Below, piece by piece: positions 1 to 64,000 of a stretch of 64,000 nt of DNA. The notes beneath the pieces were generated by a model. That model made no database searches and had not been told where the DNA came from. It saw nothing but the letters and a program-made list of their open reading frames with translations. This DNA comes from Escherichia phage vB_EcoS_HZ_ZJUN2. The position numbers and the translations under genes are program-made. Location: sequence record PP216084; one strand, 5' to 3'. Position 1 is the stretch's first letter, and every line of letters starts with the position of its first letter.

Positions 1-586
1 ACTTCATCAACTATAACAGTACCGAATACTTTAGACAGATTATTCGCATGTTTATTCACTGTTTGAATATTACTGACCACAATTGGTGGATCAATATTGT
101 ATTTCCCAGAACCTATGATACCCGGTTCAAACCCAAACCATTTACGAACTTCTGCCGCCCACATTTCACGAATAGATGTGTTGGTACAAATTACCAAAGT
201 TTTCTGGCCAAATTTATACGCAAGTGCAAGGGCTAGGATAGTTTTACCAAATCCAGGCTTACCATTAATAATACAGGTATCATCGCATTCTTCGTATATT
301 GGAAGCTGATCTTCTTCACGCAGCTTGAACTTAGGTTTTGGTATATCTACCGGAGCTAATGTGCGTTTATCAACTAATTCATATTTTACTCCTTTAACAT
401 CTAGTAAATCCAGACGCGTGATAGGAATCCACTTAATCTCTTTAGCAACAACACCACTATTCTTATACATAATAGGGTATTTACTAGTCATTGTCTCTAT
501 GTGATAAGTGGTTTGCTTACTACAATAATCCCAAAGTTCATCATCGGGCTTGAAATATGCTTTATTAGATATAACAACCTTCATAA
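1..586 (-). CDS. ATP-dependent helicase, N-terminal part (runs off the window edge)
   Basis: Minus-strand reading frame open from an ATG near 584-586 to position 1; Walker A motif GKPGFGKT in translation; start overlaps stop of upstream ORF (ATGA). Not in the ORF track because it is truncated. Confidence 0.55.
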
Positions 587-1078
587 TTTTATTCTAAGTC
601 TAGGAATTTCAGGCTCCTCTTGATGGACTTGATAAATAACAGGGCTATTATTTACCAGAATATAGCTTATATAAGCTGGAACATAGGATAATACAAATGG
701 ATATGGAACTTTAGCTACATAGCATTGGTATTTTCCGTTATAAATTCTAGCTGAATGCAAAACTTTAGAGGTGACAACATCATAGAACGTAGTTTTCTTC
801 CAGTTAATAAGATTTCCATCAGAATCTATAAATTGGCTACGCTTTGACCCAACTAATTGAGACAACATTGATATTCTACCCCTAATAGGATAGAGCTTGT
901 ATGGTAATTCTTTCCGTTTCTCAAATAGAATAAGTCTACGTTGAGAAAAAGTGCCAGGCAACTTCCTGTTATCTAGCACATATTTATTATACCTTGTTGT
1001 AATTACGGAATAATCACCTTCTTGCTCAATTGATACAAACGCCCGTAAAGCATATACGGGCAATTTGAAATCAAGCAC
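581..1078 (-). CDS. hypothetical protein (165 aa) between polymerase and helicase
   Basis: ORF track; 8-nt overlap with polymerase start and coupled ATGA with the downstream helicase; no recognisable motif. Confidence 0.5.
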   Translation of the reverse strand: MLDFKLPVYALRAFVSIEQEGDYSVITTRYNKYVLDNRKLPGTFSQRRLILFEKRKELPYKLYPIRGRISMLSQLVGSKRSQFIDSDGNLINWKKTTFYDVVTSKVLHSARIYNGKYQCYVAKVPYPFVLSYVPAYISYILVNNSPVIYQVHQEEPEIPRLRIKL

Positions 1079-3638
1079 CGAGAATCCTTCTCACGTTATC
1101 CAAATCTTTACATACAGCAATAAACTTATCATCCTTGTATTTGCTATGATCTGGATGCTCTTTATCCATTGCAGCTAGTTTCTTATACTCGAACTCTGCA
1201 TCAAGTAATACACCCTTGACATAACGAGTATATTCATCATCATCAATACAAGCGATTGATGGATGCTGCTTCTTCATCTTACCACAAGAGTAGTCACGAG
1301 AACCTCCAGCTTCAGAATCAGAATCAATACCAATCGGACAACCAGGAATACTGATACCACGATCTTTCTGAATATTACGAATCAGGATTTCATTGTATTG
1401 ATCGATCAAATCCTCACGAACAATAGCAACTACGGAGTCATGAACCAGCATAACAATCTTCATCTCTTGTTCTAGACCAAGAGAAATGATCTCATTATCT
1501 GCATCTACAGCACCTAAAAGGAGACTATCAGAAGAAGCAGACTGAATGATTGCGTTAAATCCAGAACGGATTTCTTCACCCTGAACACCACGGTCTTCGG
1601 AGTGGATATTATGCAGACGACGTTTACGACCAAAGTGACTATAGATAAATCCATGATTCTTGATCTGATCGTGGCACTTATCAATCCAACGCTTAAGCTG
1701 TGGGAACTGACCGAAGTAAGTTTCAATGTACTCTTTAGCATCTGCAACAGTACATTCTACAAACGGTTCGCCTGTCTTAGCAGCTTGTTCCAAAAGAGCC
1801 TCATTAACAGAATGAGCTACTTTAGCCGGGCCAGAACCATACAAAATACCAAAGGTGATTGCTTTAGCTGCTTGACGCAGGGCTGGGAATAACTTTTTAA
1901 CATCACGAGGTTCGCATTGGAGCTTAAATACCATGTGTGCGATGTTAGAGTGGAAGTCAGGGTATTTATCTGGTTCATTTCTCATGTTGATAAATACTTG
2001 TTGCATATTTCTATCACCAGATAGAACAGCAGCATAATAAACTTCCGCAGTTGTTAAGTCCCATGCAATTACACGATACCCAGGAGGAGCTACTACACAA
2101 CCCTTGATAATAGATTCATCACGAGGTAACTGTTGCAGGTTCAGTTTACCAGAAGAACTCAGGCGACCAGAAGTAGTCATATGCTCATGGAAGCCAGTAC
2201 GAATGCAACCATCAGCATCAATGCTCAGAAGAATCTTCTCAACGTAAGTAGAGATCAGCTTAGTCAGCTTACGAATCTCTAGTAGGGTCTTAGCAATTGG
2301 ATGTTGCGTAGACAATTCGTTCAGAGCTTCTGCATCTGTAGAGTCTGCTCCAGTATCAGTCAATTTACCTGTTGGAGTTAAGCCAACATAATCAAACAGA
2401 AGAACACGGAGTTGTTTAACAGAGTTTGGGTTAAACGCTTCGTTCTGATCTTTCTCTAGCTGAACGACTTCTGGATAAGTATACAGCTTTTCACGAGCTT
2501 TATTCAGATTATGAGTTAACTGGTACTGTGCTTCTTTCAAGCGATCAATAGAAATTGGTACACCACGATCCTCAACACGCTGGAGAAATACACAACCAGG
2601 CATTAGAACATCGTAATATAGACTGCAAAGTTTTTCATTCTTCTCAATTTTTGGTAAGAAGAAATTGTGCAAACGTAGGGTGGCATCAGTATCTTTCGCA
2701 GCGTAAGGCCACATAATATCAAACGGAATTAAATCATAGGTGAAATCTTCTTTCTTGATTTTATGTGCTTTGCAGTAATCCTCCTTGAACTTATCTAGTT
2801 CAAAGTCATAGTCACCCATATCGGTATACTTCATTGCTAGAGATTTCAAGCCATGAGTACCACGACGCTCATCTAGAGCATAATGCTGCAACATTGTATC
2901 ATGGAGCCTGCGTTCTTTATGTGCTTTATCAAAAGCAAGTCCCAGATGGTACTTATAAAAGTGCATATCAAACTTCAAGTTGTGAAAAACAATAGTGTGG
3001 TTTTCACTATCCAGAATTTTCTGGAGATAATATACTGCAACCTCTGTGAGACAATCAGAATCGATATACACACCCTGATACTCTTGGTGAGACATAGAAA
3101 CACCAAGCAGATAACCATCTCGACAGTATAGTGCTGAGGTTTCGGAGTCGAATGCGACAGGTCCGATAACCATATTATACACCATCTTGATATATTCTTC
3201 CGCCTCGTCAGGGTCAGTAATAGGACGGTAATCACCAGCTTTTGCAATCTTCTCACGACCATTGATAATATCGTGGATATTTTCTACTGTTGCATCGAAA
3301 ACTGGTTTCATTTCAGGCTTAAAGTGTAACTGGGCTGGGCTGATACTCGCAATCCAGTTAGCATATCCATTATACTCTACACGTTTACCAGTATAGTCAC
3401 CAATGCCTTTCTTACCTGCGAAATACAGGAAAGGTTCAGCACCTACTAGTATAACAAAATCGTAATCATTCGGATCAAATGGGTTTTCTGGTGTTCCAAT
3501 AGTAATGTGCTTTTTAAGCAAACGACCGGATAACCTCTCGTTACACATATGGAATACATCAACTTCCTCGCCGTATAGCTGGAAATGTTTATCGTAACGA
3601 GTGTTATTTAGAGCTTTATCAACTACTGCGATTTTCAA
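1071..3638 (-). CDS. DNA polymerase, family A (T5-type, 855 aa) with 3'-5' exonuclease domain
   Basis: 855-aa ORF; exonuclease-type FDSETSALY motif N-terminally and Pol A-like polymerase motifs C-terminally; size and context match T5-type polymerase. Confidence 0.9.
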   Translation of the reverse strand: MKIAVVDKALNNTRYDKHFQLYGEEVDVFHMCNERLSGRLLKKHITIGTPENPFDPNDYDFVILVGAEPFLYFAGKKGIGDYTGKRVEYNGYANWIASISPAQLHFKPEMKPVFDATVENIHDIINGREKIAKAGDYRPITDPDEAEEYIKMVYNMVIGPVAFDSETSALYCRDGYLLGVSMSHQEYQGVYIDSDCLTEVAVYYLQKILDSENHTIVFHNLKFDMHFYKYHLGLAFDKAHKERRLHDTMLQHYALDERRGTHGLKSLAMKYTDMGDYDFELDKFKEDYCKAHKIKKEDFTYDLIPFDIMWPYAAKDTDATLRLHNFFLPKIEKNEKLCSLYYDVLMPGCVFLQRVEDRGVPISIDRLKEAQYQLTHNLNKAREKLYTYPEVVQLEKDQNEAFNPNSVKQLRVLLFDYVGLTPTGKLTDTGADSTDAEALNELSTQHPIAKTLLEIRKLTKLISTYVEKILLSIDADGCIRTGFHEHMTTSGRLSSSGKLNLQQLPRDESIIKGCVVAPPGYRVIAWDLTTAEVYYAAVLSGDRNMQQVFINMRNEPDKYPDFHSNIAHMVFKLQCEPRDVKKLFPALRQAAKAITFGILYGSGPAKVAHSVNEALLEQAAKTGEPFVECTVADAKEYIETYFGQFPQLKRWIDKCHDQIKNHGFIYSHFGRKRRLHNIHSEDRGVQGEEIRSGFNAIIQSASSDSLLLGAVDADNEIISLGLEQEMKIVMLVHDSVVAIVREDLIDQYNEILIRNIQKDRGISIPGCPIGIDSDSEAGGSRDYSCGKMKKQHPSIACIDDDEYTRYVKGVLLDAEFEYKKLAAMDKEHPDHSKYKDDKFIAVCKDLDNVRRILGA

Positions 3639-3700
3639 ATTTAATCTCCTCTTGGTAAGTAAGTATAACTTCAGTGTTTCTTCTCTAACTTACCAATATA

Positions 3701-4591
3701 TTATACCAAATCTTTAAGCGATTCAGCAACTAAAATTTCAATACGTTTTGCTAACATATCAATTTCATCTTTGTTTAAATCACCAGGATCTTTGCCTTCG
3801 GGCAGAAGAAAGTTAGCAACTACAGGTGTTAAACGCGTTTTTGTACGAATTAGCTTGGCCAACGCTTGTGCAGCTTTATTACCCGAAGCATCATTATCTA
3901 GTAAGATAACAACAACTTTTACACCAGCAATAATATAAGGACTGAACTTATCTGCAATGTTATCTGAAGTGAACTGATGTGTACCAAAGCAGCAAGAAGC
4001 ATAGTCTATACCGTTATCCTCTAGGTTCAGCATATCAAAGATACCTTCAACTAGAATAAGAACTGGAGTATTATATCGTACAGGGAAAATCGGTGGTGAA
4101 ACTTGTTTTGGTTTTACTAAGTATTTAGGAGGGGCAGAACTGTTTATAGAACGACCCAAAAATAGGATATTGCGTCCAACAGCATCTGTGATTGGGAATA
4201 CAATTCTGCCTTCCCAGTCTGCTTGATGTTGGAAAGCAAAATATTTCTTCAAGGTCTTAGAACTTATACCTCGGAAATCACCTTCGAAAAGGTAAGCAGA
4301 TTCAGGAATTGCAAGATTCGTTGATCCATTCCTAATCTCTGAAATCTTTTTACGTACCTGTGATAGTCTTGGAGACTGTCGGTACTGAGTCTCATTAAAA
4401 TAATGGTAAATGCTCGGTATACCTTTACCGAAGCCACAACTCAAGCAGTGCATAATACCTGTTTCAGGATCAATACGCAAACTTGGGTGTTTATCGTCAT
4501 GATCTGGATTGAGACAACATATAAGAATATCACCACCTGTATCTTTATACTCAATGCCTTTCAGATCAAGTAGTTCTGTTATTCTACTCAT
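3701..4591 (-). CDS. DNA primase (DnaG-like: zinc finger + TOPRIM)
   Basis: N-terminal zinc-finger-like CCLNPDHDDKHPSLRID...CLSCGFGKG and TOPRIM-like LVEGIFDM / VVILLDNDASGNKAA. Confidence 0.8.
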   Translation of the reverse strand: MSRITELLDLKGIEYKDTGGDILICCLNPDHDDKHPSLRIDPETGIMHCLSCGFGKGIPSIYHYFNETQYRQSPRLSQVRKKISEIRNGSTNLAIPESAYLFEGDFRGISSKTLKKYFAFQHQADWEGRIVFPITDAVGRNILFLGRSINSSAPPKYLVKPKQVSPPIFPVRYNTPVLILVEGIFDMLNLEDNGIDYASCCFGTHQFTSDNIADKFSPYIIAGVKVVVILLDNDASGNKAAQALAKLIRTKTRLTPVVANFLLPEGKDPGDLNKDEIDMLAKRIEILVAESLKDLV

Positions 4592-5121
4592 GAGTTTAGC
4601 TCCTCTAGTGCAGGATAATTAGATATATCAAAAATCTCTATAACAGCACGTTCTCCATGTAGATTAGTTCTCAGTATATTTGCTGAGTTTACAGCTAATT
4701 CTAACTCTTCATACTTAAATCTGCCACCATTTTTAAGGTTGCCATTAGAGTCTCTTACCTGTACCCTCCATTTTTGTTTTTCAATATCCCAAGCAACTCC
4801 TAAGTACCCAGATTTACTACATGCTGTTTTATTTCTACTATTTTCCTGGGCTGTAGCATCTCTTAGATTACACCACCTATTATCAAAGGGTATTCTGTTT
4901 ACATGGTCTACTTTTTCAGGCAGTGTATTCTCCATAAATAGAAAAGCCATACGATGAGCTTTGTAATCCTTTCCATCTATGCCAATAATTATATAGTCAT
5001 TAGAGTCTTTTCTAGTTACTATACTCCCAGCTTTCTGATTGCCTCTAGATACTTTTCTAGTAAACTCCCCAGTTTCTGGGGAGTAATCAAATAACTCTTT
5101 TAGCCTTTCCTGTGTTATCAT
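4588..5121 (-). CDS. HNH homing endonuclease
   Basis: HNH-type motif HVNRIPFDNRWCNLRDAT; paralogous to ORFs at 33519-34342, 54339-54866 and 57830-58366; inserted between primase and helicase. Confidence 0.8.
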   Translation of the reverse strand: MITQERLKELFDYSPETGEFTRKVSRGNQKAGSIVTRKDSNDYIIIGIDGKDYKAHRMAFLFMENTLPEKVDHVNRIPFDNRWCNLRDATAQENSRNKTACSKSGYLGVAWDIEKQKWRVQVRDSNGNLKNGGRFKYEELELAVNSANILRTNLHGERAVIEIFDISNYPALEELNS

Positions 5122-6641
5122 ATATCGCTGGCCTGTTCACCTGTTGAATTTTCAGCTTTGTCTTTCTTAGCACGTTTAGGTTGAGCCGGCTTATCCTTCT
5201 CAATAGGGATAACGAACTCAGCTTCCATTTGAGATATATCTTCCATTGCTAGGTTGGTAGTGTTATCCATTCGCAGAGTTTCCCAGTTCATTTTAGGCAT
5301 AAACTTCACGCTATCAGAAGAACGAGTCTTAACGAAGTCAAACATAATAGCACCTTGACCATTATCAGCTTTTGCAGCATTAAGATTAGCAGCCATGTCT
5401 GCGGAATCAAGAATCCCCTTTGACATACGTGTTCTACCATCTTGATCGATCTGGTAAGGAGCTACACCAGCCACGTTATGTTTCTGGCAGATAGATTTGA
5501 AAGACGAGCTAACAACCATCTGTTCTTTCCAGTCATACATATCAATGGTTTTAGAGTCTGGAAGTCGGGTTTGGTTAATATAGTCCAGTAAGGCTACTGT
5601 AACTTTATCTCCATATCTAGCAACTAATTTATTTAGTTCTACGTCAACTGTTGTAATAGACAGCTCAGGGTCATAAACAATAATCATAGGAGTATGTAGT
5701 TCATACCCTTCTATTAGCTTACTCTCCATATCGTAGAAATCACTCATCTTAGCCATTGTGTATTGTTTAACGAAGTTATCAAAAAGCTCTTCACCACCAT
5801 TAAACATTCTAGCTCTAGTTCTGGCTAATCTCAACAGAGCTGCACCTTCTAGAGTATTATTACGCATTGCTAGTGCTGATACACCTGCTAACATGGCTAG
5901 ATTACGTCTAAATACTTCATGTTCTTTCATCTCAATTGAGAAGTATGGAGCAATATCTCCATTCAAATATTGCTGAACCTGTATGTTTGAACAGATAATG
6001 GATTTACCAGTACCACGCCAACCACCAAGCAGTAACGTTTCTGTGCGAGCTAAACCAATTTGAGCGTCGAACTCATTACAAATACCAAGAGCGATTAAGT
6101 TCAGTTTGGTATCTTCTTCTCTCTGGAAAATACGCATGTTATCTGCGTTGAATACTTTTCCAGTATTCGTTACTTTCTCTTCTAATTTTAAGTGAAGGGA
6201 GGCAACTCGGTTGAGAATTTCTCCCTGATCCAGCATTGTTAAATCTTGAAGCACGTCTGTTTCTAGAAGCTTCAGGAATAGATCCTGCGTATATTCGGCT
6301 TCTAGGACTTCAAGTGCCTGTTCCATGCTCACTTCTGGAATTTGAGTGTTAGCTAAGACGACTAGAGCTTGAGAAAGGCGGGCGTTCCTATTAGCTTCAA
6401 GCATAAGTGCGTCAATGGACGGCATTGTGTTATATTTTTTATAATAATTCTGGACGGCTTGGTAAATTGAGGAGAAAGCGTCATTAAAATGATCTTTATG
6501 CAGTTTTGAGAATGTTTCCAATGCTATTTGCTTCTGTTCTGAAGCAAGAAGCATCTTCAACACTACAGCTTGCACGTTAAACAAGGTCATTCTCCTTTGC
6601 ACGCTTTCGTGCCTTCTAAATGCAAAAAGGGGAAGGAGCAT
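5118..6641 (-). CDS. replicative DNA helicase (DnaB-like, RecA-fold ATPase)
   Basis: 507-aa ORF with Walker A GGWRGTGKS in C-terminal half; adjacent to primase. Confidence 0.75.
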   Translation of the reverse strand: MLLPLFAFRRHESVQRRMTLFNVQAVVLKMLLASEQKQIALETFSKLHKDHFNDAFSSIYQAVQNYYKKYNTMPSIDALMLEANRNARLSQALVVLANTQIPEVSMEQALEVLEAEYTQDLFLKLLETDVLQDLTMLDQGEILNRVASLHLKLEEKVTNTGKVFNADNMRIFQREEDTKLNLIALGICNEFDAQIGLARTETLLLGGWRGTGKSIICSNIQVQQYLNGDIAPYFSIEMKEHEVFRRNLAMLAGVSALAMRNNTLEGAALLRLARTRARMFNGGEELFDNFVKQYTMAKMSDFYDMESKLIEGYELHTPMIIVYDPELSITTVDVELNKLVARYGDKVTVALLDYINQTRLPDSKTIDMYDWKEQMVVSSSFKSICQKHNVAGVAPYQIDQDGRTRMSKGILDSADMAANLNAAKADNGQGAIMFDFVKTRSSDSVKFMPKMNWETLRMDNTTNLAMEDISQMEAEFVIPIEKDKPAQPKRAKKDKAENSTGEQASDI

Positions 6642-6650
6642 AGCCCCCTC
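6612..6650 (-). terminator. putative rho-independent terminator
   Basis: GC-rich hairpin (AGGGGAGGG...CCTTCCCCT on minus strand) followed by T-run, downstream of ORF 6673-7440. Confidence 0.4.
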
Positions 6651-6672
6651 CCCTTAGGTTTAATTTACCAGA

Positions 6673-7440
6673 TTATTCAGCAGCCGCAGCTTTTGCATCC
6701 AGTTTAGCACGCTTAGCGGCACCATCATAGTCCTTAGCAACCAGACCACGACGAGACAGCATAGATTTAACACCACGCTCAGACTTACCAGTTTTCTCAG
6801 CGATCTCAGCAACAGTCATGTTAACCAGATCCAGACCTTCTAACAGATCTTCACGAGTTTTAGCACTTGAAGTTTCCTGTACCGGCATAGCAGCGATACG
6901 ACCTTCACGAAGCAGGCTCAGAGCTTTACCACGGATCTGCTTAATATTGCGACCGAAGTGAGCAGCGATAGCTTCAATAGTAGCACCAGCAACAACCTGA
7001 TTAACAAAATCAGTTTCTTCATCCGGAGTGAAGGAACGAACAGCGGCAGCTTTTTCGGTTGGTTTAACAGAAGCGGTCATTTCCAGACTCAGGATCTTAC
7101 CCTGTACCTGTTTAGCACCGAACTGACCACCAGCTACAGCAGCAGCGATTTCAGCATAGGTATACTGACCAGCATGAGCGTTCAGGAAATCAACCAGCTC
7201 AGCTTCCTGCTCAGGAGTCCACGGGGATTTCTGTACTTCGTTAGCTTTCTGTACTTCAAAACCTTCTTTACGCAGTTTAGAGCCAACAGAGCGAGCAGTA
7301 ACATCTTTGCCAGTTTCAGCAGCTAGTTCAGCAGCAATAGCAGCTACTTGTTCTTGAGAGATTACAGCAACACCCAGAGCAGTGGCTTTTGCTTTCAGAG
7401 ACTCGGTTACACCTTCTACGTTCCAGTTCAGTTTAGACAT
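6673..7440 (-). CDS. putative DNA-binding protein with three internal repeats (possibly T5 D5-like)
   Basis: 255 aa, Ala-rich, three ~70-aa repeats each ending in an HTH-like segment (E/TIAA...G..K.V..K..SL); the D5 assignment is an inference. Confidence 0.55.
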   Translation of the reverse strand: MSKLNWNVEGVTESLKAKATALGVAVISQEQVAAIAAELAAETGKDVTARSVGSKLRKEGFEVQKANEVQKSPWTPEQEAELVDFLNAHAGQYTYAEIAAAVAGGQFGAKQVQGKILSLEMTASVKPTEKAAAVRSFTPDEETDFVNQVVAGATIEAIAAHFGRNIKQIRGKALSLLREGRIAAMPVQETSSAKTREDLLEGLDLVNMTVAEIAEKTGKSERGVKSMLSRRGLVAKDYDGAAKRAKLDAKAAAAE

Positions 7441-8215
7441 TATTATTTTTCTCCAATAGTTCTTTAATCGACAGGATTTCTATCCCATTCGTTTCGGCTT
7501 TCTTATAAGATGAGGAAGAACGTTTTGATTCATCCTCACAGATTAGGTATTTGACGTCTTTGGTAACGGATTTCTTAACCGTATACCCTAGACCTTCTAA
7601 ATAGTTTGTTGCATCCGTTCTATTTGCAAAATCTTGCAAAGATCCGGTAATACATACCGCGATTCCATTTGGCTTGGCAACTAATTCATCCGTAGTGATA
7701 ATATTAGCTTTAGTGCCCTTAATACCAGTTGAGAATTTCCACGGTAGTTCGATAACATCCTTGCCTTGTGGGGAATTTAGCCAGGCTTTGTAATTTTCTC
7801 CAGCCTTGCCGTCAGCCTTCACATCATGGAAGCTAGTGCAATTTTGGGATAATTTCTTTGCTGCAACCTCTCCAATTAGAGGGATTCCTAAAGAACCGAG
7901 AACTGAACCAAAGTCAATGTCTCCGCGAACTTTAGTATTTAATTCGCTAATTAACTTAGCGGCAACCTTGCTACCCACGGCTCTAACCAAATCTTCTTCG
8001 GTTAGGTAAAATAGTTCTGAAATCTTCGTCAGCTCCAGCTTCTCAATAGTTTTTGGGCCAAAGCCCTTTAACTTCATTTTTGAACAGAAGTTCTCAATTA
8101 ACTTGCTTGATTGCGCTGGACAGTTGGACTTATTACGACAGAATAATTGTCCGTTGACAAGATCTAGCTTAGAACCACAAGAGGGACATTGTGTTGGAAT
8201 TTCGATTTTCATCAA
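7433..8215 (-). CDS. NAD-dependent DNA ligase, C-terminal fragment (Zn finger/HhH/BRCT-like)
   Basis: CPSCGSKLDLVNGQLFCRNKSNCPAQ zinc finger at N-terminus, helix-hairpin-helix-like GFGPKTIEKL, sits downstream of the adenylation fragment. Confidence 0.7.
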   Translation of the reverse strand: MMKIEIPTQCPSCGSKLDLVNGQLFCRNKSNCPAQSSKLIENFCSKMKLKGFGPKTIEKLELTKISELFYLTEEDLVRAVGSKVAAKLISELNTKVRGDIDFGSVLGSLGIPLIGEVAAKKLSQNCTSFHDVKADGKAGENYKAWLNSPQGKDVIELPWKFSTGIKGTKANIITTDELVAKPNGIAVCITGSLQDFANRTDATNYLEGLGYTVKKSVTKDVKYLICEDESKRSSSSYKKAETNGIEILSIKELLEKNNNV

Positions 8216-8242
8216 ATTTCTTCCTTATCAATTTATATAAAT

Positions 8243-8271
8243 ATTATAGCAAGTATTTAAGCATTTAGCAA
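8243..8271 (-). promoter_or_regulatory. sigma70-type early promoter (minus strand) inside the ligase split
   Basis: -35 TTGCTA, 17-bp spacer, -10 TATAAT, followed by conserved leader ATTTATATAAATTGATAAGGAG and the ATG at 8215. Confidence 0.6.
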
Positions 8272-8414
8272 CTACAATTTTAATTAACTTTGCTTACCCT
8301 CGCCATAACTTTCTATCCCTCAACTGAATGATAATAGTATATACCTAAGCGGCGAAAATGTCAATAACCACTTTATAATTCCGATATGGTAGATGGGTAG
8401 CAAAGGGTTATGTA

Positions 8415-9389
8415 TTAATCGTATACTCGCTCTACTATGCACGGGATTACACCACCAGCACGAATCACTCGAATCTGGCAACCGATCTCTAGATCGAGAG
8501 AGTTAATATAATCAACGTTATTAAGAGTTGCTTTAACAATTGTAGCATCATCAATAATTACCGGTTCGAAATAACCAACTGGAGTTACTTTACCAGAAGC
8601 CCCTACCTGCCATTCAACTTTAGTAAGAGTTGTAATCTCGCCTTCTTCATCCTCTTTAATGGCGAAGGCTCCACGAGGGAATTTATTAGTCCAGCCTTCA
8701 CGGAAGAATTTGTTGTTGTCATTAATACGAACAACTTTACCGTCCGTCGGAATCCATTTAAAGAAGGAACGCACATTAACAACTGTTAAGAAGTTCTCAT
8801 TCTCTAGCCAAAGCATATCTTTTAAGTATGCTTCTGTAATACCTACAGATTCAGCAGAACATTGGATACCATAAGCAACAAAGATTAAACCGCCTTCTCC
8901 AATGCGTTGTACGAAAGCATCACTATCTTTGAGGTTAATAGCACCAGAGGCAAAGTTACGTTTATTTTCTACTTCTTTTGTAATTAGAACTTCACCAGTG
9001 ATTTGAGTAGGTACTTTTTGGGAAATCTTTTTAGGAATATTCAGCAATCTTACGTTGCTTGTGACATCATTCCCCAGAATACCATTACCACGAGTTAATG
9101 CTTGAACAAATTCACCGTTAATATATAATAGAGAAATTGCACAACCATCTAACTTATCAGTTTCTACCTGACCTAAAGGATTAAATGGTGGTTTATCCCC
9201 ACGATTATAATAAACTTTCTGTAAAGAATACATACGGTACAGATGTGGAATATCTCCCTTAGGCCCGATCTCTTCTTCTAGTGGGAAGCGTTTTACCAGG
9301 CAATCATACTCCTCATCAGAGATTAAAGACATGCCTTGATAATATGCTTCTTGACAACGCTTAATAAAGCCTCTTACATTATTCATCAT
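8415..9389 (-). CDS. NAD-dependent DNA ligase, N-terminal adenylation fragment
   Basis: KxDG adenylation motif (ETDKLDGCAISL) and LigA-like N-terminal domain. Confidence 0.8.
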   Translation of the reverse strand: MMNNVRGFIKRCQEAYYQGMSLISDEEYDCLVKRFPLEEEIGPKGDIPHLYRMYSLQKVYYNRGDKPPFNPLGQVETDKLDGCAISLLYINGEFVQALTRGNGILGNDVTSNVRLLNIPKKISQKVPTQITGEVLITKEVENKRNFASGAINLKDSDAFVQRIGEGGLIFVAYGIQCSAESVGITEAYLKDMLWLENENFLTVVNVRSFFKWIPTDGKVVRINDNNKFFREGWTNKFPRGAFAIKEDEEGEITTLTKVEWQVGASGKVTPVGYFEPVIIDDATIVKATLNNVDYINSLDLEIGCQIRVIRAGGVIPCIVERVYD

Positions 9390-9579
9390 CGGCGATTTCC
9401 ATCTTGAGTTCTTTATTATATTGTGTAACCATGTCCATCAAATCAGCAGATTCTTTCAGAAACGCATCTTTGTACACCTTTTGATTTACTGTGCCTATGC
9501 TATCTTGATAATTAATACGTGCTGTGGAAAGTAGATTAAGTTTTGCTTGAATCTTGGGAAGTGTTACTGTCATTGCCAT
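9379..9579 (-). CDS. hypothetical protein (66 aa)
   Basis: ORF track; overlaps neighbouring genes by a few nt (translational coupling). Confidence 0.45.
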   Translation of the reverse strand: MAMTVTLPKIQAKLNLLSTARINYQDSIGTVNQKVYKDAFLKESADLMDMVTQYNKELKMEIADDE

Positions 9580-9852
9580 TCACCGTACCTCATATGCTTT
9601 AGGCTGTCTAGTGGATCCGTGCCATGTATAATTTTTGCAAAGATGCAAATATGTAGTTTTTACTAGCCTATCCGATAATGGAGAGTATATTTCAGCTATT
9701 AATACTTCTTTTTCGTAATAAAGTGAAATCAGTTTATACCCAGTTCTAGTTTTAGTATACTTTTCCCCATTAATCTTTTCCTCCCACATGAGTATGAGAG
9801 GCTGTCCGATATATGGAAAAGGTTTAAGTGTACTTATATTTATCTTTTTCAC
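9580..9852 (-). CDS. hypothetical protein (90 aa)
   Basis: ORF track; preceded by early promoter at 9883-9911. Confidence 0.5.
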   Translation of the reverse strand: MKKINISTLKPFPYIGQPLILMWEEKINGEKYTKTRTGYKLISLYYEKEVLIAEIYSPLSDRLVKTTYLHLCKNYTWHGSTRQPKAYEVR

Positions 9853-9882
9853 TTTGCAACCCTCTCATTAATTTATATAAAT

Positions 9883-9911
9883 ATTATATAACAAAACTGA
9901 GTTGAAAGCAA
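9883..9911 (-). promoter_or_regulatory. sigma70-type early promoter (minus strand)
   Basis: -35 TTGCTT / 17 bp / -10 TATAAT plus conserved leader ATTTATATAAATTAATGAGAGGG. Confidence 0.6.
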
Positions 9912-9917
9912 ATACAT

Positions 9918-10229
9918 TTATTCTTTTTCCGCCAGGCGTTTAGCTTCTTTTTCTACTTCTAATAAAACCTCACTATTAGATAATATTTTAGTAAATGCCT
10001 TAAATAAATGAGATGTTGTTTCTAGAGTGTATGGCATACTGAATCCACTTTTTGTTGGAAACCATTCACCTTCTATATCTTGGAGCCAGTACCTAATTCC
10101 TAAGTATAGATTCCCCCTAAACTCAGATACAGTTAGCCTAACCTGTTGGCCATCTTCTCTCTCCCAGATAACTATGGACTGATCATCTACATGTCCAACA
10201 TAATCCTGATTTACATTATCTCCTGACAT
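9918..10229 (-). CDS. hypothetical protein (103 aa)
   Basis: ORF track. Confidence 0.5.
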   Translation of the reverse strand: MSGDNVNQDYVGHVDDQSIVIWEREDGQQVRLTVSEFRGNLYLGIRYWLQDIEGEWFPTKSGFSMPYTLETTSHLFKAFTKILSNSEVLLEVEKEAKRLAEKE

Positions 10230-10876
10230 TTTATTGCTCCCTGACTTAGGAGATATTCCTCTGCCTCCTCTGGTTGAATACTGAAAAACTCAGTAGAACC
10301 GTCAAATATTGACTCTGTAAATATCTGCATACTAGAAAAGAATTGATGGGCTTTATTTTCTAGGGTATATGCAGAGCCTTCATAAGAGTATACCCCATAT
10401 ATACTCAGATCCACCAAATTAGAATCTTTTTTAATCTCTTGAAGTCTTCTATCTGGGTTTTTAGATGTTCCTATTTTTGTTCCTAGCTGCGGGCTATAAA
10501 ATAGATACAAATAGCTTGTAGCCGCACAGATAGGGCAAGATCTTCTAGCATTTTTAATCTTATCCACGCTGCTAACCCATCTATGTCCTTCTACACACTC
10601 GAACTCTGCTTGACTACGGGAATTAATATAGGGAGATATAAGTTTTATACCCCTACTGGCTAGCTGTTGGTTTATTTGCTCTACAGTAAGCTTAGCTTTA
10701 TTACTACAATGTGGGCAACCACTACCCTTTCTTATATTATTTAGGTAAGCTTTCCATTGGTGGCCCTTTAAGCATTTAAACATGGCTGGTGTTCTTATGT
10801 TAACCCATTCACTTACTATACTAAAGCCTCGTGACTCTAATTCTTTATTTATTTGTTTTGCTGTTAACTTTTTCAC
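10211..10876 (-). CDS. zinc-finger protein with C-terminal T5orf172-type (GIY-YIG-like) domain
   Basis: Repeated CxxC zinc-finger modules (GCPHCSNK, CPICA) followed by LYLFYSPQLGTKIGTSKNPDRRLQEIKK; paralog of ORF 21353-22258. Confidence 0.6.
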   Translation of the reverse strand: MKKLTAKQINKELESRGFSIVSEWVNIRTPAMFKCLKGHQWKAYLNNIRKGSGCPHCSNKAKLTVEQINQQLASRGIKLISPYINSRSQAEFECVEGHRWVSSVDKIKNARRSCPICAATSYLYLFYSPQLGTKIGTSKNPDRRLQEIKKDSNLVDLSIYGVYSYEGSAYTLENKAHQFFSSMQIFTESIFDGSTEFFSIQPEEAEEYLLSQGAIKCQEIM

Positions 10877-10881
10877 TATAC

Positions 10882-10912
10882 TTTATATACAACAAAGGAG
10901 AGCCGAAGCTCT
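10882..10912 (-). terminator. putative bidirectional hairpin terminator
   Basis: AAGGAGAGCCGAAGCTCTCCTT perfect hairpin flanked by T-runs. Confidence 0.4.
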
Positions 10913-10923
10913 CCTTTTCTTTA

Positions 10924-11214
10924 CTATTTTTTACCTACTGGCGTAGCTCTATCAAGTTCACTAGACAATGAAGTGATACGTTTTACCTTATTTACCGGGA
11001 TGAATCGGAAGCTATCATTAGTACGGCTAAATACTAGAATCTCGTCGTCTTTTGGTTGGCGAATACGCTCCTGGGCGAATCGTTTACTGAGATACTTATC
11101 AGAAAAGTCCATAGTACCTTGAAGATACGTAGTACCTTTTTGACGTAATTTCTCATAATGAAGGTAGAACTCGTTATGAGCTTCACATGCGGAGATGATT
11201 TCTTGTTTATTCAT
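10924..11214 (-). CDS. hypothetical protein (96 aa)
   Basis: ORF track. Confidence 0.5.
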   Translation of the reverse strand: MNKQEIISACEAHNEFYLHYEKLRQKGTTYLQGTMDFSDKYLSKRFAQERIRQPKDDEILVFSRTNDSFRFIPVNKVKRITSLSSELDRATPVGKK

Positions 11215-11229
11215 GCAAAAATCCCCTTA

Positions 11230-11640
11230 TTACTTAGTGATAGCTCGGATTGCTTCTGCCAGATGAGCAGCCGCTTTACCGGTCAGTTTGTCGATAATTG
11301 CATCATCCAGAAAATCTGGTGCTAGGCCAGCATCAGAGAATGCTGAACGCAGGTCGGCATGAGCTTGGGCTTTGGAAGTACGAGAACCGCCAGAAGCTTT
11401 TTCTCCAGTAGATGCGCTAGATTTAGAAGCAGAGCCAGCAGCTTTCTTGATATACAAACCTGCTTTAGTCAGCTTCATACGAAAACCGTTCGGAGTTACA
11501 CCATTTTCCTGGGCAATTTCGCTAACAATTTCCATGCTAACACCCGGACGTTCATCCTCTGGGAATTGCTCCATACGAGCAACGTATTCGGAAGACATTT
11601 TTTCGAACAGTTCATCAGTCCACTGAGTTGGAGTAGTCAT
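11230..11640 (-). CDS. hypothetical protein (136 aa), Ser/Ala-rich, weak repeat similarity to ORF 6673-7440
   Basis: ORF track; own promoter at 11698-11726. Confidence 0.5.
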   Translation of the reverse strand: MTTPTQWTDELFEKMSSEYVARMEQFPEDERPGVSMEIVSEIAQENGVTPNGFRMKLTKAGLYIKKAAGSASKSSASTGEKASGGSRTSKAQAHADLRSAFSDAGLAPDFLDDAIIDKLTGKAAAHLAEAIRAITK

Positions 11641-11697
11641 ATTTTATATTTCCTTAATTAAGAATTAAACAGAATAGTTCTTTCAAACTATGAGAAT

Positions 11698-11726
11698 ATT
11701 ATATCAAGAATTATAGGATTAAGCAA
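11698..11726 (-). promoter_or_regulatory. sigma70-type early promoter (minus strand)
   Basis: -35 TTGCTT / 17 bp / -10 TATAAT. Confidence 0.55.
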
Positions 11727-11743
11727 CTGAAATTTTTCTGTAG

Positions 11744-12019
11744 TTACTCCACCAGGCCAACAGCGAGCATATCATCAATGCTGGCAATCTCCCAATCGTC
11801 GGCAATAGCTTCGCATACTGTTAACGTAACAACCTCACTATAGGGATAATTACCAGCTACCCAGGTATGCTGGGTAACTACATCCAAATCAGTATCCAAA
11901 GTTAATAATACTAAACCGTTATTATCGTTATTCCAACTTTTACGATATAAGGTTTTTGTTTCACCATCTTTCAGTAAATCTGTTAGTTTACTCACGGCGT
12001 TTTCCTTTTTCTTTATCAA
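11744..12019 (-). CDS. hypothetical protein (91 aa)
   Basis: ORF track. Confidence 0.45.
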   Translation of the reverse strand: MIKKKENAVSKLTDLLKDGETKTLYRKSWNNDNNGLVLLTLDTDLDVVTQHTWVAGNYPYSEVVTLTVCEAIADDWEIASIDDMLAVGLVE

Positions 12020-12692
12020 GTTTCAGGGCAGCCTTAACAGCTTCGTTAATCAACGTAATAATTTCTTCACGAGTCCATTTATATCCCAGAGACTTTACGT
12101 CAACCCCTAACTTTTCCAGATGTTTAACAGAAGCCAGCTCGTAATTCATATAATGGACGTTCTGTTGTTTGCCCTCTGATAGAAGCCATACACGGTAGCA
12201 ACCAACAGGATTATCCATTGCTTTTTTGATTTCACCGATACACTGGTATCCAGGAACCCAAACAAGCTCACCAACTGCAAATTCTTCTGCTACAGCATCA
12301 TCAGGAATAATTGGAGGATTCAATGGATCTACAATATCGTTCAAACGAAGTAGAGCACCGTATCGTTCCAGAACAGATTTAACCATTGCTACAGAGCGAT
12401 AATTACGATCGGCAATTTCTTCAAAAGAATCACCAGACAAATACTGCTCAATAACGTTAGCTAACTCAATGCCTTCAATGAGAGTGCCGCGTTTCTTTTT
12501 CTTCATTTCGGCAACTTGAATCTGGCGGTCTTGCCATTCTTCAATCATCCTTTCCATAGTTGGGTTGGACGATACGCCGAGCATTTCACATGCTGCTTTC
12601 TTAGTACCACCGTTCTCCAGATGCTCTATAACCTTTTTAAAGACTTCATCTGGGATTTCATGGATATGTTTCTTTCTACGAGAAACAGCCAT
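11988..12692 (-). CDS. putative HTH DNA-binding protein (234 aa)
   Basis: N-terminal HTH-like segment GGTKKAACEMLGVSSNPTMERM; driven by promoter at 12724-12752. Confidence 0.55.
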   Translation of the reverse strand: MAVSRRKKHIHEIPDEVFKKVIEHLENGGTKKAACEMLGVSSNPTMERMIEEWQDRQIQVAEMKKKKRGTLIEGIELANVIEQYLSGDSFEEIADRNYRSVAMVKSVLERYGALLRLNDIVDPLNPPIIPDDAVAEEFAVGELVWVPGYQCIGEIKKAMDNPVGCYRVWLLSEGKQQNVHYMNYELASVKHLEKLGVDVKSLGYKWTREEIITLINEAVKAALKLDKEKGKRRE

Positions 12693-12723
12693 ATTTAAAC
12701 TCCTCTCTCAAATTTATGAATCT

Positions 12724-12752
12724 ATTATACAGAAATTTTTTGCACTATGCAA
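12724..12752 (-). promoter_or_regulatory. strong sigma70-type early promoter resembling T5 PN25 (minus strand)
   Basis: Minus-strand reading TTGCAT-17bp-TATAAT followed by AGATTCATAAATTTGAGAGAGGAG and the ATG; close to the classic T5 PN25 sequence from memory. Confidence 0.7.
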
Positions 12753-12760
12753 ATAAATTT

Positions 12761-13003
12761 TTACGATTCCTTGAGCAAAGAAGCAAGTTCAGCATAGACT
12801 TTATCTAACTCAAAGCCGATGCGAAGAGACACGTTTGTTTTCCGTTGTTTAAGTAACCACTCGGATATGTTAGGGATGCCAGCTAGTCTAGCAGGAACCA
12901 CCCTACATAGCTTTTCCGAAGTATCATAAACAGGAACTTTACGTTCTTTTACTGGAAACTTCCTTGTTTCCCATTTTTTATTATTCACTGTCATTTCTAG
13001 CAC
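12761..13003 (-). CDS. hypothetical protein (80 aa)
   Basis: ORF track; overlaps 3' end of the large ATPase gene. Confidence 0.45.
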   Translation of the reverse strand: MLEMTVNNKKWETRKFPVKERKVPVYDTSEKLCRVVPARLAGIPNISEWLLKQRKTNVSLRIGFELDKVYAELASLLKES

Positions 13004-15767
13004 CTAGCTCTGACATTGCTTCTTCTGCCATAGCCTTCTCTTCCTCTGTCATGAATTTGAAAGGAATTGGCATACACTCGATTTTACAATAGGTTCTGTA
13101 CCAGTCTACGATATTCTCCGTGTTCATATCTTTACCAATACCCATCATACCAAGATACATTCTAGCATATTTTGGGTTAGCACTCTGGCCTGTTTTAAGG
13201 AAGAAATCCTTTTTCTTACCTTTTAGAGCTTCTATGAATGGTTTAATGGTTACATTTGAACACTTCTTAATGTCTTCCCAGAACATCTCGTGCATCTTAT
13301 GAAAGAATGCAGCTCGATCATTTGGTTTATCTTTGATATATTGTTCAACATGCTCAACTGTTACATCTTTAATAGACTCAAGATGATAATAGCGAACAAT
13401 AAGTAGTTTAGCTTCATACGCATCAGCATGACGTGGAGCACAATAATCCGGAGTTGAATGTAGAATAGCTTTGATTCGCTCTTCCGTATACTCTTTTCCT
13501 GCACCTTCGATAGTTCCCCAGCTTTCACTGAAAATATCAATAGTTGCACCCTGATCAAGCAAGTAATAGCGTAGAGTACTAGTATAGTTTCTAGATTCCA
13601 GCTCCCTGCGACGTGCATATAGTTGCTGTGCTAACTCCAGCCAACCCTCATCAATGTTATATTGCTCAGAACCTGCGGAGAATCCACTCGTAGATTTATC
13701 AATAAAATAATAAATGTTCTGAGCGCCACGGTCGCGCCTGATTGCTTGGAAACGCATGTTTGGCGCTTGGTTTGAGGTTCTAGTGATAACGAATACGTTA
13801 TCAAAATAGTTGAAGTCAACACCACTAGTTACGGATGGACTACATAATAAGCAATCAATTTGTTGGTCAATTAGCTCATTAGTTGTGTAATCCAGGATAC
13901 GTCGAATATCTACATCAGACGTAGAGTTTGAATGGATTTCCTTAACTAACGCACCCGTATTACGACGCAATGCCATGCCCTTCTCATTCAGTTCATCAGG
14001 GCCACAATCAGATACCAGAATAGATTTCTCCCCCATCTCTAGAGAAGTCTGAAGTGCAACCCAAATACTGGATTCGTCAGGGAATTCATAAGCATGAGCT
14101 TTTGATAGCATCTTACGGTGATGATTATAAAATGCTACTGGTTTATCAAAATCAATTAGAGAACCATATGCTTCAATAGTTTCGGCACTAATATCACCAT
14201 CTGATAGAATCACAGTTTTAGCTGTCATGAGGATGTCACGTAGAACTTGAATACATTCGCGACGTTGTTTAACAACTGGGGCGAATAATAGATCATTCAT
14301 TACAGCGTCACATTCATCAATAAAGATGGTGTCTATTTGACCAATAAAACTTTTGAACTTATGCAAAGAGTGAATAGTTGTGGACATACGATCAATAGCC
14401 CCACGTTTAAAGTTGAGCATATCTACAGACTTATCATATTGTCCTGCGCTAAATTTCTTAGCGTTTGAAGATACCAGCGCTCTAGTATTTGTAACTGCTA
14501 AAAAGTTGCCAGGAAGAACACCTGCGTCCAGCCATTTAGTTACTGCCGTAGTTTTACCAGTACCAAGACTTGCCTTAACAAAGGTTATGTGGCCTTTTGG
14601 AGGCACAATGTTAATCTTCAGGTATGGAACTTCTGGTGGAGAATCCACTTCTAATTTCTTGAGTGGAACACCCTTCAGATTTAATGGAATCTCACGTTTA
14701 GAATTATTAACAAACGCTTTGAGAGCCTGCTTACGACCGTTATTAAAGTAATCTTGAATATTACGACTGTTATCTTTAGTTGCAATATATTCAGATAAAG
14801 CGGGTTTAATCTCACGTTCTAGCCATGCGAAATCAACACCATCCTCTAATGCTCTATGGTATAGTTTAGGGATAATACGCAAGTACACCCCATCCTCAGC
14901 TTCTTCCAATTCGCTGATAGTTTCTTCTACTTTATCAGACGCGATCTTTTTGCCTTTAATTTGGTCAAGTAAGGAATAGAATTCCTCTTTGAACTCCCCT
15001 CTAGTTGTTTCATAGTCAACCAGATTATTAGGCAAATTTACCTTCGAACCTTTAACATACACCAGACGTGGCTTACTCTCCGCTTTAAACGGATCAACAA
15101 TACCATCACTAAATAAAGGATCGGCAAAATAATGGAGCTGGACAGATGAATAATAAGCTAAGTCGGCAATGTCAAAACCGAATTTTTGCTTACTACTATC
15201 ATTGATAGACGTAAATAAGAACTTTAACTGACCTTGAGTTACCTTGACGTTAGATTCTAGCATTAAGTGCATTCGGATACCTGGTTTTAGGCCAGCCGAA
15301 GACGATGCATGAGCAATAAATCCTGCATCAAGAGGAAACATGTCCTCACTAATACTATTCAACATCTTAATAATGTGGCGGGCCATACCTACAAGATTAA
15401 ACTTGTCGTATCCACCGGTATCTAGGATACCATCCACGTCCATAGCAATAATATTGCTATGGTTGGATACATTAAAGTTACCTTTCTTACGCCGCACGTT
15501 ATTTTTAGGTGCAAGACATCGACCTCGTACCGCAACGATATGAGGGTCTGACGTTAAACGTCTCATAAGAGGTAACATTTCGGCAAGGCTTTGCGGGTCA
15601 TGCTCTTCTATTACATCAAATTTGAATGGCATAGAGGCTGGTTTACCTTCTGGATGCTCTTTCGAGAATCGCTTGGCAAAGGTATAATCTTCCGCTTTGA
15701 TTTCTCGCCAAATACCTGTTGCTAAATCGCGAGAAAATCCGGCGTGACCTTGAAGAATAGAAAACAC
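12981..15767 (-). CDS. large SF2-type ATPase/helicase (928 aa), possibly replication-origin-binding/primase-helicase-like
   Basis: Walker A KASLGTGKTTAV and Walker B-like IFIDECDAV in the central region. Confidence 0.65.
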   Translation of the reverse strand: MFSILQGHAGFSRDLATGIWREIKAEDYTFAKRFSKEHPEGKPASMPFKFDVIEEHDPQSLAEMLPLMRRLTSDPHIVAVRGRCLAPKNNVRRKKGNFNVSNHSNIIAMDVDGILDTGGYDKFNLVGMARHIIKMLNSISEDMFPLDAGFIAHASSSAGLKPGIRMHLMLESNVKVTQGQLKFLFTSINDSSKQKFGFDIADLAYYSSVQLHYFADPLFSDGIVDPFKAESKPRLVYVKGSKVNLPNNLVDYETTRGEFKEEFYSLLDQIKGKKIASDKVEETISELEEAEDGVYLRIIPKLYHRALEDGVDFAWLEREIKPALSEYIATKDNSRNIQDYFNNGRKQALKAFVNNSKREIPLNLKGVPLKKLEVDSPPEVPYLKINIVPPKGHITFVKASLGTGKTTAVTKWLDAGVLPGNFLAVTNTRALVSSNAKKFSAGQYDKSVDMLNFKRGAIDRMSTTIHSLHKFKSFIGQIDTIFIDECDAVMNDLLFAPVVKQRRECIQVLRDILMTAKTVILSDGDISAETIEAYGSLIDFDKPVAFYNHHRKMLSKAHAYEFPDESSIWVALQTSLEMGEKSILVSDCGPDELNEKGMALRRNTGALVKEIHSNSTSDVDIRRILDYTTNELIDQQIDCLLCSPSVTSGVDFNYFDNVFVITRTSNQAPNMRFQAIRRDRGAQNIYYFIDKSTSGFSAGSEQYNIDEGWLELAQQLYARRRELESRNYTSTLRYYLLDQGATIDIFSESWGTIEGAGKEYTEERIKAILHSTPDYCAPRHADAYEAKLLIVRYYHLESIKDVTVEHVEQYIKDKPNDRAAFFHKMHEMFWEDIKKCSNVTIKPFIEALKGKKKDFFLKTGQSANPKYARMYLGMMGIGKDMNTENIVDWYRTYCKIECMPIPFKFMTEEEKAMAEEAMSELGARNDSE

Positions 15768-16265
15768 AACAATACTCCTGTGTTGGTTAATCGAAAATCT
15801 TTTCTTTAGGACTATTCAGAAAGAATAGAACAACTATTACTACTATTTACGTAAACATCAATTATCATCAAGCAATATGAATAAGTTATCATATCTCAGT
15901 GCTGTGCTCTCTTCGCTCATATACAGAATAGAACCTAGGTCATTGGCCGCTAAGCCGATTCTATTTGTCCTCACTATCCTATTGGTAGGTGACTACTGTA
16001 CGTGCCGCCATTCGCTGCTCTTTTCGTTCGCACCCCCATATAAAGCTCTGCCTATATAACGAGCTAAATATGCACGGTTTGGATTTACCTTTCCGAATTC
16101 AGGGTACACAGATCACTTAATTGAAGATTAACTAATGCAATATAAACACTAGTAATAGTTAAAACAACCCTTAATGGGGCAGCCTAACTGTTCCGTATCG
16201 CGGATTGTAAACAAGAAAAATTAGCAAAATCAATTTTTACTAATGTCTCTCAATTCAATATAAAT

Positions 16266-16294
16266 ATTATATCAAGATTTTGGGCATCATGCAA
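16266..16294 (-). promoter_or_regulatory. sigma70-type early promoter (minus strand) with no downstream ORF
   Basis: -35 TTGCAT / 17 bp / -10 TATAAT plus ATTTATATTGAATTGAGAGAC leader; downstream 450 bp has no ORF of 60 aa or more. Confidence 0.5.
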
Positions 16295-16385
16295 GTAAAT
16301 TTTTCCCAAAGGTGCTATCAGTGTCTTTGAGCATAGAGAAAACCGAGCCAAAATGACTCGGTAATCAGAGTTCAGCTAATAAAAA

Positions 16386-16778
16386 TCATTTGTCATTTAG
16401 GCCTGGAACATAGATCCCAACACGGTTTAATTGTTCTTTAGCTTCTTTGAGAATATCTGGAGTGTATTCCCAAATATCATCTTCCACCTGTAAAAGATGG
16501 GGCGAACAACCGTCATCCGGCACACGACATATGGCCAAACCACGTGGATGGAATATAGAGAAGTTTAGGGCAACAATCAAGCCCATAGCAGACAATTCAT
16601 TCCAATCCAATTCCCATTCCCCGGCGTATCCAGACAGGAAAACACCAACACAGGGATCATCTGTTTGCTGCTCAGGAAAAGTGAAGGAGGCTTGTCTTAC
16701 CCCCAACCAACGTTGTAGCAGCTTTTCCGCACGCTTCACCAAACTAGGGTCAATCTGACGCCAAAATACTTGTTCCAT
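16386..16778 (-). CDS. hypothetical protein, tandem paralog A (130 aa)
   Basis: ORF track; clear similarity to adjacent ORF 16788-17216 (e.g. shared WxELDxMGL / FALN / GxxxPGL segments). Confidence 0.6.
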   Translation of the reverse strand: MEQVFWRQIDPSLVKRAEKLLQRWLGVRQASFTFPEQQTDDPCVGVFLSGYAGEWELDWNELSAMGLIVALNFSIFHPRGLAICRVPDDGCSPHLLQVEDDIWEYTPDILKEAKEQLNRVGIYVPGLNDK

Positions 16779-16787
16779 TCTGCCTCC

Positions 16788-17216
16788 TTAAGCAGTTAAA
16801 CCTGGGATCATATACCCGAAACGTCGAAGTTTCTGAATCCCCTCATTTACTTCTTCCGGTGAGTAAGACCAACCATAACGTTCATTAACTTGAAAACCAG
16901 GAGATTCACTAGTTTTATAGTTAACAACGAGGCGATGCTTAGCAGGCATAAACAGCTTATAGTTTAACGCAAAAACTAAGCCCATTTCATCTAACTCTTT
17001 CCAGCCGACAATCTCTTCAAGACCATCCTCTACCTGAACAATTAAACCAATACAGGGAGCCTCATCAATATCATCTTTAAAGGCAAAGGAGATTTCGTTA
17101 TTCTCACACCATATTTTCAAAGAGTTAATAGCCTCATTATACAGGCTAGCCGGGAGAGTACGCCAAAAGTTAACCAAAATTGGGTTAGCTTCTTTAGAGA
17201 ATACATTATTGAACAT
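16788..17216 (-). CDS. hypothetical protein, tandem paralog B (142 aa)
   Basis: ORF track; paralog of 16386-16778. Confidence 0.6.
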   Translation of the reverse strand: MFNNVFSKEANPILVNFWRTLPASLYNEAINSLKIWCENNEISFAFKDDIDEAPCIGLIVQVEDGLEEIVGWKELDEMGLVFALNYKLFMPAKHRLVVNYKTSESPGFQVNERYGWSYSPEEVNEGIQKLRRFGYMIPGLTA

Positions 17217-17218
17217 AT

Positions 17219-17725
17219 TTACACCTTAAATTGCTGTAAGGATTTACACATTTCAAGATCTGGGCTAAATTCTAGCATATAGCTAACAGCTTTTAAATCT
17301 TGAAGATTTATCCCAGTCCTACCGTTGACTATAACCGTTGGATACTGATACATCATAGCACCCGCATCATCAAGCACACACCAATGTTTGAGCTTATGCT
17401 TTTCAACGAAGCGAAGAACAGAATTACCCCTAGATAATCCACCCCCAGTAAAATCCGTTGTACCAAGAAAACGATCGATAAGACCTAATCCGGTCATAAT
17501 CCGAACGTTCTCCATCTCATTTCTAACAGAGAACCAAGATGATACTCCAACAATCATTATCGGAGAAAGACGAATAAAGTCCTGAAAAGCCTTGAGAAGC
17601 GGTTTGAAAACCCAGTCACTTCCAAAGAAAATCTTTTCATCATCAGGTGCATGATGGTGGGAGATGCTCGAATTGAGCACTCCATCAATGTCCAGAAAAA
17701 TAATTGGAGTATTACTTATTTCCAT
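17219..17725 (-). CDS. HAD-superfamily hydrolase (putative phosphatase/nucleotidase)
   Basis: N-terminal HAD motif I IIFLDIDGVLN. Confidence 0.6.
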   Translation of the reverse strand: MEISNTPIIFLDIDGVLNSSISHHHAPDDEKIFFGSDWVFKPLLKAFQDFIRLSPIMIVGVSSWFSVRNEMENVRIMTGLGLIDRFLGTTDFTGGGLSRGNSVLRFVEKHKLKHWCVLDDAGAMMYQYPTVIVNGRTGINLQDLKAVSYMLEFSPDLEMCKSLQQFKV

Positions 17726-17894
17726 TTTTGTTCCTTTCTAAGAACGTATCATACTCAACCGTATCAACATATATAACACCATAGTCATCGGATTTATAGT
17801 CCATTTCCCACAGCTCACAGCGATAGCACCAACTACCATCCGCCCATACAAATATATCATCGGGATGTGTATAAACAGATTTAACTATGGACAT
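17712..17894 (-). CDS. small hypothetical protein (60 aa), paralog pair member
   Basis: ORF track; DIFVWADGSWCYRCEL resembles DIFITESGTWCYRFAY in the neighbour. Confidence 0.45.
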   Translation of the reverse strand: MSIVKSVYTHPDDIFVWADGSWCYRCELWEMDYKSDDYGVIYVDTVEYDTFLERNKNGNK

Positions 17895-18070
17895 ATCTGT
17901 TTCTCCTCATCTCCAGAGGATAACCATATATTATCCGTAGTATAGATAATTTTATATGTGTTGCCTAATCTTTCTTTTACATTAGGAAATCTATAGGCAA
18001 ACCTATAACACCAAGTGCCAGACTCAGTTATAAAAATATCCCATTCATTATTTCTTGCTTCTCGACACAT
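17885..18070 (-). CDS. small hypothetical protein (61 aa), paralog pair member
   Basis: ORF track; paralog of 17712-17894. Confidence 0.45.
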   Translation of the reverse strand: MCREARNNEWDIFITESGTWCYRFAYRFPNVKERLGNTYKIIYTTDNIWLSSGDEEKQICP

Positions 18071-18866
18071 AAGGTCTACCCTCTAAATGAGCTTCTACAC
18101 GAGCAATAAAATCAGGGTCACTGAAAGCATCCACCGCACCTTTACTCCAGTAAGGGACACCACGTTCTTCTAGCTGGTACATCTCACTACGAGTCATACC
18201 TTGATAGCCCGGTTCCGCCGCTAGGGCACTATCGTAGTAGTTAACAACCATAAGTTTCGCAGCAGTCAAATTAAGAACAGGAAATAATTCCCAGTAGAAG
18301 TTAATTACTTGGTTAGAGCAACCAACCACAATGATCATATCTTGACTGGTAATACCATCAAAAACATTATACATTTCTGTGTATGCAGGAGCATGCTCCC
18401 CAAAGAATATTACATTAGGTTTAACCCATTTATAATCATCTGGATCAATAGACTTGTACCCTACATCAATAATCCGTTTATTGCTACTATTATAGCTATC
18501 AGCTACAACAACCTCTTTTAAATATCCATGAATGTGTAGAATATCACTATGTGGAACGCCAGCACGCTCAATAAGGTCATCAACGTTGGTAGTCAAGTTT
18601 ACTACTTGACCTGGATATTGTTTATACCATTCACCAATACGCAAATGCGCAAGATTGGGTTCAACAGTTTTTAGCTCTTCACGACGCTTGTTGTAAAACA
18701 TATGGGTTTTATGATAAAAATTACCACGAAAGGCGTGAATATTACATACTTCTTCTAGATCATAATCATCCCACAGTGCTTTACCACTAGCAGTATCAGT
18801 ACGAAAAGCTCGTACACCACTTTCAACACTCAAACCTGCACCGCTAATAACAATTAATCTACGCAC
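18048..18866 (-). CDS. Sir2-family (sirtuin-like) NAD-binding protein
   Basis: Sirtuin signature motifs GAGLSVESGVRAFR, TTNVDDL, HIHG, KPNVIFFGE, IVVGCS; no obvious CxxC...CxxC zinc ribbon. Confidence 0.7.
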   Translation of the reverse strand: MRRLIVISGAGLSVESGVRAFRTDTASGKALWDDYDLEEVCNIHAFRGNFYHKTHMFYNKRREELKTVEPNLAHLRIGEWYKQYPGQVVNLTTNVDDLIERAGVPHSDILHIHGYLKEVVVADSYNSSNKRIIDVGYKSIDPDDYKWVKPNVIFFGEHAPAYTEMYNVFDGITSQDMIIVVGCSNQVINFYWELFPVLNLTAAKLMVVNYYDSALAAEPGYQGMTRSEMYQLEERGVPYWSKGAVDAFSDPDFIARVEAHLEGRPYVSRSKK

Positions 18867-19060
18867 TATACGATTCCTCGCTTAAGTCCTTCGATAATAT
18901 CTCGGAGTAAAATTGCTTCCTCCTGGCGTACCTTTTCTTGCTTAATAAGCATATCCAATCCAGCAATACAACTAGTTACACCAGCATTATAACCAGAGTT
19001 CCATTGCTCAATGAGCATGTTTTCTATATTACTTTTTAGATTCGGCTTCGAGAATGCCAT
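18866..19060 (-). CDS. hypothetical protein (64 aa)
   Basis: ORF track. Confidence 0.4.
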   Translation of the reverse strand: MAFSKPNLKSNIENMLIEQWNSGYNAGVTSCIAGLDMLIKQEKVRQEEAILLRDIIEGLKRGIV

Positions 19061-19232
19061 AAAGTTTCTCCTCTAGTTCCATAACACGATTTTCATAAGA
19101 GGCACGCAACTTTTCAATTGCCAGCGCACGCACTGTAACCTCATTAGAATTAATAGCTAATTGGGCCAGGTCTTCTGTTTCCATACGTCCGTTGTAAATT
19201 AAGCGATATTTAAGATGTTTTACGTTTTTCAT
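19029..19232 (-). CDS. hypothetical protein (67 aa)
   Basis: ORF track. Confidence 0.4.
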   Translation of the reverse strand: MKNVKHLKYRLIYNGRMETEDLAQLAINSNEVTVRALAIEKLRASYENRVMELEEKLYGILEAESKK

Positions 19233-19441
19233 TCTTGTTCCTCAAACATTTCAATTTCTGCATTAGCAATAGAAAGGGCGGGCTCAGATAAGCACAATCC
19301 CGCCCTAGGATCAATCTTCACTTCGTCCATCCAAGTATTTACTAAACATAATTTAGTTATGTCCTCACGGAGAATGGAACCATATGCCCCAGAATCCATA
19401 ATAAAATAGATACGTTCTTTATCTACCTTGTGAACTCTCAT
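19229..19441 (-). CDS. hypothetical protein (70 aa)
   Basis: ORF track; promoter at 19470-19498 immediately upstream. Confidence 0.45.
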   Translation of the reverse strand: MRVHKVDKERIYFIMDSGAYGSILREDITKLCLVNTWMDEVKIDPRAGLCLSEPALSIANAEIEMFEEQE

Positions 19442-19469
19442 ATCTTTCTCCCATCAAATTTATAAATCT

Positions 19470-19498
19470 ATTATATATAAATTTTTGGCTGAAAGCAA
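19470..19498 (-). promoter_or_regulatory. sigma70-type early promoter (minus strand)
   Basis: -35 TTGCTT / 17 bp / -10 TATAAT plus AGATTTATAAATTTGATGGGAG leader. Confidence 0.55.
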
Positions 19499-19539
19499 AT
19501 AAAATAAAAGCCAGGTCGACTAGCAACCCGGCTTTTATT

Positions 19540-21366
19540 TTATTTAAGATTTAAGTGCTTTACTCTACCAAGTACTTCTTTTTGTTTCCCAGAATTGAAT
19601 GGTCTACTGCCAGGAGACCCAAGATACCCACAAACCCTACGTGTAACTTCTATATCTTCAGATCCACAACTAGGGCATACAAAACCACGTTCAGAGGCAA
19701 TAGACTCACCCATATATCCACAGTTAAAGCACTCATCAATAGGTATGTTAACACCAATATAGTGGCTGCATTCCAATCCCTTATCTACTACATATTCAAG
19801 AGCTTTAGGGAATTTTTTCATCTGCGGCAACTCTACAAAAGAAATATTACCACCATTAGCTATTTTAGTAAAATGAGCCTCGTACTCAAATTTAATATCT
19901 GGGGCTACTTTTTCCCTTACGTCTAAATGATGACTATTAGTAAGATACCCTTTATCAGTTAGCCAGGAGTATTCTGGGAATCTATGTTCTAGTAACTTAT
20001 TAAAGCGATTACATAGAGACTCACTAGGAGTAGCATACAGACTAAACCCAAGATTAGTCTCATTAGCCTTAATTTCACAACGATTTTTTAAGTGAGTAAG
20101 AACTTCTTCCGTAAATTCAATACAATCCCTATGAGTTTGTGGTAATCCAAACATTATTTGGCACATCTCATATACCCCAATATATCCGAGAGATACAGAA
20201 GATCTACCCTCAAAAATAGGCCAGACGTATTCCTCCGCACCCAAACGTACACCAAAACCTCCGTGCATATATAGAATAGGGGCTTGTTTAGCTTTTACTT
20301 TCTTCAGCCTACCCAAGAAAAAATCATGTGCTTCAAAAGCCTCATCTACATACTTATCCAGAATATCCCAGAAATCTTCAAAAACTCCATCCGCTTCTGC
20401 AGCAACCATAGGTAGATTAATAGATACTACACCAAGATTATTACGTCCTGCAACTTCGCCAGAAGGGATAGCGGATAAAAAACTACGACAACCCATAGGG
20501 GCTTTAAAATCGCCAGTAACAGCTACAACCTTCTCATAGCTTAAATAATCTGGATACATACGTGTAGCGGAACATTCAAGTGCTAGCTGTTTTATATCAT
20601 AGTTAGGATCCCCTGGATTTTTGTTTAATCCTTCTTTAACTGAGAATACTAATTTGGGGAAGATAGGGGTTGACTCAGCAGCTCCCAAACCTTTAATACG
20701 ATTTTGAAGAATGGCTTTTTGAATCATTCTTTCCTCCCACTCTTGTCCCAGACCAAAGCCCAGAGTAACAAAGGGAGTCTGCCCATTAGAGTTAAATAAC
20801 GAATTGGTTTCATACTCTAGAGCCTGGAATGCATCATAACATTCTTTTTCAGTAAGTTCAGTAGCATATACAGCAGCTTTTCTTTCATCCTTAAGCCAAC
20901 GTAGGCCACGCCCCAGATGTTTATTGTAGGACTTCCTAACATACGGAGCTAGAACTTCATCAATACGATCAATGGAAGTACCACCATACTGAGCACCTGA
21001 TACTTGAGCAATAATCTGAGCAGTAATCGCACATGCAGTAGTTATGGATTTAGGAGTTTCAATATTCGCATTACCAATTTTAGTGCCATTTTTCAACATA
21101 CCGCCTAGGTCTACTAAACAACAGTTAGTGTACCCCTGCGCCCTATAATCCATATCATGGATATGTATTTTACCTAGATTATGGGCGTCTAATAAATGTT
21201 TAGGTAATTCTTGTGATACTAAATACTTGTTGATTTCTCCAGCTAGTAAGTCCCTCTGCGTATGAAACATCTCGCTAGGTTTATTAGCATTATTATGCTG
21301 CAAGTCTTTGTCAGCAGTTAGAGTAAGTAAACCTTTGCAATTTTCAATTAGTTCATTTTCTGTCAT
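19540..21366 (-). CDS. nrdD: anaerobic ribonucleoside-triphosphate reductase (class III, NrdD)
   Basis: 608 aa; C-terminal glycyl-radical motif RRVCGYLGS with upstream Cys-rich CFNCGY...CPSCG zinc site. Confidence 0.9.
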   Translation of the reverse strand: MTENELIENCKGLLTLTADKDLQHNNANKPSEMFHTQRDLLAGEINKYLVSQELPKHLLDAHNLGKIHIHDMDYRAQGYTNCCLVDLGGMLKNGTKIGNANIETPKSITTACAITAQIIAQVSGAQYGGTSIDRIDEVLAPYVRKSYNKHLGRGLRWLKDERKAAVYATELTEKECYDAFQALEYETNSLFNSNGQTPFVTLGFGLGQEWEERMIQKAILQNRIKGLGAAESTPIFPKLVFSVKEGLNKNPGDPNYDIKQLALECSATRMYPDYLSYEKVVAVTGDFKAPMGCRSFLSAIPSGEVAGRNNLGVVSINLPMVAAEADGVFEDFWDILDKYVDEAFEAHDFFLGRLKKVKAKQAPILYMHGGFGVRLGAEEYVWPIFEGRSSVSLGYIGVYEMCQIMFGLPQTHRDCIEFTEEVLTHLKNRCEIKANETNLGFSLYATPSESLCNRFNKLLEHRFPEYSWLTDKGYLTNSHHLDVREKVAPDIKFEYEAHFTKIANGGNISFVELPQMKKFPKALEYVVDKGLECSHYIGVNIPIDECFNCGYMGESIASERGFVCPSCGSEDIEVTRRVCGYLGSPGSRPFNSGKQKEVLGRVKHLNLK

Positions 21367-22258
21367 TGATTATTTCCTCGATAAATTTTATAGCTACTTC
21401 TGGCTCAATATTGAAGAATTCCGTAGCACCATCAAAATCTTTGTATTGGCAATTCTGTTCTTTAAAGTAATTATGGGCTAATTTTTCGATTTGAACTGCA
21501 TCACTATATTCTCCAATTTCAAATACTTTAATTACTTCCAGATCAGTAAGGTGACTACTAGATTTAATATGTAAAAGTCTACGCTCTGGATTGTTAGACC
21601 TACCTATTTTAACACCATGTGAAGGGCTATGCATAATATATACCTTAGTATTTTCTAAATCCCTATATTTACAGTAAGGACAACCATTTCCTCCTAACAC
21701 GGATCCTGGAGTAGCTTCCCACTGGTGCCCTGCACCACAGAGAAAGGTGGTCTTAGTATTTGCATTACTATATTCACCTACTATTCTAATATTCCTAGCA
21801 GTAAGACGATCGTTTATATTATTAATACTAAGTTTTTGTTTACTAATAGCACAAGATGGGCAGCCACTACCTCTATTGATTATACTATTAAGTGTAGTAG
21901 ACCACTCATGACCACAAACACACCTAAATTTAGTATTTATATCGGCACTATTTTTATAGCCCTCCAACAATGTAATACCACGGCCCTGTAATACAGTATT
22001 AATTTTATCAATATCTAGTTTACGGCTATTAATAGAACAAGTAGGACAATTGGTCTTTCCATTCCTAATAGCATCAAATTTAGATGTCCATTGATGACCA
22101 TATTCACACTGATACGTATGCCTATACCTAGAATTTTGATAAGGCTTATCCACCATAGTAAAACCACGTTCGGCTAGGCATTTATCCACTTCTTCTTGAG
22201 TTAATTTTTTCGGCATTCCTCTTCTCCACAGAATTTTTACACCTATTATACTAAACAT
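21353..22258 (-). CDS. zinc-finger repeat protein with C-terminal T5orf172-type (GIY-YIG-like) domain
   Basis: Three CPxC zinc-finger modules then IMHSPSHGVKIGRSNNPERRLLHIK; paralog of 10211-10876. Confidence 0.6.
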   Translation of the reverse strand: MFSIIGVKILWRRGMPKKLTQEEVDKCLAERGFTMVDKPYQNSRYRHTYQCEYGHQWTSKFDAIRNGKTNCPTCSINSRKLDIDKINTVLQGRGITLLEGYKNSADINTKFRCVCGHEWSTTLNSIINRGSGCPSCAISKQKLSINNINDRLTARNIRIVGEYSNANTKTTFLCGAGHQWEATPGSVLGGNGCPYCKYRDLENTKVYIMHSPSHGVKIGRSNNPERRLLHIKSSSHLTDLEVIKVFEIGEYSDAVQIEKLAHNYFKEQNCQYKDFDGATEFFNIEPEVAIKFIEEIINDRK

Positions 22259-22410
22259 TATCCACTATGTCAATTAAAATTTTCTTTCGTCATCTAATAC
22301 TGTAATATTTCGCGTATAAATAAATGATTATCTAGTATCATACTTCTACCTTTATAAGCAAGCAAATTTTTTATTTAAATGCAATATCATAGGCTTATTT
22401 AAAATTGTAG

Positions 22411-22439
22411 TTGCTTTTTACTGCATATACTGGTATAAT
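22411..22439 (+). promoter_or_regulatory. sigma70-type early promoter (plus strand) for phoH; start of rightward transcription
   Basis: -35 TTGCTT / 17 bp / -10 TATAAT. Confidence 0.6.
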
Positions 22440-22506
22440 ATATTTGTAAGTTGATAAACAAGATCTCTTTGTTGATCCTCTGTTAGAAGCGAAGTACACT
22501 ATAGGA

Positions 22507-23268
22507 GTGTTATTTATGGGAAAAGCACGTCAAAAAAGAGAGAACCGCAATGGTTCAAGAAAGCGTGGCAACAAATATGAGAATAACGTAATTCAGGCTG
22601 ATTTTTCTAATGATTACGCTAACCCAGTTGCTAAATCCCTAGTAGGTAAAAACCGCGAGCAAAAATCATATATCAATATGATCAAGAACAACACAGTGAC
22701 TGTGGGTATCGGTGAGCCAGGTACAGGTAAAACCTTTATCCCGTCTGTTCTTGCAGCTCAGGAACTCGTAGACATTCACTCAGATATTGAGCAAGTGATC
22801 CTCGTACGTCCTAATGAACCTCTAGGTAAGTCTCTTGGTATGCTTCCTGGTGATCTAGCAGAAAAGCTAGAGCCTTGGTTGGAGCCAATAGCTGATGGTA
22901 TGAAATGGGCCATCGGTGATCATGCCTATAAGGGATACGTCGAACGTCAGAAAATTAAATTTTTGGCTATAGAACATGCTCGTGGCAGAACTTTCAACAA
23001 CTCCTATGTAATTGTCGATGAAGCTCAGAATATTTCCGTTGAGGCAATGGTTTGTCTCCTAACTCGTGTAGGACAAGACTGCCGCTTAATTATCTGCGGG
23101 GATATAGCTCAGAAAGACATTAAAGGTGACTCAGGTCTAGCACTTCTTATGGAAGTTTATGAGAAATATGAAAATGCTCCATTCTCAATGATTGAATTGA
23201 TTGATAACGTTCGTTCTGTTGAGTCTAAAGCATTCTATGATATTTTTAAAGACATGGGGAAGGTGTAA
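22507..23268 (+). CDS. phoH: PhoH-like ATPase
   Basis: Walker A GEPGTGKTF, Walker B-like YVIVDEAQN, PhoH-like length. Confidence 0.85.
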   Translation: MLFMGKARQKRENRNGSRKRGNKYENNVIQADFSNDYANPVAKSLVGKNREQKSYINMIKNNTVTVGIGEPGTGKTFIPSVLAAQELVDIHSDIEQVILVRPNEPLGKSLGMLPGDLAEKLEPWLEPIADGMKWAIGDHAYKGYVERQKIKFLAIEHARGRTFNNSYVIVDEAQNISVEAMVCLLTRVGQDCRLIICGDIAQKDIKGDSGLALLMEVYEKYENAPFSMIELIDNVRSVESKAFYDIFKDMGKV

Positions 23269-23269
23269 T

Positions 23270-23467
23270 ATGGGAGACGTTGTACATCTACACCGAAAAA
23301 CTAAAATACATCGTACTTCACTGAGTGCTGCTAATATGATTACACGTAAGGAAGGGGAAGAAAGTCCTAAGACTACCCTAGCGTGGAAAATTGTAACCTC
23401 AAATCCAAATCGGCCCTTCAGCTATAATGAACTAAGTACCTCGATAGATATTCTGCTGAGAACTTAA
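23270..23467 (+). CDS. small hypothetical protein (about 66 aa)
   Basis: ATG at 23270 directly after phoH stop; track ORF 23201-23467 trimmed to this start. Confidence 0.4.
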   Translation: MGDVVHLHRKTKIHRTSLSAANMITRKEGEESPKTTLAWKIVTSNPNRPFSYNELSTSIDILLRT

Positions 23468-23611
23468 GTGGCCAAAAACTAGACTGACAACACAGAAGGC
23501 CTGGGTATGAAAATACTCGGGCCTTTTCTATCAGAAAATTTTATTTGCCAAATGACCGAGAATAAAGTAAACTATTTCCTAAATCCTGATAACTATAAAA
23601 AGGAAAACCAA

Positions 23612-25942
23612 ATGAGCCATCGCATTGAAAAAGTAATTAAACGTGACGGTACTGTAGAAGACTTTGCTCCTGAAAAACTCAATGGTTGGGCAGAGTATGG
23701 TTGTAAAACAGTTGATGTAAGTTGGTCAGCCATTACTATGGCTGCCCAAAAAACTCTGCCTAAAGGGGTTGTAGATTCCGACACTCTGATGGATGCTTTA
23801 ATTAAGGCCGCTGAAAGTCTTATCAAAGATAATCCAGCATACGACGTGCCAGCAAAGGAATTACGTCTTGCACAGATGCGTAAACGCCTTTATGATTCCT
23901 TTGAACCACCTTCTCTACGCTTCTTCCATGATCATATGGTTAGTGTAGGTGCATGGGAAGACATGAGTGCATGGATTACCGATGAGCAGTTTGAGGCTTT
24001 GAATCAGGTTATTGACCATGATCGTGACCGTCTTTTCACTAGTGGAGGACTGAAACAATTCTTTGATAAGTATTCTCGCCGTAATATAGCAACTGGCGAA
24101 ATTTACGAAACCCCGCAGTTTGCCTACATGGGTATGGCAATGGCGATGTTATCTCAACCTAACTGGACAATTCTAGATGCAATCGACCTCTACAATGCAA
24201 TGTCACTCCACAAAATCAACGTTCCTACGCCGCCATTGGTTGGCTTGCGCTCTAGTGATCGTGGATTTGCTAGTTGTTGCCTCGTTGATTCCACTGACAC
24301 ATTGGATTCAATCGACACAGCCGAGCACATCGTTTTTAAAATGGTCGCAGCCAGAGCGGGAATCGGGTATCATCTTGAAAGCCGATCAATTGCTGATCCG
24401 GTGCGAAATGGGGCATTCCCGCATTCCGGAAAACTGCCATATTATCGACACATTGACCGCTCAGTAAAGGCCAACACTCAGCAAACTCGTGGTGGTTCTG
24501 CTACAGTGTCTTATCCATACTTTGATCCTGAAATCATCCAGTTGATGCAGGTTAAGCAACAACGTGCTACAGACGAGAATAAAATCGATAAGATGGATTA
24601 TTCTCTGAGCTTTAACAATCTTTTGTTAAAACGTTATCTTAAAAATGAAGATATTACGCTAATGTCATATTTCTATGCTCCAGAAGTTCATGAAGCGTTT
24701 TATAGTGATGACGAGGCTAAATTTGAAGAAATCTATGTGGCAGCGGAGAAACGTGTGGCATCTCTTACAAAGATCGACCACGAAGGAAAAACAGTTCCAG
24801 CAGCTCCTAAAGTCTCTGCAAAAGAAATCCTAGATACTTGGCTGCGTATCCGAATGGAAACAGGACGTATGTATGCCCACCACATTGGGGAATCTAATCG
24901 TCACGGTAACTTCCTTGATCCGATCCGTATGACAAACCTTTGTGTTGAAATTACCCAGCCTACACACCCGTTCCATCACATTACAGAGCTGTATAAGACA
25001 AAAGAGCAGCTTGACCAAATGAAGCCGGAGGATATTGGGGAAGTATCTCTATGTAACTTAGGTGGTGTTGTACTAGGACGCATGGAATCTCTGGCTGAGT
25101 GGGAAAAGACTTGCTATATTCTTCTGAAATTCGTTGATACCATCATTGAAATTCAGGATTATCCGTTCCCAACTATGGAATATACGGCTAAGAAACGTCG
25201 TAATGTTGGTATTGGCCTGATGAACGCAGCAGGTGCAATGGCGGCAGAAGGTCTGGCTTATGAAGGTATTGAAGCCCGTAACTGGATTCACCGTGAGGCT
25301 GAAAAACTGTCTTACTTCCTGCATAAAGCCTCTGTACGCCTAGCTAAAGAACAGGGTGCATGTGAGTGGTTTGATCGTACTAAACCATCTAAAGGAATTC
25401 TGGTAATCGACACGTACAAGAAAACTGTTGATGAACTGGTATCCGTAGGTCTAGAAATGGATTGGGAGTCTCTGCGCGCAGATATTCTGAAATATGGTAT
25501 GCGTAACTCTGTTCTGACTGCTCAGATGCCAGGAGAAAGTTCTTCTGTTCTGTTAGGTGTTACTAACTCTATTGAACCGCCTCGTAAGATTGTATCTATC
25601 AAGGGTAGTGCAGTAAATAAAGTAATTGCAATTGCTCCGGGTGCAACCGATTGGGAAACGTTAATGAGCTATAAACTAGCTTATGATGTAGATCGTATCG
25701 AGTGGATCAAGTGGGTAGCAACTATGCAGAAATTCTTCAGTCAGTCTATCAGTACGAATATGTACTATGACTACACCAAGTTTGAGAATGAAATCATTCC
25801 TGGCCCAGTAGTAGTTCGTGATTTCATGACTGCTGTTAAGTATGGGTGGAAAACTTGGTATTATGCTAACTTCAATACCGCAAATGGTGGAGGTGCTGGA
25901 GAAGAAGCAGCCGGTTGTGCATCCGGTGGTTGTACTATTTAA
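23612..25942 (+). CDS. nrdA: ribonucleotide reductase large subunit (class Ia NrdA)
   Basis: Start moved to in-frame ATG at 23612 with RBS AAAAGGAAAACC; ATP-cone N-terminus, active-site NLCVEI, C-terminal CxxC tail. Confidence 0.9.
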   Translation: MSHRIEKVIKRDGTVEDFAPEKLNGWAEYGCKTVDVSWSAITMAAQKTLPKGVVDSDTLMDALIKAAESLIKDNPAYDVPAKELRLAQMRKRLYDSFEPPSLRFFHDHMVSVGAWEDMSAWITDEQFEALNQVIDHDRDRLFTSGGLKQFFDKYSRRNIATGEIYETPQFAYMGMAMAMLSQPNWTILDAIDLYNAMSLHKINVPTPPLVGLRSSDRGFASCCLVDSTDTLDSIDTAEHIVFKMVAARAGIGYHLESRSIADPVRNGAFPHSGKLPYYRHIDRSVKANTQQTRGGSATVSYPYFDPEIIQLMQVKQQRATDENKIDKMDYSLSFNNLLLKRYLKNEDITLMSYFYAPEVHEAFYSDDEAKFEEIYVAAEKRVASLTKIDHEGKTVPAAPKVSAKEILDTWLRIRMETGRMYAHHIGESNRHGNFLDPIRMTNLCVEITQPTHPFHHITELYKTKEQLDQMKPEDIGEVSLCNLGGVVLGRMESLAEWEKTCYILLKFVDTIIEIQDYPFPTMEYTAKKRRNVGIGLMNAAGAMAAEGLAYEGIEARNWIHREAEKLSYFLHKASVRLAKEQGACEWFDRTKPSKGILVIDTYKKTVDELVSVGLEMDWESLRADILKYGMRNSVLTAQMPGESSSVLLGVTNSIEPPRKIVSIKGSAVNKVIAIAPGATDWETLMSYKLAYDVDRIEWIKWVATMQKFFSQSISTNMYYDYTKFENEIIPGPVVVRDFMTAVKYGWKTWYYANFNTANGGGAGEEAAGCASGGCTI

Positions 25943-25952
25943 TAAAAACAAG

Positions 25953-25978
25953 GAGATCTTCGGGTCTCCTTTTTCTTT
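25953..25978 (+). terminator. rho-independent terminator after nrdA
   Basis: GGAGATCTTCGGGTCTCC hairpin + TTTTTCTTT. Confidence 0.6.
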
Positions 25979-25988
25979 GAAATTTTAC

Positions 25989-26017
25989 TTGCTAATCGCT
26001 ACCAGATTTGCTATAAT
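25989..26017 (+). promoter_or_regulatory. sigma70-type early promoter
   Basis: -35 TTGCTA / 17 bp / -10 TATAAT. Confidence 0.55.
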
Positions 26018-26041
26018 ATCTCTATATTAAGGAGATATACT

Positions 26042-26560
26042 GTGAAACCTAAACTAACAAAAGAATTTCTAGAGAAATATCTAGAACTTAGAGAAGATAC
26101 TCTCTATTGGAAGCCAAGAGAGACTAATAAAGGTGGATTTAACACTAGATTTGCGGGAAAACCTGTAGGGGCCGTCAATGGAAATGGCTACCTATGCTTC
26201 CGACTTAATGTGGAAGGTTATAGATGGGAATTAAGAAATCATGTAGTAATCTACTGTCTCTATTATGGGTATTACCCAACTAAGACAGTAGACCACAAAG
26301 ATACAAATAAACTTAATAACCATCCTTTAAATCTACGAGAATCAACCGATGCTGGTAATGCTCAAAATAGGGGAGCCGGTAAGAATAATACCCATGGACA
26401 TAAAAACCTAGAGCCTCTTAGTTCAGGAAACTGGAGGGTTAGGATAACACACAACGGTACTGTTTACAGATCTTCCGCAATGCCTCTAGAAAAAGCTCTA
26501 GAACATAGAGATATTAAACTTAAAGAATTTCATGGCGAATATGCTAACAATGGAGAATAA
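26042..26560 (+). CDS. HNH homing endonuclease (between nrdA and nrdB)
   Basis: GTG start with RBS AAGGAGA; HNH-type motif VDHKDTNKLNNHPLNLRESTDAGNAQN. Confidence 0.7.
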   Translation: MKPKLTKEFLEKYLELREDTLYWKPRETNKGGFNTRFAGKPVGAVNGNGYLCFRLNVEGYRWELRNHVVIYCLYYGYYPTKTVDHKDTNKLNNHPLNLRESTDAGNAQNRGAGKNNTHGHKNLEPLSSGNWRVRITHNGTVYRSSAMPLEKALEHRDIKLKEFHGEYANNGE

Positions 26561-26563
26561 TTA

Positions 26564-27709
26564 ATGACTACTTTACTAAACCTGAACTGGGATCCTGCTA
26601 CTAAAGATTTATTTTTAGGTGATTCTCTAGGAATCGCGGACTATGTTCGTGTAGCTCATCCAGAACTAGAACGACTAGCTCTATTAGCTCGTTCTCAGTT
26701 TTGGACTGAGACTGAGATCAGTCTAGAAAGTGACAAAAAGCAATGGCCTAATCTTCCAAGAGAAATACAAGAAATTACTCTGCTGAACTTAGCTTGGCAG
26801 ACTCAGTGTGATTCCTTTATCAGTCGTGCTCCTGAAGCAGCTATTATGCCGCTTGTAAGTCGTCCAGAATTGGAAGGTATGCTCAAACAGTGGAGCTACT
26901 TCGAAGATCTGCATAGTCGTGCTTATAGCAATATTATTCGTAATGTGCTAACTGATCCAGCAGAATTTATTGATTCTGTAACCAAAAACCAAGAAGCATT
27001 CGCACGCATCGCTGATTCTGTTGAACTATTCGATGAACTGTACCAGTTAGGTCAGTATTTCATCGCAGTACGCGATCATCGTGGCGACAATACATATCCA
27101 GAAACTGAGTTCCCTGAAGTTAAACGTGAAACTCAGGCTAAACTATTAGACGCTTACTTTGCGATCTATGGTCTGGAAGCAATGCAGTTTTACGCATCCT
27201 TTGCATGTACCTTTGCATTAGCAGAGAACGATATTCTGCAAGGTATTGCTAAAAACCTACAATTAATCGCTAAAGATGAAGCTCTACACACTCAGATGTC
27301 TAAAGCAATCATCCAGATTATGTTCCAGCAGTTTGACAAAGACCTGGTAGATGAAGCATTGGCTAAAGCACCAGCACAGCTTCTGAAAACTCTGAAAACT
27401 GAAATTGAATGGGGTCACTTCATTTTCAAAGGTCGTAGTCTGATTGGCTTGAATGCAGAACTTCTAGAAGAATATCTGTACTTTGTGGGGCGTAATGCAT
27501 TTATGCACATCGGTGTAGAATGGCCTAGTCATTTACCAGTAATCACTAAGAACCCCATTCCGTGGATCATGAACTGGTTGGATACTACTTCTCTACAGCC
27601 TGCTCCGCAAGAAATCCAGATTGGTGCAGCCTACCGTGTAGGTCAGGTCACAGAAACGTCTACTGATACTCTGAAAGATCTGGGCAATGAATTTGGAGAT
27701 TTCCTATGA
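26564..27709 (+). CDS. nrdB: ribonucleotide reductase small subunit (NrdB)
   Basis: Ferritin-like di-iron protein (EDLHSRAYS, KDEALHTQ), 381 aa. Confidence 0.9.
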   Translation: MTTLLNLNWDPATKDLFLGDSLGIADYVRVAHPELERLALLARSQFWTETEISLESDKKQWPNLPREIQEITLLNLAWQTQCDSFISRAPEAAIMPLVSRPELEGMLKQWSYFEDLHSRAYSNIIRNVLTDPAEFIDSVTKNQEAFARIADSVELFDELYQLGQYFIAVRDHRGDNTYPETEFPEVKRETQAKLLDAYFAIYGLEAMQFYASFACTFALAENDILQGIAKNLQLIAKDEALHTQMSKAIIQIMFQQFDKDLVDEALAKAPAQLLKTLKTEIEWGHFIFKGRSLIGLNAELLEEYLYFVGRNAFMHIGVEWPSHLPVITKNPIPWIMNWLDTTSLQPAPQEIQIGAAYRVGQVTETSTDTLKDLGNEFGDFL

Positions 27710-28236
27710 TTACAGCAATGTATGCAGTTGGGCCGAATGGAGAGTTCGGCCTCCGAGGTAAACTTCCCTGGGGTTCCTTCAAAGAAGAGTTAGATGCTTT
27801 CTATTCTCAACTGGACGTGTTGAATCCAGATAACATCATCATTGGTGCGGGTACTTATTTAGCACTTCCAGAAGTTGTTAGGCAACGTATGATTGGAGAG
27901 GCTGATCTATTTATTCGTGCTGACCGACCTCTGGCTGATAGCATCAAAGAAACTTACACTGCCATATCAAGGATAGGTGATACACTACCTACTTTCCTAA
28001 AAGATCAGCAAACAGTAGTTCTAGGCGGAGCTAATCTTCTCCTAGAAATGTATCAGCATGGGCATATAGAAAGTGCTTTTGTATCTACAATCTTTAGTGA
28101 GCAGAAGCTAGAGGCAGATACATACCTAGATAGTATGATACTGGATTATAACTATGAATCCACTCGATTAGTCTATGCAGTTGGCGCAAACAGTGATAAC
28201 AGCCTGCGATTTGTACAGGAATTGGTTACTTATTAA
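27706..28236 (+). CDS. dihydrofolate reductase
   Basis: DHFR-like N-terminus MITAMYAVGPNGEFGLRGKLPW; position between nrdB and thyA. Confidence 0.75.
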   Translation: MITAMYAVGPNGEFGLRGKLPWGSFKEELDAFYSQLDVLNPDNIIIGAGTYLALPEVVRQRMIGEADLFIRADRPLADSIKETYTAISRIGDTLPTFLKDQQTVVLGGANLLLEMYQHGHIESAFVSTIFSEQKLEADTYLDSMILDYNYESTRLVYAVGANSDNSLRFVQELVTY

Positions 28237-29075
28237 TGCAACAATATTTAAAAATTTTGACAGATGTAATTTTACTAGGTGAACCCCGTAATGACCGTAC
28301 AGGAACAGGCACAGTTTCAATTTTTAATTCCTATGCTAAGTTCGATCTACGTGAGGGATTCCCTGCCGTAACCACTAAACGTCTAGCTTGGAAATCGGTA
28401 GTTGGAGAACTCTTATGGTTCTTGTCTGGTTCCACAAATCTCCATGATCTACGTGTATTCACATTTGGGCGTGACGAAGGACAGTGGACTATCTGGACCC
28501 CAAATTATGAAGACCAAGCTATAAGCATGGGTTATGACAATGGTAATCTAGGACCAGTATATGGTAAACAGTGGCGCAACTTTGGCGGACGAGATCAGAT
28601 TCTAGAGCTTATTGAAGGACTCAAGAATAATCCTCATGGCCGCAGACATCTAGTTTCTGCATGGAACGTAGCTGAACTTGATAAAATGGCATTACCACCC
28701 TGTCACTACGGCTTCCAGTGTTATGTAAGTAACGATGGATACCTAGATCTTAAATGGACACAACGCTCTGTGGATTGTTTCCTCGGTTTACCTTTCAATA
28801 TTGCTAGTTATGCTTTATTAACGCATATATTAGCAAAACTGACAGGATTAAAACCTCGTTATCTTATCTTTAGTGGCGGTGATACTCATATCTATAATGA
28901 CCACATGGAGCAGGTAGAAGAACAGGTAAAACGCAAGCCACGCCCTCTGCCAACTCTAGTAATGCCAGAGTTTGTAGATCTTTACGATTTATTAGAAAAT
29001 AATACGGCAGCTTGGTCCTTCCAGCTTGAAGGATATGATCCGCATCCGGCTCTTAAAGCTAAAATGTCCTCTTAA
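28236..29075 (+). CDS. thyA: thymidylate synthase
   Basis: Active-site LPPCHYGFQCYV and SGGDTHIYNDH motifs. Confidence 0.9.
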   Translation: MQQYLKILTDVILLGEPRNDRTGTGTVSIFNSYAKFDLREGFPAVTTKRLAWKSVVGELLWFLSGSTNLHDLRVFTFGRDEGQWTIWTPNYEDQAISMGYDNGNLGPVYGKQWRNFGGRDQILELIEGLKNNPHGRRHLVSAWNVAELDKMALPPCHYGFQCYVSNDGYLDLKWTQRSVDCFLGLPFNIASYALLTHILAKLTGLKPRYLIFSGGDTHIYNDHMEQVEEQVKRKPRPLPTLVMPEFVDLYDLLENNTAAWSFQLEGYDPHPALKAKMSS

Positions 29076-29082
29076 CTTAAAT

Positions 29083-29100
29083 AGCCCTTCGGGGCTATTA
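29083..29100 (+). terminator. rho-independent terminator after thyA
   Basis: TAGCCCTTCGGGGCTA hairpin + T-rich tail. Confidence 0.55.
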
Positions 29101-29114
29101 TATTTAAATTTCAT

Positions 29115-29143
29115 TTGCTTACTGAGTGAAATTTAGATATAAT
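29115..29143 (+). promoter_or_regulatory. sigma70-type early promoter
   Basis: -35 TTGCTT / 17 bp / -10 TATAAT. Confidence 0.55.
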
Positions 29144-29167
29144 ATATTTTATAAATCGGAGACAACT

Positions 29168-29422
29168 ATGGGACTCTTTAAAAAGAAAGTTTATTTAACA
29201 CAAAGTCAAGAACGTAGGTTCTTAGCTCTGTCTCAGTATTATCACTTACCTTTCGATCATTTCGTAGAACGGGCGTTAGAACAATTCCTAGAAAAGGAAT
29301 TAAAGGCAATTAGACCTGAACCGCCAAGAGTACCAAATGATGCACAGAGAGGTCATCCATGTATTCCTCCTATGCCGCCAATTCCTCCAGCGACTAGGGT
29401 AATTATAGAAGGCGAAAACTAA
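29168..29422 (+). CDS. hypothetical protein (about 84 aa), Pro-rich C-terminus
   Basis: Track ORF 29126-29422 trimmed to the first ATG downstream of the promoter (MGLFKK...). Confidence 0.5.
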   Translation: MGLFKKKVYLTQSQERRFLALSQYYHLPFDHFVERALEQFLEKELKAIRPEPPRVPNDAQRGHPCIPPMPPIPPATRVIIEGEN

Positions 29423-29691
29423 TGTCTATTCTTTTATCTGCTTTAGAAGCAAAACAAAATACTATTGCTGTTATTAGACAGGAAGTAATTAATCTAGAGT
29501 CACTTATTGCCGCAGAGATTGATAAAGCAATCAAAGAAAAAGAATTTAACTGCCATATTCAGGGATTAACTGAATATTCAGAAAACGCCAGAAACAGCGT
29601 TATGCAACGACTCACTAAACTAGGCTATGTCGTAGAAGCTAAGTATGAGCAGCGTGAAGGCTATTGGGTAACTATTGATTGGAGCAAATAA
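29422..29691 (+). CDS. hypothetical protein (89 aa)
   Basis: ORF track; coupled to neighbours. Confidence 0.5.
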   Translation: MSILLSALEAKQNTIAVIRQEVINLESLIAAEIDKAIKEKEFNCHIQGLTEYSENARNSVMQRLTKLGYVVEAKYEQREGYWVTIDWSK

Positions 29692-30167
29692 TGTCGGTTT
29701 TCCACATTTACACAGATGGTGCTTGTAAGTCTAATCCAGGTCCCGGTGCTTGGGGTTTTATTGTCTATGATGATAACGACGATCGTTTAGGTTCTAAATC
29801 TGGTTATAATCCTAAAACTACAAATAATGAGATGGAACTCACGGCTATTGTAGAGGCTCTACGTTGGTCAGTTAAAAAAGATAATAGACCAATTGTTATC
29901 TATACTGATTCTGCTTATTGCAAAAATGGTATGGAAAGCTGGATGTTCTCTTGGCAAAGGAAAGGCTGGAAGAAAGCAGATGGTGAAGTTCCTCTTAATT
30001 TAGAACTTTGGCAGGAAGCATTTAAATTAACACAGCAGTATATCAACTTCCACAATACTAATCCTACCTTTATTAAGGTAAAAGGGCACTCAGGAATTAG
30101 TGGTAATGAAGCTGTAGATGCATTATGTAACACAGTTATTACTGAGCAAGAACTTGCCGAGATGTGA
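29691..30167 (+). CDS. ribonuclease H
   Basis: RNase H1 motif HIYTDGACKSNPGPGAWG and TNNEMELTA; start set to ATG 29691 with RBS GGAGCAAATA. Confidence 0.85.
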   Translation: MSVFHIYTDGACKSNPGPGAWGFIVYDDNDDRLGSKSGYNPKTTNNEMELTAIVEALRWSVKKDNRPIVIYTDSAYCKNGMESWMFSWQRKGWKKADGEVPLNLELWQEAFKLTQQYINFHNTNPTFIKVKGHSGISGNEAVDALCNTVITEQELAEM

Positions 30168-30188
30168 TAAATAAATTAAAAAATTTTC

Positions 30189-30217
30189 TTGCTTAAAGCC
30201 CTCTAATTTAGTATAAT
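30189..30217 (+). promoter_or_regulatory. sigma70-type early promoter
   Basis: -35 TTGCTT / 17 bp / -10 TATAAT. Confidence 0.55.
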
Positions 30218-30244
30218 ATTCGTATTGAAAGTGAGGAGGGCTTT

Positions 30245-30523
30245 ATGCGGATTTATAACTCAAATTCACTAGGATTTAAACCATTGAGAAAACGTGCACA
30301 ATCACCTCGTCAAATAAGAAAGGCTAATATTGGTGAACCAGAAACACGTCTTCCACCCCCTCCAGAACAACGTTTAGTTTATCTGGATGAAGAATTAGCT
30401 GAACGCGAAAGAAAAGCTCAAGAAGAGATTGAGCGTAAGAAAATGTGTACTGCTCCAGCGTATAATAAAGGAGCGTATCAATATGTTTCCGATGCAGAAC
30501 AAGCCAAGATGGTTGGTAGATAA
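30245..30523 (+). CDS. hypothetical protein (92 aa)
   Basis: ORF track; RBS GAGGAGGG. Confidence 0.5.
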   Translation: MRIYNSNSLGFKPLRKRAQSPRQIRKANIGEPETRLPPPPEQRLVYLDEELAERERKAQEEIERKKMCTAPAYNKGAYQYVSDAEQAKMVGR

Positions 30524-30539
30524 TTTTTAAAAAATTCAG

Positions 30540-30568
30540 TTGCTAAACGCTTCAAATTCTCGTATAAT
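30540..30568 (+). promoter_or_regulatory. sigma70-type early promoter
   Basis: -35 TTGCTA / 17 bp / -10 TATAAT + leader ACTTCATAAATTGATAAACAAAAAGGAAAAC. Confidence 0.6.
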
Positions 30569-30606
30569 ATACTTCATAAATTGATAAACAAAAAGGAAAA
30601 CAAATA

Positions 30607-31122
30607 ATGGCTAAGCAAAAAAACGCAAAAACTCAAGCAGCTACTACAGTTAAAACTTTCCCGCAGACTGAGGCTAACCGCAAAGCTCGTCTGGAACGCC
30701 ACCTGCGCAAGCATCCTACTGATGCTCAAGCTGCACAGGCACTGAATCGTCCGGCTCCGATTCGTCAAAAGCCGAAGGCTAAGAATGCTACTCGTTCTGT
30801 AACCCGCCTTGTGACCTATGTACAGGGTTATGGCCACAAATCTGTTCCAGTAACACTGAGTTTCAATGCTGGAGCTGAATTGTTCTCTCGTAATGGCATG
30901 GCCATGAAAGATTATGAGAAAGCAGTTAACCAGAAACGCAAGCCAACGGCAGATCTGCTTCGTGACACTCGTGGACAGTTTGGCTCTGTTAAGCCAAATA
31001 TCTTTGGCGTAGAGTATAGTAAAGATAGTGTTCGTGCTCTGTGTTACGGTGTAGGCATTAAGTTCACTGGTGATTCTGCTCGTAAATCTGCTAAACCAGC
31101 TCGTAAACGTAAAGCGAAGTAA
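30607..31122 (+). CDS. highly basic hypothetical protein (171 aa), possibly nucleic-acid binding
   Basis: ORF track; Lys/Arg-rich termini. Confidence 0.55.
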   Translation: MAKQKNAKTQAATTVKTFPQTEANRKARLERHLRKHPTDAQAAQALNRPAPIRQKPKAKNATRSVTRLVTYVQGYGHKSVPVTLSFNAGAELFSRNGMAMKDYEKAVNQKRKPTADLLRDTRGQFGSVKPNIFGVEYSKDSVRALCYGVGIKFTGDSARKSAKPARKRKAK

Positions 31123-31163
31123 TAGATAGGAGGGGCTTTCGCCCCTCATAGTTTGGAGAAACT

Positions 31164-31400
31164 ATGCGTAATTTTGTAGTAAAGAATGATTTTAACCGTG
31201 CTAGCACCCATAAGTCCGCTAGAGATTATACAAGACTTTCTAGTCATGAGGTAATGGACACCTGTTATGAAGAGCTGGAAGGTAGCTGGAATGAATGGCC
31301 CAACTTCTCTATGGAAGAAAACTGGGATGTCAGTGAGGATATGCTTCCTGGTTTTAAAGACCCCAAGAAGTGGGAGTCTATTAAAGAGACAGCTCTTTAA
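31164..31400 (+). CDS. hypothetical protein (78 aa)
   Basis: ORF track; RBS GGAGAAACT. Confidence 0.5.
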   Translation: MRNFVVKNDFNRASTHKSARDYTRLSSHEVMDTCYEELEGSWNEWPNFSMEENWDVSEDMLPGFKDPKKWESIKETAL

Positions 31401-31428
31401 TAGTTTTCTACACAATAAAGGATAAGTT

Positions 31429-32130
31429 ATGAAAGTAAAACCATTTGGTATGCTAGATATTGAATCTCTAGGAACTCCAGGAGATTGTGGTACTACTCAT
31501 ATCGTAATGCCTTCTTTCGCTTTTGTGGCTATGCATGGGATTGATAAAGACCCTGACTTAGTATTTGCTACTTTGGATGTGCAGGATCAGCTTAATTCTG
31601 GTGCCAAAGTTACAGCATCTACTCTAGCATTCTGGATGGATCAAGCTAAAAATAGCCCGTCTGCTATTCACATTATGGAAGCTATGAAGGAACGTAATCC
31701 AAAACTGATTGCCTTCCAAAATGGTAAACATCATTGCACTAATAAATTAGGCTCAAACTATGCTGCCTTCTCTATGGCTCAAAATATTATGGAGTTGGCT
31801 CTAGGCGAAAATGCTTTGTATTATGGCAATGGCCCAGAGTTTGATATGACTATCTACTCTGCAAACACGTTCCATGCTGGAACCAATGAAGAGGTAGTTC
31901 CGTGGAAATTCTGGAATTTAGGCAATGTTCGATCTCTTCGTAATCTCTGGATGCAAGCTGGTTATAGTTACAAAGATCTAGAGGCTGAAGGTATTAGCTG
32001 GGCAAAAGCTAAAATGGAGAAGATGGACACCATTCGTTATGGGATCTATCCGGTTAAGCACGACCCAGCATTCGATGCCCTAGTTGAGGGCTATTGTGTT
32101 GCAGCTATGATCGAAAAAATGAAAATTTGA
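31429..32130 (+). CDS. hypothetical protein (233 aa), possibly DEDD-type exonuclease
   Basis: ORF track; N-terminal FGMLDIESLG resembles Exo I motif (weak). Confidence 0.45.
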   Translation: MKVKPFGMLDIESLGTPGDCGTTHIVMPSFAFVAMHGIDKDPDLVFATLDVQDQLNSGAKVTASTLAFWMDQAKNSPSAIHIMEAMKERNPKLIAFQNGKHHCTNKLGSNYAAFSMAQNIMELALGENALYYGNGPEFDMTIYSANTFHAGTNEEVVPWKFWNLGNVRSLRNLWMQAGYSYKDLEAEGISWAKAKMEKMDTIRYGIYPVKHDPAFDALVEGYCVAAMIEKMKI

Positions 32131-32131
32131 T

Positions 32132-32160
32132 TTGCTTCCGGCTCCAAAATTCTGTATAAT
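32132..32160 (+). promoter_or_regulatory. sigma70-type early promoter
   Basis: -35 TTGCTT / 17 bp / -10 TATAAT. Confidence 0.55.
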
Positions 32161-32201
32161 ATATTCATAAATTTGAGAAAACAATAAAAGGAAAAACAAA
32201 T

Positions 32202-32384
32202 ATGCCAGTATCTAAAAATGTTCGTAAAAATGGTAAGAAAGCTACTCGTAATCTGGGTATCCGTCGTATGGCTGAACGTCAATCAGGTGTCCAGAAAATC
32301 TTTGATCTGCTAAATCGTGCTAACCCTAAAATTGATAACAATAACGATACTGTTCTGCGCACTCTGCTGGCAATTGGTCTGTAA
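32202..32384 (+). CDS. hypothetical protein (60 aa)
   Basis: ORF track; RBS AAAGGAAAAAC. Confidence 0.5.
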   Translation: MPVSKNVRKNGKKATRNLGIRRMAERQSGVQKIFDLLNRANPKIDNNNDTVLRTLLAIGL

Positions 32385-32437
32385 TAGACCAACTTTAAAC
32401 AAATTCAAATCTCAAACTTCATATAAGGAAGCAAATA

Positions 32438-33076
32438 ATGACTACTCGTATCTCTAAAACTCGCGCTCTGGCAACTATCAAATCTCTGGAAGCTAAAATC
32501 CGTAAAGCTACTGAACAGCAGCTTCTGATCGCTGTTGGCGAAGGTAAGGATAAAAACCAGGTTGTAGTTGGCGCTGCAATCGAAGTAGCTGATCTGTCTA
32601 CTCGTATTAAGGCAGATTTCCAATCTCTCCTGGATATGATGTCCCAGCGTGATCGTATCAAAGCCGCTCTGATTAAGAGCAATGCGGAAACAGTAGTTGA
32701 GATTGGTTCTCGTAAGATGACTGTTGCGGAAGCAATTGAAGCTAAGCGTTCTATGGAACTTAAAGCCCAACTGCTGGCTAATATGCGTAAGCAGTTCCAT
32801 GCCGCTACGGTTAAGTTTAATACGCAGAAAGCACAGTTTGATGCTAAATATGAGCGTTTGCAGGATAGCATGGCTACCCGCGATAAGAAAACTTCCGAAG
32901 ATGAAGTTAAAATGCAGCTCAACCTGCTGGAACTCAAGAATACTCCATTCTTGATTGATCCGCTGGAACTGGAAAAGCTGATTAAGCAGCATGACGAGGA
33001 ATATCAGGACTTTGCAACAAATGTTGACTTTGTTCTGTCCGAGTCTAACGCCTCTACCTTCATTGAAGTAGAGTAA
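32438..33076 (+). CDS. coiled-coil hypothetical protein (212 aa)
   Basis: ORF track; RBS AAGGAAGC; the two antisense ORFs over the same region are rejected. Confidence 0.55.
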   Translation: MTTRISKTRALATIKSLEAKIRKATEQQLLIAVGEGKDKNQVVVGAAIEVADLSTRIKADFQSLLDMMSQRDRIKAALIKSNAETVVEIGSRKMTVAEAIEAKRSMELKAQLLANMRKQFHAATVKFNTQKAQFDAKYERLQDSMATRDKKTSEDEVKMQLNLLELKNTPFLIDPLELEKLIKQHDEEYQDFATNVDFVLSESNASTFIEVE

Positions 33077-33459
33077 TAATTTAAAAGCTAGTAAATCGGT
33101 AGACGAAAGCCCAAGCATCTTACCTCGCAGCAGCGGTTGAAATACGAGGTTAAATAGGACCGCTGACCATACTATAAAGTATAATCTATTGGAGATTATG
33201 TTTATTACACCAGCCTTTTAAGCTGACACGTAAGAACAAAGCGTCGTTGATATTACCGACACAACTTCAAAGATCAACATTTAAGTATGAAAGCTGAAAA
33301 GTTTAAAGAACTCAAACTTCTAAACTTCTAAATCTAAAAGATGCAAAGTATTCGTTGATGATTCAAACCCTAGATCAAAGGTACATGGCTCATAAGATAT
33401 GGCCTGTGGCGCCTCTAGGCTGTTTATCGGTTTACTAGTTTCACAATTTAAAAATGTAT

Positions 33460-33488
33460 TTGCTAATCTACTAAATTATATGTATAAT
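33460..33488 (+). promoter_or_regulatory. sigma70-type early promoter
   Basis: -35 TTGCTA / 17 bp / -10 TATAAT. Confidence 0.55.
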
Positions 33489-33518
33489 ATATTTTTAAAT
33501 TGATGAAACGAGGCTATT

Positions 33519-34342
33519 ATGGGTAAATTACAAAAACAAATACTACCATATATAGATTATATTCGAGAAATTATAGAGTATAATCCTTATACCGGTAAAT
33601 TATTTTATAAGCCTAATAAATACAAGAATAAAACTTGGCACACCCTATATGCTGGGAGAGAGAGATATGTAGTAAGAACTCTGATGGGTATATCAGAGTT
33701 AGTTTGCTCTTAGATAACAAACCCACAATTATTTATGGACACCGAATAGCGTGGTTGCTACATTATGGTGAAGAGCCGCCTCATATGATCGACCATATAA
33801 ATACCATACCGTGGGATAACAGAATTATTAATTTAAGAGAGACAAATTTTAAGTTAAATAGAATTAATACTAATAAAACCATAGGTGTAGAACTCCTCCC
33901 AGAGGGTTTTGTATATAGCATTACATTAGATGGAAAGTTCTTCGTATCTCCTGGCTTCACCACTTTCGAACAAGCTAAAGGGGAAAGAGAAAAACTAGTA
34001 AATGGCTTATGTAACGCAGAAATTGGGAAGCAGACCAATATCCTAATAGACGATGTTAGAAATCTACCTGAAATGTCTATTATTTGTCGTACAGTTGTAT
34101 GTGCGCTAGAATTATCAGACGCGTTTAGTTTCACAGGCTCATACCTATTTATGGACTCAGATCTAGGAGATCCAGAGGTACAAGGAAAAGATTTATTAGA
34201 TCATATACTATTTTTAGGTCAAAGACCTTTAAAAGTGGTTTTAGTAACATCTAACCCCGTTGACGCAGAGTACATGAGAGGTACTCTTACATCTTATGGA
34301 TACAGAGAAAATCCCAATAGATTAGAATATGATCTATTTTAA
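33519..34342 (+). pseudogene. HNH homing endonuclease interrupted by a frameshift
   Basis: ORF 33519-33713 matches the N-terminal module of the paralogs at 4588, 54339 and 57830; ORF 33635-34342 in another frame carries the HNH core HRIAWLLHYGEEPPHMIDHINTIPWDNRIINLRETN. Confidence 0.6.
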
Positions 34343-34354
34343 GGAGTAAAAAGA

Positions 34355-34804
34355 ATGAAGGCAGCTTTGCTTTTAGTAGCTGCCCTTACCGTCAGCTTTA
34401 GTAGTCAGGCATCGCACGATGCAAAAGAAATAGATTGCATTGCTAAAAATATCTATTTCGAAAGTCGTGGTGAGGGCATAAAGGGAATGACGGCGATTGC
34501 ACATGTTACTAAAAACCGTGTAAACTCCGGTAAATTCCCAGATTCCTACTGTAAAGTAGTATATCAGTCTAACCAGTTCTCTTGGGTATCCAAGAGACCA
34601 AAAGTTGATAAAACCGATGAGGCTTGGAAAACCGCCAAGAATTTAGCTAGAGTGATATACTACGTTGATTTACCACAAGATCCTACACATGGGGCTTTAT
34701 ACTTCCATAGCGGTAAAGATAAACCTTACTGGACAAAGAAATTTAAGAAAACAACTAAGATTAAGGGGCATACATTCTATAAACCTGTTGTCACTAAAAC
34801 TTAA
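34355..34804 (+). CDS. secreted SleB-like cell-wall hydrolase (Hydrolase_2-type)
   Basis: Signal peptide MKAALLLVAALTVSFSSQA; motifs NIYFESRGEGIKGMTAIAHVTKNRV and QSNQFSWV typical of SleB-family hydrolases. Confidence 0.6.
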   Translation: MKAALLLVAALTVSFSSQASHDAKEIDCIAKNIYFESRGEGIKGMTAIAHVTKNRVNSGKFPDSYCKVVYQSNQFSWVSKRPKVDKTDEAWKTAKNLARVIYYVDLPQDPTHGALYFHSGKDKPYWTKKFKKTTKIKGHTFYKPVVTKT

Positions 34805-34811
34805 AAATTTA

Positions 34812-34840
34812 CTTGCTTAAATACTTAAATTTCCGTATAA
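34812..34840 (+). promoter_or_regulatory. sigma70-type early promoter
   Basis: -35 TTGCTT / 17 bp / -10 TATAAT. Confidence 0.55.
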
Positions 34841-34872
34841 TACTTCCATAAATTAATGAGAGGAAGCGAAAT

Positions 34873-35043
34873 ATGAAATCAGTTGTAATTATTGGTGTTA
34901 ACACTCGCGGTATTCGTACTACGAAAACTGTTAAAACTTCTAACGTTGCTGAAATCACTATGAACCCTAAAAAGTTTGATTTCGCCAAAGTCTCAGCAGT
35001 TATGACAGAACAATCTTTTAACCAAGCATTAGGAATGAAGTAA
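34873..35043 (+). CDS. small hypothetical protein (about 56 aa)
   Basis: ATG with RBS GAGAGGAAG; stop overlaps next ATG (TAATG); below ORF-track cutoff. Confidence 0.45.
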   Translation: MKSVVIIGVNTRGIRTTKTVKTSNVAEITMNPKKFDFAKVSAVMTEQSFNQALGMK

Positions 35044-35486
35044 TGGAAGAGAATATTTTAGATGTTTTGCGTAGAGCTTTGCAGGATTCTAAGTTTAATG
35101 GTTCTGATAAAGAAGTCGCTAAAAGCTATCAGACCATAATCGGGGATCTTCAGCGTATTGATAAAGATTTCATCACTTCTGAACAATTTGTGTCTTATCT
35201 CAAAGCTCAACTAAAAAGCATTAACCAGATGAAAGCTAAACTTCATGGTCAAGATCTCGATAGTTATAGCTTACAGTCTGCTCAGTATGAGTATATTCTA
35301 AATAAATGGTTGCAGGAGTATCTGCCTCCTCAGTTATCTGATACTGAGATTCGTAAATACTTTGCAGAATTAGTTAAGCTAAACCCTGGAATTACAAAGG
35401 GTATGCTGATGAAAGCGATTAAGGAAGAATTTCCTGGGCGTTATGATGGTGGTACTGCTGCTCAGATTGCTGGCGAATTTAATTAA
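35043..35486 (+). CDS. GatB/YqeY-domain protein
   Basis: C-terminal segment EIRKYFAELVKLNPGITKGMLMKAIKEEFPGRYDGGTAAQIAGE resembles YqeY domain. Confidence 0.5.
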   Translation: MEENILDVLRRALQDSKFNGSDKEVAKSYQTIIGDLQRIDKDFITSEQFVSYLKAQLKSINQMKAKLHGQDLDSYSLQSAQYEYILNKWLQEYLPPQLSDTEIRKYFAELVKLNPGITKGMLMKAIKEEFPGRYDGGTAAQIAGEFN

Positions 35487-35494
35487 AAATTTAT

Positions 35495-35523
35495 TTGCTA
35501 AATGCCTTTAAATTCTGTATAAT
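35495..35523 (+). promoter_or_regulatory. sigma70-type early promoter at head of tRNA region
   Basis: -35 TTGCTA / 17 bp / -10 TATAAT; no ORF follows. Confidence 0.55.
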
Positions 35524-35746
35524 ATATTCATAAATTAGGGAACAGCGAGCCGATTACGCTGAATGCAGAATCCCAACCGGAGCGCATTGAATAGAGTCGG
35601 TGGGTTAGTTGTAAAACTAGTACACAGGGGGCGGCAATCCCGGTTAGTGGCTAGAACGTGTAAAATGAGGCGTCTGAAACCTCTCCCCTAAACTCTTCTC
35701 TAATTTATAAATAGTGGGGTGTGGAAATCACTTATGTAGTAACACT

Positions 35747-35818
35747 GCCGATCTAGTATAAACGGTATTATCAAGCCGTAACTGGTGGAAGATGTAGGTT
35801 CGAATCCTACGATCGGTA
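35747..35818 (+). tRNA. tRNA-like element (anticodon not resolved; no encoded CCA)
   Basis: Canonical T-arm GTAGG-TTCGAAT-CCTAC and 7-bp acceptor pairing GCCGATC/GATCGGT; D and anticodon arms could not be folded cleanly by eye. Confidence 0.35.
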
Positions 35819-35857
35819 AGAACTGGATAACTGGTGCTTTTAACGTAAAAGCTTCCG

Positions 35858-35930
35858 AGGTTAGTTGCGCACTGCCTAAACCACGCGGTAGTTGGTTCCA
35901 GACTAACCAACCAGTCTGCTGAATAGTTTT
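35858..35930 (+). terminator. hairpin + T-run (terminator or processing site)
   Basis: GTTGGTT-CCAGACT-AACCAAC hairpin followed by TTTTATT. Confidence 0.3.
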
Positions 35931-36319
35931 ATTACGATTTAACTATGTCCAGGCTAAAGAAGAACTTTAGAAGGTATTCTAGGTAGTGAAGTTTTTCCTC
36001 CATATCGGAGTAGTTTTTCAAGCTACCAACAAAGTGGGAAATGCTGACATGAGAGATGTCACTAATGGTGCACAATAGCACAGGTAATTCGCGATAACTC
36101 CTGTTGAGTAGCAGCAAAAGGCGGGAAGTCATGACCCCAAGCCTAACCGAGTCCTCAATATACCGCAGGACATAACCACTAAGTCACCCTGACTTAAACT
36201 GGAAAATAATAGACGTTACTGTATTTTGTCTTGAAATACTTAATGAGTGAGACTTATGACTCTCCCGGTATCGTCTGTATTTTTAAGAGTTTTTACGAGA
36301 GTTCTTAAAAATACTTAAA

Positions 36320-36391
36320 CGGGGTGTAGTCTAAGGGAGAGGCAGGAGTCTTCTAAATTCCTTTATGCAGGTTCGAATCCTGTCACCTCGG
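36320..36391 (+). tRNA. tRNA-Arg (anticodon UCU), CCA encoded
   Basis: Manual cloverleaf: acceptor CGGGGTG/CACCTCG, D-stem GTCT/AGGC, anticodon stem GGAGT/ATTCC with loop CTTCTAA, T-arm GCAGG-TTCGAAT-CCTGT, then G-CCA. Confidence 0.6.
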
Positions 36392-36428
36392 CCAATTTTA
36401 TTAACTGTAACTAAAACAAAGGAAATAT

Positions 36429-37376
36429 ATGTTTGCTACTAAAAACACTAAAGAACTGACTTATGAGCAAAAATTGATGCGTAATATCAAACGTTGGGGT
36501 ATTGGTGTTGCAGTTGGTTTGGTAGGTTTAGTTCTGGCCCTTAACTCCTATACTGTGGTTCAAGACGGTACTGTTAAAACCCAGACTTTCCTGGGTAAAG
36601 TTGACCCTAGCCCAGTATTACCAGGCTTTCATATTGTAAATCCTTTTGCTTCTTTCGATACTTTTAGTACTAAAGATATTGCTGTAAAATTAGATAAACT
36701 TCAGGTTCCTAGCCAGGATAAGTTTAAATCCACTGTTGACCTGACTGTTATGTTGCAGTTTGATGGTTCTAAGGCACCGATCAACCGTATTAATGCAGGT
36801 ACTCAGGATCAGGCGTTAGACAAATATGTAACTGAAAAATTACTGTCTACCATCCGTGAGTTTGGTAAGTCTGTACCTAAAGCACAAGATTTGTTTGATG
36901 CTAAAATTCAAGCACAATTACAAACTGCAATTCAACAGGAAGTTGAAGAGTATGCACGCCCTTATGGTTACACAGTTAAGCAAGTGTTCCTTCAGGATAT
37001 CACATTACCACCGGTAATTATGGAACAGGTACAGAATACCAAAGTTCGTGAAGAACAAGTTAATGCTGCGAAAGCTGAATTGGCTCGTGTTGAACAAGAA
37101 GCACAGCAGAAGGTTAAACAAGCAGAAGCAGATCGTGAAGCTCGTAACAACCAAGCTATTGCAAACGAACGTGATGCAGATGCTAAACTGTATGCAGCTA
37201 AGAAAGAAGCCGAAGCTAACGCCGCTCTGCAACGTACTATTACTCCTGAGATGATTCGCTGGAAACAACTAGAAGTTGAAATGACTCGTGCTCAGAAGTA
37301 TCAAGGTGGTGTGCCGCAAACAGTAGTTGGCACTGGGTACGATGGCCGGATGATTATGGATATGCGTAACAAGTAA
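36429..37376 (+). CDS. SPFH/band-7 (prohibitin/HflK-like) membrane protein
   Basis: N-terminal TM helix (WGIGVAVGLVGLVLAL), SPFH-like core, long charged coiled-coil C-terminal region (EQEAQQKVKQAEADREARNNQAIANERDADAKLYAAKKEAEANA). Confidence 0.65.
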   Translation: MFATKNTKELTYEQKLMRNIKRWGIGVAVGLVGLVLALNSYTVVQDGTVKTQTFLGKVDPSPVLPGFHIVNPFASFDTFSTKDIAVKLDKLQVPSQDKFKSTVDLTVMLQFDGSKAPINRINAGTQDQALDKYVTEKLLSTIREFGKSVPKAQDLFDAKIQAQLQTAIQQEVEEYARPYGYTVKQVFLQDITLPPVIMEQVQNTKVREEQVNAAKAELARVEQEAQQKVKQAEADREARNNQAIANERDADAKLYAAKKEAEANAALQRTITPEMIRWKQLEVEMTRAQKYQGGVPQTVVGTGYDGRMIMDMRNK

Positions 37377-37400
37377 TTCCCACACGTAATATTCGAAGTA

Positions 37401-37440
37401 AGCCCTGTGTTCCCTGGAGAGCGCAGGGCTTTTCTGTTTT
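37401..37440 (+). terminator. rho-independent terminator
   Basis: AGCCCTG...CGCAGGGCT hairpin + TTTCTGTTTT. Confidence 0.6.
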
Positions 37441-37602
37441 AAGGTAGAGGATAAGTGTGTCTCTTTGGTCACTCAGCTATGACAAATACTTTACACTATA
37501 TCACATTGAAAATCAAGTGGGGATAACAATTTTGGGGTCTATCCACTTACCTGCTACCATTAAGCATCCTGTTATTTTCCTCTAAAAAGTTAAAAAATTC
37601 AA

Positions 37603-37631
37603 TTGCTTGAATGCTAAATTCTCTGTATAAT
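37603..37631 (+). promoter_or_regulatory. sigma70-type early promoter
   Basis: -35 TTGCTT / 17 bp / -10 TATAAT. Confidence 0.55.
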
Positions 37632-37661
37632 ATATTTATAAATTTGAGAGAGGAATCTAGT

Positions 37662-38180
37662 ATGACTGTTGATGAACTAACAGAACATCTCTTATCTAGA
37701 GGGTTTGATACAGATAAGTATCATTGCTGGTTAAGCCAGGAAGGATGGCTAACAGTCCCGTTGTATGACTTCTCTGGGATGTTGAGAGGCTATCAAACTT
37801 ATAATCCTTCTGCTCCAAAAGGTCATGGTAAGTGTCCCTTTGAAGCTAAATATTTTACTTATTCTACTACCCAGTGTGTATGGGGATTAGAAACTCTCAA
37901 TGGAGATGAAAAAGTAGTATTGATTGCTGAATCTGTATTTAAGGCAGTTGCGTTACATAACGCTGGTTATCCAGCCCTGGCAATGTTGGGTTCTTCCCCC
38001 GGAAAAGCATTATTAAAGCAATTGAAATTATTACCTTTTAAATTGGTAGCTGTAGGAGATAATGATCCTGCGGGTGAAAAATTTGCTAGAAAATTAAACG
38101 GCTTTGTTTCTCCTGTAGATGTAGATGAGATGTCTACCGAAAACTTGAAAAATTTTCTTGCTATGAAGCTAAATTTCTAA
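37662..38180 (+). CDS. TOPRIM-domain protein (about 172 aa)
   Basis: Track ORF 37611-38180 trimmed to ATG 37662 downstream of the promoter; TOPRIM-like VVLIAESVFKA...LVAVGDNDPAGEKFA. Confidence 0.55.
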   Translation: MTVDELTEHLLSRGFDTDKYHCWLSQEGWLTVPLYDFSGMLRGYQTYNPSAPKGHGKCPFEAKYFTYSTTQCVWGLETLNGDEKVVLIAESVFKAVALHNAGYPALAMLGSSPGKALLKQLKLLPFKLVAVGDNDPAGEKFARKLNGFVSPVDVDEMSTENLKNFLAMKLNF

Positions 38181-38186
38181 TATAAT
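38158..38186 (+). promoter_or_regulatory. sigma70-type promoter overlapping the 3' end of the TOPRIM gene
   Basis: -35 TTGCTA / 17 bp / -10 TATAAT; drives the two following tRNAs. Confidence 0.5.
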
Positions 38187-38200
38187 ATATTTATAAATTC

Positions 38201-38286
38201 GGAAGAATAGCATAACGGTATTGCAGCAGATTGCTAATCTGTCGGTTTGAAATATAGCCTTGTGGGTTCGATTCCCACTTCTTCCG
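38201..38286 (+). tRNA. tRNA-Ser (anticodon GCU), class II, CCA encoded
   Basis: Acceptor GGAAGAA/TTCTTCC, anticodon stem GCAGA/TCTGT with loop TTGCTAA, long variable arm, T-arm GTGGG-TTCGATT-CCCAC, G-CCA. Confidence 0.65.
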
Positions 38287-38295
38287 CCAAATTCT

Positions 38296-38370
38296 GGTTC
38301 TCAAGCTCATATGGTATGAGCACCCAGCTCATAACTGGAAGGTACGTAGGTTCGAATCCTCGGGGAGCCA
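38296..38370 (+). tRNA. tRNA with anticodon CAU (Met/fMet/Ile2 not distinguished)
   Basis: Acceptor GGTTCTC/GGGAGCC, D-arm GCTC-ATATGGTAT-GAGC, anticodon loop CTCATAA, TTCGAAT T-loop with imperfect T-stem, A-CCA. Confidence 0.5.
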
Positions 38371-38396
38371 CCAACTTAATTAGAAAGTAGTAAACT

Positions 38397-39080
38397 ATGA
38401 GAACTGATATACTCGATAGAAAGGAAGAAATAACTCAGTGGATAGCTCAGGGAAAATCTAAAGCAGAGATAGCAAGAATGCTATCTTGTGCCTCGAATAC
38501 TCTAGAAGCATATTTAGGAAAACTAGGGATAATAATTACTCCTACTAATAGGCAGCAGGATAATAAATATAAGTCTGCAACAGAGTATTTATATAATGGC
38601 AGTCCTATCTCTTCCTATAGACTAAAGAATAAAATTCTTAACGAGGGACTAAAACCACATAAATGTGAGGGTTGCGGACTAGAAAGCTGGTTAAATAAAC
38701 CAATTCCCTTAGAACTCGAGCATAAAGATGGAGACCACTATAATAATGAGTGGGACAACTTAGCCCTCCTATGCCCAAATTGTCATGCACTAACACCTAC
38801 TCATGCAGGCAAAAATATTGGCAGGTATACAGAAAGGGTGGTAAATACATGTGCTATTTGTCATTGCGAAATTAGCCCAAAGGCAACGCACTGTAAATCA
38901 TGTACCCCGAAAGAACTAACTATAAATCCAGATATTACTGCGGAGCAAATAGAGTATTGGGTATCTAAGTATTCCTGGGTTCGTGCCTCCAAAGAATTAG
39001 GATTATCTGACACGGGGTTAAGAAAAAGATATACGTCCTTAACAGGAAAAGATCCTAAAAGTATTAAGAAAAGTAGGTAG
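38397..39080 (+). CDS. HNH endonuclease (227 aa)
   Basis: HNH motif CEGCGLESWLNKPIPLELEHKDGDHYNNEWDNLALLCPNCH; C-terminal tail paralogous to ORF 41268-41849. Confidence 0.7.
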   Translation: MRTDILDRKEEITQWIAQGKSKAEIARMLSCASNTLEAYLGKLGIIITPTNRQQDNKYKSATEYLYNGSPISSYRLKNKILNEGLKPHKCEGCGLESWLNKPIPLELEHKDGDHYNNEWDNLALLCPNCHALTPTHAGKNIGRYTERVVNTCAICHCEISPKATHCKSCTPKELTINPDITAEQIEYWVSKYSWVRASKELGLSDTGLRKRYTSLTGKDPKSIKKSR

Positions 39081-39109
39081 TATAATTAACACCAAATTAA
39101 GGAAATAAG

Positions 39110-39277
39110 ATGTATAGACATCCACCTCCGCCAACACGTCGTTCTAGAGAAGTTATTCTCATGGAATTGACTAAAAACTTCAAGGCAACTCTTGAAGATA
39201 GAGATCTAGGCACGGATGAAGATATTGATTTTATTTGTAGACTATTAAAGATGAAACTGGAGAAACAACATGGCTAA
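39110..39277 (+). CDS. small hypothetical protein (about 55 aa)
   Basis: ATG with RBS AAGGAAATAAG; below ORF-track cutoff. Confidence 0.35.
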   Translation: MYRHPPPPTRRSREVILMELTKNFKATLEDRDLGTDEDIDFICRLLKMKLEKQHG

Positions 39278-39476
39278 TCCTGAAATTACCGCACAACGTT
39301 TCATGCTTAAAGGCATGATTGCTGAGGCAGGTATAACTCAAGAGGTTGCAGATTTTCATAAGCAATTTCTTGACATTATAACTCTAGCTAAAGAGACTGG
39401 AGAAAAAGAACACGGTGCAGCAATTATGGCTATAACTCTTATTAGTCTAGACTTGGCAGAAGAATCTGGAGTTTAG
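39270..39476 (+). CDS. hypothetical protein (68 aa)
   Basis: ORF track. Confidence 0.45.
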   Translation: MANPEITAQRFMLKGMIAEAGITQEVADFHKQFLDIITLAKETGEKEHGAAIMAITLISLDLAEESGV

Positions 39477-39506
39477 CTCCTCCGAACAGAATTTTTAAAA
39501 ATGTAC

Positions 39507-39536
39507 TTGCCTTTTGCTTTAAATTTCTGGTATAAT
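39507..39536 (+). promoter_or_regulatory. sigma70-type early promoter
   Basis: -35 TTGCCT / 18 bp / -10 TATAAT. Confidence 0.5.
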
Positions 39537-39566
39537 AGTTATATAAATTGATGAAGGAGTTAACGA

Positions 39567-39842
39567 ATGCAAAATCGTGTTATAGCAACTGGTATTGAAA
39601 GTGCAATCTGTAAATCCTGGGAAGGCTGGGAAGGTGAGATTGAATGGCTTTATTTCTACGATGTAGAACTTCTGCCGGAAATTAAAGCTAAATGTGTTGA
39701 AGCTGGCATGGCTCCAGATGCAAAAGCTGATATTGATATTTCAATGTCTGAACTTAAAGGTCGTGTAATTACTGTTAGTGATGGGGGCGAAGAAGTTTTC
39801 GAACTTCCATTCTCCTTAACTGTCGCTCCTAAGTTCGACTAA
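39567..39842 (+). CDS. hypothetical protein (91 aa)
   Basis: ORF track; RBS GAAGGAG. Confidence 0.5.
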   Translation: MQNRVIATGIESAICKSWEGWEGEIEWLYFYDVELLPEIKAKCVEAGMAPDAKADIDISMSELKGRVITVSDGGEEVFELPFSLTVAPKFD

Positions 39843-39878
39843 CTAATACAGCACTGAGCAAGTTCTTTAAAATTTGAC

Positions 39879-39907
39879 TTGCTCAGTGCCTTAAAACTTG
39901 GTATAAT
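39879..39907 (+). promoter_or_regulatory. sigma70-type promoter embedded in an inverted repeat
   Basis: -35 TTGCTC / 17 bp / -10 TATAAT; the -35 lies in the 3' arm of hairpin GCACTGAGCAAG...CTTGCTCAGTGC (39851-39890). Confidence 0.5.
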
Positions 39908-40041
39908 AGTTATCTAATTTGGAAAGTTCTTTTTAAGGTAGTTCTTACTTTAGCAGAGTAAACTTTCGGCAGATGGCGGCAGCCACTTTACCGATATTCC
40001 ATAGTCAGTGCCGCAAACACTGGCTACCTTAAAGAGAATTT

Positions 40042-40126
40042 GGGCGTTTATTCCGTAAGTGGTAGCGGAGGGGAATGTAAATCCCTGGTCATTGCGACTC
40101 GAGTGGTTCGACTCCATTAACGCCCA
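40042..40126 (+). tRNA. tRNA-Tyr (anticodon GUA), class II, CCA encoded
   Basis: Acceptor GGGCGTT/AACGCCC, anticodon stem GGGGA/TCCCT with loop ATGTAAA, long variable arm, T-arm GTGG-TTCGACT-CCAT, A-CCA. Confidence 0.6.
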
Positions 40127-40137
40127 CCAAATTTAAT

Positions 40138-40209
40138 GCACCTATCGTCTAATGGTTAGGACATCAGGATTTCAATCTGAGAATCGGAGTTCAATTCTCC
40201 GTGGGTGTA
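40138..40209 (+). tRNA. tRNA-Glu (anticodon UUC), CCA encoded
   Basis: Anticodon stem TCAGG/TCTGA with loop ATTTCAA, T-arm CGGAG-TTCAATT-CTCCG, acceptor GCACCTA/TGGGTGT. Confidence 0.55.
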
Positions 40210-40220
40210 CCAATTTCTGC

Positions 40221-40294
40221 ATTCCTAGAGTGTTACTGGACAGCATGTCGGTCTCCAAAACCGTACGGTCTAGGTTCGAGTCCTAGTAGGTTTG
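40221..40294 (+). tRNA. tRNA-Trp (anticodon CCA), tentative
   Basis: D-stem TGTT/AGCA, anticodon loop CTCCAAA, T-arm CTAGG-TTCGAGT-CCTAG, G-CCA; acceptor stem has two mismatches. Confidence 0.45.
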
Positions 40295-40303
40295 CCAAAA
40301 TTT

Positions 40304-40375
40304 GCACCTTTAGCTGAGATGGATTAGCGCTTGCCTGAAGAGCTTGAAAGGTTGGATCGTTACCAACGGGGTGCA
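40304..40375 (+). tRNA. tRNA (anticodon uncertain, possibly CUG)
   Basis: Acceptor GCACCTT/GGGGTGC with A-CCA, T-stem GTTGG/CCAAC with unusual T-loop ATCGTTA. Confidence 0.4.
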
Positions 40376-40395
40376 CCAAATTGAAGGAGCTGCTG

Positions 40396-40668
40396 ATGCA
40401 TCCTGAAAACTTCTTTATTTACTGCGCGGATAAGTCGCTGAAACGTAGAATTAACAAAGTCTATCATTATCGTGCTAGTCAACAGCCTTATGTATACGCT
40501 TTTGACGGTGATCACATTCCACTAGAACAATTATCTTGTGATTACATGATATTGAAGAACTTTGACGAGACGAAGATCTCAAGCGTTTATAATCGACAGA
40601 ATCCATTAACGTGGAAATATAAGAAGAAAAAGAAAGGCATCAAATTCTTAAAAAATATAGTTGCTTAG
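40396..40668 (+). CDS. hypothetical protein (about 90 aa)
   Basis: Track ORF 40381-40668; likely start ATG 40396 after RBS GAAGGAG. Confidence 0.45.
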   Translation: MHPENFFIYCADKSLKRRINKVYHYRASQQPYVYAFDGDHIPLEQLSCDYMILKNFDETKISSVYNRQNPLTWKYKKKKKGIKFLKNIVA

Positions 40669-40689
40669 TTTCCAAAAGTTCTGTATAAT
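40661..40689 (+). promoter_or_regulatory. sigma70-type promoter driving tRNAs
   Basis: -35 TTGCTT / 17 bp / -10 TATAAT; -35 overlaps the stop region of ORF 40396-40668. Confidence 0.5.
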
Positions 40690-40737
40690 AATTACATAAA
40701 TTGAACTGGAGAAGCAACATGATAGAACAAGATAAAT

Positions 40738-40810
40738 CGACCGTTGGCTGAATGGCTTAGGCGAAGGATTGCAAATCCTTTTTATGTGAGTTCAAATCTC
40801 ATGCGGTCGT
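40738..40810 (+). tRNA. tRNA-Cys (anticodon GCA), CCA encoded
   Basis: Acceptor CGACCGT/GCGGTCG, anticodon stem AAGGA/TCCTT with loop TTGCAAA, T-arm GTGAG-TTCAAAT-CTCAT, T-CCA. Confidence 0.65.
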
Positions 40811-40815
40811 CCAAT

Positions 40816-40956
40816 TTGCTGAAAGAATTGTTAAATCAATTCAGGCACGCGTAGGAACACTGTCTCCGTAATTGAAAGATGAGGCACGGTTTGGAGAGGT
40901 ATGCCGCTACACGCTACGGTGCTAACTCCGTCTAGGTGAAAATCCTAGTCAGCAAT
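40816..40956 (+). ncRNA. ~141-nt tRNA-like structured RNA candidate
   Basis: Perfect 7-bp terminal pairing TTGCTGA/TCAGCAA, T-arm-like hairpin CTAGG-TGAAAAT-CCTAG at the 3' side, internal hairpin GAATTG-TTAAAT-CAATTC; too long for a tRNA. Confidence 0.3.
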
Positions 40957-40965
40957 GTAAATTTA

Positions 40966-41048
40966 GGGTCGTTGGCTGAACGGTTTAAGCGCCGGACTGT
41001 TAATCCGTATCCGCAAGGATAAAGTAGGTTCAACTCCTACACGGCCCG
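40966..41048 (+). tRNA. class II (long variable arm) tRNA with anticodon GUU (Asn-type anticodon on a Ser/Tyr-type body)
   Basis: Acceptor GGGTCGT/ACGGCCC, Ser-like D-arm TG-GCT-GAACGGTTTAA-AGC, anticodon stem CCGGA/TCCGT with loop CTGTTAA, variable arm ATCC-GCAA-GGAT, T-arm GTAGG-TTCAACT-CCTAC, discriminator G, CCA. Confidence 0.5.
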
Positions 41049-41078
41049 CCAAATTCACTAACAACTGAGGAAATAGAT

Positions 41079-41264
41079 ATGACAACTCGTGCAATTGCTC
41101 GACTAGAAGCTGATCGTGATAATATGATTAATAATATTAAGGTTCGTGGTAATATTATTAAGGCTCTGAAAGCTGAACTTCTTGAGGAACTTCAAGGTCA
41201 AGTAGAGCGTCGTGAAGCTCTAAAAGAGGTTGAGGAAGCTATCGAAAAACTCAAGGCTGAATAA
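41079..41264 (+). CDS. small coiled-coil hypothetical protein (61 aa)
   Basis: ORF track; RBS GAGGAAATAG. Confidence 0.45.
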   Translation: MTTRAIARLEADRDNMINNIKVRGNIIKALKAELLEELQGQVERREALKEVEEAIEKLKAE

Positions 41265-41267
41265 ATT

Positions 41268-41849
41268 ATGCACGGAATATCCTTACCCATTCCAGGGTTT
41301 GAGGAGTACTTAGTAAGTTTGGATGGGTTAGTATTTAGTATCAAATCAAACAAAATACTAACCCCAATAACCAGTAATTACGGATACTTATCTATACGTC
41401 TCCATAAAAATGGTCAACAGAGAAATACCGGTGTACATAGGATTTTAGCATGTGCATTTAAGAAATTACCAAGTCTAGACTCTGAACTAGAAGTTGACCA
41501 TATTAACACAGACATTACTTATTGGGGTCTTAATAACTTACAAGTGCTCACAAAAGAGCAGCATCTAGAAAAGACTTTAAAAGATAAAGGATTTAGTAAA
41601 CTAAACCATGATAATTGTTGTAAGGATTGTGGTAAAGCTATTTCTTTAAAAGCTGAAAAATGTCAGGAGTGCTCTTCACATAAACCAAAAGATATCTCTA
41701 TAACTAAAGAAATAATCGAGGTTACAGTAAGAGAGCTAGGCTGGTCAGGTGCAGGGAGAAAGTTAAGTTATTCAGATAATGGGTTGCGTAAAAGATACAC
41801 TTCTTTAGGAGGCAATCCTAAAGAACTTAAAAAGTTAAAGGTACTATAG
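41268..41849 (+). CDS. HNH endonuclease (193 aa)
   Basis: HNH motif LEVDHINTDITYWGLNNLQVLTKEQH with Cys cluster CCKDCGK...CQEC; stop codon lies inside the 5' acceptor stem of the following tRNA-Asp. Confidence 0.7.
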   Translation: MHGISLPIPGFEEYLVSLDGLVFSIKSNKILTPITSNYGYLSIRLHKNGQQRNTGVHRILACAFKKLPSLDSELEVDHINTDITYWGLNNLQVLTKEQHLEKTLKDKGFSKLNHDNCCKDCGKAISLKAEKCQECSSHKPKDISITKEIIEVTVRELGWSGAGRKLSYSDNGLRKRYTSLGGNPKELKKLKVL

Positions 41850-41911
41850 TCTAACGGTTAGGATACTCCCCTGTCACGGGAGAGGTAGGGTTTCGATTAC
41901 CCTTAGTACCG
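41840..41911 (+). tRNA. tRNA-Asp (anticodon GUC), CCA encoded
   Basis: Acceptor GGTACTA/TAGTACC, anticodon stem CTCCC/GGGAG with loop CTGTCAC, T-arm GTAGG-GTTTCGATTA-CCCTT region, G-CCA. Confidence 0.65.
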
Positions 41912-41931
41912 CCAAATAAGGTAGGTTAGCT

Positions 41932-42090
41932 ATGGAACGTAGGGAGTTTACTCCAGAAGAGATAGAGCAGATAAAAGAATCTGCTATGAAAAATGCTAGA
42001 ATATCTCTGTCACTGGAAGGTATCATTATTAGTGATGTAAACTTTGAAAAAATCAAAGCCATAGCTGATGAACTGGAAAAAGTAATTTAA
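41932..42090 (+). CDS. small hypothetical protein (about 52 aa)
   Basis: ATG with RBS AAGGTAGG; below ORF-track cutoff; sits between two tRNAs. Confidence 0.35.
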   Translation: MERREFTPEEIEQIKESAMKNARISLSLEGIIISDVNFEKIKAIADELEKVI

Positions 42091-42091
42091 T

Positions 42092-42164
42092 ACATCCATA
42101 GCTCAATGGTTAGAGCTACCGCCTCTTAAGCGGAGGGTTCTAGGTTCAAGTCCTAGTGGGTGTA
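42092..42164 (+). tRNA. tRNA-Lys (anticodon CUU), tentative
   Basis: D-arm GCTC-AATGGTTAG-AGC, anticodon stem CCGC/GCGG with loop CTCTTAA, T-arm CTAGG-TTCAAGT-CCTAG, A-CCA. Confidence 0.5.
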
Positions 42165-42193
42165 CCAAATTAAACTAGCACGAGAAATATGCT

Positions 42194-42541
42194 ATGATTA
42201 ATGCTAAAGAAGAATTGTTACTTGCCCTAAAGAATACTAATTCTGAAGTTAAGTGTATTAAGATAGAATTCGGTTATTATGGGGATAAAGAAGTTTGGGT
42301 ATTACCCGTAGGTTATACAGAAAAAGATATTGAAGATTTTCTAAATAATCTAGACTTTAAATATGATTCTGGTTATGGTGGGCAATTGCTTTATGGTAAC
42401 GTGTGGTTTACTGATGGAACTTGGTTAGAACGCGGTGAATACGACGGTTCTGAATGGTGGGAATATAAGGCTACGCCAGCAATCCCAGAAGAATGCCGAA
42501 CAATTAATGGTGAAGTAGATCATACATTACTACTAAATTAA
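42194..42541 (+). CDS. hypothetical protein (115 aa)
   Basis: ORF track. Confidence 0.5.
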   Translation: MINAKEELLLALKNTNSEVKCIKIEFGYYGDKEVWVLPVGYTEKDIEDFLNNLDFKYDSGYGGQLLYGNVWFTDGTWLERGEYDGSEWWEYKATPAIPEECRTINGEVDHTLLLN

Positions 42542-42551
42542 TAAAAATTAA

Positions 42552-42625
42552 CAGTGCGTAGCTCAGCTTGGTAGAGCGTCTGCTTTGGGAGCAGAATGTC
42601 GCAGGTTCGAGTCCTGCCGCACTGA
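42552..42625 (+). tRNA. tRNA-Pro (anticodon UGG), CCA encoded
   Basis: Acceptor CAGTGCG/CGCACTG, D-arm GCTC-AGCTTGGTAG-AGC, anticodon stem TCTGC/GCAGA with loop TTTGGGA, T-arm GCAGG-TTCGAGT-CCTGC, A-CCA. Confidence 0.7.
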
Positions 42626-42634
42626 CCAAACAAT

Positions 42635-42707
42635 TGCGGGTGGGAGGCATAGAGTTCTTCTTAGTCTCATAAGCTAAGTAAGTCCAGGGCAGTACTGGAA
42701 CCCGCTA
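42635..42707 (+). tRNA. tRNA with anticodon CAU and non-canonical T-loop
   Basis: Correct cloverleaf spacing; anticodon stem TTAGT/GCTAA with loop CTCATAA; T-stem TCCAG/CTGGA but T-loop GGCAGTA instead of TTCRANY; A-CCA. Confidence 0.45.
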
Positions 42708-42727
42708 CCAATTTCAAGAAAAACTCA

Positions 42728-42756
42728 TTTGCTTAATGCTTAATTTCTTGTTATAA
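42728..42756 (+). promoter_or_regulatory. sigma70-type promoter driving an untranslated RNA
   Basis: -35 TTGCTT / 17 bp / -10 TATAAT; downstream ~320 nt lack any ORF of 60 aa or more before tRNA-Ala. Confidence 0.5.
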
Positions 42757-42764
42757 TATTTATA

Positions 42765-43089
42765 TAAATTGATGCGAAAATAGCTGCCTAGATACCAGGT
42801 GTATGACGTCTACACTAGCAGAGCTACCGAAAAAGAGATCCTCAGGATAAACGTCGTAGCAAAATTAGTCTGGTATCCATCAATTTAGTTCACTAAGGTA
42901 TTAGCTCGACCTAGGACTGGCTGCCAAAAAGCACGATCCCTACGACTTGGGAGAAGTTCTAGATTAGTCCACTAGATTCAGCGGCAACTGAATAGTGTAT
43001 TGGGTTTGCGAGATGACGCGGTTCCTTCCGCTCGAAGCGAAGGTGCTGTAGTTACGCCGAGCTAATAGCCTTAGTAAACTAAAGAATTT
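42765..43089 (+). ncRNA. candidate structured non-coding RNA (~320 nt) co-transcribed with tRNAs
   Basis: Promoter-proximal, no plausible ORF, several complementary segments (e.g. GATACCAGG / CTGGTATC; AGCTGCCTAG / CTAGGACTGGCTGCC). Confidence 0.3.
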
Positions 43090-43160
43090 GGGGATATAGT
43101 TTAATGGTAGAACATCTGCTTTGCACGCAGAAGACGAGGGTTCAACTCCCTCTTTCTCCA
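43090..43160 (+). tRNA. tRNA-Ala (anticodon UGC), CCA encoded
   Basis: Anticodon stem TCTGC/GCAGA with loop TTTGCAC, T-arm GAGGG-TTCAACT-CCCTC, A-CCA. Confidence 0.6.
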
Positions 43161-43168
43161 CCAAATTC

Positions 43169-43250
43169 GGGGCTATGCTGGAACTGGTAGACAATACGGC
43201 CTTAGATTCCGTAGCTTAAATGCGTGGGAGTTCGAGTCTCCCTAGCCCCA
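43169..43250 (+). tRNA. tRNA-Leu (anticodon UAG), class II, CCA encoded
   Basis: Acceptor GGGGCTA/TAGCCCC, anticodon stem ACGG/CCGT with loop CTTAGAT, long variable arm, T-arm GGGAG-TTCGAGT-CTCCC, A-CCA. Confidence 0.55.
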
Positions 43251-43377
43251 CCAAATTTGATGGTCAGAGTAAATTAAACCTACTATCTCGGTTGAGCTGT
43301 TTTAATGGGTTCGAATCCCAGCGAGGCGTAACTGCCTGGTGTGATAGAGGCATCATTCCACTAATATTGGAAAACTA

Positions 43378-43608
43378 ATGAAACGAGAATTAAAAAAATC
43401 TTATATAATTAAGATAAATAAGCTAAGAAGTAGGGCAAAAGGATGGCCACTTCGGATATTAATTGCGGATAACCATATTAGATACCATGCGGAACAACGT
43501 CATTATAAACAGTGGGAGTCATACTGCCGCTCAAAAGCAGGTCGTTTAGATGGATCTTATGAGTTTCTATTTGGTAAGAAGCCTACTAGAGTAGCTTTAG
43601 GTAATTAA
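43378..43608 (+). CDS. hypothetical protein (76 aa)
   Basis: ORF track. Confidence 0.45.
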   Translation: MKRELKKSYIIKINKLRSRAKGWPLRILIADNHIRYHAEQRHYKQWESYCRSKAGRLDGSYEFLFGKKPTRVALGN

Positions 43609-43613
43609 TACTT

Positions 43614-43701
43614 GGAAGAGCAAATCGAATTGGCGACGAAAACCGCTTGGAAAGTGGCTGACTGGTAAAACGGCTTGAGAGTTCAAATCTCTCCTCTTCC
43701 G
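43614..43701 (+). tRNA. tRNA-Ser (anticodon GGA, tentative), class II, CCA encoded
   Basis: Acceptor GGAAGAG/CTCTTCC, anticodon loop TTGGAAA, long variable arm, T-arm GAGAG-TTCAAAT-CTCTC, G-CCA. Confidence 0.55.
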
Positions 43702-43711
43702 CCAAACAAAT

Positions 43712-43798
43712 AGAAGGTAGGGCGTAGTGGTACGCAACTAGTCTTGAAAACTAGCCCGCTGTAGTGATACGGTGATGGTTCGACTCCATTACCTTCTG
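43712..43798 (+). tRNA. tRNA-Ser (anticodon UGA), class II, CCA encoded
   Basis: Acceptor AGAAGGT/ACCTTCT, anticodon stem CTAGT/ACTAG with loop CTTGAAA, long variable arm, T-arm with TTCGACT loop, G-CCA. Confidence 0.6.
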
Positions 43799-43817
43799 CC
43801 AACTTATAAGGTAATAT

Positions 43818-44000
43818 ATGTCTTTAACGAAAACTGTGAAGGTTACACTAACTGATGGCACAGAGTTTAGTGCACAAGTAACCTTACTAGAAGACGGTTA
43901 TTGGGAAGTATATCTTCCACACGTTAATTCTACTGGTAGAGGATGGACTCAACAACAGGCTATTGTTGATGCTTTAAATGAGGCTTCTGCTGGTTTATAA
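43818..44000 (+). CDS. hypothetical protein (60 aa)
   Basis: ORF track. Confidence 0.45.
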   Translation: MSLTKTVKVTLTDGTEFSAQVTLLEDGYWEVYLPHVNSTGRGWTQQQAIVDALNEASAGL

Positions 44001-44008
44001 AAATTCTT

Positions 44009-44106
44009 GGAATATGCCGGAATTGGTAGACGGGACTGCCGAATAGGTTTACTAGGAACATCCACTCCTAGAAATATACCTTAAAAGCGGTTGAGTTAAA
44101 TGGTCT
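44009..44106 (+). ncRNA. irregular tRNA-like element (Leu-like D-arm plus T-arm, about 45 nt too long)
   Basis: D-arm CCGG-AATTGGTAGA-CGGG resembling bacterial tRNA-Leu, T-arm GAAGG-TTCAAGT-CCTTC, acceptor-like pairing GGAATA/TATTCC, but extra hairpins lie between D- and T-arms. Confidence 0.3.
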
Positions 44107-44367
44107 AACTCATGAAGGTTCAAGTCCTTCTATTCCTTGATACATCAATGGCTCAAAGTGTAACGGTGCTATTTGATGCTCTTGGCAAGACTTCCCCGAC
44201 ATGCGTTCGGGAGTAAGCTGCTAAGACTAGAATAGAAGAGTTTCTGAGAGCCGCCACAATTGAAAATTCGTACTCGTCTTGAGCTGCGTGCAATAGGAGA
44301 TAACTTGATTAGTATTCTAGAACATGCTAATTGAGGAAGGTTTCGCTAACCCTGCGAGTTTTCAATT

Positions 44368-44441
44368 GTGGCTATATCATAATTGGTTAATGATCCTGAT
44401 TGTGAATCAGGCCTATGTGGATTCGAATTCCACTAGCCACC
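44368..44441 (+). tRNA. tRNA-His (anticodon GUG), CCA encoded
   Basis: Acceptor GTGGCTA/TAGCCAC, anticodon stem CCTGA/TCAGG with loop TTGTGAA, T-arm GTGGA-TTCGAAT-TCCAC, C-CCA. Confidence 0.65.
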
Positions 44442-44469
44442 CCAAATTAACTTAAATAGGAAATAAAAT

Positions 44470-44664
44470 ATGGCTGATTTCTGCAAACAATGCTCCATTG
44501 ATATGTGGGGTAAAGATACTGGTGACTTAGCTGGTCTGATTACAGAAGCCGAAGTCAAAGAAGGTTATGGTGCAGTTGTGGTTTGCGAAGGATGCGGAGT
44601 CATTCGAGTAGATCATGAAGGCAAACGTTTGGAAGAATCTGAGCCAACAACAATTTTTCCGTAG
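44470..44664 (+). CDS. small Cys-rich hypothetical protein (64 aa)
   Basis: ORF track; RBS AGGAAATAAAAT; CxxC...CxxC pattern. Confidence 0.5.
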   Translation: MADFCKQCSIDMWGKDTGDLAGLITEAEVKEGYGAVVVCEGCGVIRVDHEGKRLEESEPTTIFP

Positions 44665-44677
44665 AGTAAAGAATTAT

Positions 44678-44750
44678 TGGGATGTAGATCAATTGGCAGA
44701 TCGTCGGCCTCTGACTCCGAAGGTTCCACGTTCGATCCGTGGCATCCCAG
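44678..44750 (+). tRNA. tRNA-Gln (anticodon CUG), CCA encoded
   Basis: Acceptor TGGGATG/CATCCCA, anticodon loop CTCTGAC, T-arm CCACG-TTCGATC-CGTGG, G-CCA. Confidence 0.6.
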
Positions 44751-44759
44751 CCAAATTAT

Positions 44760-44832
44760 TGGAGAGTAGTGTAACGGTTAGCACAACGGCCTTTGACTCC
44801 GTTAATGGTAGGTTCGATTCCTCCTTCTCCAG
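44760..44832 (+). tRNA. tRNA-Gln (anticodon UUG), CCA encoded
   Basis: Acceptor TGGAGAG/TTCTCCA, anticodon loop CTTTGAC, TTCGATT T-loop, G-CCA. Confidence 0.55.
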
Positions 44833-44842
44833 CCAAATTAAT

Positions 44843-44914
44843 GCGTGATTAGTTCAGTGGCTAGAATAACTGGCTTCCAACCAGTAGACACGAGTTCGAC
44901 TCTCGTATCCCGCA
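44843..44914 (+). tRNA. tRNA-Gly (anticodon UCC), CCA encoded
   Basis: Anticodon stem ACTGG/CCAGT with loop CTTCCAA, T-arm ACGAG-TTCGACT-CTCGT, A-CCA. Confidence 0.6.
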
Positions 44915-44931
44915 CCAAATAAGGAATCTCT

Positions 44932-45153
44932 ATGCACGTTTTTGAGTTTCGTAATAAAAGTACCAATAAACGAGTTATTGTTATTGGGGAAACATATCGA
45001 GCATATGAACAAACTGACGGCTCTGTTATCTTGAATGATGAGAAAGGGGGTTTTAGCTTTTATCCAGAAGAAACATATGAAGAGTTTCGTACCAAGTTTC
45101 TTTTACCAGACTGGCTAGCAGTAGCCGAGCAACGAGAATCCGAAGATGGCTGA
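44932..45153 (+). CDS. hypothetical protein (73 aa)
   Basis: ORF track; RBS AAGGAATC. Confidence 0.5.
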   Translation: MHVFEFRNKSTNKRVIVIGETYRAYEQTDGSVILNDEKGGFSFYPEETYEEFRTKFLLPDWLAVAEQRESEDG

Positions 45154-45211
45154 TAACCTAAAATTAAGGGTTGACAAACAAAAGAAATCCCATTGAAATA
45201 ATGGGATTATC

Positions 45212-45283
45212 GCTCCTAAAGCATTGTTGGCGATGCAGTTGCCTTGTAAGCATCTGAGCTGGGTTCGATTCCTAGTGGGAGCA
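45212..45283 (+). tRNA. tRNA-Thr (anticodon UGU), CCA encoded
   Basis: Acceptor GCTCCTA/TGGGAGC, D-stem GCAT/ATGC, anticodon loop CTTGTAA, T-arm CTGGG-TTCGATT-CCTAG, A-CCA. Confidence 0.55.
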
Positions 45284-45301
45284 CCAAATTTAAAAATTCA
45301 T

Positions 45302-45330
45302 TTGCTTTCTCTCTTATTTATTGTTATAAT
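45302..45330 (+). promoter_or_regulatory. sigma70-type early promoter
   Basis: -35 TTGCTT / 17 bp / -10 TATAAT + leader ATTTACATAAATTAATGAGAGGGAAACC. Confidence 0.55.
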
Positions 45331-45360
45331 ATTTACATAAATTAATGAGAGGGAAACCAA

Positions 45361-45651
45361 ATGAAACGTTATCTTTCTGTTATGTTCCAAACCGGCGGCC
45401 AAAGATACACCTATGAATTTCCACCTTCCTGGAAAATCAGGGAAGGTGATCAAGTAGTTGTGTTAACACCGCGTGAAGAATATAAAGTAGTGACGGTTAA
45501 ACAAGTATTTCCAAAAGATCATGAACCAGCTATAGGCATCCGATATAAGATGATTCATGGCGTGGTTCGTCAAGTACCACGAACTGAGGTAGAAGTAGAT
45601 AATACTGGAGAAACTAAATTCCATTATACTTCTCACTTAGACAGTGTGTGA
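45361..45651 (+). CDS. hypothetical protein (96 aa)
   Basis: ORF track. Confidence 0.5.
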   Translation: MKRYLSVMFQTGGQRYTYEFPPSWKIREGDQVVVLTPREEYKVVTVKQVFPKDHEPAIGIRYKMIHGVVRQVPRTEVEVDNTGETKFHYTSHLDSV

Positions 45652-45666
45652 TGTAAATATTTTAAT

Positions 45667-45740
45667 GCTTCGGTAGCTTAGCGATCTAAAGCACTCGGCT
45701 GATAACCGAGAGATCGGGGGTTTAAATCCCTCCCGAAGTA
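45667..45740 (+). tRNA. tRNA-Ile (anticodon GAU), CCA encoded
   Basis: Acceptor GCTTCGG/CCGAAGT, anticodon stem CTCGG/CCGAG with loop CTGATAA, T-arm GGGGG-TTTAAAT-CCCTC, A-CCA. Confidence 0.65.
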
Positions 45741-45837
45741 CCAAATCTAGGAATTAAGACTATGCGTCCAGGAAAGTTTAAAAAAGCTAGTTGGTCCAAA
45801 GAGTACAAAGAATACTTACTTAGCCTAGTAAAACGTA

Positions 45838-45910
45838 ATAGTTAGTTGGCAGAGTGGTTATGCACCTCCTTCATACGGAGCGACTACAGTGGTTCAAATC
45901 CACTACTAAC
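45838..45910 (+). tRNA. tRNA-Met-type (anticodon CAU), CCA encoded
   Basis: Acceptor AGTTAGT/ACTAACT, anticodon loop TTCATAC, T-arm AGTGG-TTCAAAT-CCACT, A-CCA; a 27-codon mini-ORF (45762-45841) ends inside its 5' end. Confidence 0.6.
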
Positions 45911-45928
45911 TACCAAACAGGAGATCTA

Positions 45929-46297
45929 ATGAAAGCGTATCAAAATCTTAAATCTGGCGTAATTAATATTGTTCATAATAACCAGATTATTCAACTGTAC
46001 TCTAAAGATGGTGAACTTAAACAAAAAGTTCTAGTTGAAGATCTAGAGAGTATCACACCTCATTTTGACCCCGAATCCTTTCGTGAAGTCAAAGTGGAAG
46101 TCGCCCCTCAAATTGAAGGTGGTCAACACCTAAATGTCAATGTGTTAAGTCGTGATCAGCTTTTGGATGCGCAGAAACATCCTGAAAAATACCCTCAATT
46201 AACTATCCGTGTTTCAGGGTATGCTGTGCGTTTTAACGCACTGACGCGTGAACAGCAGAACGACGTTATTAGTCGTACATTTACTCAGGTGATGTAA
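45929..46297 (+). CDS. hypothetical protein (about 122 aa)
   Basis: Track ORF 45854-46297 trimmed past the tRNA to ATG 45929 with RBS CAGGAGATC. Confidence 0.5.
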
Positions 46298-46378
46298 TGG
46301 GGCTTGGATACGGCTTCTACGAACTACGTAGGGTAGTCGAGCAAACTCCATTTATCTCCCAAGTTTTAGGAGAAATGT

Positions 46379-46693
46379 GTGGATCGAGCATTAAGACGTC
46401 ACCATCGGCAACGTGTGAAAAACAATCGCAAGAAATATTGGACAGTCTTCCCACATGAAGAAAGCCCTAAACGGTTAGGTATTATCACTACTACTCCTTG
46501 CATCTGTTCTTGTTGGATGTGCGGGAATCCTCGCAAACACTTTAAGAATAGTAAAGCAGGGATGAAAACCTCGGAGATTAGGAAAATGGAAGCAATGATT
46601 ACGGATATTTCAAATGATGAATTTGATGGCTTTGTAGGATTCGGAGAAGGAATTAGCTCAGACTGTTTCGAAGATGAACGCCCCGATCTGTGA
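46379..46693 (+). CDS. hypothetical protein (104 aa), Cys-containing
   Basis: ORF track. Confidence 0.45.
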   Translation: MDRALRRHHRQRVKNNRKKYWTVFPHEESPKRLGIITTTPCICSCWMCGNPRKHFKNSKAGMKTSEIRKMEAMITDISNDEFDGFVGFGEGISSDCFEDERPDL

Positions 46694-46699
46694 TTAATA

Positions 46700-46737
46700 A
46701 CAAACCCCAGCTATTGAATAAGTAGTCTGGGGTTTTT
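46700..46737 (+). terminator. rho-independent terminator
   Basis: AACCCCAG...CTGGGGTTTTTCTG. Confidence 0.55.
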
Positions 46738-46814
46738 CTGTATATAGGTAAATAATTTATGTATAATAAAATTCACCCACATTAGGTTAATTTAAAAGAC
46801 TTAATGGAGGTAAT

Positions 46815-47162
46815 ATGAGCCGTACTTATCGTAAACAATCTGGTGATCAGTGGTGGAAGTCTAAAGCTAATTACACCCAGGGATATGCTTTCCTCAAAGC
46901 AAGTGGCTACTACATTCGTGTTACTTATGCTAAATCCTGGGATGAGGTAGAACAGGAAATGGAAGAAGCAACCATTCGTAATGAGAAAAAGGATGGTTAT
47001 AGCTGGAATTCTGTTAGTAAGAATGTTAAGTGGCATTCTAATAAAATGGTTCGTCAAGGAAATCGTCAGGAACTCCACCGCGTGATGAAAGACCCAGAAA
47101 ATTACGACTATAATCGCGATCATGACATGCGTAAGCGTGGATTATGGTGGTGCTACGACTAA
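46815..47162 (+). CDS. hypothetical protein (115 aa)
   Basis: ORF track; RBS TAATGGAGGTAAT. Confidence 0.5.
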   Translation: MSRTYRKQSGDQWWKSKANYTQGYAFLKASGYYIRVTYAKSWDEVEQEMEEATIRNEKKDGYSWNSVSKNVKWHSNKMVRQGNRQELHRVMKDPENYDYNRDHDMRKRGLWWCYD

Positions 47163-47179
47163 TTTCTGAAATAATTCAT

Positions 47180-47208
47180 TTGCTAAACCTCTCTTTTCTT
47201 GTTATAAT
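47180..47208 (+). promoter_or_regulatory. sigma70-type early promoter
   Basis: -35 TTGCTA / 17 bp / -10 TATAAT + leader ATTTATAAATTGATGAGAGAGG. Confidence 0.55.
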
Positions 47209-47238
47209 ATATTTATAAATTGATGAGAGAGGTTTGAA

Positions 47239-47520
47239 ATGAAAACTCGTCTAGACTGTGCTATTCACGTTGTCGAGCATAGTGTTGTTGGAACCTATAT
47301 GTCTTATCATGAGGCAGGTCGCTTAATTAAAGAACGTGTGGCAGATGTGTGTGGATTGAAGATTACTGCTGAGGAAGCTGATGATCTTTTAGGCCAAGCA
47401 CTTGAGAAAACCGAAATATTCCTCTGTGATTCTTGTTCTTGGTGGTGTGAAGCTCACGAACATTCCTTCAATGATTATGATGTATGTCGTGATTGTAGTG
47501 GGGAGGATGAAGATGAATAA
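47239..47520 (+). CDS. hypothetical Cys-rich protein (93 aa)
   Basis: ORF track; C-terminal CDSCSWWCEAHEH...CRDCSGEDEDE. Confidence 0.5.
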   Translation: MKTRLDCAIHVVEHSVVGTYMSYHEAGRLIKERVADVCGLKITAEEADDLLGQALEKTEIFLCDSCSWWCEAHEHSFNDYDVCRDCSGEDEDE

Positions 47521-47812
47521 GTTTATTATTGCACTGATGATCTCCGCAGTTAGTTTCGGTTCTCTAGCATCTACCAAAGTTTTTATGAAAAATGGCAATG
47601 TTAAAGTCCAACAGAACGGTATTATTACCGAGTATGGTAAAGTTCGTGATGTTAAGGAACGTAACGGCAGAGTAGAAATATATACTAATAAAAACTTCTC
47701 TACTCCGGCTGTTACTGTTAGCAAACGTGGTGAGATAACTACTCAACGTACTAATAGCTCTAGTTCTTTTACTTGTCGTTATGATTGCGACTTTGAAGGT
47801 GAAGATGAATAA
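47507..47812 (+). CDS. small secreted protein (about 101 aa) with signal peptide
   Basis: Track ORF 47402-47812 trimmed to ATG 47507 (MKMNKFIIALMISAVSFGSLASTK...). Confidence 0.5.
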   Translation: MKMNKFIIALMISAVSFGSLASTKVFMKNGNVKVQQNGIITEYGKVRDVKERNGRVEIYTNKNFSTPAVTVSKRGEITTQRTNSSSSFTCRYDCDFEGEDE

Positions 47813-48200
47813 TTTAGATCCTAGAATTAAATTTGCAATTACAGAAATCCAAGATCAAATTGATGAGGATTTCACTGTTTGGTCAAGGTCTGGTAATGGA
47901 GAATATTGCCAGCTTTATAGTATGAAAATGGGTATCTCAATTGAGCTTAATATCAACTCTGAAGGTAGAGTAGAAGCCCAACCCATGTTCAGTGTTCCAG
48001 GCTTCTCTGGATTTGTTGCAGGTATAAAATTGTGTCTACCAAATAACCATCTTCATCGAGTTATTTGTCAGTTAGAGACTATTAAGCATTTCTTGCCAGA
48101 AGGTAACATTAATGACTACTACCATGAAGTTGTAGCAGCTCATATGATGAAAGAAAGTAAACGTCGGAGAGAAGAACGTGAAAAGACTAAACATCAATAG
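47805..48200 (+). CDS. hypothetical protein (about 131 aa)
   Basis: Track ORF 47781-48200 trimmed to ATG 47805, overlapping previous stop (ATGAATAA). Confidence 0.5.
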   Translation: MNNLDPRIKFAITEIQDQIDEDFTVWSRSGNGEYCQLYSMKMGISIELNINSEGRVEAQPMFSVPGFSGFVAGIKLCLPNNHLHRVICQLETIKHFLPEGNINDYYHEVVAAHMMKESKRRREEREKTKHQ

Positions 48201-48474
48201 CACAGTGCAGATTCCAGCAACTAAGGATGTTTTAACATTCCTACGGAGTGAAAACGCCCAGTTTTGGCATGATCATGTTGTAAAGAACGGTAGTACTCCA
48301 GATGTAGTTGCCTTTGCTAAAAAACGTATCGAAGAATATAAAGATCCAGAGATTAAAGATGGGATGATCACTATGCAATTGTGGGTAGCCATGAATACGT
48401 TTGGACCTACTATGAGTCTAGGAGTTACTCCACTGTTTACTAATATTCTAATTAATGAAAAGGATCTGAAATGA
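48178..48474 (+). CDS. hypothetical protein (98 aa)
   Basis: ORF track. Confidence 0.5.
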   Translation: MKRLNINSTVQIPATKDVLTFLRSENAQFWHDHVVKNGSTPDVVAFAKKRIEEYKDPEIKDGMITMQLWVAMNTFGPTMSLGVTPLFTNILINEKDLK

Positions 48475-48755
48475 TTATCTCTCCTTTTGCTCTTTGGTTC
48501 GTCATCGGGTCTGTGGTTGCTATTTACAGCTTGATTGATGATCTATATATTTCTAAGAATAAAGATGTAATATTATACGTTATACATAAAACCCGACCAT
48601 TAGACCTACCACCTCTTGATGATAAAACATTACTCAGGTGTGCTAGATCTGTGATACTTATTATGGATATTCTGCTAGGCCCAGCATCTGTATTCTTCTT
48701 TTATAGAAAAACTCGTAATATGAAAAAATTTAAAGCTGAAATGCAGAATATCTAA
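48471..48755 (+). CDS. small membrane protein (94 aa)
   Basis: ORF track; hydrophobic N-terminal segment. Confidence 0.5.
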   Translation: MIISPFALWFVIGSVVAIYSLIDDLYISKNKDVILYVIHKTRPLDLPPLDDKTLLRCARSVILIMDILLGPASVFFFYRKTRNMKKFKAEMQNI

Positions 48756-48829
48756 AGAACTCGCGTAGGACCGAGTTGCGTCACCTGCAACTGTTACGGA
48801 TAAGGGAGTCGTGCCCCTTAGTGTGGTAA

Positions 48830-49210
48830 GTGGTGAGGTGGCTGCTAGCCCTAACTGGAGATAATATGACTATATTACTAATTCTTGTTACAACTTGGTT
48901 TTTAATCGGTGCTGTATATGCGATAGCTATTATTAGACATTTGGATGAACATTCTGCTGAATGGTTTGTTAAGTATCTACGTATTGATGATCAAGAACAG
49001 AAGTTTAAAGATGAAAAGCATAAAAAAGCAGTAAATAATATGACAGCCAAAGAATGCTTGTTCTACATGCGTATTGTAGGGTTCTTTGGACTATTAGTTG
49101 CTGGCCCAATTGGTTCTACCATTGCTCCATATAAAGAAACAGTTGCTGACATCAAATTGTGGAGAAATGCAGGGGTACTACGCAAAGCTAGAGAAACTAA
49201 TATTACATAA
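48830..49210 (+). CDS. membrane protein (126 aa)
   Basis: ORF track; two hydrophobic segments. Confidence 0.5.
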   Translation: MVRWLLALTGDNMTILLILVTTWFLIGAVYAIAIIRHLDEHSAEWFVKYLRIDDQEQKFKDEKHKKAVNNMTAKECLFYMRIVGFFGLLVAGPIGSTIAPYKETVADIKLWRNAGVLRKARETNIT

Positions 49211-49253
49211 GATTGATACTAAATCAACTTACTAGCAAAAGCAAATAATGACA

Positions 49254-49290
49254 AAGCCCAGCCTGCACTTTTGCGACTGGGCTATTTTTA
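49254..49290 (+). terminator. rho-independent terminator
   Basis: GCCCAGCC...GACTGGGC hairpin + TATTTTTAT. Confidence 0.5.
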
Positions 49291-49304
49291 TAATAAAATT
49301 TTAG

Positions 49305-49333
49305 TTGCTTAGATGCCCAAACTTTTGTATAAT
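49305..49333 (+). promoter_or_regulatory. sigma70-type early promoter
   Basis: -35 TTGCTT / 17 bp / -10 TATAAT. Confidence 0.55.
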
Positions 49334-49364
49334 ATGTTTATAGATTGAGGCAAGAGGATTAAAT

Positions 49365-50063
49365 ATGAGGATTATTTCTAAGTTCGCCGATGTGTATGAT
49401 TTGCAGAACAGTTTGTTCGACCCAGATCGCGTTTGGGAGCGTAAAACTGAAGAGTTGCTGGTTAAAGTAACCGATGATGCAGAAAAGAACATTGTGCATA
49501 CTCGCCAGGTATTTCGTGATGGCTCGCTATCTTTTCGTGGTGATTTCGAATATTTTGTAAACCCACTATTTGTTGCAGGTGAAGTTTACTGGTTGCACGA
49601 GCTGTACTGCTGGCATCCAGCATTTAGCTTCAAAACGTTTAATCTCGACACTATGTTCGATAAAATGGAAGAGATGGGATTGCATGCTCGCTCTTACTTA
49701 ATGGATAAGAGTCGCGGAGATGTTCGTGAAACAATGCGTGATTTGCTCGCTGAAGCAAAACCTAAAGCAGAACGTATCTTATCCGAACTGCGTGTACCGA
49801 TTGCATATGTGAAAGGTATTAAAAAGAACGATAACGATGATGTTCGTAACTTCGTGATTCAGACTAACATTCGTTTCCATCAATCAGGTATTCCGTGGCA
49901 GGAAATTGAAAGTAACTTATACCGTTTACACCAAGTTCTCGAACAGTATATCTTCGGTGTACTAGGAACTGGTGAGCCTGATATGATTAAAGTATCAGAT
50001 AAAGACAGGTTAGCAGCGCATGGATTTGATACAAAAACTTCTTTCAGGAATATGGCGCGGTAA
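49365..50063 (+). CDS. hypothetical protein (232 aa)
   Basis: ORF track; RBS GAGGATTAAAT. Confidence 0.55.
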   Translation: MRIISKFADVYDLQNSLFDPDRVWERKTEELLVKVTDDAEKNIVHTRQVFRDGSLSFRGDFEYFVNPLFVAGEVYWLHELYCWHPAFSFKTFNLDTMFDKMEEMGLHARSYLMDKSRGDVRETMRDLLAEAKPKAERILSELRVPIAYVKGIKKNDNDDVRNFVIQTNIRFHQSGIPWQEIESNLYRLHQVLEQYIFGVLGTGEPDMIKVSDKDRLAAHGFDTKTSFRNMAR

Positions 50064-50469
50064 GTGGTATATCCTGGGAGCAGGTCTAGCGATAGGCATC
50101 GGGTTCGGTGCTTATCACTTAGTAGATAGAGTGGAGACTTTAGCGGGAGATCTTGCAGTAGCTACTAAAAAGATCTCTTCTCTAGAGACTTCCCTTAATA
50201 AGGTGAAAGCTGAAAGCGAACTTCGTGAGACTAGAATGAATCAGTATTTCACAATGAATAATATTTCGCAAGCAGATCTAGACAAAAAGATTAAGCAGTT
50301 AGATAAAGCTCTTAGTCGCCAAGATATTATAGCTGCAAAGCCTGGATTGGTAACATTAATTGCTAAAAAGCAGAGTAAAGAATTTGAGGAGAGATTAGCA
50401 TGTCTTTCTGGAAGTGTGGAATACTGCTCGCAGCCGCAATCACAATCACAGGCTGTGCACAAGAAATAA
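50020..50469 (+). CDS. putative inner-membrane spanin-like protein (Rz-like: N-terminal TM + coiled coil)
   Basis: TM helix WYILGAGLAIGIGFGAY then coiled-coil LAGDLAVATKKISSLETSLNKVKAESELRE. Confidence 0.45.
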   Translation: MDLIQKLLSGIWRGKWYILGAGLAIGIGFGAYHLVDRVETLAGDLAVATKKISSLETSLNKVKAESELRETRMNQYFTMNNISQADLDKKIKQLDKALSRQDIIAAKPGLVTLIAKKQSKEFEERLACLSGSVEYCSQPQSQSQAVHKK

Positions 50470-50753
50470 AGCCAGAGCCCTCTCATGAGCTACCAACAGC
50501 TCACGTAGATTGGCCTAAAGGACTTCAACCTTGTAGCTTTGACTTTAAGTTTGAAAAGAAAGTAGCTACAAATGGAGAAGATGGCGTAGTAGTTGTTGTA
50601 CCATATAAAGATTGGAATATGTTGGCAAAATGCCGTGAGGCAGAATATTCCTTTATTTCACGATTGACTAGTATGGTTTGCTTCTATCGCCAAGATTTAC
50701 AAGAAAAACGTTGCTTAGTTTACTATCCACCCATTAACAATAGGAAAGATTAA
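50400..50753 (+). CDS. putative outer-membrane lipoprotein, spanin-like (Rz1-like), start overlapping previous ORF
   Basis: Lipoprotein signal with lipobox LAAAITITGC; start embedded in a different frame in the 3' end of ORF 50020-50469. Confidence 0.45.
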   Translation: MSFWKCGILLAAAITITGCAQEIKPEPSHELPTAHVDWPKGLQPCSFDFKFEKKVATNGEDGVVVVVPYKDWNMLAKCREAEYSFISRLTSMVCFYRQDLQEKRCLVYYPPINNRKD

Positions 50754-51505
50754 TGTCAGTATTAGTAGGTTTACATGGCGAGGCAGGTGCAGGAAAAGAT
50801 ACCGTTGCAAAATTAATTATCGATTGGTGTAATGACACGTATCCAACGTGTTCACCCCGTCGTTACAGTTTTGCTAAACCAGTTTATGAGCTTGCATCCG
50901 TAATCCTCGGGGTAACTCCAGAGTTTCTGGGAGAGCGCAGGGGAAAAGAAATTGACCAATGGTTTACTGTCACACAATCTCAATTGGAGCGAGCTAGAGA
51001 CGTATGGTTTAAATACGGTATCGATAAGTTTGAAGACTTCTCGTACGTTTGGCCGATTTTTGAGGAAAAATATCTTAATCCTCAACAACTTATCTCAGAG
51101 AATAAAGAAGACGGACTTTACAGTTTATTTATTTCTCCGAGAAAAATGTTACAGCTCGTAGGAACAGAGCTAGGAAGGCAGCTGGTACATGAACGCATTT
51201 GGCTCATAATTCTGGAGCAATCCATCGCTAAAGACGACCCAGATGTCGCCGTAATAACAGATGTGAGATTCCCCAATGAAGGAGAGTTACTCAGAGAAAC
51301 GAACCATTTAGATATGGATTCTTTACTAATAAATGTAGTGCCCGCTGAGCAGAAGTTCACTATTAAATCAGATCATCCATCTGAAAGTGGTATTCCTGCA
51401 AAATATATCACCCACGAATTAGTTAATAAATTCGATGGTATCAATAACCTTAAACTAGAAGTGTATAACTTCTGTGACTTAGAGCTAGAACCACTAGTTG
51501 GATAA
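50753..51505 (+). CDS. deoxynucleoside monophosphate kinase (P-loop NMP kinase)
   Basis: N-terminal Walker A VGLHGEAGAGKDTVAKL; ~250 aa as for phage dNMP kinases. Confidence 0.7.
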   Translation: MSVLVGLHGEAGAGKDTVAKLIIDWCNDTYPTCSPRRYSFAKPVYELASVILGVTPEFLGERRGKEIDQWFTVTQSQLERARDVWFKYGIDKFEDFSYVWPIFEEKYLNPQQLISENKEDGLYSLFISPRKMLQLVGTELGRQLVHERIWLIILEQSIAKDDPDVAVITDVRFPNEGELLRETNHLDMDSLLINVVPAEQKFTIKSDHPSESGIPAKYITHELVNKFDGINNLKLEVYNFCDLELEPLVG

Positions 51506-51517
51506 TCAAGGATCGCT

Positions 51518-52102
51518 ATGACTAATAAAAAAGAAGAAAAGACTAACCTGTTTCACTCCATTCGCCAATCTAATGAGTATACCTTTTTCTTTGATGAAGA
51601 ATTAGGCCCGCCGGATGAATACCGTGATTTATCAATGGTACTTATGCAGGCAAATGAGGACGACGAAATTAATCTGATGATTAATGGTCCGGGTGGTTAT
51701 GTTGATACTGCTGCACAGTTATCTAACTTAATTGCTAATTGCCGTGGAACAGTTATAGGACATCTGGTTGGTCCTAGTGCTTCTGCTTACTGCACAATTT
51801 TCCTATCCTGCCATGGATGGGTAGTACATCCACATGCTACGCTAATGGGGCACACGTTCTCTGGCGGATTCTGTGAGAAGGGTCAAGAAATCAAGAAAGC
51901 CTATGAATCTTACAACAAGTTCGTAGAAGATATGATGCTAGATGTCTACTATCCGTTCTTCTCTATAGACGAAATCGACGAGATGGTAAAAGACAACAAA
52001 AATATCTATCTAGATAGCAAAGAAATCCATAAGCGTATTGAAATCTTGGCAAAATATCGATCTGAGCAATGTAATAAAGCCCAGTTATCTCAATCAGAGT
52101 AG
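51518..52102 (+). CDS. ClpP-like serine protease (S14 family) homolog
   Basis: ClpP-like core LMINGPGGYVDTAAQLSNLI...VIGHLVGPSASAYCTIFLSCHG...HPHATLMGH. Confidence 0.55.
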   Translation: MTNKKEEKTNLFHSIRQSNEYTFFFDEELGPPDEYRDLSMVLMQANEDDEINLMINGPGGYVDTAAQLSNLIANCRGTVIGHLVGPSASAYCTIFLSCHGWVVHPHATLMGHTFSGGFCEKGQEIKKAYESYNKFVEDMMLDVYYPFFSIDEIDEMVKDNKNIYLDSKEIHKRIEILAKYRSEQCNKAQLSQSE

Positions 52103-52119
52103 CATAACGAAGAGTAAGT

Positions 52120-52155
52120 AGTTTTAAGCCAGGGTTTAACGACCCTGGCTTTTCT
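52120..52155 (+). terminator. rho-independent terminator
   Basis: GCCAGGGTTTAACGACCCTGGC + TTTTCTTTT. Confidence 0.6.
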
Positions 52156-52275
52156 TTTATCTAAAATTCTTATTGACAACGACAAAATTTTATGCTCCAG
52201 AAGTGATCTTTAAAAACACATTGTAATTTTCCTCTAGAATTAGTATAATGGTACTGGTTAGAGGAGGTTACAAAA

Positions 52276-52932
52276 TTGGAAAAGTTCTTACAACTATTAA
52301 CGGTACTGCTCCAAGAAGCGAAAGATCCAGCATCGCTTCTTAAACGTCTGCTAACTATCTTAGTTGCTGTCATTATTTTCTTATTTGTTAGTAATACTAG
52401 TGAGGTGATGTCATTCTTAAAGACTTTTTCCACGTCTGCGGTTCTACAGGATGTTCAAACTCAAAGGATAGATAACTTTCCTAATGTAGCTAGAGAAAAG
52501 AGCATGGTGCTTTTCTCCCAAACGGGTGCGGATGCTGTTTTTGTCGTCAAGTATAAACCCGATGCTATCAATGATTATTCCAATATTATTGCATGGGAAA
52601 GTGATGCGCAATTAGATAGGGCTGACTTGGCTGATAAAGCGGTAAATAAAACGTCTGAATTATACAGACGTCACTTGGAAGGCTTTAACTACGCATCGGA
52701 TTTAAGTGTAAAAGTAAATAAATACATGGGGTTAAATATACCTGCGTTTAAGAACGTTACCTTTAATTACATATACACTTGTCCGTATTTCAATCTAAAC
52801 AATATCTATGCTGGATATATTGGTATTGCTTGGAAAGATAATCCTGTAGATGCAGCCGATTCTGAGAAATTTAACGAGTACTTAACAAAGCTCTGTTCCC
52901 CACAACAGAGATCTTTAGGTAGATCAATATGA
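52276..52932 (+). CDS. putative holin (membrane protein immediately upstream of and coupled to endolysin)
   Basis: 218 aa, N-terminal TM segment LLTILVAVIIFLFV; stop overlaps endolysin start (ATGA). Confidence 0.5.
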   Translation: MEKFLQLLTVLLQEAKDPASLLKRLLTILVAVIIFLFVSNTSEVMSFLKTFSTSAVLQDVQTQRIDNFPNVAREKSMVLFSQTGADAVFVVKYKPDAINDYSNIIAWESDAQLDRADLADKAVNKTSELYRRHLEGFNYASDLSVKVNKYMGLNIPAFKNVTFNYIYTCPYFNLNNIYAGYIGIAWKDNPVDAADSEKFNEYLTKLCSPQQRSLGRSI

Positions 52933-53342
52933 GTTTTAAATTTAGTCAAAGAAGTTTAGATAGATTAAAAGGTGTTCACCCCGACTTAGTAAAAGTAACA
53001 CATAGGGCTTTAGAATTAAGCCCCTATGATTTTACTATTACAGAAGGACTTCGTTCCCTAGAACAAAGTGCTAAGAACATTGCTAATGGTACATCTTTCT
53101 TAAAAGATCCTAGCAAATCTAAGCATGTTCAAGGTAGGGCGGTAGATTTTGCTCCGCTTAAGGATGGAAAGATTGACTGGAATGATCTAGAATCCTTTAA
53201 GTTAGTGGCAGATGCCTTCTTTAAGGCAGCGGAAGAGCTAGGAGTAAAGATTAGATGGGGTGGTGATTGGAACCAGAATGGAAGTTATAAGGATGAAATC
53301 CAACGTGGTACTTTTGATGGCCCACATATAGAATTGATTTAA
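52929..53342 (+). CDS. endolysin, L-alanyl-D-glutamate peptidase (M15-type), 137 aa
   Basis: Zn-ligand context HVQGRAVDFAP...DW...IRWGGDW; size matches the T5 endolysin. Confidence 0.8.
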   Translation: MSFKFSQRSLDRLKGVHPDLVKVTHRALELSPYDFTITEGLRSLEQSAKNIANGTSFLKDPSKSKHVQGRAVDFAPLKDGKIDWNDLESFKLVADAFFKAAEELGVKIRWGGDWNQNGSYKDEIQRGTFDGPHIELI

Positions 53343-53349
53343 GTAAAAT

Positions 53350-53375
53350 ACGGCGGGAATACTCCCGCCTTTTAG
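53350..53375 (+). terminator. rho-independent terminator after endolysin
   Basis: GGCGGGAATACTCCCGCC + TTTTAGG. Confidence 0.6.
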
Positions 53376-53415
53376 GCAAAAGGGCTCTAATAATTTTTGA
53401 AAATAGGAGAAAGCC

Positions 53416-53838
53416 ATGTTTGCAGAACTATTCACCATGATGCTGCTAGGTATCTGGAAAATAAGTCTAGTAGTATTCGTTTTAATAATAGTCTTTACTA
53501 TCCTTGCACTAACTACCCAAAATAGCTTATTAATAAAGGTTATTCATGTACTAGAGTATATAATTATGGGTTCATTCGGCGTTTGTAAATGTAAATGCAA
53601 TTGCCATAGAGATACGAAGTATTGTTGGTTATGGATGGAACTAGAGAATCCTATATCCATAGCTTTGGCTGTTTCATTCGGTATGATTCTTATGGCCCTT
53701 ACTCTAGCATTAATACCTTTGATGTTAGCTGAGGGAGTTACAGCGTATTTCACCCTTTTCTCCCCGATACTTATGTACTCAATTTACCCAATAACTATGT
53801 ATCTAGTTAGGAAAAGATTTATACATGTAGTAGATTAA
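53416..53838 (+). CDS. multi-pass small membrane protein (140 aa)
   Basis: ORF track; several hydrophobic helices and a Cys cluster CKCKCNCH. Confidence 0.5.
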   Translation: MFAELFTMMLLGIWKISLVVFVLIIVFTILALTTQNSLLIKVIHVLEYIIMGSFGVCKCKCNCHRDTKYCWLWMELENPISIALAVSFGMILMALTLALIPLMLAEGVTAYFTLFSPILMYSIYPITMYLVRKRFIHVVD

Positions 53839-53851
53839 GATAAAAAAGTAG

Positions 53852-53880
53852 TTGACTTTTAGCCCTAGTTATTATATAAT
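53852..53880 (+). promoter_or_regulatory. sigma70-type early promoter
   Basis: -35 TTGACT / 17 bp / -10 TATAAT. Confidence 0.55.
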
Positions 53881-53913
53881 ATATACATAAATTAGTTAAG
53901 AGAGGTATATATT

Positions 53914-54342
53914 ATGTCTGATCGTTTCTATACTCAAATGGCGGAACATTTTCGTATACCACATTACGAGCTAAACATTGCACTCCGTGACCATGACTCT
54001 CCTGAGTACAAAAAGCTCGAAAAGAAGGCGGAAAAATCTATTGATACAAAGGTAGGTGCACCTATGTCTAAGGGCAAAAAGTTAACTCGTCTTGATCTTA
54101 ATAAAATTTTAACTGAACTTTTGGGTACTGATATTGAAGGTGCTAAATTACCACTTCTTGTACTAGAGACTATGATTAAAAAGGTCAAAAATAAAGAATA
54201 TAAGAAGGTAGAAGTCCCAGAAGGCAGATTAAAGGCTCCGTATCAGGAAGCATTAACCGAGTGTTTGGGTGTAAATCTTGATCTGAGCACCGCAACTGTT
54301 AAGTGCATGAAAAACTTCTTAGAAGCTATTAATAAACTATGA
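53914..54342 (+). CDS. hypothetical protein (142 aa)
   Basis: ORF track; RBS AGAGAGG. Confidence 0.5.
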   Translation: MSDRFYTQMAEHFRIPHYELNIALRDHDSPEYKKLEKKAEKSIDTKVGAPMSKGKKLTRLDLNKILTELLGTDIEGAKLPLLVLETMIKKVKNKEYKKVEVPEGRLKAPYQEALTECLGVNLDLSTATVKCMKNFLEAINKL

Positions 54343-54866
54343 TTACACAGGATACTCTTAAACAGATGTTCAATTACGACCCTGAAACGGGAATCTTTAC
54401 ATGGAAAGTAAGTAGAGGACCGAAAAAGAAGGGCGATATAGCAGGAACACTCACCAAAGATGGATACATTAGAATAACCATTAATAAACGCCCTTATTAT
54501 GCGCAGCAATTAGCATGTCTATACATGACTGGAGAATGGCCAGAGCATGAGATGGACCATGAAAATCGCATAACCTATGATAATAGGTGGTGTAATATTC
54601 GTAATGCTACTAAACAGGAAAATCTAAGAAATAGGAAGGCATGGGGTAAATCCGGCTATTTAGGAGTTTCATGGAATCGAGGTAAGTGGCAAGTCTACGT
54701 CGTGAACTCAAATGGAGAAAGTATATCCGGCGGGCGTTTTGAACATAAAGATTTAGAATTGGCAGTTAAATCAGCCAATACTTTAAGAGCAAAATTGCAC
54801 GGGGAACGTGCAATTTTTGAAGAATTTACAGGATATATACCTGATATTGGAGAGTTAAATAAATGA
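54339..54866 (+). CDS. HNH homing endonuclease
   Basis: N-terminal module FNYDPETGIFTWKVSRG and HNH core DHENRITYDNRWCNIRNAT; paralog of 4588, 33519 and 57830. Confidence 0.75.
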   Translation: MITQDTLKQMFNYDPETGIFTWKVSRGPKKKGDIAGTLTKDGYIRITINKRPYYAQQLACLYMTGEWPEHEMDHENRITYDNRWCNIRNATKQENLRNRKAWGKSGYLGVSWNRGKWQVYVVNSNGESISGGRFEHKDLELAVKSANTLRAKLHGERAIFEEFTGYIPDIGELNK

Positions 54867-55153
54867 GTAAATTAGTATATCTATTGAAAGGTTCCACTTG
54901 CAATCCTTGCAAAATGTTTGAGCCAGTATTTGATAAAGTAGTCAGTGACTATAATTTGGAAATCCATAAAGAGACTGATAATACAGAATTAATGCAGAAA
55001 TTTGGTGTGCGCCAAGTTCCTGTAGTAGTTCTGGCGGATCGTTTACCTAATGGTCGAGTAGAAGCTAATCATATTTTGATTGGACGTCAGCTTCGTAAAG
55101 AAACTATGCACGAAGCTATTAAAAATTTCCTGGATGATAATCCAGAGGACTAA
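54863..55153 (+). CDS. thioredoxin/glutaredoxin-like protein (CxxC)
   Basis: Active-site-like STCNPCKM near N-terminus, ~96 aa; plausible RNR reductant. Confidence 0.55.
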   Translation: MSKLVYLLKGSTCNPCKMFEPVFDKVVSDYNLEIHKETDNTELMQKFGVRQVPVVVLADRLPNGRVEANHILIGRQLRKETMHEAIKNFLDDNPED

Positions 55154-55157
55154 TAAA

Positions 55158-55190
55158 CAAAGCCTGATCTTAGCTGATCAGGCTTTTATT
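55158..55190 (+). terminator. rho-independent terminator
   Basis: AAGCCTGATCTTAGCTGATCAGGCTT + TTATTTT. Confidence 0.6.
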
Positions 55191-55194
55191 TTAC

Positions 55195-55223
55195 TTGCTT
55201 TTTGCTAAAAATTTTGATATAAT
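55195..55223 (+). promoter_or_regulatory. sigma70-type early promoter
   Basis: -35 TTGCTT / 17 bp / -10 TATAAT. Confidence 0.55.
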
Positions 55224-55250
55224 ACTTATATAAATTGATTGGAGGATTAA

Positions 55251-55496
55251 ATGTTAGCGGAACAAGCAAAACGTTTAGCCAGGATAAATAGAGCTGCACT
55301 TCTTAATAGCAGAAAGAAACCATATAAGTATGTTAAAAAGAGAATAGTTTCTTCTGTGGGGATTGGGGGTTCTTTTGTGCAGTTTAATCGTGATGAAATT
55401 AGTTATGAAGCTATAAAAGCCCTCTATAAAGAGGGTTATACTCTCCAACTATCTAACGACTATGGCACAACTATTTTAACTGTTATTTGGGAATAA
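55251..55496 (+). CDS. hypothetical protein (81 aa)
   Basis: ORF track. Confidence 0.5.
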   Translation: MLAEQAKRLARINRAALLNSRKKPYKYVKKRIVSSVGIGGSFVQFNRDEISYEAIKALYKEGYTLQLSNDYGTTILTVIWE

Positions 55497-55498
55497 TT

Positions 55499-56362
55499 AT
55501 GAAAAAAGAATTTAATGTACATAAAACTCTAGTAGTGCCGGATGACGCTAATTTGTTTTTCGTTGGTGATATTCATGGATGCAATGATTTGCTAGAAGAT
55601 GCGTTGAAATTAGCTGGGTATAATAGCAAAAAAGATTGCGTAGTATGTGTCGGAGACTTAATAGACCGAGGCACACAAAACCTACAAGTTTTAGCCAAAT
55701 TCCTGTATAATCCACGTTTTATCAGTGTACGTGGTAATCATGACCAATTTATGATTGTGGGAGATTGGGCTAATTGGATGTATAATGGTGGTATGTGGGC
55801 CATGAATGAACTAGATGCAGACACAATTAAAAATATTGCCGAAGATATGGCTGAAAAAATGCCAGTATTCCTAACTGTTAGACATCGTGGTAAGAAATTT
55901 GGTGTTGTTCACGGTGGCGTACCTTTTACGTACAAAGAATGTGGTAATGAAGTAGAAACCCCAGTATGGGATAATCTTATTGCACAAGTAGAAGCAGCTA
56001 AGGAAGACCCACATGACCATCCTGGATACCATATTGAACCATATTTATGGGATCGAGATGTAATCCAAGAAATAGGCTTCTACTTGTCCAAAAATGGTGA
56101 GGAACACCCGTATTTCCAGCGTTATGCAGGATTTAAAGAAAAATACATGGTAGAAGTGCCAGAAGTTAAAGGTGTAGATTTCGTGTTTCACGGGCATACT
56201 GGAGTTCCTTACCCACTTCTTTATAAGAACCGTGTTTATCTTGATACTGGCGGTGTTTTCAACGGGCAGTTGACGGTTGCGCAAGTTAACGATGAAACTG
56301 GCAAAATCACCACATTTACCACAGACAAAATTGATAGCTGCGGTGTACAGAGGATTCTTTAA
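55499..56362 (+). CDS. Ser/Thr protein phosphatase-like metallophosphoesterase (calcineurin-like)
   Basis: Motifs GDIHG, GDLIDRG, GNHD; track ORF 55487 trimmed to ATG 55499. Confidence 0.8.
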   Translation: MKKEFNVHKTLVVPDDANLFFVGDIHGCNDLLEDALKLAGYNSKKDCVVCVGDLIDRGTQNLQVLAKFLYNPRFISVRGNHDQFMIVGDWANWMYNGGMWAMNELDADTIKNIAEDMAEKMPVFLTVRHRGKKFGVVHGGVPFTYKECGNEVETPVWDNLIAQVEAAKEDPHDHPGYHIEPYLWDRDVIQEIGFYLSKNGEEHPYFQRYAGFKEKYMVEVPEVKGVDFVFHGHTGVPYPLLYKNRVYLDTGGVFNGQLTVAQVNDETGKITTFTTDKIDSCGVQRIL

Positions 56363-56883
56363 TGAAAGTTCGCTTTTGGAGTGACCTCCACTTGGGGCAT
56401 GCAAATATTACTAAATTCAGACCAATCTTCTCTACTATGGAAGAGCATGACGAATTTATTATGGACACTATCACATCCGTGAAGGATAAGCGTACAGTAT
56501 TCTATATTTTAGGAGACGCATTTGTATCTAGAAATGGTTTGGAGAAGTTCGAAAAACTCTTTGGTAATGTTAGAACTACGTTAGTTTTGGGAAACCACGA
56601 CTTAGAACGAGAAGGATTATCTTTCAAAGACTTAATAGGGATTGTAGATAACGTACAATCCCTAGTTAAGTATAAAAACTTCTGGCTTTCCCATGCCCCA
56701 ATACACCATGGGGAGCTGAGAGGTAAGAAGAACTTACATGGGCATACTCACTTTGAGCTAATGGGGGATCCTCGTTATATTAACGTTTGTGTCGAGTATG
56801 CAAAATCACCAGTACGTCTGGAAGACATCATGAGTGGTAAGTATACCTCACATGATAAAACTAGCTGGATGTTAAATGTCTGA
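56362..56883 (+). CDS. second metallophosphoesterase (calcineurin-like)
   Basis: Motifs SDLHLGH, ILGDAF, LGNHD, HGHTH; start overlaps previous stop. Confidence 0.65.
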   Translation: MKVRFWSDLHLGHANITKFRPIFSTMEEHDEFIMDTITSVKDKRTVFYILGDAFVSRNGLEKFEKLFGNVRTTLVLGNHDLEREGLSFKDLIGIVDNVQSLVKYKNFWLSHAPIHHGELRGKKNLHGHTHFELMGDPRYINVCVEYAKSPVRLEDIMSGKYTSHDKTSWMLNV

Positions 56884-56991
56884 GTATATAGCTGAGGCTA
56901 TTATTAAACGAATCATACAAGCGATAGCAATACTTATAATCATTTGTATTGCTATTGGTACAGGATTAGGCATTTTAATTAAAAGTTTTAT

Positions 56992-57020
56992 TTGCTAAAA
57001 TGCTTAAGTTTCTGTATAAT
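56992..57020 (+). promoter_or_regulatory. sigma70-type early promoter
   Basis: -35 TTGCTA / 17 bp / -10 TATAAT. Confidence 0.55.
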
Positions 57021-57050
57021 TACTTTATAAATTGATGAGAAGGAATCAAA

Positions 57051-57479
57051 ATGAACAAAGTTGATAAAGCTCTAGTTTTCGCAGCAGCAGATAAATTTGA
57101 ACAAGTTAAGGCAACTTTCCGAACCTTGTTCCAGTCTTACGTTCAGGATAAGTCTAATCCTATCTCTGAACGTTTGATGGTCTGGGAATGTTACGCAACT
57201 GATGCCCTATTAATGGCAGATTACAGGGGTGAGGCAGACGAAGAGATAGAAGAACTTTTTGCTGAAGAAGCTCCACGTTATCAGGCAGTTTATTTCCAAG
57301 ATCTAGCTGAACGCATCATTCCTGACGATCTTTGGGATAAATACTACGGTAATCCTGAAGATGATGGAATGACGCCAGAAGCGTGTATTGAACTGATTTG
57401 CAAAAATCATCCTGAAATTGCAGAAAAATTTGAGCAAGTATTGGCTTCTGAGTTCTCAGGTTTCGTTAACGATTGGTAA
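57051..57479 (+). CDS. acidic hypothetical protein (142 aa)
   Basis: ORF track; RBS AGAAGGAATC. Confidence 0.5.
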   Translation: MNKVDKALVFAAADKFEQVKATFRTLFQSYVQDKSNPISERLMVWECYATDALLMADYRGEADEEIEELFAEEAPRYQAVYFQDLAERIIPDDLWDKYYGNPEDDGMTPEACIELICKNHPEIAEKFEQVLASEFSGFVNDW

Positions 57480-57496
57480 GTAATTAAAAAATTCAG

Positions 57497-57525
57497 TTGC
57501 TTTAAGCCTTAAAATTCTGTATAAT
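57497..57525 (+). promoter_or_regulatory. sigma70-type early promoter
   Basis: -35 TTGCTT / 17 bp / -10 TATAAT. Confidence 0.55.
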
Positions 57526-57557
57526 AAGTTCATAAATTAATGAGAGAGGAAATTCTA

Positions 57558-57836
57558 ATGGAAAACATGACTAAAGACTTCGACGCCTCTAACCTTACTA
57601 AGACTGAGATGGCCAATGTATTAGCAATTCTCCTCGATATGCAAGGATTTGAGGGGCAACTGATGAAAATGTCTATTCCAGCGATGAAGAAGATGTACGA
57701 TTCCCTTAACAAGAACGCAATGGCCTTTAACCTGGCAAAACAAGAGGCACGCTTTGCTAAAGAGCACCAAGCAGTGGCAGAACGCCGAGCAGCTAGCTTT
57801 GAGCGTGAAGTTAAGCAATTGAAGAAAAAATGCTAA
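57558..57836 (+). CDS. hypothetical protein (about 92 aa)
   Basis: Track ORF 57540 trimmed to ATG 57558 with RBS GAGAGAGGAA. Confidence 0.5.
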   Translation: MENMTKDFDASNLTKTEMANVLAILLDMQGFEGQLMKMSIPAMKKMYDSLNKNAMAFNLAKQEARFAKEHQAVAERRAASFEREVKQLKKKC

Positions 57837-58366
57837 CACAAAAAAGATTAAAAGAGCTATTCGAATACCGCCCGGAAACGGGCGAGTTTATTAGGAGGGT
57901 GAGCAGAGGCCGAGCTAAGGCAGGCTCTGTAGCTGGAACATCAGATAAAGATGGGTATATTATCATAGGGATCGATAGGGAAAGGTATAAAGCTCACCGA
58001 CTGGCCTTTTTGTACATGGATGGTAAAATTCCCGAAGAAGTCGACCATAAAAATAGGATTACATGGGATAATAGGTGGGATAACCTGAGGGATACTACTT
58101 CTAGTGAAAATAACAAAAATAGAACTACATATAGTAATTCAGGTTATTTAGGGGTTTCTTGGCATAAAGCTGCCCAAAAATGGCAAGTACAAAATAAAGA
58201 TATTAATAAAAAACCTGTGTATGGTGGACTATTTGATTACTTAGATTTAGGATTAGCGGTTAAAAGAGCTAACGAGCTACGATTAGAGCTACACGGGCCT
58301 ACCGCTGTTATAGAAACTTTTGATCATACAAAACCCTTACCTACTTTAGAGGAATTAAATAAATGA
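57830..58366 (+). CDS. HNH homing endonuclease
   Basis: N-terminal FEYRPETGEFIRRVSRG and HNH core DHKNRITWDNRWDNLRDTT. Confidence 0.75.
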   Translation: MLTQKRLKELFEYRPETGEFIRRVSRGRAKAGSVAGTSDKDGYIIIGIDRERYKAHRLAFLYMDGKIPEEVDHKNRITWDNRWDNLRDTTSSENNKNRTTYSNSGYLGVSWHKAAQKWQVQNKDINKKPVYGGLFDYLDLGLAVKRANELRLELHGPTAVIETFDHTKPLPTLEELNK

Positions 58367-58644
58367 TTACAGAAATTCTCATTGGACTACTAGTTCTTAT
58401 GACACTAGCAGCGATTGGTGGGATTATTGGTATTGTAAGCATGAGAAAAAATATAGAGAGTATGCTTATTACTAATAGTGGACTTCACGGCCGCTTAATA
58501 GAACAAGAACAAGATATTGAACTAGCGCAAAGACGCTCAGATATTCTAAAAGAAAAACTAAACAATATTGAAGCAATAGCTGGGAATACAAAATTACCTA
58601 ATAAAGTAATGCGTGCACAGATAATTACGGAGATTAAAAAATGA
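58363..58644 (+). CDS. membrane-anchored coiled-coil protein (93 aa)
   Basis: ORF track; N-terminal TM. Confidence 0.45.
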   Translation: MITEILIGLLVLMTLAAIGGIIGIVSMRKNIESMLITNSGLHGRLIEQEQDIELAQRRSDILKEKLNNIEAIAGNTKLPNKVMRAQIITEIKK

Positions 58645-58886
58645 TGATGTTTATTCTAGCGTTTTATCTAATTGTGGTTGGTGTACTGGTTACCAAGTAC
58701 CACACATGGACACCAAAGAATGTAGCTAAGGTAGCATTATTTATTATTCCAGTCCCGCTTATTATCTTTTCTATGTTACTAGTGATGTTAGTTGGTAAAG
58801 TAACAAAAACCGATATTAAACGTATTGCCGATGAATTGCAACAGTCTTGTGACATGGTAGAGGATATTCTTAAAGATGAAGCTTAA
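58641..58886 (+). CDS. small membrane protein (81 aa)
   Basis: ORF track; two TM segments. Confidence 0.45.
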   Translation: MMMFILAFYLIVVGVLVTKYHTWTPKNVAKVALFIIPVPLIIFSMLLVMLVGKVTKTDIKRIADELQQSCDMVEDILKDEA

Positions 58887-59202
58887 TTTTAATGAATTAA
58901 ATACCTTACATGAGATATTACAGTTTGTGAATAATAATATTAGTATTCCAGATGATACATTAGAAGTTCTCAGGATAATTGAGAAAAAGGTAGGGATTGA
59001 AATTGAGGACTCCTGGAAACCACTTTCTGTATTAACACCTCTTAATATGAAAGTGATAGTTAAAAATATCGATACTGGTGAAGAATGTAAGATGATTCGT
59101 AAAGAGCTAGCTGATAGTTATTCACCAAAGTCTGTAGTAATGTATCATGATGACACACCTAAGATCCTACAGACAGCTAATTACGTATGGCGTCTCCCAT
59201 GA
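58876..59202 (+). CDS. hypothetical protein (108 aa)
   Basis: ORF track. Confidence 0.5.
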   Translation: MKLNFNELNTLHEILQFVNNNISIPDDTLEVLRIIEKKVGIEIEDSWKPLSVLTPLNMKVIVKNIDTGEECKMIRKELADSYSPKSVVMYHDDTPKILQTANYVWRLP

Positions 59203-59301
59203 TTGATTTAGTACCAATTACTGCGGGGCTATTAGCACTATTAGTGCTCGCAGTTTTTATTATTGTGGAGCAGGCCAAAGTAATAAGGAGACTTAAAAAC
59301 A

Positions 59302-59502
59302 ATGATAAAACGTCTTGTTTATCAGGCACCAAAGATTGTAACTGAGTATTTTGTATTACTGCCTCAGATTGTATTTCTAACAGCATTATTTAATATACTT
59401 TTTCGACATCTAGGAATAACAGAAAATATCTTCTACACTTCTGAACTACTTCCTTTTATGTACGAAGGCATCATCGTGGCAATTAACGGAGTTCGTAAAT
59501 GA
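59302..59502 (+). CDS. small membrane protein (66 aa)
   Basis: ORF track. Confidence 0.45.
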   Translation: MIKRLVYQAPKIVTEYFVLLPQIVFLTALFNILFRHLGITENIFYTSELLPFMYEGIIVAINGVRK

Positions 59503-59960
59503 CAGCACTACAACAACTACAGAATTACTGGTTTGATAACCAATTTAACGATCTCTTTATCCAGTTATTTGTCGAAACGAACGGACGCTTCAACTACCGA
59601 TTCTTTAATAAGTTTCACGAGACAAAATTCTCGCATACAGAAATTAATGCAGCGATCCAAGACCTAACTGGTTCTAAAGTAGTTCAGTATCGTGAAGTAG
59701 ATTTTACACCAGATTGTTTTGGGTTTGAATTGTTTAAGAAAGCATATAAATTTGGTAAGTTTGAAGATGCTCGTCAATGGGTTTATGATTTCTGGTATAA
59801 TACCGATATTGTTCCTAGTCGTGTACTGATTCTTAACTGGATTGCTAAACAACATCCACCTAAAGCTCAATCGTCCTTCTTACCAACTGACACAGGAAAC
59901 CTTTACCATGACAGAAAAGAAAAATCCATTGCTGGAGCAGATGAAGGAATGGGAGAGTAA
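59499..59960 (+). CDS. hypothetical protein (153 aa)
   Basis: ORF track. Confidence 0.5.
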   Translation: MTALQQLQNYWFDNQFNDLFIQLFVETNGRFNYRFFNKFHETKFSHTEINAAIQDLTGSKVVQYREVDFTPDCFGFELFKKAYKFGKFEDARQWVYDFWYNTDIVPSRVLILNWIAKQHPPKAQSSFLPTDTGNLYHDRKEKSIAGADEGMGE

Positions 59961-60279
59961 TATTGAATCTGGTCTGGTAGACGGAGAAGATATTGTTAAC
60001 TCTATGCTAGAAGTAACAATAGATAATATAAATCCTATTTTGGCCAGTGAAACCTCAGATCTTATAGGACTTTCTAGTACTTTCGATTCTTTGGCTAAAT
60101 TAGCTTTAGATGACGAAGAGATAACCAAAGAAGATCTAGCCTCAGCTATGAATATGGCTATTAACGCTTACATTGGCAAACGTACCGATGAACTCGACAA
60201 ACAAATCAAAAAGCGTGATACAACACTAAATCTTATGGAAACGGCCACTATTTTAAGAAGTGGTAAACAACTTCATTAA
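59905..60279 (+). CDS. acidic hypothetical protein (about 124 aa)
   Basis: Track ORF 59842-60279; probable start at internal ATG 59905 (MTEKKNPLLEQ). Confidence 0.45.
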   Translation, partial: TMTEKKNPLLEQMKEWESNIESGLVDGEDIVNSMLEVTIDNINPILASETSDLIGLSSTFDSLAKLALDDEEITKEDLASAMNMAINAYIGKRTDELDKQIKKRDTTLNLMETATILRSGKQLH

Positions 60280-60284
60280 TTCTA

Positions 60285-60315
60285 GAGGCCAGGACTTGAT
60301 TGTTCTGGCCTTTTG
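60285..60315 (+). terminator. rho-independent terminator
   Basis: GGCCAGGACTTGATTGTTCTGGCC + TTTTGTGTTT. Confidence 0.55.
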
Positions 60316-60537
60316 TGTTTCAAGGAACTTCAAATGCAAGTATATGTCCTTACTAGAGATATAAATGAGTATAATCAGGATGGTGAATATTTTGTAAAAG
60401 TATTCGCTGAAAAGCCAAGCAAACAACAATTATTAGATGCTGGAGTACCAGAAGACCAAGCTAAGTGTATACTACAAGATAAAGAGTTTACTGGTGATGC
60501 TTACGAATGTTTCTACCTTAGATGTGAGAATATCTAA
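60313..60537 (+). CDS. hypothetical protein (74 aa)
   Basis: ORF track. Confidence 0.45.
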   Translation: MCFKELQMQVYVLTRDINEYNQDGEYFVKVFAEKPSKQQLLDAGVPEDQAKCILQDKEFTGDAYECFYLRCENI

Positions 60538-60539
60538 TA

Positions 60540-60979
60540 TGAGAGAAAAAGTAAATGAATTATTAATCGAGGAAGCTAACAACTTCCCAATAAATAGGTT
60601 TATCAAATCGGATGGATCTATTAATAGAACTAAGATTAAGCAACTACATCCCGACTTTCAACAAGAAGCATTAAACCTTATATTTATCAAGAAAGCTGTT
60701 GCAGTTCATGGAGCTTTCTTTGGATATGAGCGTGTAAATTACAAAACAATGCAACAGCAAGTCGAGATCTATTGTCCAGACCATGAAGGGTATTATTGGC
60801 AAACTGCTAGATCTCATTTAGAAGGACATGGTTGTCGACTGTGTGCACACAAGGTTGTGCAGCGTGTCACGGATTATGGAACCTATACCGTACCAGCATG
60901 TTATCATAAATTTGTAATTGACGATAATCATATAGTTTGGTATAATAAGTTTTCAAAGTTAAGAATGGAGATAAAATAA
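60540..60979 (+). CDS. hypothetical Cys/His-containing protein (about 146 aa)
   Basis: Track ORF 60437-60979 trimmed to ATG 60540 (MREKVNELL...). Confidence 0.45.
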
Positions 60980-61164
60980 TGGAAACTCTTTTTCTTTTAA
61001 TGCTCGTAGGTTCTCTGTTACTAATACTAGCACTTCTACTAATCTGCAATATTCTTAACAACAAGAATCTAGAACTAAAGTGTGAGAACCAAATCCTTAA
61101 TCGTGAACTTAAACAATATAACATCGCAGCCCATAAACTGTTAGACAAACTGGAGAATAAATAA
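60979..61164 (+). CDS. small membrane protein (61 aa)
   Basis: ORF track; TM segment LFLLMLVGSLLLILALLLI. Confidence 0.5.
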   Translation: METLFLLMLVGSLLLILALLLICNILNNKNLELKCENQILNRELKQYNIAAHKLLDKLENK

Positions 61165-61769
61165 TGACTTTTAATGCACAACAACCTATTCAAGTAGTAC
61201 CAGACCATGAACTGAATACATGGGATTATAGCTTTAAAGATTTAACTGCTACTATACAATTCAAATCTATGAAGCTAACATTTGCACACACTGATCTTAG
61301 AGCCTGTAAAGATCTTGAAGGTAAGCTCGAAGATGCTCGTAAGATTTTTGGTAAGGCTCGCATCCCGGCTGATAATCTAATTAACGCATTAATCGATGCA
61401 GGATACAAACTCGTGAAGACTGAGGTGAACCGCCCTAGTACTCCAGTGACTATTAGAGATCCGTGGCAGCCAGGGACAATCTCAATGCTAAATAAATCAT
61501 CGGATATACACAATGTTCCTTGTGGGGGTGTGATAAGTAGTACGCAGTCCTATCGAGTTGGTGAAGATTACGGCCCATCTGTACAGTTGAAACATACTCA
61601 AGAAGCTTTTGAATCTGATATGCGAAGCGTAGCACCTGCGGATGCTGGAGTTTCTAGGAGTTCTGTTTGTACTATTCATTTTAATAATCCTGGTAAACAT
61701 GGAAGTTTAGAAGATGCTATTATGGAGGCGTTGGGAGCTGTCATTAATGAAGATAAGAGAGGTAGCTAA
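61164..61769 (+). CDS. hypothetical protein (201 aa)
   Basis: ORF track. Confidence 0.5.
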   Translation: MTFNAQQPIQVVPDHELNTWDYSFKDLTATIQFKSMKLTFAHTDLRACKDLEGKLEDARKIFGKARIPADNLINALIDAGYKLVKTEVNRPSTPVTIRDPWQPGTISMLNKSSDIHNVPCGGVISSTQSYRVGEDYGPSVQLKHTQEAFESDMRSVAPADAGVSRSSVCTIHFNNPGKHGSLEDAIMEALGAVINEDKRGS

Positions 61770-61780
61770 TCCTCTAATAT

Positions 61781-61800
61781 ATGAGCCTCTACGGAGGCTC
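61781..61800 (+). terminator. putative hairpin terminator
   Basis: GAGCCTCTACGGAGGCTC followed by A/T-rich tract. Confidence 0.4.
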
Positions 61801-61847
61801 TAAAATAAAAAGAAGGTCATCCAGACCTTAAAAATGAGAGATAAATA

Positions 61848-62732
61848 ATGTATAACTTTAAAGACAAACTAAGACAAAATGCTGGTAAAGGAAAGACAAA
61901 GGAGAATAATAGTGTTCCTAATGCTAAAGTACTTCCGTTTCCTGAACTAACTCAAGAAGAAAAAGATAAACTAGCATTTATGTTCGATGCACTTATAGGA
62001 TTAAGTGGACGACTATACTCCACCCTTAGTCTTAATGAGAAACGTCTAGTAGAGATGTTTTGTAAACGTTACCCAGTTACTTCAAAGGGCAACGCCCATA
62101 AAGAAGGTGAAAAAGCATTCACAGTCTTAAAAATCAGTGCATATGCACATCGTTTCTTAGTTTATGGATTACAGATGGAATACTTCACCATTCCCCCATT
62201 TAAGTCATTTCACATTTTTGAAGATGAACGAATGAATATTGATGATCTCTATGGGGATACGTACAAATATTCAGGAAGTCCATTCCATGATGCATTAAGA
62301 AGCTATCCTACTAGTTATCTACCAGTTAGGGCATCACAAGGTAAAGCTAGCATCTTTGCTGTATACTCAGGATCTAAAGCATCTGATCTAGAAACTTATA
62401 TATTTAAAGAGCGTAAATCTGTGCTTCCAGATGAAGCATTATATAATAATCCGTTGCTTCCAGAAAAAGAACCAGAGAAAATTGATGTAACCCCACCAAT
62501 CCCATCTGATTCTCCTTACCTGAAGTTTGAAAACCACGTTGGATGGGTTCTAGAAATGGGTGTAGCTTCACCGCTTGCTGCAGCATTCATCAATAGGTAT
62601 CTAGAAATTCCTGACGAGTTCCACACACGTTATAATACGAATATTCAGATTACAGATGAATTAATAGCCATTGCAAAAGGTACACCTACTGACACTGAGG
62701 CGTATCAAAAAGCATACCAAGAGTTACTGTAA
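61848..62732 (+). CDS. hypothetical protein (294 aa)
   Basis: ORF track; RBS GAGAGATAAATA. Confidence 0.55.
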   Translation: MYNFKDKLRQNAGKGKTKENNSVPNAKVLPFPELTQEEKDKLAFMFDALIGLSGRLYSTLSLNEKRLVEMFCKRYPVTSKGNAHKEGEKAFTVLKISAYAHRFLVYGLQMEYFTIPPFKSFHIFEDERMNIDDLYGDTYKYSGSPFHDALRSYPTSYLPVRASQGKASIFAVYSGSKASDLETYIFKERKSVLPDEALYNNPLLPEKEPEKIDVTPPIPSDSPYLKFENHVGWVLEMGVASPLAAAFINRYLEIPDEFHTRYNTNIQITDELIAIAKGTPTDTEAYQKAYQELL

Positions 62733-62741
62733 GATCCTGCA

Positions 62742-62775
62742 TGTCTCGGTGCACAATACCTGTACCGAGACTCAA
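62742..62775 (+). terminator. putative hairpin terminator after last gene
   Basis: GTCTCGGTGCACAATACCTGTACCGAGAC. Confidence 0.45.
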
Positions 62776-63278
62776 ATACAAACTCTCGTTGACAGATAGC
62801 TAAATGTATGTTATCATAACTCTATGAGTTAATAGAATTAACCATTTAGAGTTGCCACACAGAAGGTGTGGTGGTTCAGTAATTTAAAATTACTAACTTG
62901 TAGCGGAGGATACGGAGCGACAGGACAAGTTAATAAGTAATTTAATATAAATTGCTAGAAACACCACGAGACCTTCTGGCGGGGGCAAAGCTCTATATGA
63001 GAACCCTGGGGGATCTTATACTTAAAATAAAAGTAAAACTTTTGACCACATAATTTACATTCAAGATGATACACCTGTTGCCGCTCATCTGCTAGGATGG
63101 CACAACACTTTCCTAGAAACTCTAGAGTTCTCACGAAATACTCACGAGATACCACACTTCTAGTGGGCGGTTCTCCTAAGTTTCTAGGAACATATACTAG
63201 GCGGTTAATACAGGGCGGTTATGGGGAGGGCGGTTATTTCTAGACAACATTTTTTGAAAACACTTTTCCAGAAATTAC

Positions 63279-63881
63279 TGTCGGATTTGCACATTGTGTT
63301 TCTAGAAATTTATGGTCGGATTTGCACAATTGCCTAAGTTTTCATGAACATATAATCTCTTGAAAATGGCAGCATTATTTCGGGCCGAAGGCCCATGATT
63401 GCCTGAGTTTTTAGAGCCACAGAAATTTTCACTTGTCAAGCTATTTTGCCTCATTTTGCTAATAAAATTTTACTTTATCTCCTCTAATCTCAAATTAACC
63501 CAAATCTTCTCAACTCTTCCCCAAAATCCCCGCAAATCGGGTGCCCCGCACCAAACATGCGCCCCTCTAGCTTCCCCCCTAATTTTCTCTCGCTCTCTCA
63601 ACTTCTCCCCAAACCCATACAATCACACACCCTCCAATCGAAGTCACAAAAATTTCATCGGATTCGCACAAATAAACCCATGTCGGATTTGCACATATTC
63701 TAGCTAATTCCACAGGATTGATGCGCAGCATCGGATTGCTGGAGTTTTTGGGAAAATTCATTGTCGGATTCGCACACTATAAAAATTTTTGGGGTCGGAT
63801 TTGCACACTACCAAAAATTGTCGGATTCGCACATACATGCCCGCACGTAACACCCGTGGAGCAATGTCGGATTTGCACAAA
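63279..63881. repeat. array of at least 8 dispersed direct repeats, consensus GTCGGATTYGCACA
   Basis: Copies at about 63279, 63314, 63659, 63681, 63761, 63793, 63819 and 63866; non-coding context; followed by palindrome GCGCAGGGCAATTGCCCTGCG at 63883-63905. Confidence 0.75.
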
Positions 63882-63911
63882 AGCGCAGGGCAATTGCCCT
63901 GCGACTTTGAA

Positions 63912-64000
63912 TGAGAATAATTATCATTTAAGAAGTGGAATGCGAATGATAATTATTCTCATTTAAGAAGTGGAATGATTCTCATTTAAGAAGTGGAATG
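63912..64000. repeat. palindrome plus 3 tandem copies of TCATTTAAGAAGTGGAATG
   Basis: Inverted repeat GAGAATAATTATCAT / ATGATAATTATTCTC and three direct repeats at 63924, 63959 and 63982, running to the window edge. Confidence 0.75.

Follow-up and report, generated by a model that had tools for sequence, protein, structure and literature searches.

What does a virulent bacteriophage do with a protein of the SPFH class (stomatin/prohibitin/flotillin/HflKC, band 7), and where did it get the gene? SPFH cages such as HflK/C, prohibitin, stomatin, flotillin and erlin have been resolved structurally only recently, and their physiological roles are debated. The question is raised by Escherichia phage vB_EcoS_HZ_ZJUN2 (sequence record PP216084), of which a stretch of 64,000 nucleotides, here called the window, was analysed. 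The source phage is T5-like (Demerecviridae): the DNA of the region is 92–96% identical to that of T5-like phages, with Escherichia phage HildyBeyeler as the best match, so the first-pass annotation, which saw the bare letters, was right to call the gene phage-encoded. The gene is already known at the annotation level. Its product is 94% identical in amino-acid sequence to T5.080 of phage T5 (NC_005859), which is ORF075 of record AY587007 (proteins YP_006908.1 and AAX12012.1); that 2005 record carries the label "putative transmembrane protein, IPR001107: band 7 protein", and RB43 ORF139c, 44RR ORF098c and Aeh1 ORF064c were listed in 2006 as Pfam SPFH/Band 7 matches (PMC1524935). The RefSeq record of T5 labels the protein "lipoprotein", in an entry whose note cites Aeh1 ORF064c and 44RR ORF098c, the PHROG family phrog_200 gives the SPFH family the same label, and an older T5 annotation reads 'membrane protease'. 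Across the open-access literature and bioRxiv we found annotation-level mentions only, and no functional study of T5.080 or any phage SPFH ortholog. Here, we add a corrected label, a predicted periplasmic orientation, the quantisation of a long helix in 11-residue steps, sister clades in cellular genomes, a contrast of high retention with dispensability, and the location of the gene at the edge of an anti-defence island.

The gene and its transcription unit

The coding sequence runs from 36429 to 37376 on the + strand, exactly the 315-aa open reading frame that had been claimed and that appears in the ORF listing. It starts with an ATG, 5 nt downstream of a ribosome-binding site read from the sequence (AAGGA, 36419..36423, + strand). 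Compared with T5 and DT57C, the gene has a dN/dS of 0.08–0.10 and is therefore a real coding gene under purifying selection rather than a chance open reading frame. The ATG lies 34 nt 3' of tRNA-Arg(UCU) (36320..36394, + strand), which was called by ARAGORN and scores 49 bits with the Rfam tRNA model, in an arrangement shared with T5 and DT57C. Upstream of this tRNA is a non-coding leader (35530..36319, + strand) that, judged by its position relative to the T5 and DT57C annotation, is their 'RNAX', a stable RNA of uncharacterised function. The leader contains a tRNA-like element at about 35746..35819 (+ strand; 'tRNA-Ser(act)' in ARAGORN, 39 bits in Rfam tRNA), ~600 nt upstream of tRNA-Arg, and a pseudo-tRNA is annotated at the equivalent spot in AY587007. 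Among the 21 tRNAs predicted for the window, this element and tRNA-Arg come first, which agrees with the earlier description of the gene as lying right after the first tRNAs.

A sigma-70 promoter, TTGCTA-17-TATAAT (35495..35523, + strand; 10/12 matches in the promoter scan), precedes the leader. It is the ortholog of the T5 early promoter P16-17 and aligns base for base with the P16-17 region of T5. The terminator scan found no + strand terminator between the P16-17-type promoter and the SPFH gene, and the unit is hence composed of promoter, RNAX-like leader, tRNA-Arg, SPFH gene and terminator. From this layout, transcription of the SPFH gene is likely to begin at this promoter, and the gene is likely to be the last one of a predicted co-transcript, with the 5' end of its mRNA presumably made by tRNA processing. 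At the other end, a Rho-independent terminator (37400..37441, + strand) has a 13-bp stem, a 6-nt loop and a U-run. Its hairpin, at 37400..37431, has a dG of -22.9 kcal/mol (z = -4.4), and 0 of 200 shuffles fold as well, so that the strong terminator read from the letters is borne out by folding. The hairpin is identical to that of T5, where the same position is annotated as a terminator in the records; T5.080 thus has the same position after tRNA-Arg, the same promoter and the same terminator as the gene described here. According to the AY587007 feature and the T5 alignment, GCGCAGGG (37421..37428, no strand assigned) is the counterpart of the T5 'major single-stranded nick 3 (32.6%)' site, and this nick-3-type site sits within the terminator hairpin.

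Fold, membrane anchor and long helix

The gene encodes a genuine SPFH protein. Pfam Band_7 (PF01145) matches residues 52–225 with 63 bits (E=4.8e-17; gathering score 23.6) and spans profile positions 13–176 of 176. The AlphaFold2 model (monomer run, 21 homologs, mean pLDDT 79, pTM 0.47, C-terminus below pLDDT 50) consists of a TM helix (residues 12–38), an alpha/beta core (41–192), a 76-residue helix (195–270) and a second helix (273–290). Pfam Band_7, AlphaFold2 and Foldseek together place the SPFH core at residues ~41–192 (36549..37004, + strand); it contains a VPSQDK motif (residues 93–98) that is invariant in the homolog alignment, and 66 columns of the alignment are invariant across phage families. 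Against the PDB, Foldseek returned matches at probability 1.0 to erlin1/2 (9e-15), PHB (3e-13), HflK/C (5e-12), stomatin (1e-11) and QmcA (1e-10), with flotillin and the major vault protein ranking next, and the matches to cage subunits are full-length (about 270–305 columns). The rmsd to isolated stomatin SPFH domains is 2.6–4.7 A, and that to full cage subunits is large because the angle of the long helix differs in the monomer model. The first-pass annotation had proposed an SPFH-like core, to be given up if profile and structure searches brought no SPFH-fold match; both searches matched SPFH, and the claim stands. Its wording 'prohibitin-like' is acceptable at the level of the fold, where erlin and PHB rank highest in Foldseek, but not at the level of a curated subfamily: among the NCBIfam family models, which include HflK, HflC and prohibitin, 0 families were found at E<=0.1. 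The PADLOC defence-system protein models also gave 0 families at E<=0.1, and therefore neither a curated subfamily nor a defence family is assignable.

The fold also bears on the database labels, which are all that speaks for taking the protein as a lipoprotein (RefSeq, PHROG phrog_200) or a 'membrane protease' (older T5 annotation). The protein contains zero Cys, a lipobox is present in 0 of 119 phage-type homologs, and 113 of these 119 have no Cys at all; hence, the 'lipoprotein' label is wrong. SPFH proteins are partners of proteases and not proteases themselves, and the SPFH fold has no protease active site; 'membrane protease' is thus unsupported by the fold and was rejected. We give either label practically no chance of being correct, and the widespread 'lipoprotein' of PHROG 200 and RefSeq should become SPFH/band 7 membrane protein.

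The single N-terminal TM helix expected from the letters was recovered as one hydrophobic segment at residues ~23–41 (36495..36551, + strand; mean hydropathy 1.9), modelled within helix 12–38 by AlphaFold2 and classed as a signal-anchor by hydropathy and charge count; no second hydrophobic segment is present in the protein. The N-terminal flank of the segment has six K/R versus two D/E (net +4), and the 15 residues after it have a net charge of ~0. The same bias towards a more positive N-flank is seen in all 119 phage-type homologs and in all 12 from Morganellaceae. By the positive-inside rule, which is statistical, this predicts an N-in/C-out signal-anchor with the SPFH domain facing the periplasm. 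The prediction agrees with the structural ranking, which is headed by SPFH classes that face the exoplasm (erlin, prohibitin and HflK/C): in E. coli HflK/C, and in prohibitin and erlin of eukaryotes, the SPFH domain is on the non-cytoplasmic side.

Behind the core, AlphaFold2 models long Ala/Glu/Lys/Gln-rich helices at residues 195–270 and 273–290 (37011..37298, + strand), putatively the cage wall and cap helices. In residues 196–290, A/E/K/Q/R/D make up 59 of 95 positions, in line with the long charged tail described earlier. The C-terminal segment (residues 291–315; 37299..37373, + strand) has a conserved G-VP-TVVG motif and a pLDDT below 50, and may serve as a cap or a strand. Measured from one conserved anchor motif to another, the long helix has 53, 64, 75 or 86 residues in 1, 106, 22 and 1 of 130 homologs, respectively, and its length differs solely by steps of 11 residues, equal to three helical turns. 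Such a quantisation is expected if the wall is periodic and each helix must remain in register with those next to it, and it is an indirect pointer to an oligomeric ring or cage.

Among solved structures, the nearest sequences are QmcA, prohibitin-1/2 and HflC. HflK/HflC resembles the phage protein in its single N-terminal TM helix, its long wall helices and a full-length Foldseek match (E 5e-12), and also in the N-in/C-out orientation with a periplasmic SPFH domain, which for the phage protein is a prediction from charge bias. However, HflK and HflC are paralogs that form an obligate pair, whereas the phage has one gene, flanked by tRNA-Arg and a Toprim gene, and the identity is 16–19% (alignment profile versus HflC in the PDB, E 5e-3). 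By structure, PHB1/PHB2 and erlin1/2 come closest (E 9e-15 to 1e-12). They, too, are type II membrane proteins of similar size, but they are hetero-oligomers of two paralogs in organelles; their identity is 15–20%, and orthology is not implied. PHB2 is the top match over the SPFH core (E 8e-5), and QmcA of the E. coli QmcA-YbbJ pair scores higher overall, as the best solved-structure sequence match (E 3e-7), mostly via the repetitive Ala/Glu-rich helix. QmcA is a homo-oligomeric cage encoded next to an NfeD gene, in contrast to the phage protein, which has no NfeD neighbour, and QmcA reportedly faces the cytoplasm, the opposite of the orientation predicted for the phage protein. The SPFH proteins of Morganella/Providencia and of methylotrophs match over the full length and have the same architecture, 11-residue helix modules and single genes; they are cellular proteins in a housekeeping context with host-like GC.

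Distribution, retention and neighbourhood

Matches to the SPFH protein are present in 739 phage records (tblastn), those of T5-like phages among them. Identities are 80–84% in the T4-like Slopekvirus and Pseudotevenvirus, ~75% in the 7-11-like Grimontviridae, ~63% in Aeromonas T4-like phages and 23–43% in Vibrio phages, with the T4-like orthologs overall at 34–83%. By neighbour-joining, the T5-like, T4-like and 7-11-like sequences and those from ~150-kb enterobacterial phage contigs form one clade with 100% bootstrap support, and a single mixed clade of this kind indicates that the gene moved between unrelated virulent phage families. BFVD contains SPFH folds from giant viruses and from many further phages.

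Among bacteria, scanned with one genome for each species, chromosomal copies of 55–60% identity were found in many Providencia and Morganella genomes and copies of 33–41% identity in methylotrophic and other Gammaproteobacteria, Desulfocapsaceae and one Myxococcota genome. These relatives are in housekeeping neighbourhoods, for example trpF-trpB-trpA-accD-folC-SPFH on a Methylophagaceae chromosome, and no prophage genes, NfeD or second SPFH gene were found beside them in the neighbourhoods examined. Their GC is that of the host locus, and the Morganella and Providencia copies differ with a pN of 0.07 and a saturated pS. The phage clade belongs to this cellular family of stand-alone SPFH proteins, with 35–59% bootstrap on the neighbour-joining backbone between phages and Morganellaceae. 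No E. coli or Salmonella copy was found in the one-genome-per-species scan, and the phage hence appears to bring an SPFH subtype that its host lacks.

Using megablast, the gene was found in 267 Salmonella and 128 Escherichia phage records versus 270 and 130 for the T5-type DNA polymerase, corresponding to a retention of about 99% in enteric T5-like records. In BF23, a classical relative of T5 with good growth on K-12, ORF071-075 are absent (PMC10644984); its hegA is followed directly by the T5.081 ortholog, and tblastn found no trace of the SPFH gene in that 30-kb BF23 region. In phage NG_S8 only a remnant is left (residues 274–315). Against the ~99% retention, the absence from BF23 and the remnant in NG_S8 mark an accessory gene, which is dispensable for laboratory plaques yet strongly favoured in nature. 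The same two phages could be taken to mean that the gene is a decaying or selfish passenger, functionless in the phage, as could its frame-disrupted look in phage 7-11 (gp124 + gp123) and the altered C-terminus in RB43. This reading is contradicted by the selection data and is very improbable, given the low dN/dS, the intact reading frame, the presence in ~99% of enteric T5-like records, the 66 invariant columns across phage families, and the conservation of promoter, ribosome-binding site and terminator alike.

The next gene downstream (37611..38180) encodes a Toprim domain and is orthologous to T5.076/ORF071, whose product Rad inhibits retron defence (bioRxiv 10.1101/2023.03.15.532788; PMC10644984). 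Experiments have defined the tRNA region of T5 as an anti-defence island, in which Rad, tRNA-Tyr and ORF71/72 are directed against retrons and tRNA-Lys against PARIS. The SPFH gene is on the border of this island and, in the window, adjoins rad. In T5, three extra opposite-strand genes (T5.077-079) lie between the SPFH gene and rad, whereas the window is without them. BF23 lost rad and the SPFH gene in a single deletion, described by the authors as loss of an anti-defence locus (PMC10644984). The commonly used laboratory deletion (T5Mos 30661-38625) stops before the SPFH gene at 39712-40659 (AY587007). The T4-like phages have other arrangements: Slopekvirus and Pseudotevenvirus have the gene order tk - x - rI (the lysis-inhibition regulator) - x - SPFH, and in Tulanevirus the SPFH gene adjoins tk, with a lysis-inhibition gene about 3 kb off. 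No lysis genes are near the SPFH gene in the Aeh1 and Vibrio phage (S4-7) contexts, and in T5-like phages it is about 15 kb from the holin/endolysin/spanin cassette.

The 64-kb window has one SPFH gene, no NfeD or SPFH paralog was found adjacent to the gene in T5-type phages, and no PHROG family is common to the immediate neighbours in KP27, phiAS4, Aeh1, Vibrio S4-7 and 7-11; we infer that the SPFH protein acts without a phage partner gene. A ClpP-fold gene at 51518..52102 was weighed as a possible NfeD-like partner and dismissed: its match to NfeD1b_N stays below threshold (19 bits versus 40), and it has no TM helix or signal, which would put its product in the cytoplasm, whereas a periplasmic location is predicted for the SPFH domain. 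It also belongs to the lysis cluster, ~14 kb from the SPFH gene, and is kept in BF23 without that gene.

Candidate roles in the infected cell

Taken as a whole, we find it reasonably probable that this ortholog of T5.080 is an early-transcribed accessory gene for host takeover, whose product forms a periplasm-facing cage in the inner membrane. Expressed early from the P16-17-type promoter, the protein would insert into the host inner membrane by its one signal-anchor, with the N-terminus in the cytoplasm and with the SPFH core and long helices on the periplasmic side. There it could assemble into a homo-oligomeric ring or cage with the long helices as walls, fencing off a patch of the inner membrane. 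Such a cage might, as in HflK/C, select the inner-membrane proteins that gain access to a membrane protease such as FtsH, or might otherwise stabilise the membrane proteome of the infected cell. Control of protease access or stabilisation of the membrane proteome is the role that we would tentatively put forward as the most likely one, and a ranking by analogy would have protease access and quality control first, counter-defence next and lysis timing or exclusion third. Given that no HflK, HflC or prohibitin model matches and that identity to HflK/C is 16–19%, the connection to FtsH rests on analogy with other SPFH cages, and the surrounding genes hint at defence evasion (T5) or lysis control (T4-like) no less than at proteolysis. 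The first-pass annotation had named host membrane proteolysis by FtsH-type proteases, superinfection exclusion and lysis timing as conceivable roles, all of which are speculative.

Defence evasion would mean that the protein is anti-defence cargo that shields the inner membrane from membrane-acting abortive-infection effectors or defence sensors, or sequesters them. The gene borders the experimentally defined island, the gene directly downstream is the Rad ortholog, and BF23 lost rad and the SPFH gene together; being dispensable in the laboratory, ~99% retained and horizontally shared among unrelated virulent phages is, moreover, the typical profile of a counter-defence gene. However, this is guilt by association: the T5Mos deletion that defines the island does not reach the gene, T4-like phages hold it in a different neighbourhood, PADLOC models give no match, and the housekeeping contexts of the close Morganella/Providencia relatives suggest a general membrane function. 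We regard the anti-defence reading as doubtful. Lysis control or superinfection exclusion, by a cage that modulates holin/antiholin or blocks the DNA entry of a second phage, would fit the closeness to rI in Slopekvirus and Pseudotevenvirus and to a lysis-inhibition gene (~3 kb) in Tulanevirus. It would also fit the predicted periplasmic orientation, since this is where rI, holin domains and incoming DNA act, and early expression suits exclusion functions. The T4 region is, however, a plastic insertion zone, and proximity to lysis genes is therefore weak evidence; Aeh1 and Vibrio phages have no lysis genes nearby, the T5-like gene is ~15 kb from its lysis cassette, and no neighbour family is common to the phage backgrounds. 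A role in lysis timing or exclusion is thus unlikely in our judgement.

Control of protease access or stabilisation of the membrane proteome remains the preferred role. The broader proposal, to which we assign a rather low probability, is that an early, periplasm-facing SPFH cage serves as a membrane counter-defence or host-takeover device, for example by corralling FtsH or an abortive-infection effector. As counter-defence, the cage would keep the inner membrane intact and energised until programmed lysis. If true, the virus-encoded SPFH proteins that recur in phages and giant viruses would have their first assigned function, and the cage would be a new anti-defence mechanism that acts by compartmentalising the membrane rather than by enzymatic or stoichiometric inhibition. 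Should the gene turn out to belong to the T5 anti-defence island, phage counter-defence would gain a mechanism at the level of the membrane. A single-gene, non-essential and putatively homo-oligomeric SPFH protein in a tractable E. coli phage also offers a simple system for the study of cage function.

RNAX-like leader and tRNA genes

Upstream of the SPFH gene, the region at approximately 35530..36319 (+) corresponds to the T5/DT57C region encoding 'RNAX', a functionally uncharacterised stable RNA whose transcription starts at the early promoter P16-17. Sharp divergence between the window and T5 begins just downstream of this promoter. Within the RNAX-like region, ARAGORN calls an odd 'tRNA-Ser(act)' at 35747..35818 (+), which also matches the Rfam tRNA model at 39 bits, and the T5 record AY587007 marks a pseudo-tRNA at the same site. 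A further tRNA at 38296..38370 (+) is found by Rfam (38 bits, above the gathering score), although it is missing from the ARAGORN list for the window. It lies directly after tRNA-Ser(GCU), in the same place as tRNA-Ile2(CAU) of T5.

Other genes of the window

The 235-aa product of 33635..34342 (+) has domain matches to an HNH_3 endonuclease and to cREC_REC, a cyclic-phosphate processing receiver domain, and this combination is unusual in a homing-endonuclease-like gene. The gene is an insertion upstream of an early-region SleB-type cell-wall hydrolase gene (34355..34804, +; Pfam Hydrolase_2), whose product has an apparent signal peptide and which is distinct from the lysis-cassette endolysin gene at 52929..53342. 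A ClpP-fold protein (CLP_protease, 34 bits) is encoded at 51518..52102 (+), between dNMP kinase and holin genes. We set it aside as a partner of the SPFH protein, given that its NfeD1b_N match is weak and sub-threshold and that the protein has no TM helix.

SPFH homologs in other records

T4-like versions of the SPFH gene, with 78–81% identity, are found in two 'bacterial' records, Flagellimonas marina NZ_JBHSCL010000010.1 (178,077 bp) and a 'Klebsiella pneumoniae plasmid' (174 kb). Both contigs match Pseudotevenvirus or Slopekvirus genomes in size and are probably phage genomes submitted as bacterial contigs or plasmids. Providencia and Morganella chromosomes (L008-L020) carry stand-alone homologs with 55–60% identity and host-like GC, in housekeeping surroundings that differ between the two genera; their helix has one 11-residue module more than that of the T5-type protein. 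In Salmonella phage 7-11 the SPFH gene is annotated as two ORFs, gp124 and gp123, with the N-terminal TM part in a different frame from the remainder, and in RB43 ORF139c the final ~20 residues are divergent. Either natural disruptions or sequencing errors could account for these two cases.

Rad ortholog, terminator and nick site

The Toprim-domain protein encoded at 37611..38180 (+; 189 aa) is the ortholog of T5.076/ORF071, which recent work has named Rad, an anti-retron protein (bioRxiv 10.1101/2023.03.15.532788; PMC10644984). The protein is labelled 'DNA primase' in many records. T5 has three opposite-strand genes, T5.077-079, between the two; owing to their absence from the window, the Rad ortholog here comes straight after the SPFH terminator. 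The terminator hairpin (37400..37431) has the same sequence as the T5 hairpin and contains GCGCAGGG at 37421..37428, for which AY587007 gives the label 'major single-stranded nick 3 (32.6%)', so that a genome nick site and a transcription terminator coincide.

What the first reader, a model, noticed from the sequence alone, without database searches (positions are those of the whole stretch)
40816..40956. 141-nt element closed by a perfect acceptor-like stem with a T-arm-like hairpin
TTGCTGA at 40816 pairs perfectly with TCAGCAA at 40949, and a T-arm-like hairpin (CTAGG-TGAAAAT-CCTAG) sits exactly where a tRNA T-arm would, but the element is about twice tRNA length and the T-loop is non-canonical. 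Candidate tRNA-like ncRNA, interrupted tRNA or processing scaffold between tRNA-Cys and the next tRNA.
Basis: seen in the sequence. Interest (0 to 1): 0.5.

Follow-up and report, generated by a model that had tools for sequence, protein, structure and literature searches.

The report
Conserved tRNA-shaped phage RNA gene
Between two tRNA genes of this T5-like phage lies an unannotated 141-base gene for a folded, tRNA-shaped RNA that is conserved, with matching base-pair changes, in over 200 phage genomes from two unrelated families; it adds a member to the old class of phage "small stable RNAs", whose job is still unknown.

Summary
TTGCTGA (40816-40822) pairs perfectly with TCAGCAA (40949-40955). 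A 5-bp/7-nt hairpin (40932-40948) abuts the 3' strand exactly as a tRNA T-arm would. Shuffled spacers reproduce both features together about 1 time in 100,000.

The window is a T5-like phage, identical here to Escherichia phage HildyBeyeler. The element sits between tRNA-Cys and tRNA-Asn, downstream of a T5-type early promoter.

It occurs in about 219 phage records in three lineages: Tequintavirus, Epseptimavirus/Sugarlandvirus, and the unrelated Klebsiella myoviruses of genus Mydovirus. It always lies 2-3 nt after a tRNA's CCA end, and no record annotates it as an RNA.

Six helices form a cloverleaf. The anticodon arm is replaced by an 11-bp helix ending in a three-way junction. 99.4% of pair cells are paired, 15 pairs show compensatory double changes, and no substitution breaks a pair.

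It is not a tRNA, an intron-bearing tRNA, a tmRNA, a coding region or any Rfam family.

Best reading: a stable tRNA-mimic ncRNA cut out by the tRNA-processing machinery, analogous to T5 rna2/RNAIII and T4 RNAC/RNAD. Its trans function, possibly a decoy, is inferred only. It is a new member of a known kind.

The parts
40661..40689 (+). T5-type early promoter (TTGCTT, 17 nt, TATAAT) that would drive the tRNA-Cys / element / tRNA-Asn transcript
   Evidence: Read from the sequence. By the BLAST mapping, this position falls inside the annotated 'putative early promoter T5P18' of T5 AY587007. The consensus scan missed it because TTGCTT matches only 3 of 6 positions of TTGACA. That TTGCTT is the -35 hexamer of classical T5 early promoters is my own knowledge.
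40738..40813 (+). tRNA-Cys(GCA) with encoded CCA. It ends 2 nt before the element.
   Evidence: ARAGORN. Rfam tRNA 48.5 bits.
40816..40822 (+). P1 5' strand, the acceptor-like stem (positions 1-7)
   Evidence: 7 bp pairing with 40949-40955. 4 of the 7 pairs show double compensatory changes and 100% of cells are paired.
40823..40824 (+). Invariant AA linker, in the position of tRNA nucleotides 8-9
   Evidence: Positions 8 and 9 are A in every row of the structure-fitted alignment A4. They are invariant in the A/B alignment A2. The plain MAFFT alignment A1 lists only A9 as invariant because it misaligns the type C 5' end.
40825..40842 (+). P2, a hairpin in the D-arm position (GAATTG-TTAAAT-CAATTC). 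It has 5-6 bp and its loop is variable.
   Evidence: 5 of 6 pairs have compensatory changes, including independent changes within lineage B.
40844..40855 (+). P3 5' strand (GGCAC-G-CGUAGG), a long helix in the anticodon-arm position with G34 bulged
   Evidence: 11 pairs with 40912-40923. Two adjacent pairs covary (C-G to G-C, A-U to U-G). It is the MFE helix in the Mydovirus copy, and RNAalifold recovers it on both alignments.
40862..40885 (+). P4, a variable hairpin on the three-way junction (GUCUC - 14-nt loop - GAGGC)
   Evidence: 3 of 5 pairs covary. Stem and loop length differ in lineage C.
40887..40906 (+). P5 hairpin (CGGU / GCCG) with a 12-nt purine-rich loop (UUGGAGAGGUAU)
   Evidence: All 4 pairs are invariant, so the helix is predicted by energy only. 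Loop bases 79-81 may pair with 111-113 as a possible pseudoknot, with one covarying pair, 80/112.
40907..40923 (+). Invariant junction strand CUACA, then C97, bulged G98 and the P3 3' strand CUACGGUGCU
   Evidence: Positions 88-104 are invariant across all three lineages. For the pairing.
40924..40931 (+). 8-nt region in the variable-loop position (AACUCCGU)
   Evidence: Alignment.
40932..40948 (+). P6, the T-arm-like hairpin CUAGG-UGAAAAU-CCUAG
   Evidence: The 5-bp stem has one compensatory A-U to U-A change. The 7-nt loop is invariant in all lineages. U at loop position 1 and A at position 5 fit the generic T-loop motif, which is an inference from my own knowledge.
40949..40956 (+). P1 3' strand plus one discriminator-like U. 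No CCA is encoded.
40966..41051 (+). tRNA-Asn(GUU), 9 nt downstream of the element
   Evidence: ARAGORN. Rfam 54.7 bits.

Best explanation
The element is a gene for a small, highly structured, tRNA-shaped non-coding RNA.

Transcription (inferred). It is transcribed on the + strand from a T5-type early promoter, as part of a tRNA-Cys / element / tRNA-Asn precursor.

Processing (inferred from geometry). The RNA presents the same 12-bp acceptor/T-arm stack as a tRNA: a 7-bp closing stem stacked on a 5-bp hairpin with a 7-nt T-type loop. RNase P would therefore cut its 5' end. The RNase P cut at the next tRNA plus 3' trimming would release a stable species of about 141 nt. The host enzyme may then add CCA.

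Structure (shown). The anticodon position holds an 11-bp helix ending in a three-way junction. The junction strands, the P5 stem and the T-loop are invariant, while all other helices drift with compensation.

Function (inferred, low certainty). The RNA most likely acts in trans as a tRNA mimic. The acceptor/T half would give it tRNA-like processing, stability and access to tRNA-binding proteins. The invariant distal module would be the functional part, for example as a decoy or adaptor for a host or phage tRNA-binding factor. This would fit the phage-host conflict over tRNAs in which T5 tRNA arrays already take part.
For: Real structured RNA:
- Six helices, 99.4% of 492 pair cells paired, 15 pairs with double compensatory changes. 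Slid controls give 25-44% paired and 0-2 such pairs.
- RNAalifold gives the same fold on the model-fitted alignment. On a plain MAFFT alignment it recovers P1 (5 of 7 bp), P2 (5 of 6 bp), P3, P5 and P6, but a different pairing in the P4 region.
- In 13 variant copies every substitution at a paired position keeps the pair. Five different one-sided changes create or resolve a G-U pair, which fixes the + strand as the RNA strand.

Selection across families:
- About 219 phage records in three lineages, including Vequintavirinae/Mydovirus at 76% identity. There it is the best match between the two tRNA clusters.
- It lies 2-3 nt after a tRNA CCA end in every copy examined, next to different tRNAs.

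tRNA-like processing geometry:
- P1 (7 bp) and P6 (5 bp, 7-nt loop) never change length, while P2 and P4 do.
- The promoter lies upstream and no terminator lies between the genes.

Precedent:
- T5 record AY692264 annotates six misc_RNAs in the same cluster. Four are present in this window.
- T5 rna2 folds into the same cloverleaf with a long arm. RNAIII likewise lacks CCA and abuts a tRNA.
- T4 RNAC/RNAD are detected stable RNAs from the tRNA region (PMC3014915, PMC9697503).

Context for a decoy role: T5 tRNAs neutralise tRNA-cleaving defences (PMC11464382).
Against: - No expression or end-mapping data were available, so existence as a discrete RNA is inferred.
- There are effectively only three lineages. 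Per-column covariation is therefore weak, as many spurious covarying column pairs show, and the support rests at helix level.
- P5 and most of P3 are invariant, so those parts rest on energy alone.
- In lineages A and B the single-sequence MFE prefers a different inner pairing. It scores -41.1 kcal/mol, against -39.9 for the best fold forced to contain P3 and -37.1 for the exact consensus structure.
- The T-loop lacks U55/C56 and the D-position loop lacks GG, so RNase P S-domain recognition may be weaker than for a tRNA.
- The element is dispensable. T5 itself lacks it and one contig carries a truncated copy.
- Nothing in the data identifies a partner, so the decoy/adaptor role is speculation.
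Confidence: 0.55

Rival explanations
1. Cis-acting processing or insulator module. The folded element only serves to present the 3' end of the upstream tRNA and the 5' end of the downstream tRNA correctly to RNase P, RNase E and exonucleases. Alternatively it protects the precursor. It would then be degraded, with no function of its own.
For: It always lies 2-3 nt after a tRNA CCA end and inside tRNA arrays. The 12-bp acceptor/T stack is what processing enzymes measure, and its length is fixed.
Against: Many T5-like phages, T5 included, mature tRNA-Cys and tRNA-Asn with an ORF in this spacer. Other tRNA pairs in the window are separated by only 6-9 nt. The neighbouring tRNAs differ between lineages. 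The strongest conservation lies in the distal junction, the P5 stem and the T-loop, which a mere spacer would not need.
Confidence: 0.15
2. Trans-acting base-pairing or sponge RNA. An invariant single-stranded stretch pairs with an RNA target. Candidates are the junction strand CUACA plus neighbours, or the Shine-Dalgarno-like GGAGAGG/GGGAGG loop of P5. The tRNA-like frame would only provide stability.
For: 17 consecutive invariant bases (positions 88-104) and a purine-rich, SD-like 12-nt loop are kept in all lineages.
Against: Most of the invariant stretch is paired in the supported fold (P5 3' strand, P3 3' strand). No target was identified. A 9-nt complementarity to 16S rRNA that I noticed by eye is at chance level by my estimate. 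The complementarity of GGUUUGG to the CCAAAUU tRNA trailers is lost in lineage C.
Confidence: 0.1
3. Self-contained ligand-binding or catalytic RNA (aptamer or ribozyme) carried on a tRNA-like frame.
For: An invariant three-way junction with two conserved bulged G residues, an invariant T-loop and a possible loop-to-variable-region pseudoknot make up the kind of core seen in aptamers.
Against: No Rfam riboswitch or ribozyme family matches even at E<=10. No consistent downstream gene exists that it could regulate. Nothing suggests self-cleavage.
Confidence: 0.07
4. Decayed tRNA, or a relic of recombination or homing-endonuclease traffic, with no present function.
For: The T-arm sequence GGUGAAAAUCC matches 8 of 11 positions of the canonical GGUUCGAAUCC, so descent from a tRNA is plausible. 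The locus is a hot spot: a T5orf172 ORF in T5 and a truncated copy in L017. The element is dispensable.
Against: Purifying selection is evident. Of 14-17 differences between lineages A and B, none breaks a pair and 8-10 form compensatory doubles. The element is retained at 76% identity in an unrelated phage family while its flanks are unrelated. 117 records are at least 99% identical.
Confidence: 0.05

Closest known systems
Bacteriophage T5 small stable RNAs of the tRNA gene cluster (misc_RNA rna2, RNA1, RNAI, RNAIII, RNAIV, RNA2H in GenBank AY692264)
   Same: Same genome region and strand, embedded between tRNA genes and closed by a terminal helix that starts within 0-4 nt of a neighbouring RNA. 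rna2 (125 nt) folds as acceptor stem, D-position hairpin, long arm and T-arm, which is the same architecture. RNAIII also lacks an encoded CCA and ends in ...CAAU like the element. Four of these RNAs are in this window: 42899-43070, 44006-44149, 44150-44256 and 44261-44366.
   Different: No sequence or covariance-model similarity to any of them. T5 itself lacks the element. rna2 and RNA1 have canonical GGUUCGAAUCC/GGUUCAACUCC T-arms, whereas the element has UGAAAAU. The element also occurs outside Demerecviridae.
Bacteriophage T4 species 1 and species 2 RNAs (rnaC, rnaD)
   Same: Small stable RNAs (139 and 119 nt) encoded at the end of the tRNA cluster on the tRNA strand. Their function is unknown after decades (PMC3014915; PMC9697503). 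rnaC is nearly the same size and carries a T-arm next to its closing stem.
   Different: No sequence similarity. The rnaC T-arm is canonical. They belong to a different phage family.
Canonical tRNA (Rfam RF00005)
   Same: 7-bp acceptor stem, 2-nt and 1-nt linkers, four-way cloverleaf junction, 5-bp T stem with a 7-nt loop abutting the acceptor 3' strand, and one discriminator base.
   Different: No anticodon stem-loop: an 11-bp helix and three-way junction take its place. No G18G19, no T-Psi-C, A8 instead of U8, no encoded CCA. No score against the tRNA model or ARAGORN.
Viral and cellular tRNA mimics processed by tRNA enzymes (MHV68 vtRNAs, mascRNA, the tRNA-like domain of bacterial Y RNA YrlA). 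Comparison from my own knowledge.
   Same: Non-aminoacylated RNAs that borrow the acceptor/T-arm shape to be cut by RNase P/Z, sometimes receive CCA, and are stable.
   Different: No homology. Rfam Y-RNA and other families give no hit. YrlA has its ends at the opposite pole. Processing of the present element is untested.

Membership tests
tRNA (RF00005) | Score at or above the Rfam gathering threshold (29 bits), or a call by a tRNA finder | tested here: not met
   No tRNA hit on 40816-40956 even at E<=10. ARAGORN is negative, including with introns up to 120 nt and relaxed thresholds.
tRNA (RF00005) | Cloverleaf with a 7-bp acceptor stem and a 5-bp T stem with 7-nt loop abutting it | tested here: met
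   P1 and P6 are supported by covariation and have fixed lengths.
tRNA (RF00005) | 5-bp anticodon stem with a 7-nt anticodon loop | tested here: not met
   An 11-bp helix P3 ending in a three-way junction (P4, P5) takes its place.
tRNA (RF00005) | Conserved tertiary nucleotides (U8, G18G19, T54-Psi55-C56) | tested here: not met
   A8. The D-position loop is UUAAAU and variable. The T-loop is UGAAAAU.
tRNA (RF00005) | 3' CCA, encoded in this phage's tRNAs | tested here: not met
   21 of the 22 Rfam tRNA matches in the window are followed by an encoded CCA. The element ends in ...CAGCAAU GUA. Post-transcriptional addition cannot be tested here.
Intron-containing (interrupted) tRNA | Removing an insert restores a canonical anticodon arm, and a group I or BHB intron is recognisable | tested here: not met
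   ARAGORN -i0,120 finds nothing. No group I intron or other Rfam hit. The inner 57 nt are conserved as structure, not as an intron.
tmRNA | tRNA-Ala-like ends plus a tag reading frame | tested here: not met
   ARAGORN -m is negative. No Rfam hit.
Phage tRNA-cluster small stable RNAs (T5 RNAI/III/IV/1/2/2H, T4 RNAC/RNAD). This is a class defined by context, not by homology. | Encoded within a phage tRNA gene array on the tRNA strand, non-coding, with no promoter or terminator of its own | tested here: met
   The same holds in the Mydovirus and lineage B copies.
Phage tRNA-cluster small stable RNAs | 5' and 3' ends paired in a terminal helix next to tRNA processing sites | tested here: met
   P1. 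Compare the folds of the T5 and T4 RNAs.
Phage tRNA-cluster small stable RNAs | Accumulates as a discrete stable RNA in infected cells | not testable with these tools
   No RNA data were accessible. Literature searches found none for this element.
Phage tRNA-cluster small stable RNAs | Sequence homology to a described member | tested here: not met
   BLAST of the six T5 RNAs against the window gives no match to the element. Covariance model R1 finds nothing in the T5 or T4 tRNA regions.
Protein-coding gene | An open reading frame with coding-type conservation | tested here: not met
   No ORF of 20 aa or more lies within the element. A 12-codon AUG..UGA frame exists, but 3 of its 4 A-versus-C differences are non-synonymous, its start codon is lost in phage Boggle, and its third positions are invariant.

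The most novel reading that the evidence does not exclude
The element is a horizontally exchanged anti-defence RNA. In this reading a tRNA-shaped decoy uses its acceptor/T-arm half to be processed and recognised like a tRNA. Its invariant three-way-junction module would trap or inhibit a host tRNA-targeting immune effector or tRNA-binding enzyme. It would be the first RNA, as opposed to a replacement tRNA, by which phage tRNA clusters counter tRNA-directed defences. It would also give a first function to the class of phage small stable RNAs that includes T4 RNAC/RNAD.
Probability: 0.15. Interest if true: 0.8.

Novelty: new member of a known kind. Interest (0 to 1): 0.5.

Why it matters
Phage tRNA clusters are now understood as part of the arms race with tRNA-cleaving bacterial defences (PMC11464382). 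The non-tRNA RNAs embedded in these clusters were first seen in T4 and T5 decades ago (the dating is from my own knowledge), and the roles of the T4 pair are still unknown (PMC3014915).

This element is a clean new family of that kind. It is unannotated in more than 200 genomes and absent from Rfam. It has a covariation-backed structure and an invariant core, and it is shared by two unrelated phage families that infect enterobacteria.

It is easy to test, because HildyBeyeler grows on E. coli K-12. It is naturally absent or truncated in close relatives, which gives ready-made comparison strains. At the least it deserves annotation and an Rfam model, and it prevents the spurious 'hypothetical protein' and 'DNA ligase' calls now laid over it.

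Tried and rejected
- Rfam at gathering and at E<=10 on the A and C copies gave only flanking tRNAs and a meaningless 16-bit HIV-1 SL3 hit on the minus strand.
- ARAGORN with introns, relaxed scores, mitochondrial and tmRNA modes found nothing.
- Coding was rejected: there is no ORF, and the mini-frame shows non-coding conservation.
- Homology to the T5 misc_RNAs or T4 rnaC/rnaD was absent.
- A host or prophage origin was not found: no match in 5,426 E. coli genomes.
- The 43 exact 17-mer hits in GTDB genomes lie in scattered, mostly high-GC soil and water taxa and number about what chance predicts. None matches the whole element.
- Three viral-contig pattern scans and one metagenome scan found no fourth lineage. 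Re-searching the phage collection from the Mydovirus copy found none either.
- The MFE inner helix GGCA(29-32)/UGCC(87-90) was rejected because it is broken in lineage C and in phage Boggle.
- The alternative pairing 71-74/113-116 and the pseudoknot 78-81/111-114 each fit the variation, but with only one informative change. They are left open.
- A by-eye resemblance of the lineage C P4 hairpin to 5S rRNA helix IV/V is not shared by lineages A and B and gets no 5S Rfam hit, so it was dropped.
- The idea that the element and T5 rna2 are mutually exclusive substitutes was rejected. rna2 is in 425 records, including many that carry the element.
- Literature searches for T5 stable RNAs or this element found nothing specific.

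Full report
**1. What is there**

The window is a T5-like phage. Positions 40700-41056 are 100% identical to Escherichia phage HildyBeyeler (Tequintavirus).

ARAGORN and Rfam find a 10-kb array of 21-22 tRNA genes on the + strand. The finding lies in the 152-nt spacer between tRNA-Cys (40738-40813) and tRNA-Asn (40966-41051).

- TTGCTGA at 40816-40822 pairs perfectly with TCAGCAA at 40949-40955.
- CTAGG-TGAAAAT-CCTAG at 40932-40948 runs directly into the 3' strand.

This combination is not a chance feature. In 200,000 shuffles of the spacer, a terminal 7-bp stem appeared in 1.25% and the stem plus the abutting 5-bp/7-nt hairpin in 0.001%. The single-sequence fold is only mildly better than shuffles (z = -2.0). 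The real evidence is therefore comparative.

**2. Relatives**

BLAST finds the 141 nt in 219 phage records. The flanking tRNAs are found in 377 records. Reading the copies shows three lineages:
- **Lineage A:** Tequintavirus and some Epseptimavirus, between tRNA-Cys and tRNA-Asn, at least 95% identical.
- **Lineage B:** Yersinia phage phiR2-01 and Klebsiella Sugarlandvirus-type phages, directly after tRNA-Asn, 88-90% identical.
- **Lineage C:** six Klebsiella myoviruses of genus Mydovirus (Vequintavirinae), a different family. Here the copy is 136 nt, lies between two tRNA-Ser genes and is 76% identical.

In the copies whose flanks were read, the element starts 2-3 nt after the CCA of a tRNA. 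Between the T5-like and Mydovirus tRNA clusters it is the best DNA match. The other matches are ordinary tRNA-to-tRNA similarity.

No fourth lineage turned up in:
- IMG/VR;
- JGI metagenomes;
- GTDB genomes, where the 17-mer hits are at chance level and none matches the element;
- E. coli genomes;
- a re-search of the phage collection starting from lineage C.

No listed record annotates it as an RNA. A few lay a 'hypothetical protein' or, in BIS47, a 'DNA ligase' CDS over it.

**3. Structure**

Comparing the lineages by eye and then formally gives six helices (numbering: 1 = 40816).

| Helix | Positions | Notes |
|---|---|---|
| P1 | 1-7 / 134-140 | Acceptor-like stem |
| P2 | 10-15 / 22-27 | Hairpin in the D-arm position |
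| P3 | 29-33, 35-39, 40 / 97, 99-103, 104-108 | G34 and G98 bulged |
| P4 | 47-51 / 66-70 | Variable hairpin |
| P5 | 72-75 / 88-91 | Invariant stem |
| P6 | 117-121 / 129-133 | T-arm-like hairpin |

A covariance model built on lineages A and B aligned lineage C at 102-103 bits. On that alignment:
- 99.4% of 492 pair cells are standard pairs;
- 15 of 38 pairs show changes on both sides;
- sliding the partners by 1-3 columns drops this to 25-44% paired and 0-2 such pairs.

The caveat is that the alignment was fitted to the model and the structure was derived from these sequences. Three independent checks address this:
- RNAalifold recovers P1 (5 of 7 bp), P2 (5 of 6 bp), P3, P5 and P6 on the plain MAFFT alignment, though it draws a different pairing in the P4 region.
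- RNAalifold recovers the whole fold on the fitted alignment.
- P3 is the MFE helix in the Mydovirus copy on its own.

In 13 variant copies every substitution at a paired position preserves pairing. A versus B shows 14-17 differences, none of which breaks a pair. Five different one-sided changes (A7G, A24G, U48C, G69A, C102U) create or resolve a G-U pair, which is possible only if the + strand is the RNA.

With only three deep lineages, isolated covarying columns are common by chance. The support is therefore at the level of helices:
- strong for P1, P2 and P4;
- good for P3 (two adjacent double changes plus nine invariant pairs);
- one double change for P6;
- energy only for P5.

In lineages A and B the single-sequence MFE prefers another inner helix (29-32/87-90). 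It scores -41.1 kcal/mol, against -39.9 for the best fold forced to contain P3 and -37.1 for the exact consensus structure. That alternative is broken in lineage C and in phage Boggle.

A loop-to-variable-region contact (79-81 with 111-113, where A80-U112 becomes G-C) is possible but rests on one event.

**4. Anatomy**

The result is a true cloverleaf, in this order:
1. 7-bp acceptor-like stem.
2. Invariant AA linker, in the place of tRNA nucleotides 8-9.
3. Hairpin in the D-arm position.
4. One A.
5. A long arm in the anticodon position.
6. An 8-nt variable region.
7. A 5-bp stem with a 7-nt loop in the T-arm position.
8. The acceptor 3' strand.
9. One discriminator-like U.

P1 and P6 never change length, whereas P2 and P4 do. 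Their sum, 12 bp, is the distance that RNase P, the CCA-adding enzyme and related tRNA enzymes measure (established knowledge).

The parts that are invariant across all lineages are:
- P3b (CGUAG/CUACG);
- the P5 stem;
- the junction strand CUACAC-G;
- most of the variable region;
- the whole T-loop UGAAAAU.

So the frame drifts with compensation while a distal three-way junction and the T-loop are frozen.

**5. What it is not**

- **Not a tRNA.** No hit to RF00005 at E<=10 and no ARAGORN call, even with 120-nt introns or relaxed scores. There is no anticodon loop, G18G19 or T-Psi-C. No CCA is encoded, although 21 of the 22 Rfam tRNA matches in the window are followed by CCA, usually within the trailer CCAAAUU.
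- **Not a tmRNA**.
- **Not any Rfam family**.
- **Not coding.** No ORF lies within it. The only mini-frame (12 codons) shows nucleotide-level rather than protein-level conservation and loses its AUG in one phage.
- **Not a terminator**.

**6. Context and precedent**

A T5-type early promoter lies upstream of tRNA-Cys: TTGCTT at 40661-40666, 17 nt, then TATAAT at 40684-40689. By the BLAST mapping, this falls inside the annotated 'putative early promoter T5P18' of T5.

The GenBank record of T5 st0 annotates six misc_RNAs in the tRNA cluster. Four have homologues in this window:

| T5 RNA | Window coordinates |
|---|---|
| RNA2H | 42899-43070 |
| RNA1 | 44006-44149 |
| RNAI | 44150-44256 |
| RNAIII | 44261-44366 |

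None resembles the element in sequence. All six are predicted to fold with their ends paired in a terminal helix. rna2 folds as the same cloverleaf with a long arm. RNAIII lacks CCA and ends in ...CAAU, as the element does.

T4 has the analogous RNAC and RNAD. These are detected stable RNAs whose roles are still unknown (PMC3014915, PMC9697503).

T5 itself lacks the element. Its Cys-Asn spacer holds a 165-aa ORF with a T5orf172/MUG113 domain, which I take to be GIY-YIG-related (own knowledge). About 12 nt resembling the element's 5' end remain after tRNA-Cys.

One IMG/VR contig (L017) carries a truncated copy. Its first 55 nt are replaced by a promoter plus mini-ORF cassette. The element is thus an accessory gene in a recombination hot spot that also holds an HNH/NUMOD4 gene at 41268-41849.

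**7. How it most likely works**

- **Shown:** it is a conserved, structured + strand RNA gene with tRNA geometry, co-oriented with the flanking tRNAs. There is no predicted terminator before tRNA-Asn and no room for a separate promoter between the genes.
- **Inferred from geometry and precedent:** it is excised by RNase P at its 5' end. Its 3' end is made by RNase P cleavage of tRNA-Asn plus trimming. It accumulates as a stable ~141-nt RNA, and CCA may be added.
- **Inferred with low certainty:** it acts in trans as a tRNA mimic whose invariant junction/T-loop module binds a partner. A decoy for a tRNA-directed host factor fits the known role of T5 tRNAs against PARIS and retron Eco7 (PMC11464382), the accessory and patchy distribution, and the transfer between unrelated phages sharing Klebsiella/enterobacterial hosts.

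The rival explanations are a pure processing scaffold, a base-pairing sRNA or SD-like sponge, an aptamer or ribozyme, and a functionless relic. They are listed separately with their evidence.

**8. Verdict**

The 'tRNA-like ncRNA' reading is supported, 'interrupted tRNA' is rejected, and 'processing scaffold' is unlikely but open.

It is a new, well-supported member of a known kind: phage tRNA-cluster small stable RNAs. It has not been described in Rfam, in any record annotation I saw, or in the searchable literature.

Interest is moderate at 0.5. It is a solid new RNA family with an intriguing invariant core and cross-family spread, but no function is demonstrated and the class itself is old.

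Noticed in passing
window 42899-43070, 44006-44149, 44150-44256, 44261-44366: Homologues (92.5-99% identity) of four T5 misc_RNAs (RNA2H, RNA1, RNAI, RNAIII) are present. None has an Rfam family, and they are not annotated in the T5 record AY587007. RNA1, RNAI, RNAIII and tRNA-His are packed head to tail with 0-4 nt between them.
   Followed up: partly
L001 (T5 AY692264) 6963-7087, minus strand: T5 'rna2' (125 nt) folds as a cloverleaf with a canonical T-arm and a long arm in the anticodon position. It is found in 425 phage records, with matches at 76-77% identity in Pectobacterium phage My1 and an Enterobacter phage (annotated there as tRNA-Arg) and a partial match (half the query, 86%) in Acinetobacter phage 133. 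It is absent from this window.
   Followed up: partly
L002 (T5 wt AY587007), reverse-complement coordinates 10535-11050: In T5 the Cys-Asn spacer holds a 165-aa ORF with T5orf172/MUG113 domains (E = 2e-12 and 5e-16) in place of the element. 'AATTACTAAAGG' right after tRNA-Cys looks like a remnant of the element's 5' end.
   Followed up: partly
L017 (IMGVR_UViG_2706796127_000001) 924-1055, minus strand: This is a natural truncated copy. Element positions 56-139 are intact, but the first 55 nt are replaced by a TTGCTT/TATAAT promoter, a Shine-Dalgarno sequence and a 12-codon ORF that stops inside the element.
   Followed up: partly
window 40661-40751: A T5-type early promoter is followed by GGAG and a 10-codon ORF (ATG at 40719, MIEQDKSTVG*) that runs into the 5' end of tRNA-Cys. 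The same promoter-plus-mini-ORF cassette design appears in L017.
   Followed up: no
window 40304-40375 and 38296-38370: Two weak Rfam tRNA matches (32.6 and 38.2 bits) are not called by ARAGORN. The first aligns with the position of tRNA-Phe(GAA) in T5 and has a degenerate T-arm. These may be decaying or non-canonical tRNAs.
   Followed up: no
window, 3' ends of the tRNA genes between 36391 and 45915: 21 of the 22 Rfam tRNA matches are followed by an encoded CCA, usually within the trailer CCAAAUU/CCAAUUU. The exception is the first gene, the unusual tRNA-Ser(ACU) at 35746-35819. The trailer may be a shared processing signal.
   Followed up: no
window 41268-41849 and 41079-41264: A NUMOD4/HNH homing-endonuclease-like ORF (193 aa) and a DUF7337 ORF (61 aa, E = 1e-29) lie just downstream of tRNA-Asn. 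Together with the T5orf172 ORF in T5, this marks the spacer region as a site of mobile-gene traffic.
   Followed up: partly
window 35923-36319, 39843-40041, 42629-42898: These stretches of 200-400 nt inside the tRNA cluster have no tRNA, no known T5 RNA and no + strand ORF of 35 aa or more. They could hold further unannotated RNAs or promoters.
   Followed up: no
NC_048656.1 / KY652726.1 (Klebsiella phage BIS47) 44457-44592: The record annotates a 'DNA ligase' feature over the Mydovirus copy of the element inside the tRNA array. This is probably a mis-annotation.
   Followed up: no

What the first reader, a model, noticed from the sequence alone, without database searches (positions are those of the whole stretch)
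42728..43089. Promoter-driven ~320-nt untranslated RNA upstream of tRNA-Ala/Leu
A canonical early promoter (42728-42756) is followed by ~320 nt with no ORF above a few codons but multiple mutually complementary segments, then tRNA-Ala. This looks like a stable structured RNA co-transcribed with tRNAs, comparable in position to the small stable RNAs of unknown function in the T4 tRNA cluster.
Basis: partly seen in the sequence, partly recalled or inferred. Interest (0 to 1): 0.55.

Follow-up and report, generated by a model that had tools for sequence, protein, structure and literature searches.

The report
Known phage T5 stable RNA "RNA2H"
This stretch is the already-annotated phage T5 gene for "RNA2H", a small stable non-coding RNA of unknown function made from its own early promoter together with tRNA-Ala and tRNA-Leu; the gene is not new, but I show that its pseudoknotted fold is conserved across the T5 phage family (Demerecviridae) and is not matched by any Rfam family.

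Summary
A T5-type early promoter (-35 TTGCTT 42729-42734, 17-nt spacer, -10 TATAAT 42752-42757) is followed by 326 nt with no ORF above 29 aa and four long inverted-repeat pairs, then tRNA-Ala.

It is not new. The T5 RefSeq record annotates the homologous stretch as promoter P13b plus misc_RNA rna2H, "stable RNA with unknown functions". Window 42899-43070 is 98.8% identical to it over all 172 nt. BF23 and Salmonella phage 5 carry the same annotation, and rna2H is also annotated in DT57C.

The mature RNA is therefore about 172 nt, not about 320. The first ~135 nt are a leader. In this window the leader carries a 120-nt structured module, present in 84 phage records and replaced in T5 by a 26-nt hairpin.

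What I add:
- A covariation-supported structure: a 22-bp terminal helix with one bulged G, a pseudoknot, three hairpins and a long arm.
- A covariance model that finds homologues in five Demerecviridae clades and nothing else.
- No Rfam family matches, and there is no bacterial counterpart.
- The annotated ends sit in the terminal helix with 2-nt 3' overhangs, which points to RNase III excision.

Viable T5 deletion mutants lack the gene. Its function remains unknown; I favour a trans-acting accessory RNA.

The parts
42729..42757 (+). Early sigma-70 promoter, homologue of T5 P13b: -35 TTGCTT 42729-42734, 17-nt spacer, -10 TATAAT 42752-42757. Predicted start near A42764.
   Evidence: Sequence. 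92% identity of 42710-42774 to the annotated T5 promoter P13b. Not listed by the generic scan because the -35 matches at 3 of 6. The start site is inferred: it is 7 nt after the -10, and corresponds to position 56 of the 75-nt T5 promoter feature.
42764..42898 (+). 5' leader of the primary transcript, removed from the mature RNA.
   Evidence: It lies between the predicted start and the 5' end of RNA2H as annotated in T5. The phage 5 record AJ604531 leaves the same stretch unannotated between P13b and RNA 2H.
42766..42886 (+). Long-leader module (D1). Closing helix 42766-42774 / 42878-42886 and inner helix 42791-42798 / 42870-42877. T5 has a 26-nt hairpin here instead.
   Evidence: Inverted repeats I3 and I4 and the fold (z = -2.0). 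Present in 84 phage records, all at 94.7% identity or more, single copy, always at this locus. One compensatory change in the inner helix (GATACCAG/CTGGTATC versus GATATCAG/CTGATATC), with a G.U intermediate in L016.
42887..42908 (+). 5' strand of terminal helix P1 (12 bp, then the U42899-A43067 pair, then 9 bp).
   Evidence: 22 pairs, 96.6% of cells paired, and 17 pairs with changes on both sides across five clades.
42899..43070 (+). Mature RNA2H, 172 nt. The ends are taken from the T5 annotation.
   Evidence: 98.8% identity over all 172 nt to T5 rna2H (T5s04, NC_005859 31808-31979). Covariance model hit 42886-43080 at 227 bits.
42914..42919 (+). Pseudoknot 5' strand, GGACUG.
   Evidence: It pairs with 42965-42970. 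6 pairs, 99.4% of cells paired, 4 with compensatory changes. The pairing sequence differs in each of the five clades. RNAalifold selects this helix on its own.
42924..42934 (+). Conserved A-rich strand CCAAAAAGCAC. Its last four bases (GCAC, 42931-42934) may pair with GUGU at 42995-42998 (helix P2).
   Evidence: Near-invariant in alignments A4 and A8. P2 is 98% paired, with 2 pairs changed on both sides, so support is modest.
42937..42952 (+). Variable hairpin V1. It carries a 22-26-nt insertion in Epseptimavirus and Sugarlandvirus.
   Evidence: 4 pairs, 100% paired, all 4 with compensatory changes. The insertions are visible in alignment A4.
42958..42976 (+). Hairpin B1 (UCUAG / CUAGA). Its 9-nt loop contains the pseudoknot 3' strand UAGUCC (42965-42970).
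   Evidence: 5 pairs, all with compensatory changes. Salmonella phage SE7 alone supplies two double changes. B1 is incompatible with the minimum-free-energy helix UAGGACU/AGUUCUA, which is not conserved in Klebsiella phages.
42977..42992 (+). Hairpin B2 (UUCAG / CUGAA) with loop CGGCAA.
   Evidence: 5 pairs, all with compensatory changes. The Klebsiella sequences pair in a register shifted by one column, which explains the lower 81.5% paired. The loop motif recurs as CUGGUAA in Klebsiella phages and UCGCAAA in My1.
42993..43007 (+). Conserved joining strand UAGUGUAUUGGGUUU.
   Evidence: AGUGUAU is invariant across the 35 T5-like and Sugarlandvirus sequences, and UAGUGUA is retained in My1.
43008..43057 (+). 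Arm C, a long irregular hairpin. It exists in at least two apex versions (T5 type, and Epseptimavirus/Sugarlandvirus type with loop UGGCUAAU).
   Evidence: 16 pairs. 12 of the 13 stem pairs and 1 of the 3 basal pairs carry compensatory changes.
43058..43080 (+). 3' strand of P1, with bulged G43068. The annotated mature 3' end falls after C43070.
   Evidence: The pair in alignment-A4 columns 14/208 changes from U-A to A-U or C-G, which leaves the G as a bulge.
43071..43089 (+). Trailer, which becomes the 5' leader of the tRNA-Ala precursor.
   Evidence: It lies between the annotated RNA2H 3' end and tRNA-Ala. No terminator was found between them.
43090..43253 (+). tRNA-Ala(UGC) 43090-43163 and tRNA-Leu(UAG) 43169-43253, inferred to be co-transcribed with RNA2H.
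   Evidence: ARAGORN and Rfam. The order is the same in T5, BF23 and phage 5.

Best explanation
The region is the RNA2H gene of a T5-like phage.

Proposed biogenesis:
1. Host RNA polymerase starts at the early promoter P13b, near 42764, and transcribes a leader, the RNA2H sequence, tRNA-Ala and tRNA-Leu as one precursor. In this window the leader carries a 120-nt structured module.
2. The two ends of RNA2H pair into a 22-bp helix (P1) with one bulged G.
3. The ends annotated for the T5 RNA fall inside this helix, staggered so that both products keep 2-nt 3' overhangs. This is the signature of RNase III. I therefore infer that host RNase III excises the 172-nt RNA and leaves a 19-nt leader on pre-tRNA-Ala for RNase P.

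The excised RNA has a compact fold. A pseudoknot joins a 5' strand to the loop of hairpin B1, and a conserved A-rich strand follows that 5' strand. There are two further hairpins and a long arm.

This core covaries across five clades of Demerecviridae while the sequences of its helices drift. I therefore infer that the RNA is selected for its own shape and acts in trans as an accessory RNA, most plausibly by binding a host or phage protein or RNA during early infection. It is dispensable in laboratory E. coli.

Status of each claim:
- Shown here: identity with RNA2H, synteny, the structure and its covariation, and the distribution.
- Taken from the annotation: that it is a stable RNA, and its ends.
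- Inferred: the transcription start, RNase III cleavage and a trans-acting role.
- Unknown: the molecular target.
For: Identity. 172/172 nt aligned at 98.8% to T5 rna2H, and the promoter is 92% identical to P13b. T5, BF23 and phage 5 carry the same P13b, rna2H and tRNA annotation, and rna2H is also annotated in DT57C.

Structure. On a structure-blind MAFFT alignment of 35 sequences, 94.1% of cells are paired against 85.3% in shuffles and 30-43% when partners are slid, and 23 pairs change on both sides (0 of 500 shuffles reach this). With five clades, 93.7% are paired against 78.3%, 50 of 62 pairs change on both sides, and all five measures are reached by 0 of 500 shuffles.

Pseudoknot. It was not part of the covariance model, yet it pairs in every clade with a different sequence:
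- T5-like: GGACUG / UAGUCC
- Klebsiella phages: GAGYCG / UGRCUC
- PR1: GAACCA / UGGUUU
- AhSzw-1: ACGG / CGUC
. RNAalifold also picks it.

Strand. About 217-229 bits on the + strand against about 29-31 on the reverse strand.

RNase III reading. P1 is 22 bp and covaries along its whole length, including the 12 bp that are discarded. The annotated ends (after G42898 and after C43070) give 2-nt 3' overhangs.

Distribution. 427 phage records, plus My1, PR1 and AhSzw-1 at 52-55 bits with E about 1e-15.

Not host-derived. There are no E. coli matches and no hits in 185,579 species genomes with a two-motif pattern.

Dispensable. The viable T5 deletions 29191-32442 and 30661-38625 both cover 31808-31979 (PMC11464382).
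Against: - No expression data were available here. 'Stable RNA' and the exact ends rest on GenBank annotation whose primary papers I could not read (searches found nothing).
- The RNase III step is inferred from geometry only. The same ends (5' base paired, then G, C, C) also resemble a tRNA-like acceptor end.
- No target, ligand or partner protein was identified. Searches for antisense complements of the two conserved single strands gave chance-level hits.
- The number of independent evolutionary events behind the covariation is smaller than the cell counts suggest: five clades plus a few within-clade changes.
- The leader module has weak structural statistics (z = -2.0 on both strands), and its role is unknown.
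Confidence: 0.85

Rival explanations
1. The region is a cis-acting processing element only. The long helix exists to give RNase III an entry site that separates the leader from the tRNA-Ala/Leu precursor. The excised piece is a stable by-product with no function of its own.
For: P1 is the longest and best conserved helix, and the annotated ends lie in it. The RNA sits directly upstream of a tRNA in T5-like phages, Sugarlandvirus and My1. T5 deletion mutants lacking it are viable.
Against: A processing site needs only P1. Yet the pseudoknot, B1, B2, V1 and arm C all covary across five clades, and two single strands are nearly invariant. In PR1 the homologue is followed by a protein-coding gene, not directly by a tRNA. 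Most other tRNAs in the cluster have no such element.
Confidence: 0.2
2. The maturation is tRNA-like rather than by RNase III. The upper part of P1 acts as an acceptor-like stem. RNase P makes the 5' end at U42899, which pairs with A43067. G43068 acts as discriminator and C43069-C43070 as the start of a CCA end completed by the host CCA-adding enzyme.
For: The annotated ends fit this geometry exactly: paired first base, then G, C, C. Other T5 stable RNAs in the same cluster are annotated as tRNA-like (RNA1, RNA2, RNA3).
Against: - The 12 bp of P1 below the ends covary and would sequester the leader and trailer, which disfavours RNase P.
- PR1 has an A-U pair at the position of the second C, so its end would read GCU.
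- ARAGORN and the Rfam tRNA model find no tRNA-like signal.
- The T5 annotators did not call RNA2H tRNA-like.
Confidence: 0.2
3. It is a riboswitch-like or attenuator leader that senses a ligand or a tRNA and controls transcription of the downstream tRNAs.
For: Its position between a promoter and genes, its pseudoknotted compact fold and its conserved single strands resemble aptamers.
Against: No Rfam riboswitch matches even at E up to 10. There is no terminator or alternative terminator/antiterminator pairing between the RNA and tRNA-Ala. The RNA is annotated as an excised stable species.
Confidence: 0.05
4. It is not an RNA gene. The conservation reflects a small protein-coding gene or a DNA-level element such as a replication or packaging site, or degraded tRNA genes.
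For: Many GenBank records place 'hypothetical protein' CDS over the homologous stretch. The window has a 76-aa minus-strand ORF at 42964-43194.
Against: - These ORFs differ in position and strand between phages, and the window ORF runs antisense through tRNA-Ala.
- Changes are compensatory in helices and include G.U intermediates that work only on the + strand. The model scores 227 bits on + against about 30 on the minus strand.
- Insertions of 22-26 nt sit in hairpin V1.
- No tRNA signal was found.
Confidence: 0.02

Closest known systems
Phage T5 RNA2H (gene rna2H, locus T5s04, NC_005859 31808-31979). Also annotated in BF23 (NC_042564), Salmonella phage 5 (AJ604531) and DT57C (KM979354).
   Same: 98.8% identical over the full 172 nt. 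Same promoter (P13b) and same downstream tRNA-Ala and tRNA-Leu. This is the same gene.
   Different: T5 and BF23 have a 26-nt leader hairpin. This window, like phage 5 and 83 other records, has a 120-nt leader module. The database annotation gives neither a structure nor a function.
Other stable RNAs of the T5 tRNA region (RNA1, RNA2 and RNA3 'tRNA-like'; RNAI, RNAIII and RNAIV).
   Same: Same gene cluster, same strand, annotated as stable RNAs of unknown function. RNA1, RNAI and RNAIII homologues are also in this window at 44006-44366.
   Different: No sequence similarity to RNA2H, and no second hit of the RNA2H covariance model in the window. RNA2, RNAIV and RNA3 gave no BLAST match to this window (RNA2 only an 18-nt one).
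Phage T4 species 1 and species 2 RNAs (rnaC, rnaD) in the T4 tRNA cluster. This comparison is from my own knowledge.
   Same: Small stable RNAs of unknown function, encoded among phage tRNA genes and cut out of tRNA precursors.
   Different: Not compared here, because no T4 sequence was fetched. As far as I know they are tRNA-linked RNase P substrates with CCA ends. RNA2H shows no tRNA-like signal.
RNase III processing sites of phage T7 early RNA (R1.1 and related). This comparison is from my own knowledge.
   Same: A double-stranded stem of about 20 bp with a small internal irregularity at the cleavage site, used to cut a polycistronic phage transcript. P1 is 22 bp with a bulged G, and the annotated ends give 2-nt 3' overhangs.
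   Different: T7 sites are simple hairpins. Here the helix closes a 150-nt pseudoknotted core that is itself conserved. Cleavage by RNase III has not been tested.
Bacterial Y RNAs (YrlA) and large ornate phage-associated RNAs (GOLLD, ROOL). This comparison is from my own knowledge.
   Same: Structured non-coding RNAs of unclear function, often encoded next to tRNAs in phages. A long terminal stem closes a complex module.
   Different: No Rfam family reached even E = 10 on this region. The size and motifs differ, and no Ro/Rsr context was examined here.

Membership tests
T5 RNA2H (rna2H) stable RNA | Sequence homology to the annotated T5 rna2H over its full length | tested here: met
   172/172 nt, 98.8% identity, window 42899-43070. 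BLAST hit H49 lies under the feature 'rna2H: RNA2H'.
T5 RNA2H (rna2H) stable RNA | Synteny: promoter P13b upstream, tRNA-Ala(UGC) and tRNA-Leu(UAG) downstream, same strand | tested here: met
T5 RNA2H (rna2H) stable RNA | Shared covarying secondary structure (P1, pseudoknot, V1, B1, B2, arm C) | tested here: met
   Covariance model R1 scores 227 bits on the window.
T5 RNA2H (rna2H) stable RNA | Accumulates as a discrete stable RNA in infected cells | not testable with these tools
   Known only from the wording of the GenBank annotation. No paper on it was found in the library.
T5 early sigma-70 promoter | Homology to an annotated T5 early promoter, with a -10 TATAAT and a 17-nt spacer | tested here: met
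   92% identity to P13b over 42710-42774. The hexamers are read.
T5 early sigma-70 promoter | Passes a generic consensus scan (at least 4 of 6 matches in each hexamer) | tested here: not met
   Not listed. The -35 TTGCTT matches TTGACA at 3 of 6. From my own knowledge, TTGCTT is the usual -35 of strong T5 promoters such as PN25.
Any Rfam 15 family (riboswitches, ribozymes, Y RNA, 6S, RNase P, tmRNA and others) | Covariance-model score at or above the gathering threshold | tested here: not met
   No hit in 42764-43089 at E up to 1 in a 12-kb search. At E up to 10 on 467 nt there were only two chance-level minus-strand hits, both over the promoter.
tRNA or tRNA-like RNA | Cloverleaf detectable by ARAGORN or the Rfam tRNA model | tested here: not met
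   Searches give nothing between 42629 and 43089.
RNase III substrate | Double-stranded helix of about two turns (about 20 bp or more) | tested here: met
   P1 is 12 + 1 + 9 = 22 bp with one bulged G. It is 96.6% paired, and 17 of 22 pairs covary.
RNase III substrate | Product ends staggered with 2-nt 3' overhangs | tested here: met
   The T5-annotated ends map after G42898 and after C43070. G42897-G42898 and C43069-C43070 then form the overhangs. This relies on the accuracy of the annotation.
RNase III substrate | Cleavage depends on host rnc | not testable with these tools
   This needs an experiment.
T4 species 1 / species 2 RNAs | Sequence or structural homology | not tested
   No T4 sequence was fetched. 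The resemblance is positional only and comes from my own knowledge.

The most novel reading that the evidence does not exclude
RNA2H may be the founding member of an undescribed class of pseudoknotted phage non-coding RNA. It is conserved throughout Demerecviridae and matched by no Rfam family. In this reading it acts in trans on a specific host or phage target, for example as a decoy or inhibitor of a host RNA-directed defence or RNA-processing factor, in parallel with the T5 tRNAs reported to counter PARIS and retron Eco7. The 120-nt leader module of this window would be a second, lineage-specific functional RNA released by the same cleavage.
Probability: 0.3. Interest if true: 0.7.

Novelty: already known. 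Interest (0 to 1): 0.38.

Why it matters
The gene itself has been annotated in public T5-type records for about two decades, so the first-stage finding rediscovers it. What remains open is what the T5 "stable RNAs" do.

This analysis makes that question more tractable:
- It gives a covariation-backed structure with a testable pseudoknot.
- It gives a specific processing prediction: RNase III cuts in a 22-bp helix.
- It shows that the RNA is conserved across at least five clades of the family, although it is dispensable in the laboratory.
- It shows that no Rfam family matches it, and that it is left unannotated in most of the listed genome records, several of which place spurious "hypothetical protein" CDS over it.

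This conservation pattern is typical of accessory genes for host takeover or counter-defence. The neighbouring T5 tRNAs have recently been assigned that role.

Tried and rejected
- **Rfam.** Two searches found no family.
- **tRNA or tmRNA.** ARAGORN finds none in the region.
- **Host origin.** No E. coli genome match at E up to 1. A two-motif pattern gave 0 hits in 185,579 species genomes.
- **Antisense targets.** Complements of the two conserved single strands occur in the window at chance level.
- **Minimum-free-energy fold.** Its helix UAGGACU/AGUUCUA is rejected. It conflicts with hairpin B1 and the pseudoknot, both of which covary, and it is not conserved in Klebsiella phages.
- **Alternative helix.** RNAalifold proposed A4 columns 124-130 with 141-149. 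It is compatible with the sequences but supported only by wobble-type changes, and it excludes the well-supported B2. I kept it only as a possible alternative conformer.
- **Pairing of the A-rich strand with the GGGUUUG strand.** Rejected by eye: substitutions in rutana, GSW6 and phagemcphageface (alignment A4) would break it.
- **CCA-like 3' end.** Weakened, because PR1 has A-U at the second C position.
- **Paralogues.** The covariance model finds only one copy in the window. RNA2 shows no similarity to RNA2H, so "2H" does not appear to mean "homologue of RNA2".
- **Uninformative loci.** Four fetched loci (L036-L039) matched only through generic T5-type promoters.
- **Uninformative pattern hits.** Five of the 30 viral-contig hits to the two-motif pattern were chance matches.
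- **Literature.** Searches for RNA2H and T5 stable RNAs in the held library found nothing relevant.

Full report
**1. What is in the window**

The window is the tRNA region of a T5-like phage (family Demerecviridae). ARAGORN tRNA genes on the + strand.

The finding covers 42728-43089. The sequence shows -35 TTGCTT at 42729-42734, a 17-nt spacer and -10 TATAAT at 42752-42757. The 326 nt that follow have + strand ORFs of at most 29 and 21 aa. tRNA-Ala follows at 43090-43163 and tRNA-Leu at 43169-43253.

The generic promoter scan did not list the site, because TTGCTT matches TTGACA at only 3 of 6 positions. The stretch 42710-42774 is nevertheless 92% identical to an annotated T5 promoter.

Four inverted-repeat pairs lie in the region. 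The whole stretch folds better than all 100 shuffles (z = -3.76). The 3' 195 nt give z = -4.30. The 5' 123 nt give only z = -2.0, on either strand.

**2. Identity**

BLAST of the 3' part finds 427 phage records. In the T5 RefSeq record the match lies under "rna2H: RNA2H".

The annotated T5 region reads: promoter P13b, then misc_RNA rna2H (T5s04, 172 nt, "stable RNA with unknown functions"), then tRNA-Ala and tRNA-Leu. The BF23 tRNA-region record and the phage 5 record are annotated the same way. The DT57C record also annotates rna2H.

Window 42899-43070 aligns to the whole T5 RNA2H at 98.8% identity. The RNA is already known, and the stable species is 172 nt rather than about 320.

**3. The leader**

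T5-like phages carry one of two leaders between the promoter and RNA2H:
- a 26-nt hairpin (T5, BF23 and most others);
- a 120-nt module, as in this window.

The long module occurs in 84 records. All copies are at least 94.7% identical, single copy, and always at this locus. The phage 5 record leaves it unannotated. Its inner helix shows one compensatory change and one G.U intermediate. I found no further evidence for its structure or function.

Klebsiella Sugarlandvirus phages have no leader module.

**4. Structure of RNA2H**

I aligned 35 distinct sequences from T5-like and Sugarlandvirus phages with MAFFT and counted pairs for a hand-derived structure:
- 94.1% of cells are paired, against 85.3% in shuffles and 30-43% when partners are slid by 1-3 columns.
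- 23 pairs change on both sides (0 of 500 shuffles reach this).

The elements of the structure are:
- **P1.** The terminal helix is 12 bp, then one covarying pair (U-A, A-U or C-G), then 9 bp, with a single bulged G.
- **Pseudoknot.** GGACUG (42914-42919) pairs with UAGUCC (42965-42970) in the loop of hairpin B1.
- **A-rich strand.** The near-invariant CCAAAAAGCAC follows the pseudoknot 5' strand.
- **V1.** A variable hairpin that carries 22-26-nt insertions in some lineages.
- **B1 and B2.** Two further hairpins.
- **Joining strand.** The conserved UAGUGUAU.
- **Arm C.** A long irregular hairpin.

RNAalifold picked the pseudoknot helix and the extra P1 pair on its own. The single-sequence minimum-free-energy fold pairs UAGGACU with AGUUCUA instead. 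That helix conflicts with B1 and is not conserved in Klebsiella phages, so I reject it.

A possible 4-bp helix P2 (GCAC 42931-42934 with GUGU 42995-42998) would enclose V1, B1 and B2. It is compatible with all sequences but only modestly supported.

**5. Distribution**

I built a covariance model from the nested part of the structure. Its results:
- The window gives one hit, 42886-43080, at 227 bits, and no paralogue.
- The opposite strand of homologues scores about 30 bits.
- With filters off it finds divergent homologues, all inside tRNA regions and on the tRNA strand:
  - Pectobacterium phage My1 (53 bits, directly upstream of tRNA-Leu);
  - Providencia phage PR1 (55.5 bits, in an unannotated gap);
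  - Aeromonas phage AhSzw-1 (52 bits).

Five clades therefore carry the RNA: Markadamsvirinae, Sugarlandvirus, Myunavirus, Priunavirus and Shenzhenvirus.

On the five-clade alignment, 93.7% of cells pair against 78.3% in shuffles. 50 of 62 pairs change on both sides, and no shuffle reaches any of the five measures.

The pseudoknot and P2 were not part of the model, so the alignment was not fitted to them. The pseudoknot still pairs in each clade with a different sequence.

Caveat: the independent events are few. They come from five clades plus a handful of changes within clades.

**6. What it is not**

- No Rfam 15 family matches.
- No tRNA-like signal is detected.
- No E. coli sequence matches.
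- A pattern requiring both conserved motifs gave no hit in 185,579 species genomes. In metagenomes it gave only T5-like or Sugarlandvirus copies.
- The conserved single strands have no above-chance complements in the window.
- The "hypothetical protein" CDS drawn over this stretch in many records differ in place and strand between phages. They do not fit the compensatory pattern of change.

**7. How it most likely works**

The following is inferred. Transcription starts near 42764 and runs through the leader, RNA2H, tRNA-Ala and tRNA-Leu. No terminator intervenes.

The annotated ends lie in P1, after G42898 and after C43070. Cleavage there leaves G42897-G42898 and C43069-C43070 as 2-nt 3' overhangs. 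This is the geometry of RNase III cleavage in a helix of two turns.

The 12 bp of P1 that are discarded covary as strongly as the retained part. That is expected if the duplex itself is the processing signal.

A tRNA-like reading of the same ends (RNase P plus a CCA-type end) is possible but less likely. PR1 breaks the GCC, and the paired leader would hinder RNase P.

The conservation of the pseudoknotted core across clades argues that the excised RNA has its own function. Its target is unknown.

Viable T5 mutants with deletions 29191-32442 or 30661-38625 lack the gene (PMC11464382), so it is an accessory gene. The complementation fragment used in that study (31885-32870) cuts RNA2H in two, so the intact RNA was not tested there.

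**8. Verdict**

The added value is the family-wide structural model, the processing hypothesis and the absence of any matching Rfam family. Interest is moderate to low as a discovery. It would be higher if the RNA proves to have a specific trans-acting role.

Noticed in passing
window 42635-42710 (+): A 76-nt tRNA-like element lies 7 nt after tRNA-Pro. It has the same acceptor stem (with a 1-72 mismatch), the same CAU anticodon stem-loop and the same position as T5 tRNA-fMet. Its D-arm and T-arm are replaced: the T-loop is GGCAGTA instead of TTCGATT, and the D-loop has no GG. ARAGORN and the Rfam tRNA model do not call it. It is present at 90% identity or more in 58 T5-like records, and none of the listed records annotates it. 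There is also a 73% full-length match in three ~100-kb Aeromonas phages and a 38-nt 95% match in Pseudoalteromonas phage J2-1.
   Followed up: partly
window 44006-44366 (+): Homologues of three further T5 stable RNAs of unknown function: RNA1 (44006-44149, 95%), RNAI (44150-44256, 92.5%) and RNAIII (44261-44366, 99%), directly upstream of tRNA-His. T5 RNAIV and RNA3 have no BLAST match in the window, and RNA2 only an 18-nt match at 36367-36384. A sub-threshold Rfam tRNA hit at 44070-44138 lies inside RNA1.
   Followed up: partly
window 38296-38370 and 40304-40375 (+): The Rfam tRNA model scores 38.2 and 32.6 bits here, above the gathering score of 29, but ARAGORN does not call them. By position they may correspond to T5 tRNA-Ile2(CAU) and tRNA-Phe.
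   Followed up: no
L035 2313-2527 (Klebsiella phage vB_Kpn_3, MZ079855): A chimeric RNA2H. The 5' half is Sugarlandvirus type, while the 3' half (arm C and the P1 3' strand) is Epseptimavirus type. Most of the upper part of P1 can no longer pair. The model score drops to 131 bits from about 150 in other Klebsiella phages. The record is a partial genome with sequencing gaps.
   Followed up: partly
L058 and L063 (metagenome contigs), short leader hairpin: The apical part of the 26-nt leader hairpin is inverted relative to T5 (GGAGAAATCC becomes GGATTTCTCC). The hairpin is preserved.
   Followed up: no
L070 1420-1494 and 2326-2399 (Aeromonas phage AhSzw-1): ARAGORN calls a tRNA with anticodon CUA (amber-reading, labelled tRNA-Pyl) and a tRNA with an undetermined two-base anticodon. 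This 3-kb stretch holds 17 tRNAs, none of which is annotated in the record.
   Followed up: no
window 41268-41849 (+): A 193-aa ORF that looks like an HNH-type homing endonuclease (judged from its sequence by eye, not searched) ends 10 nt inside tRNA-Asp (41840-41914). Several HNH or homing endonuclease genes are interleaved with tRNAs in the related loci.
   Followed up: no
window: many sites, e.g. 8216-8281, 39488-39559, 45286-45349: The 75-nt T5 promoter features P13a and P13b match 15 and 10 places in the window at 73-96% identity. This reflects the strongly stereotyped T5 early promoters. The same similarity caused uninformative BLAST hits to unrelated loci in Klebsiella and other phages.
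   Followed up: partly
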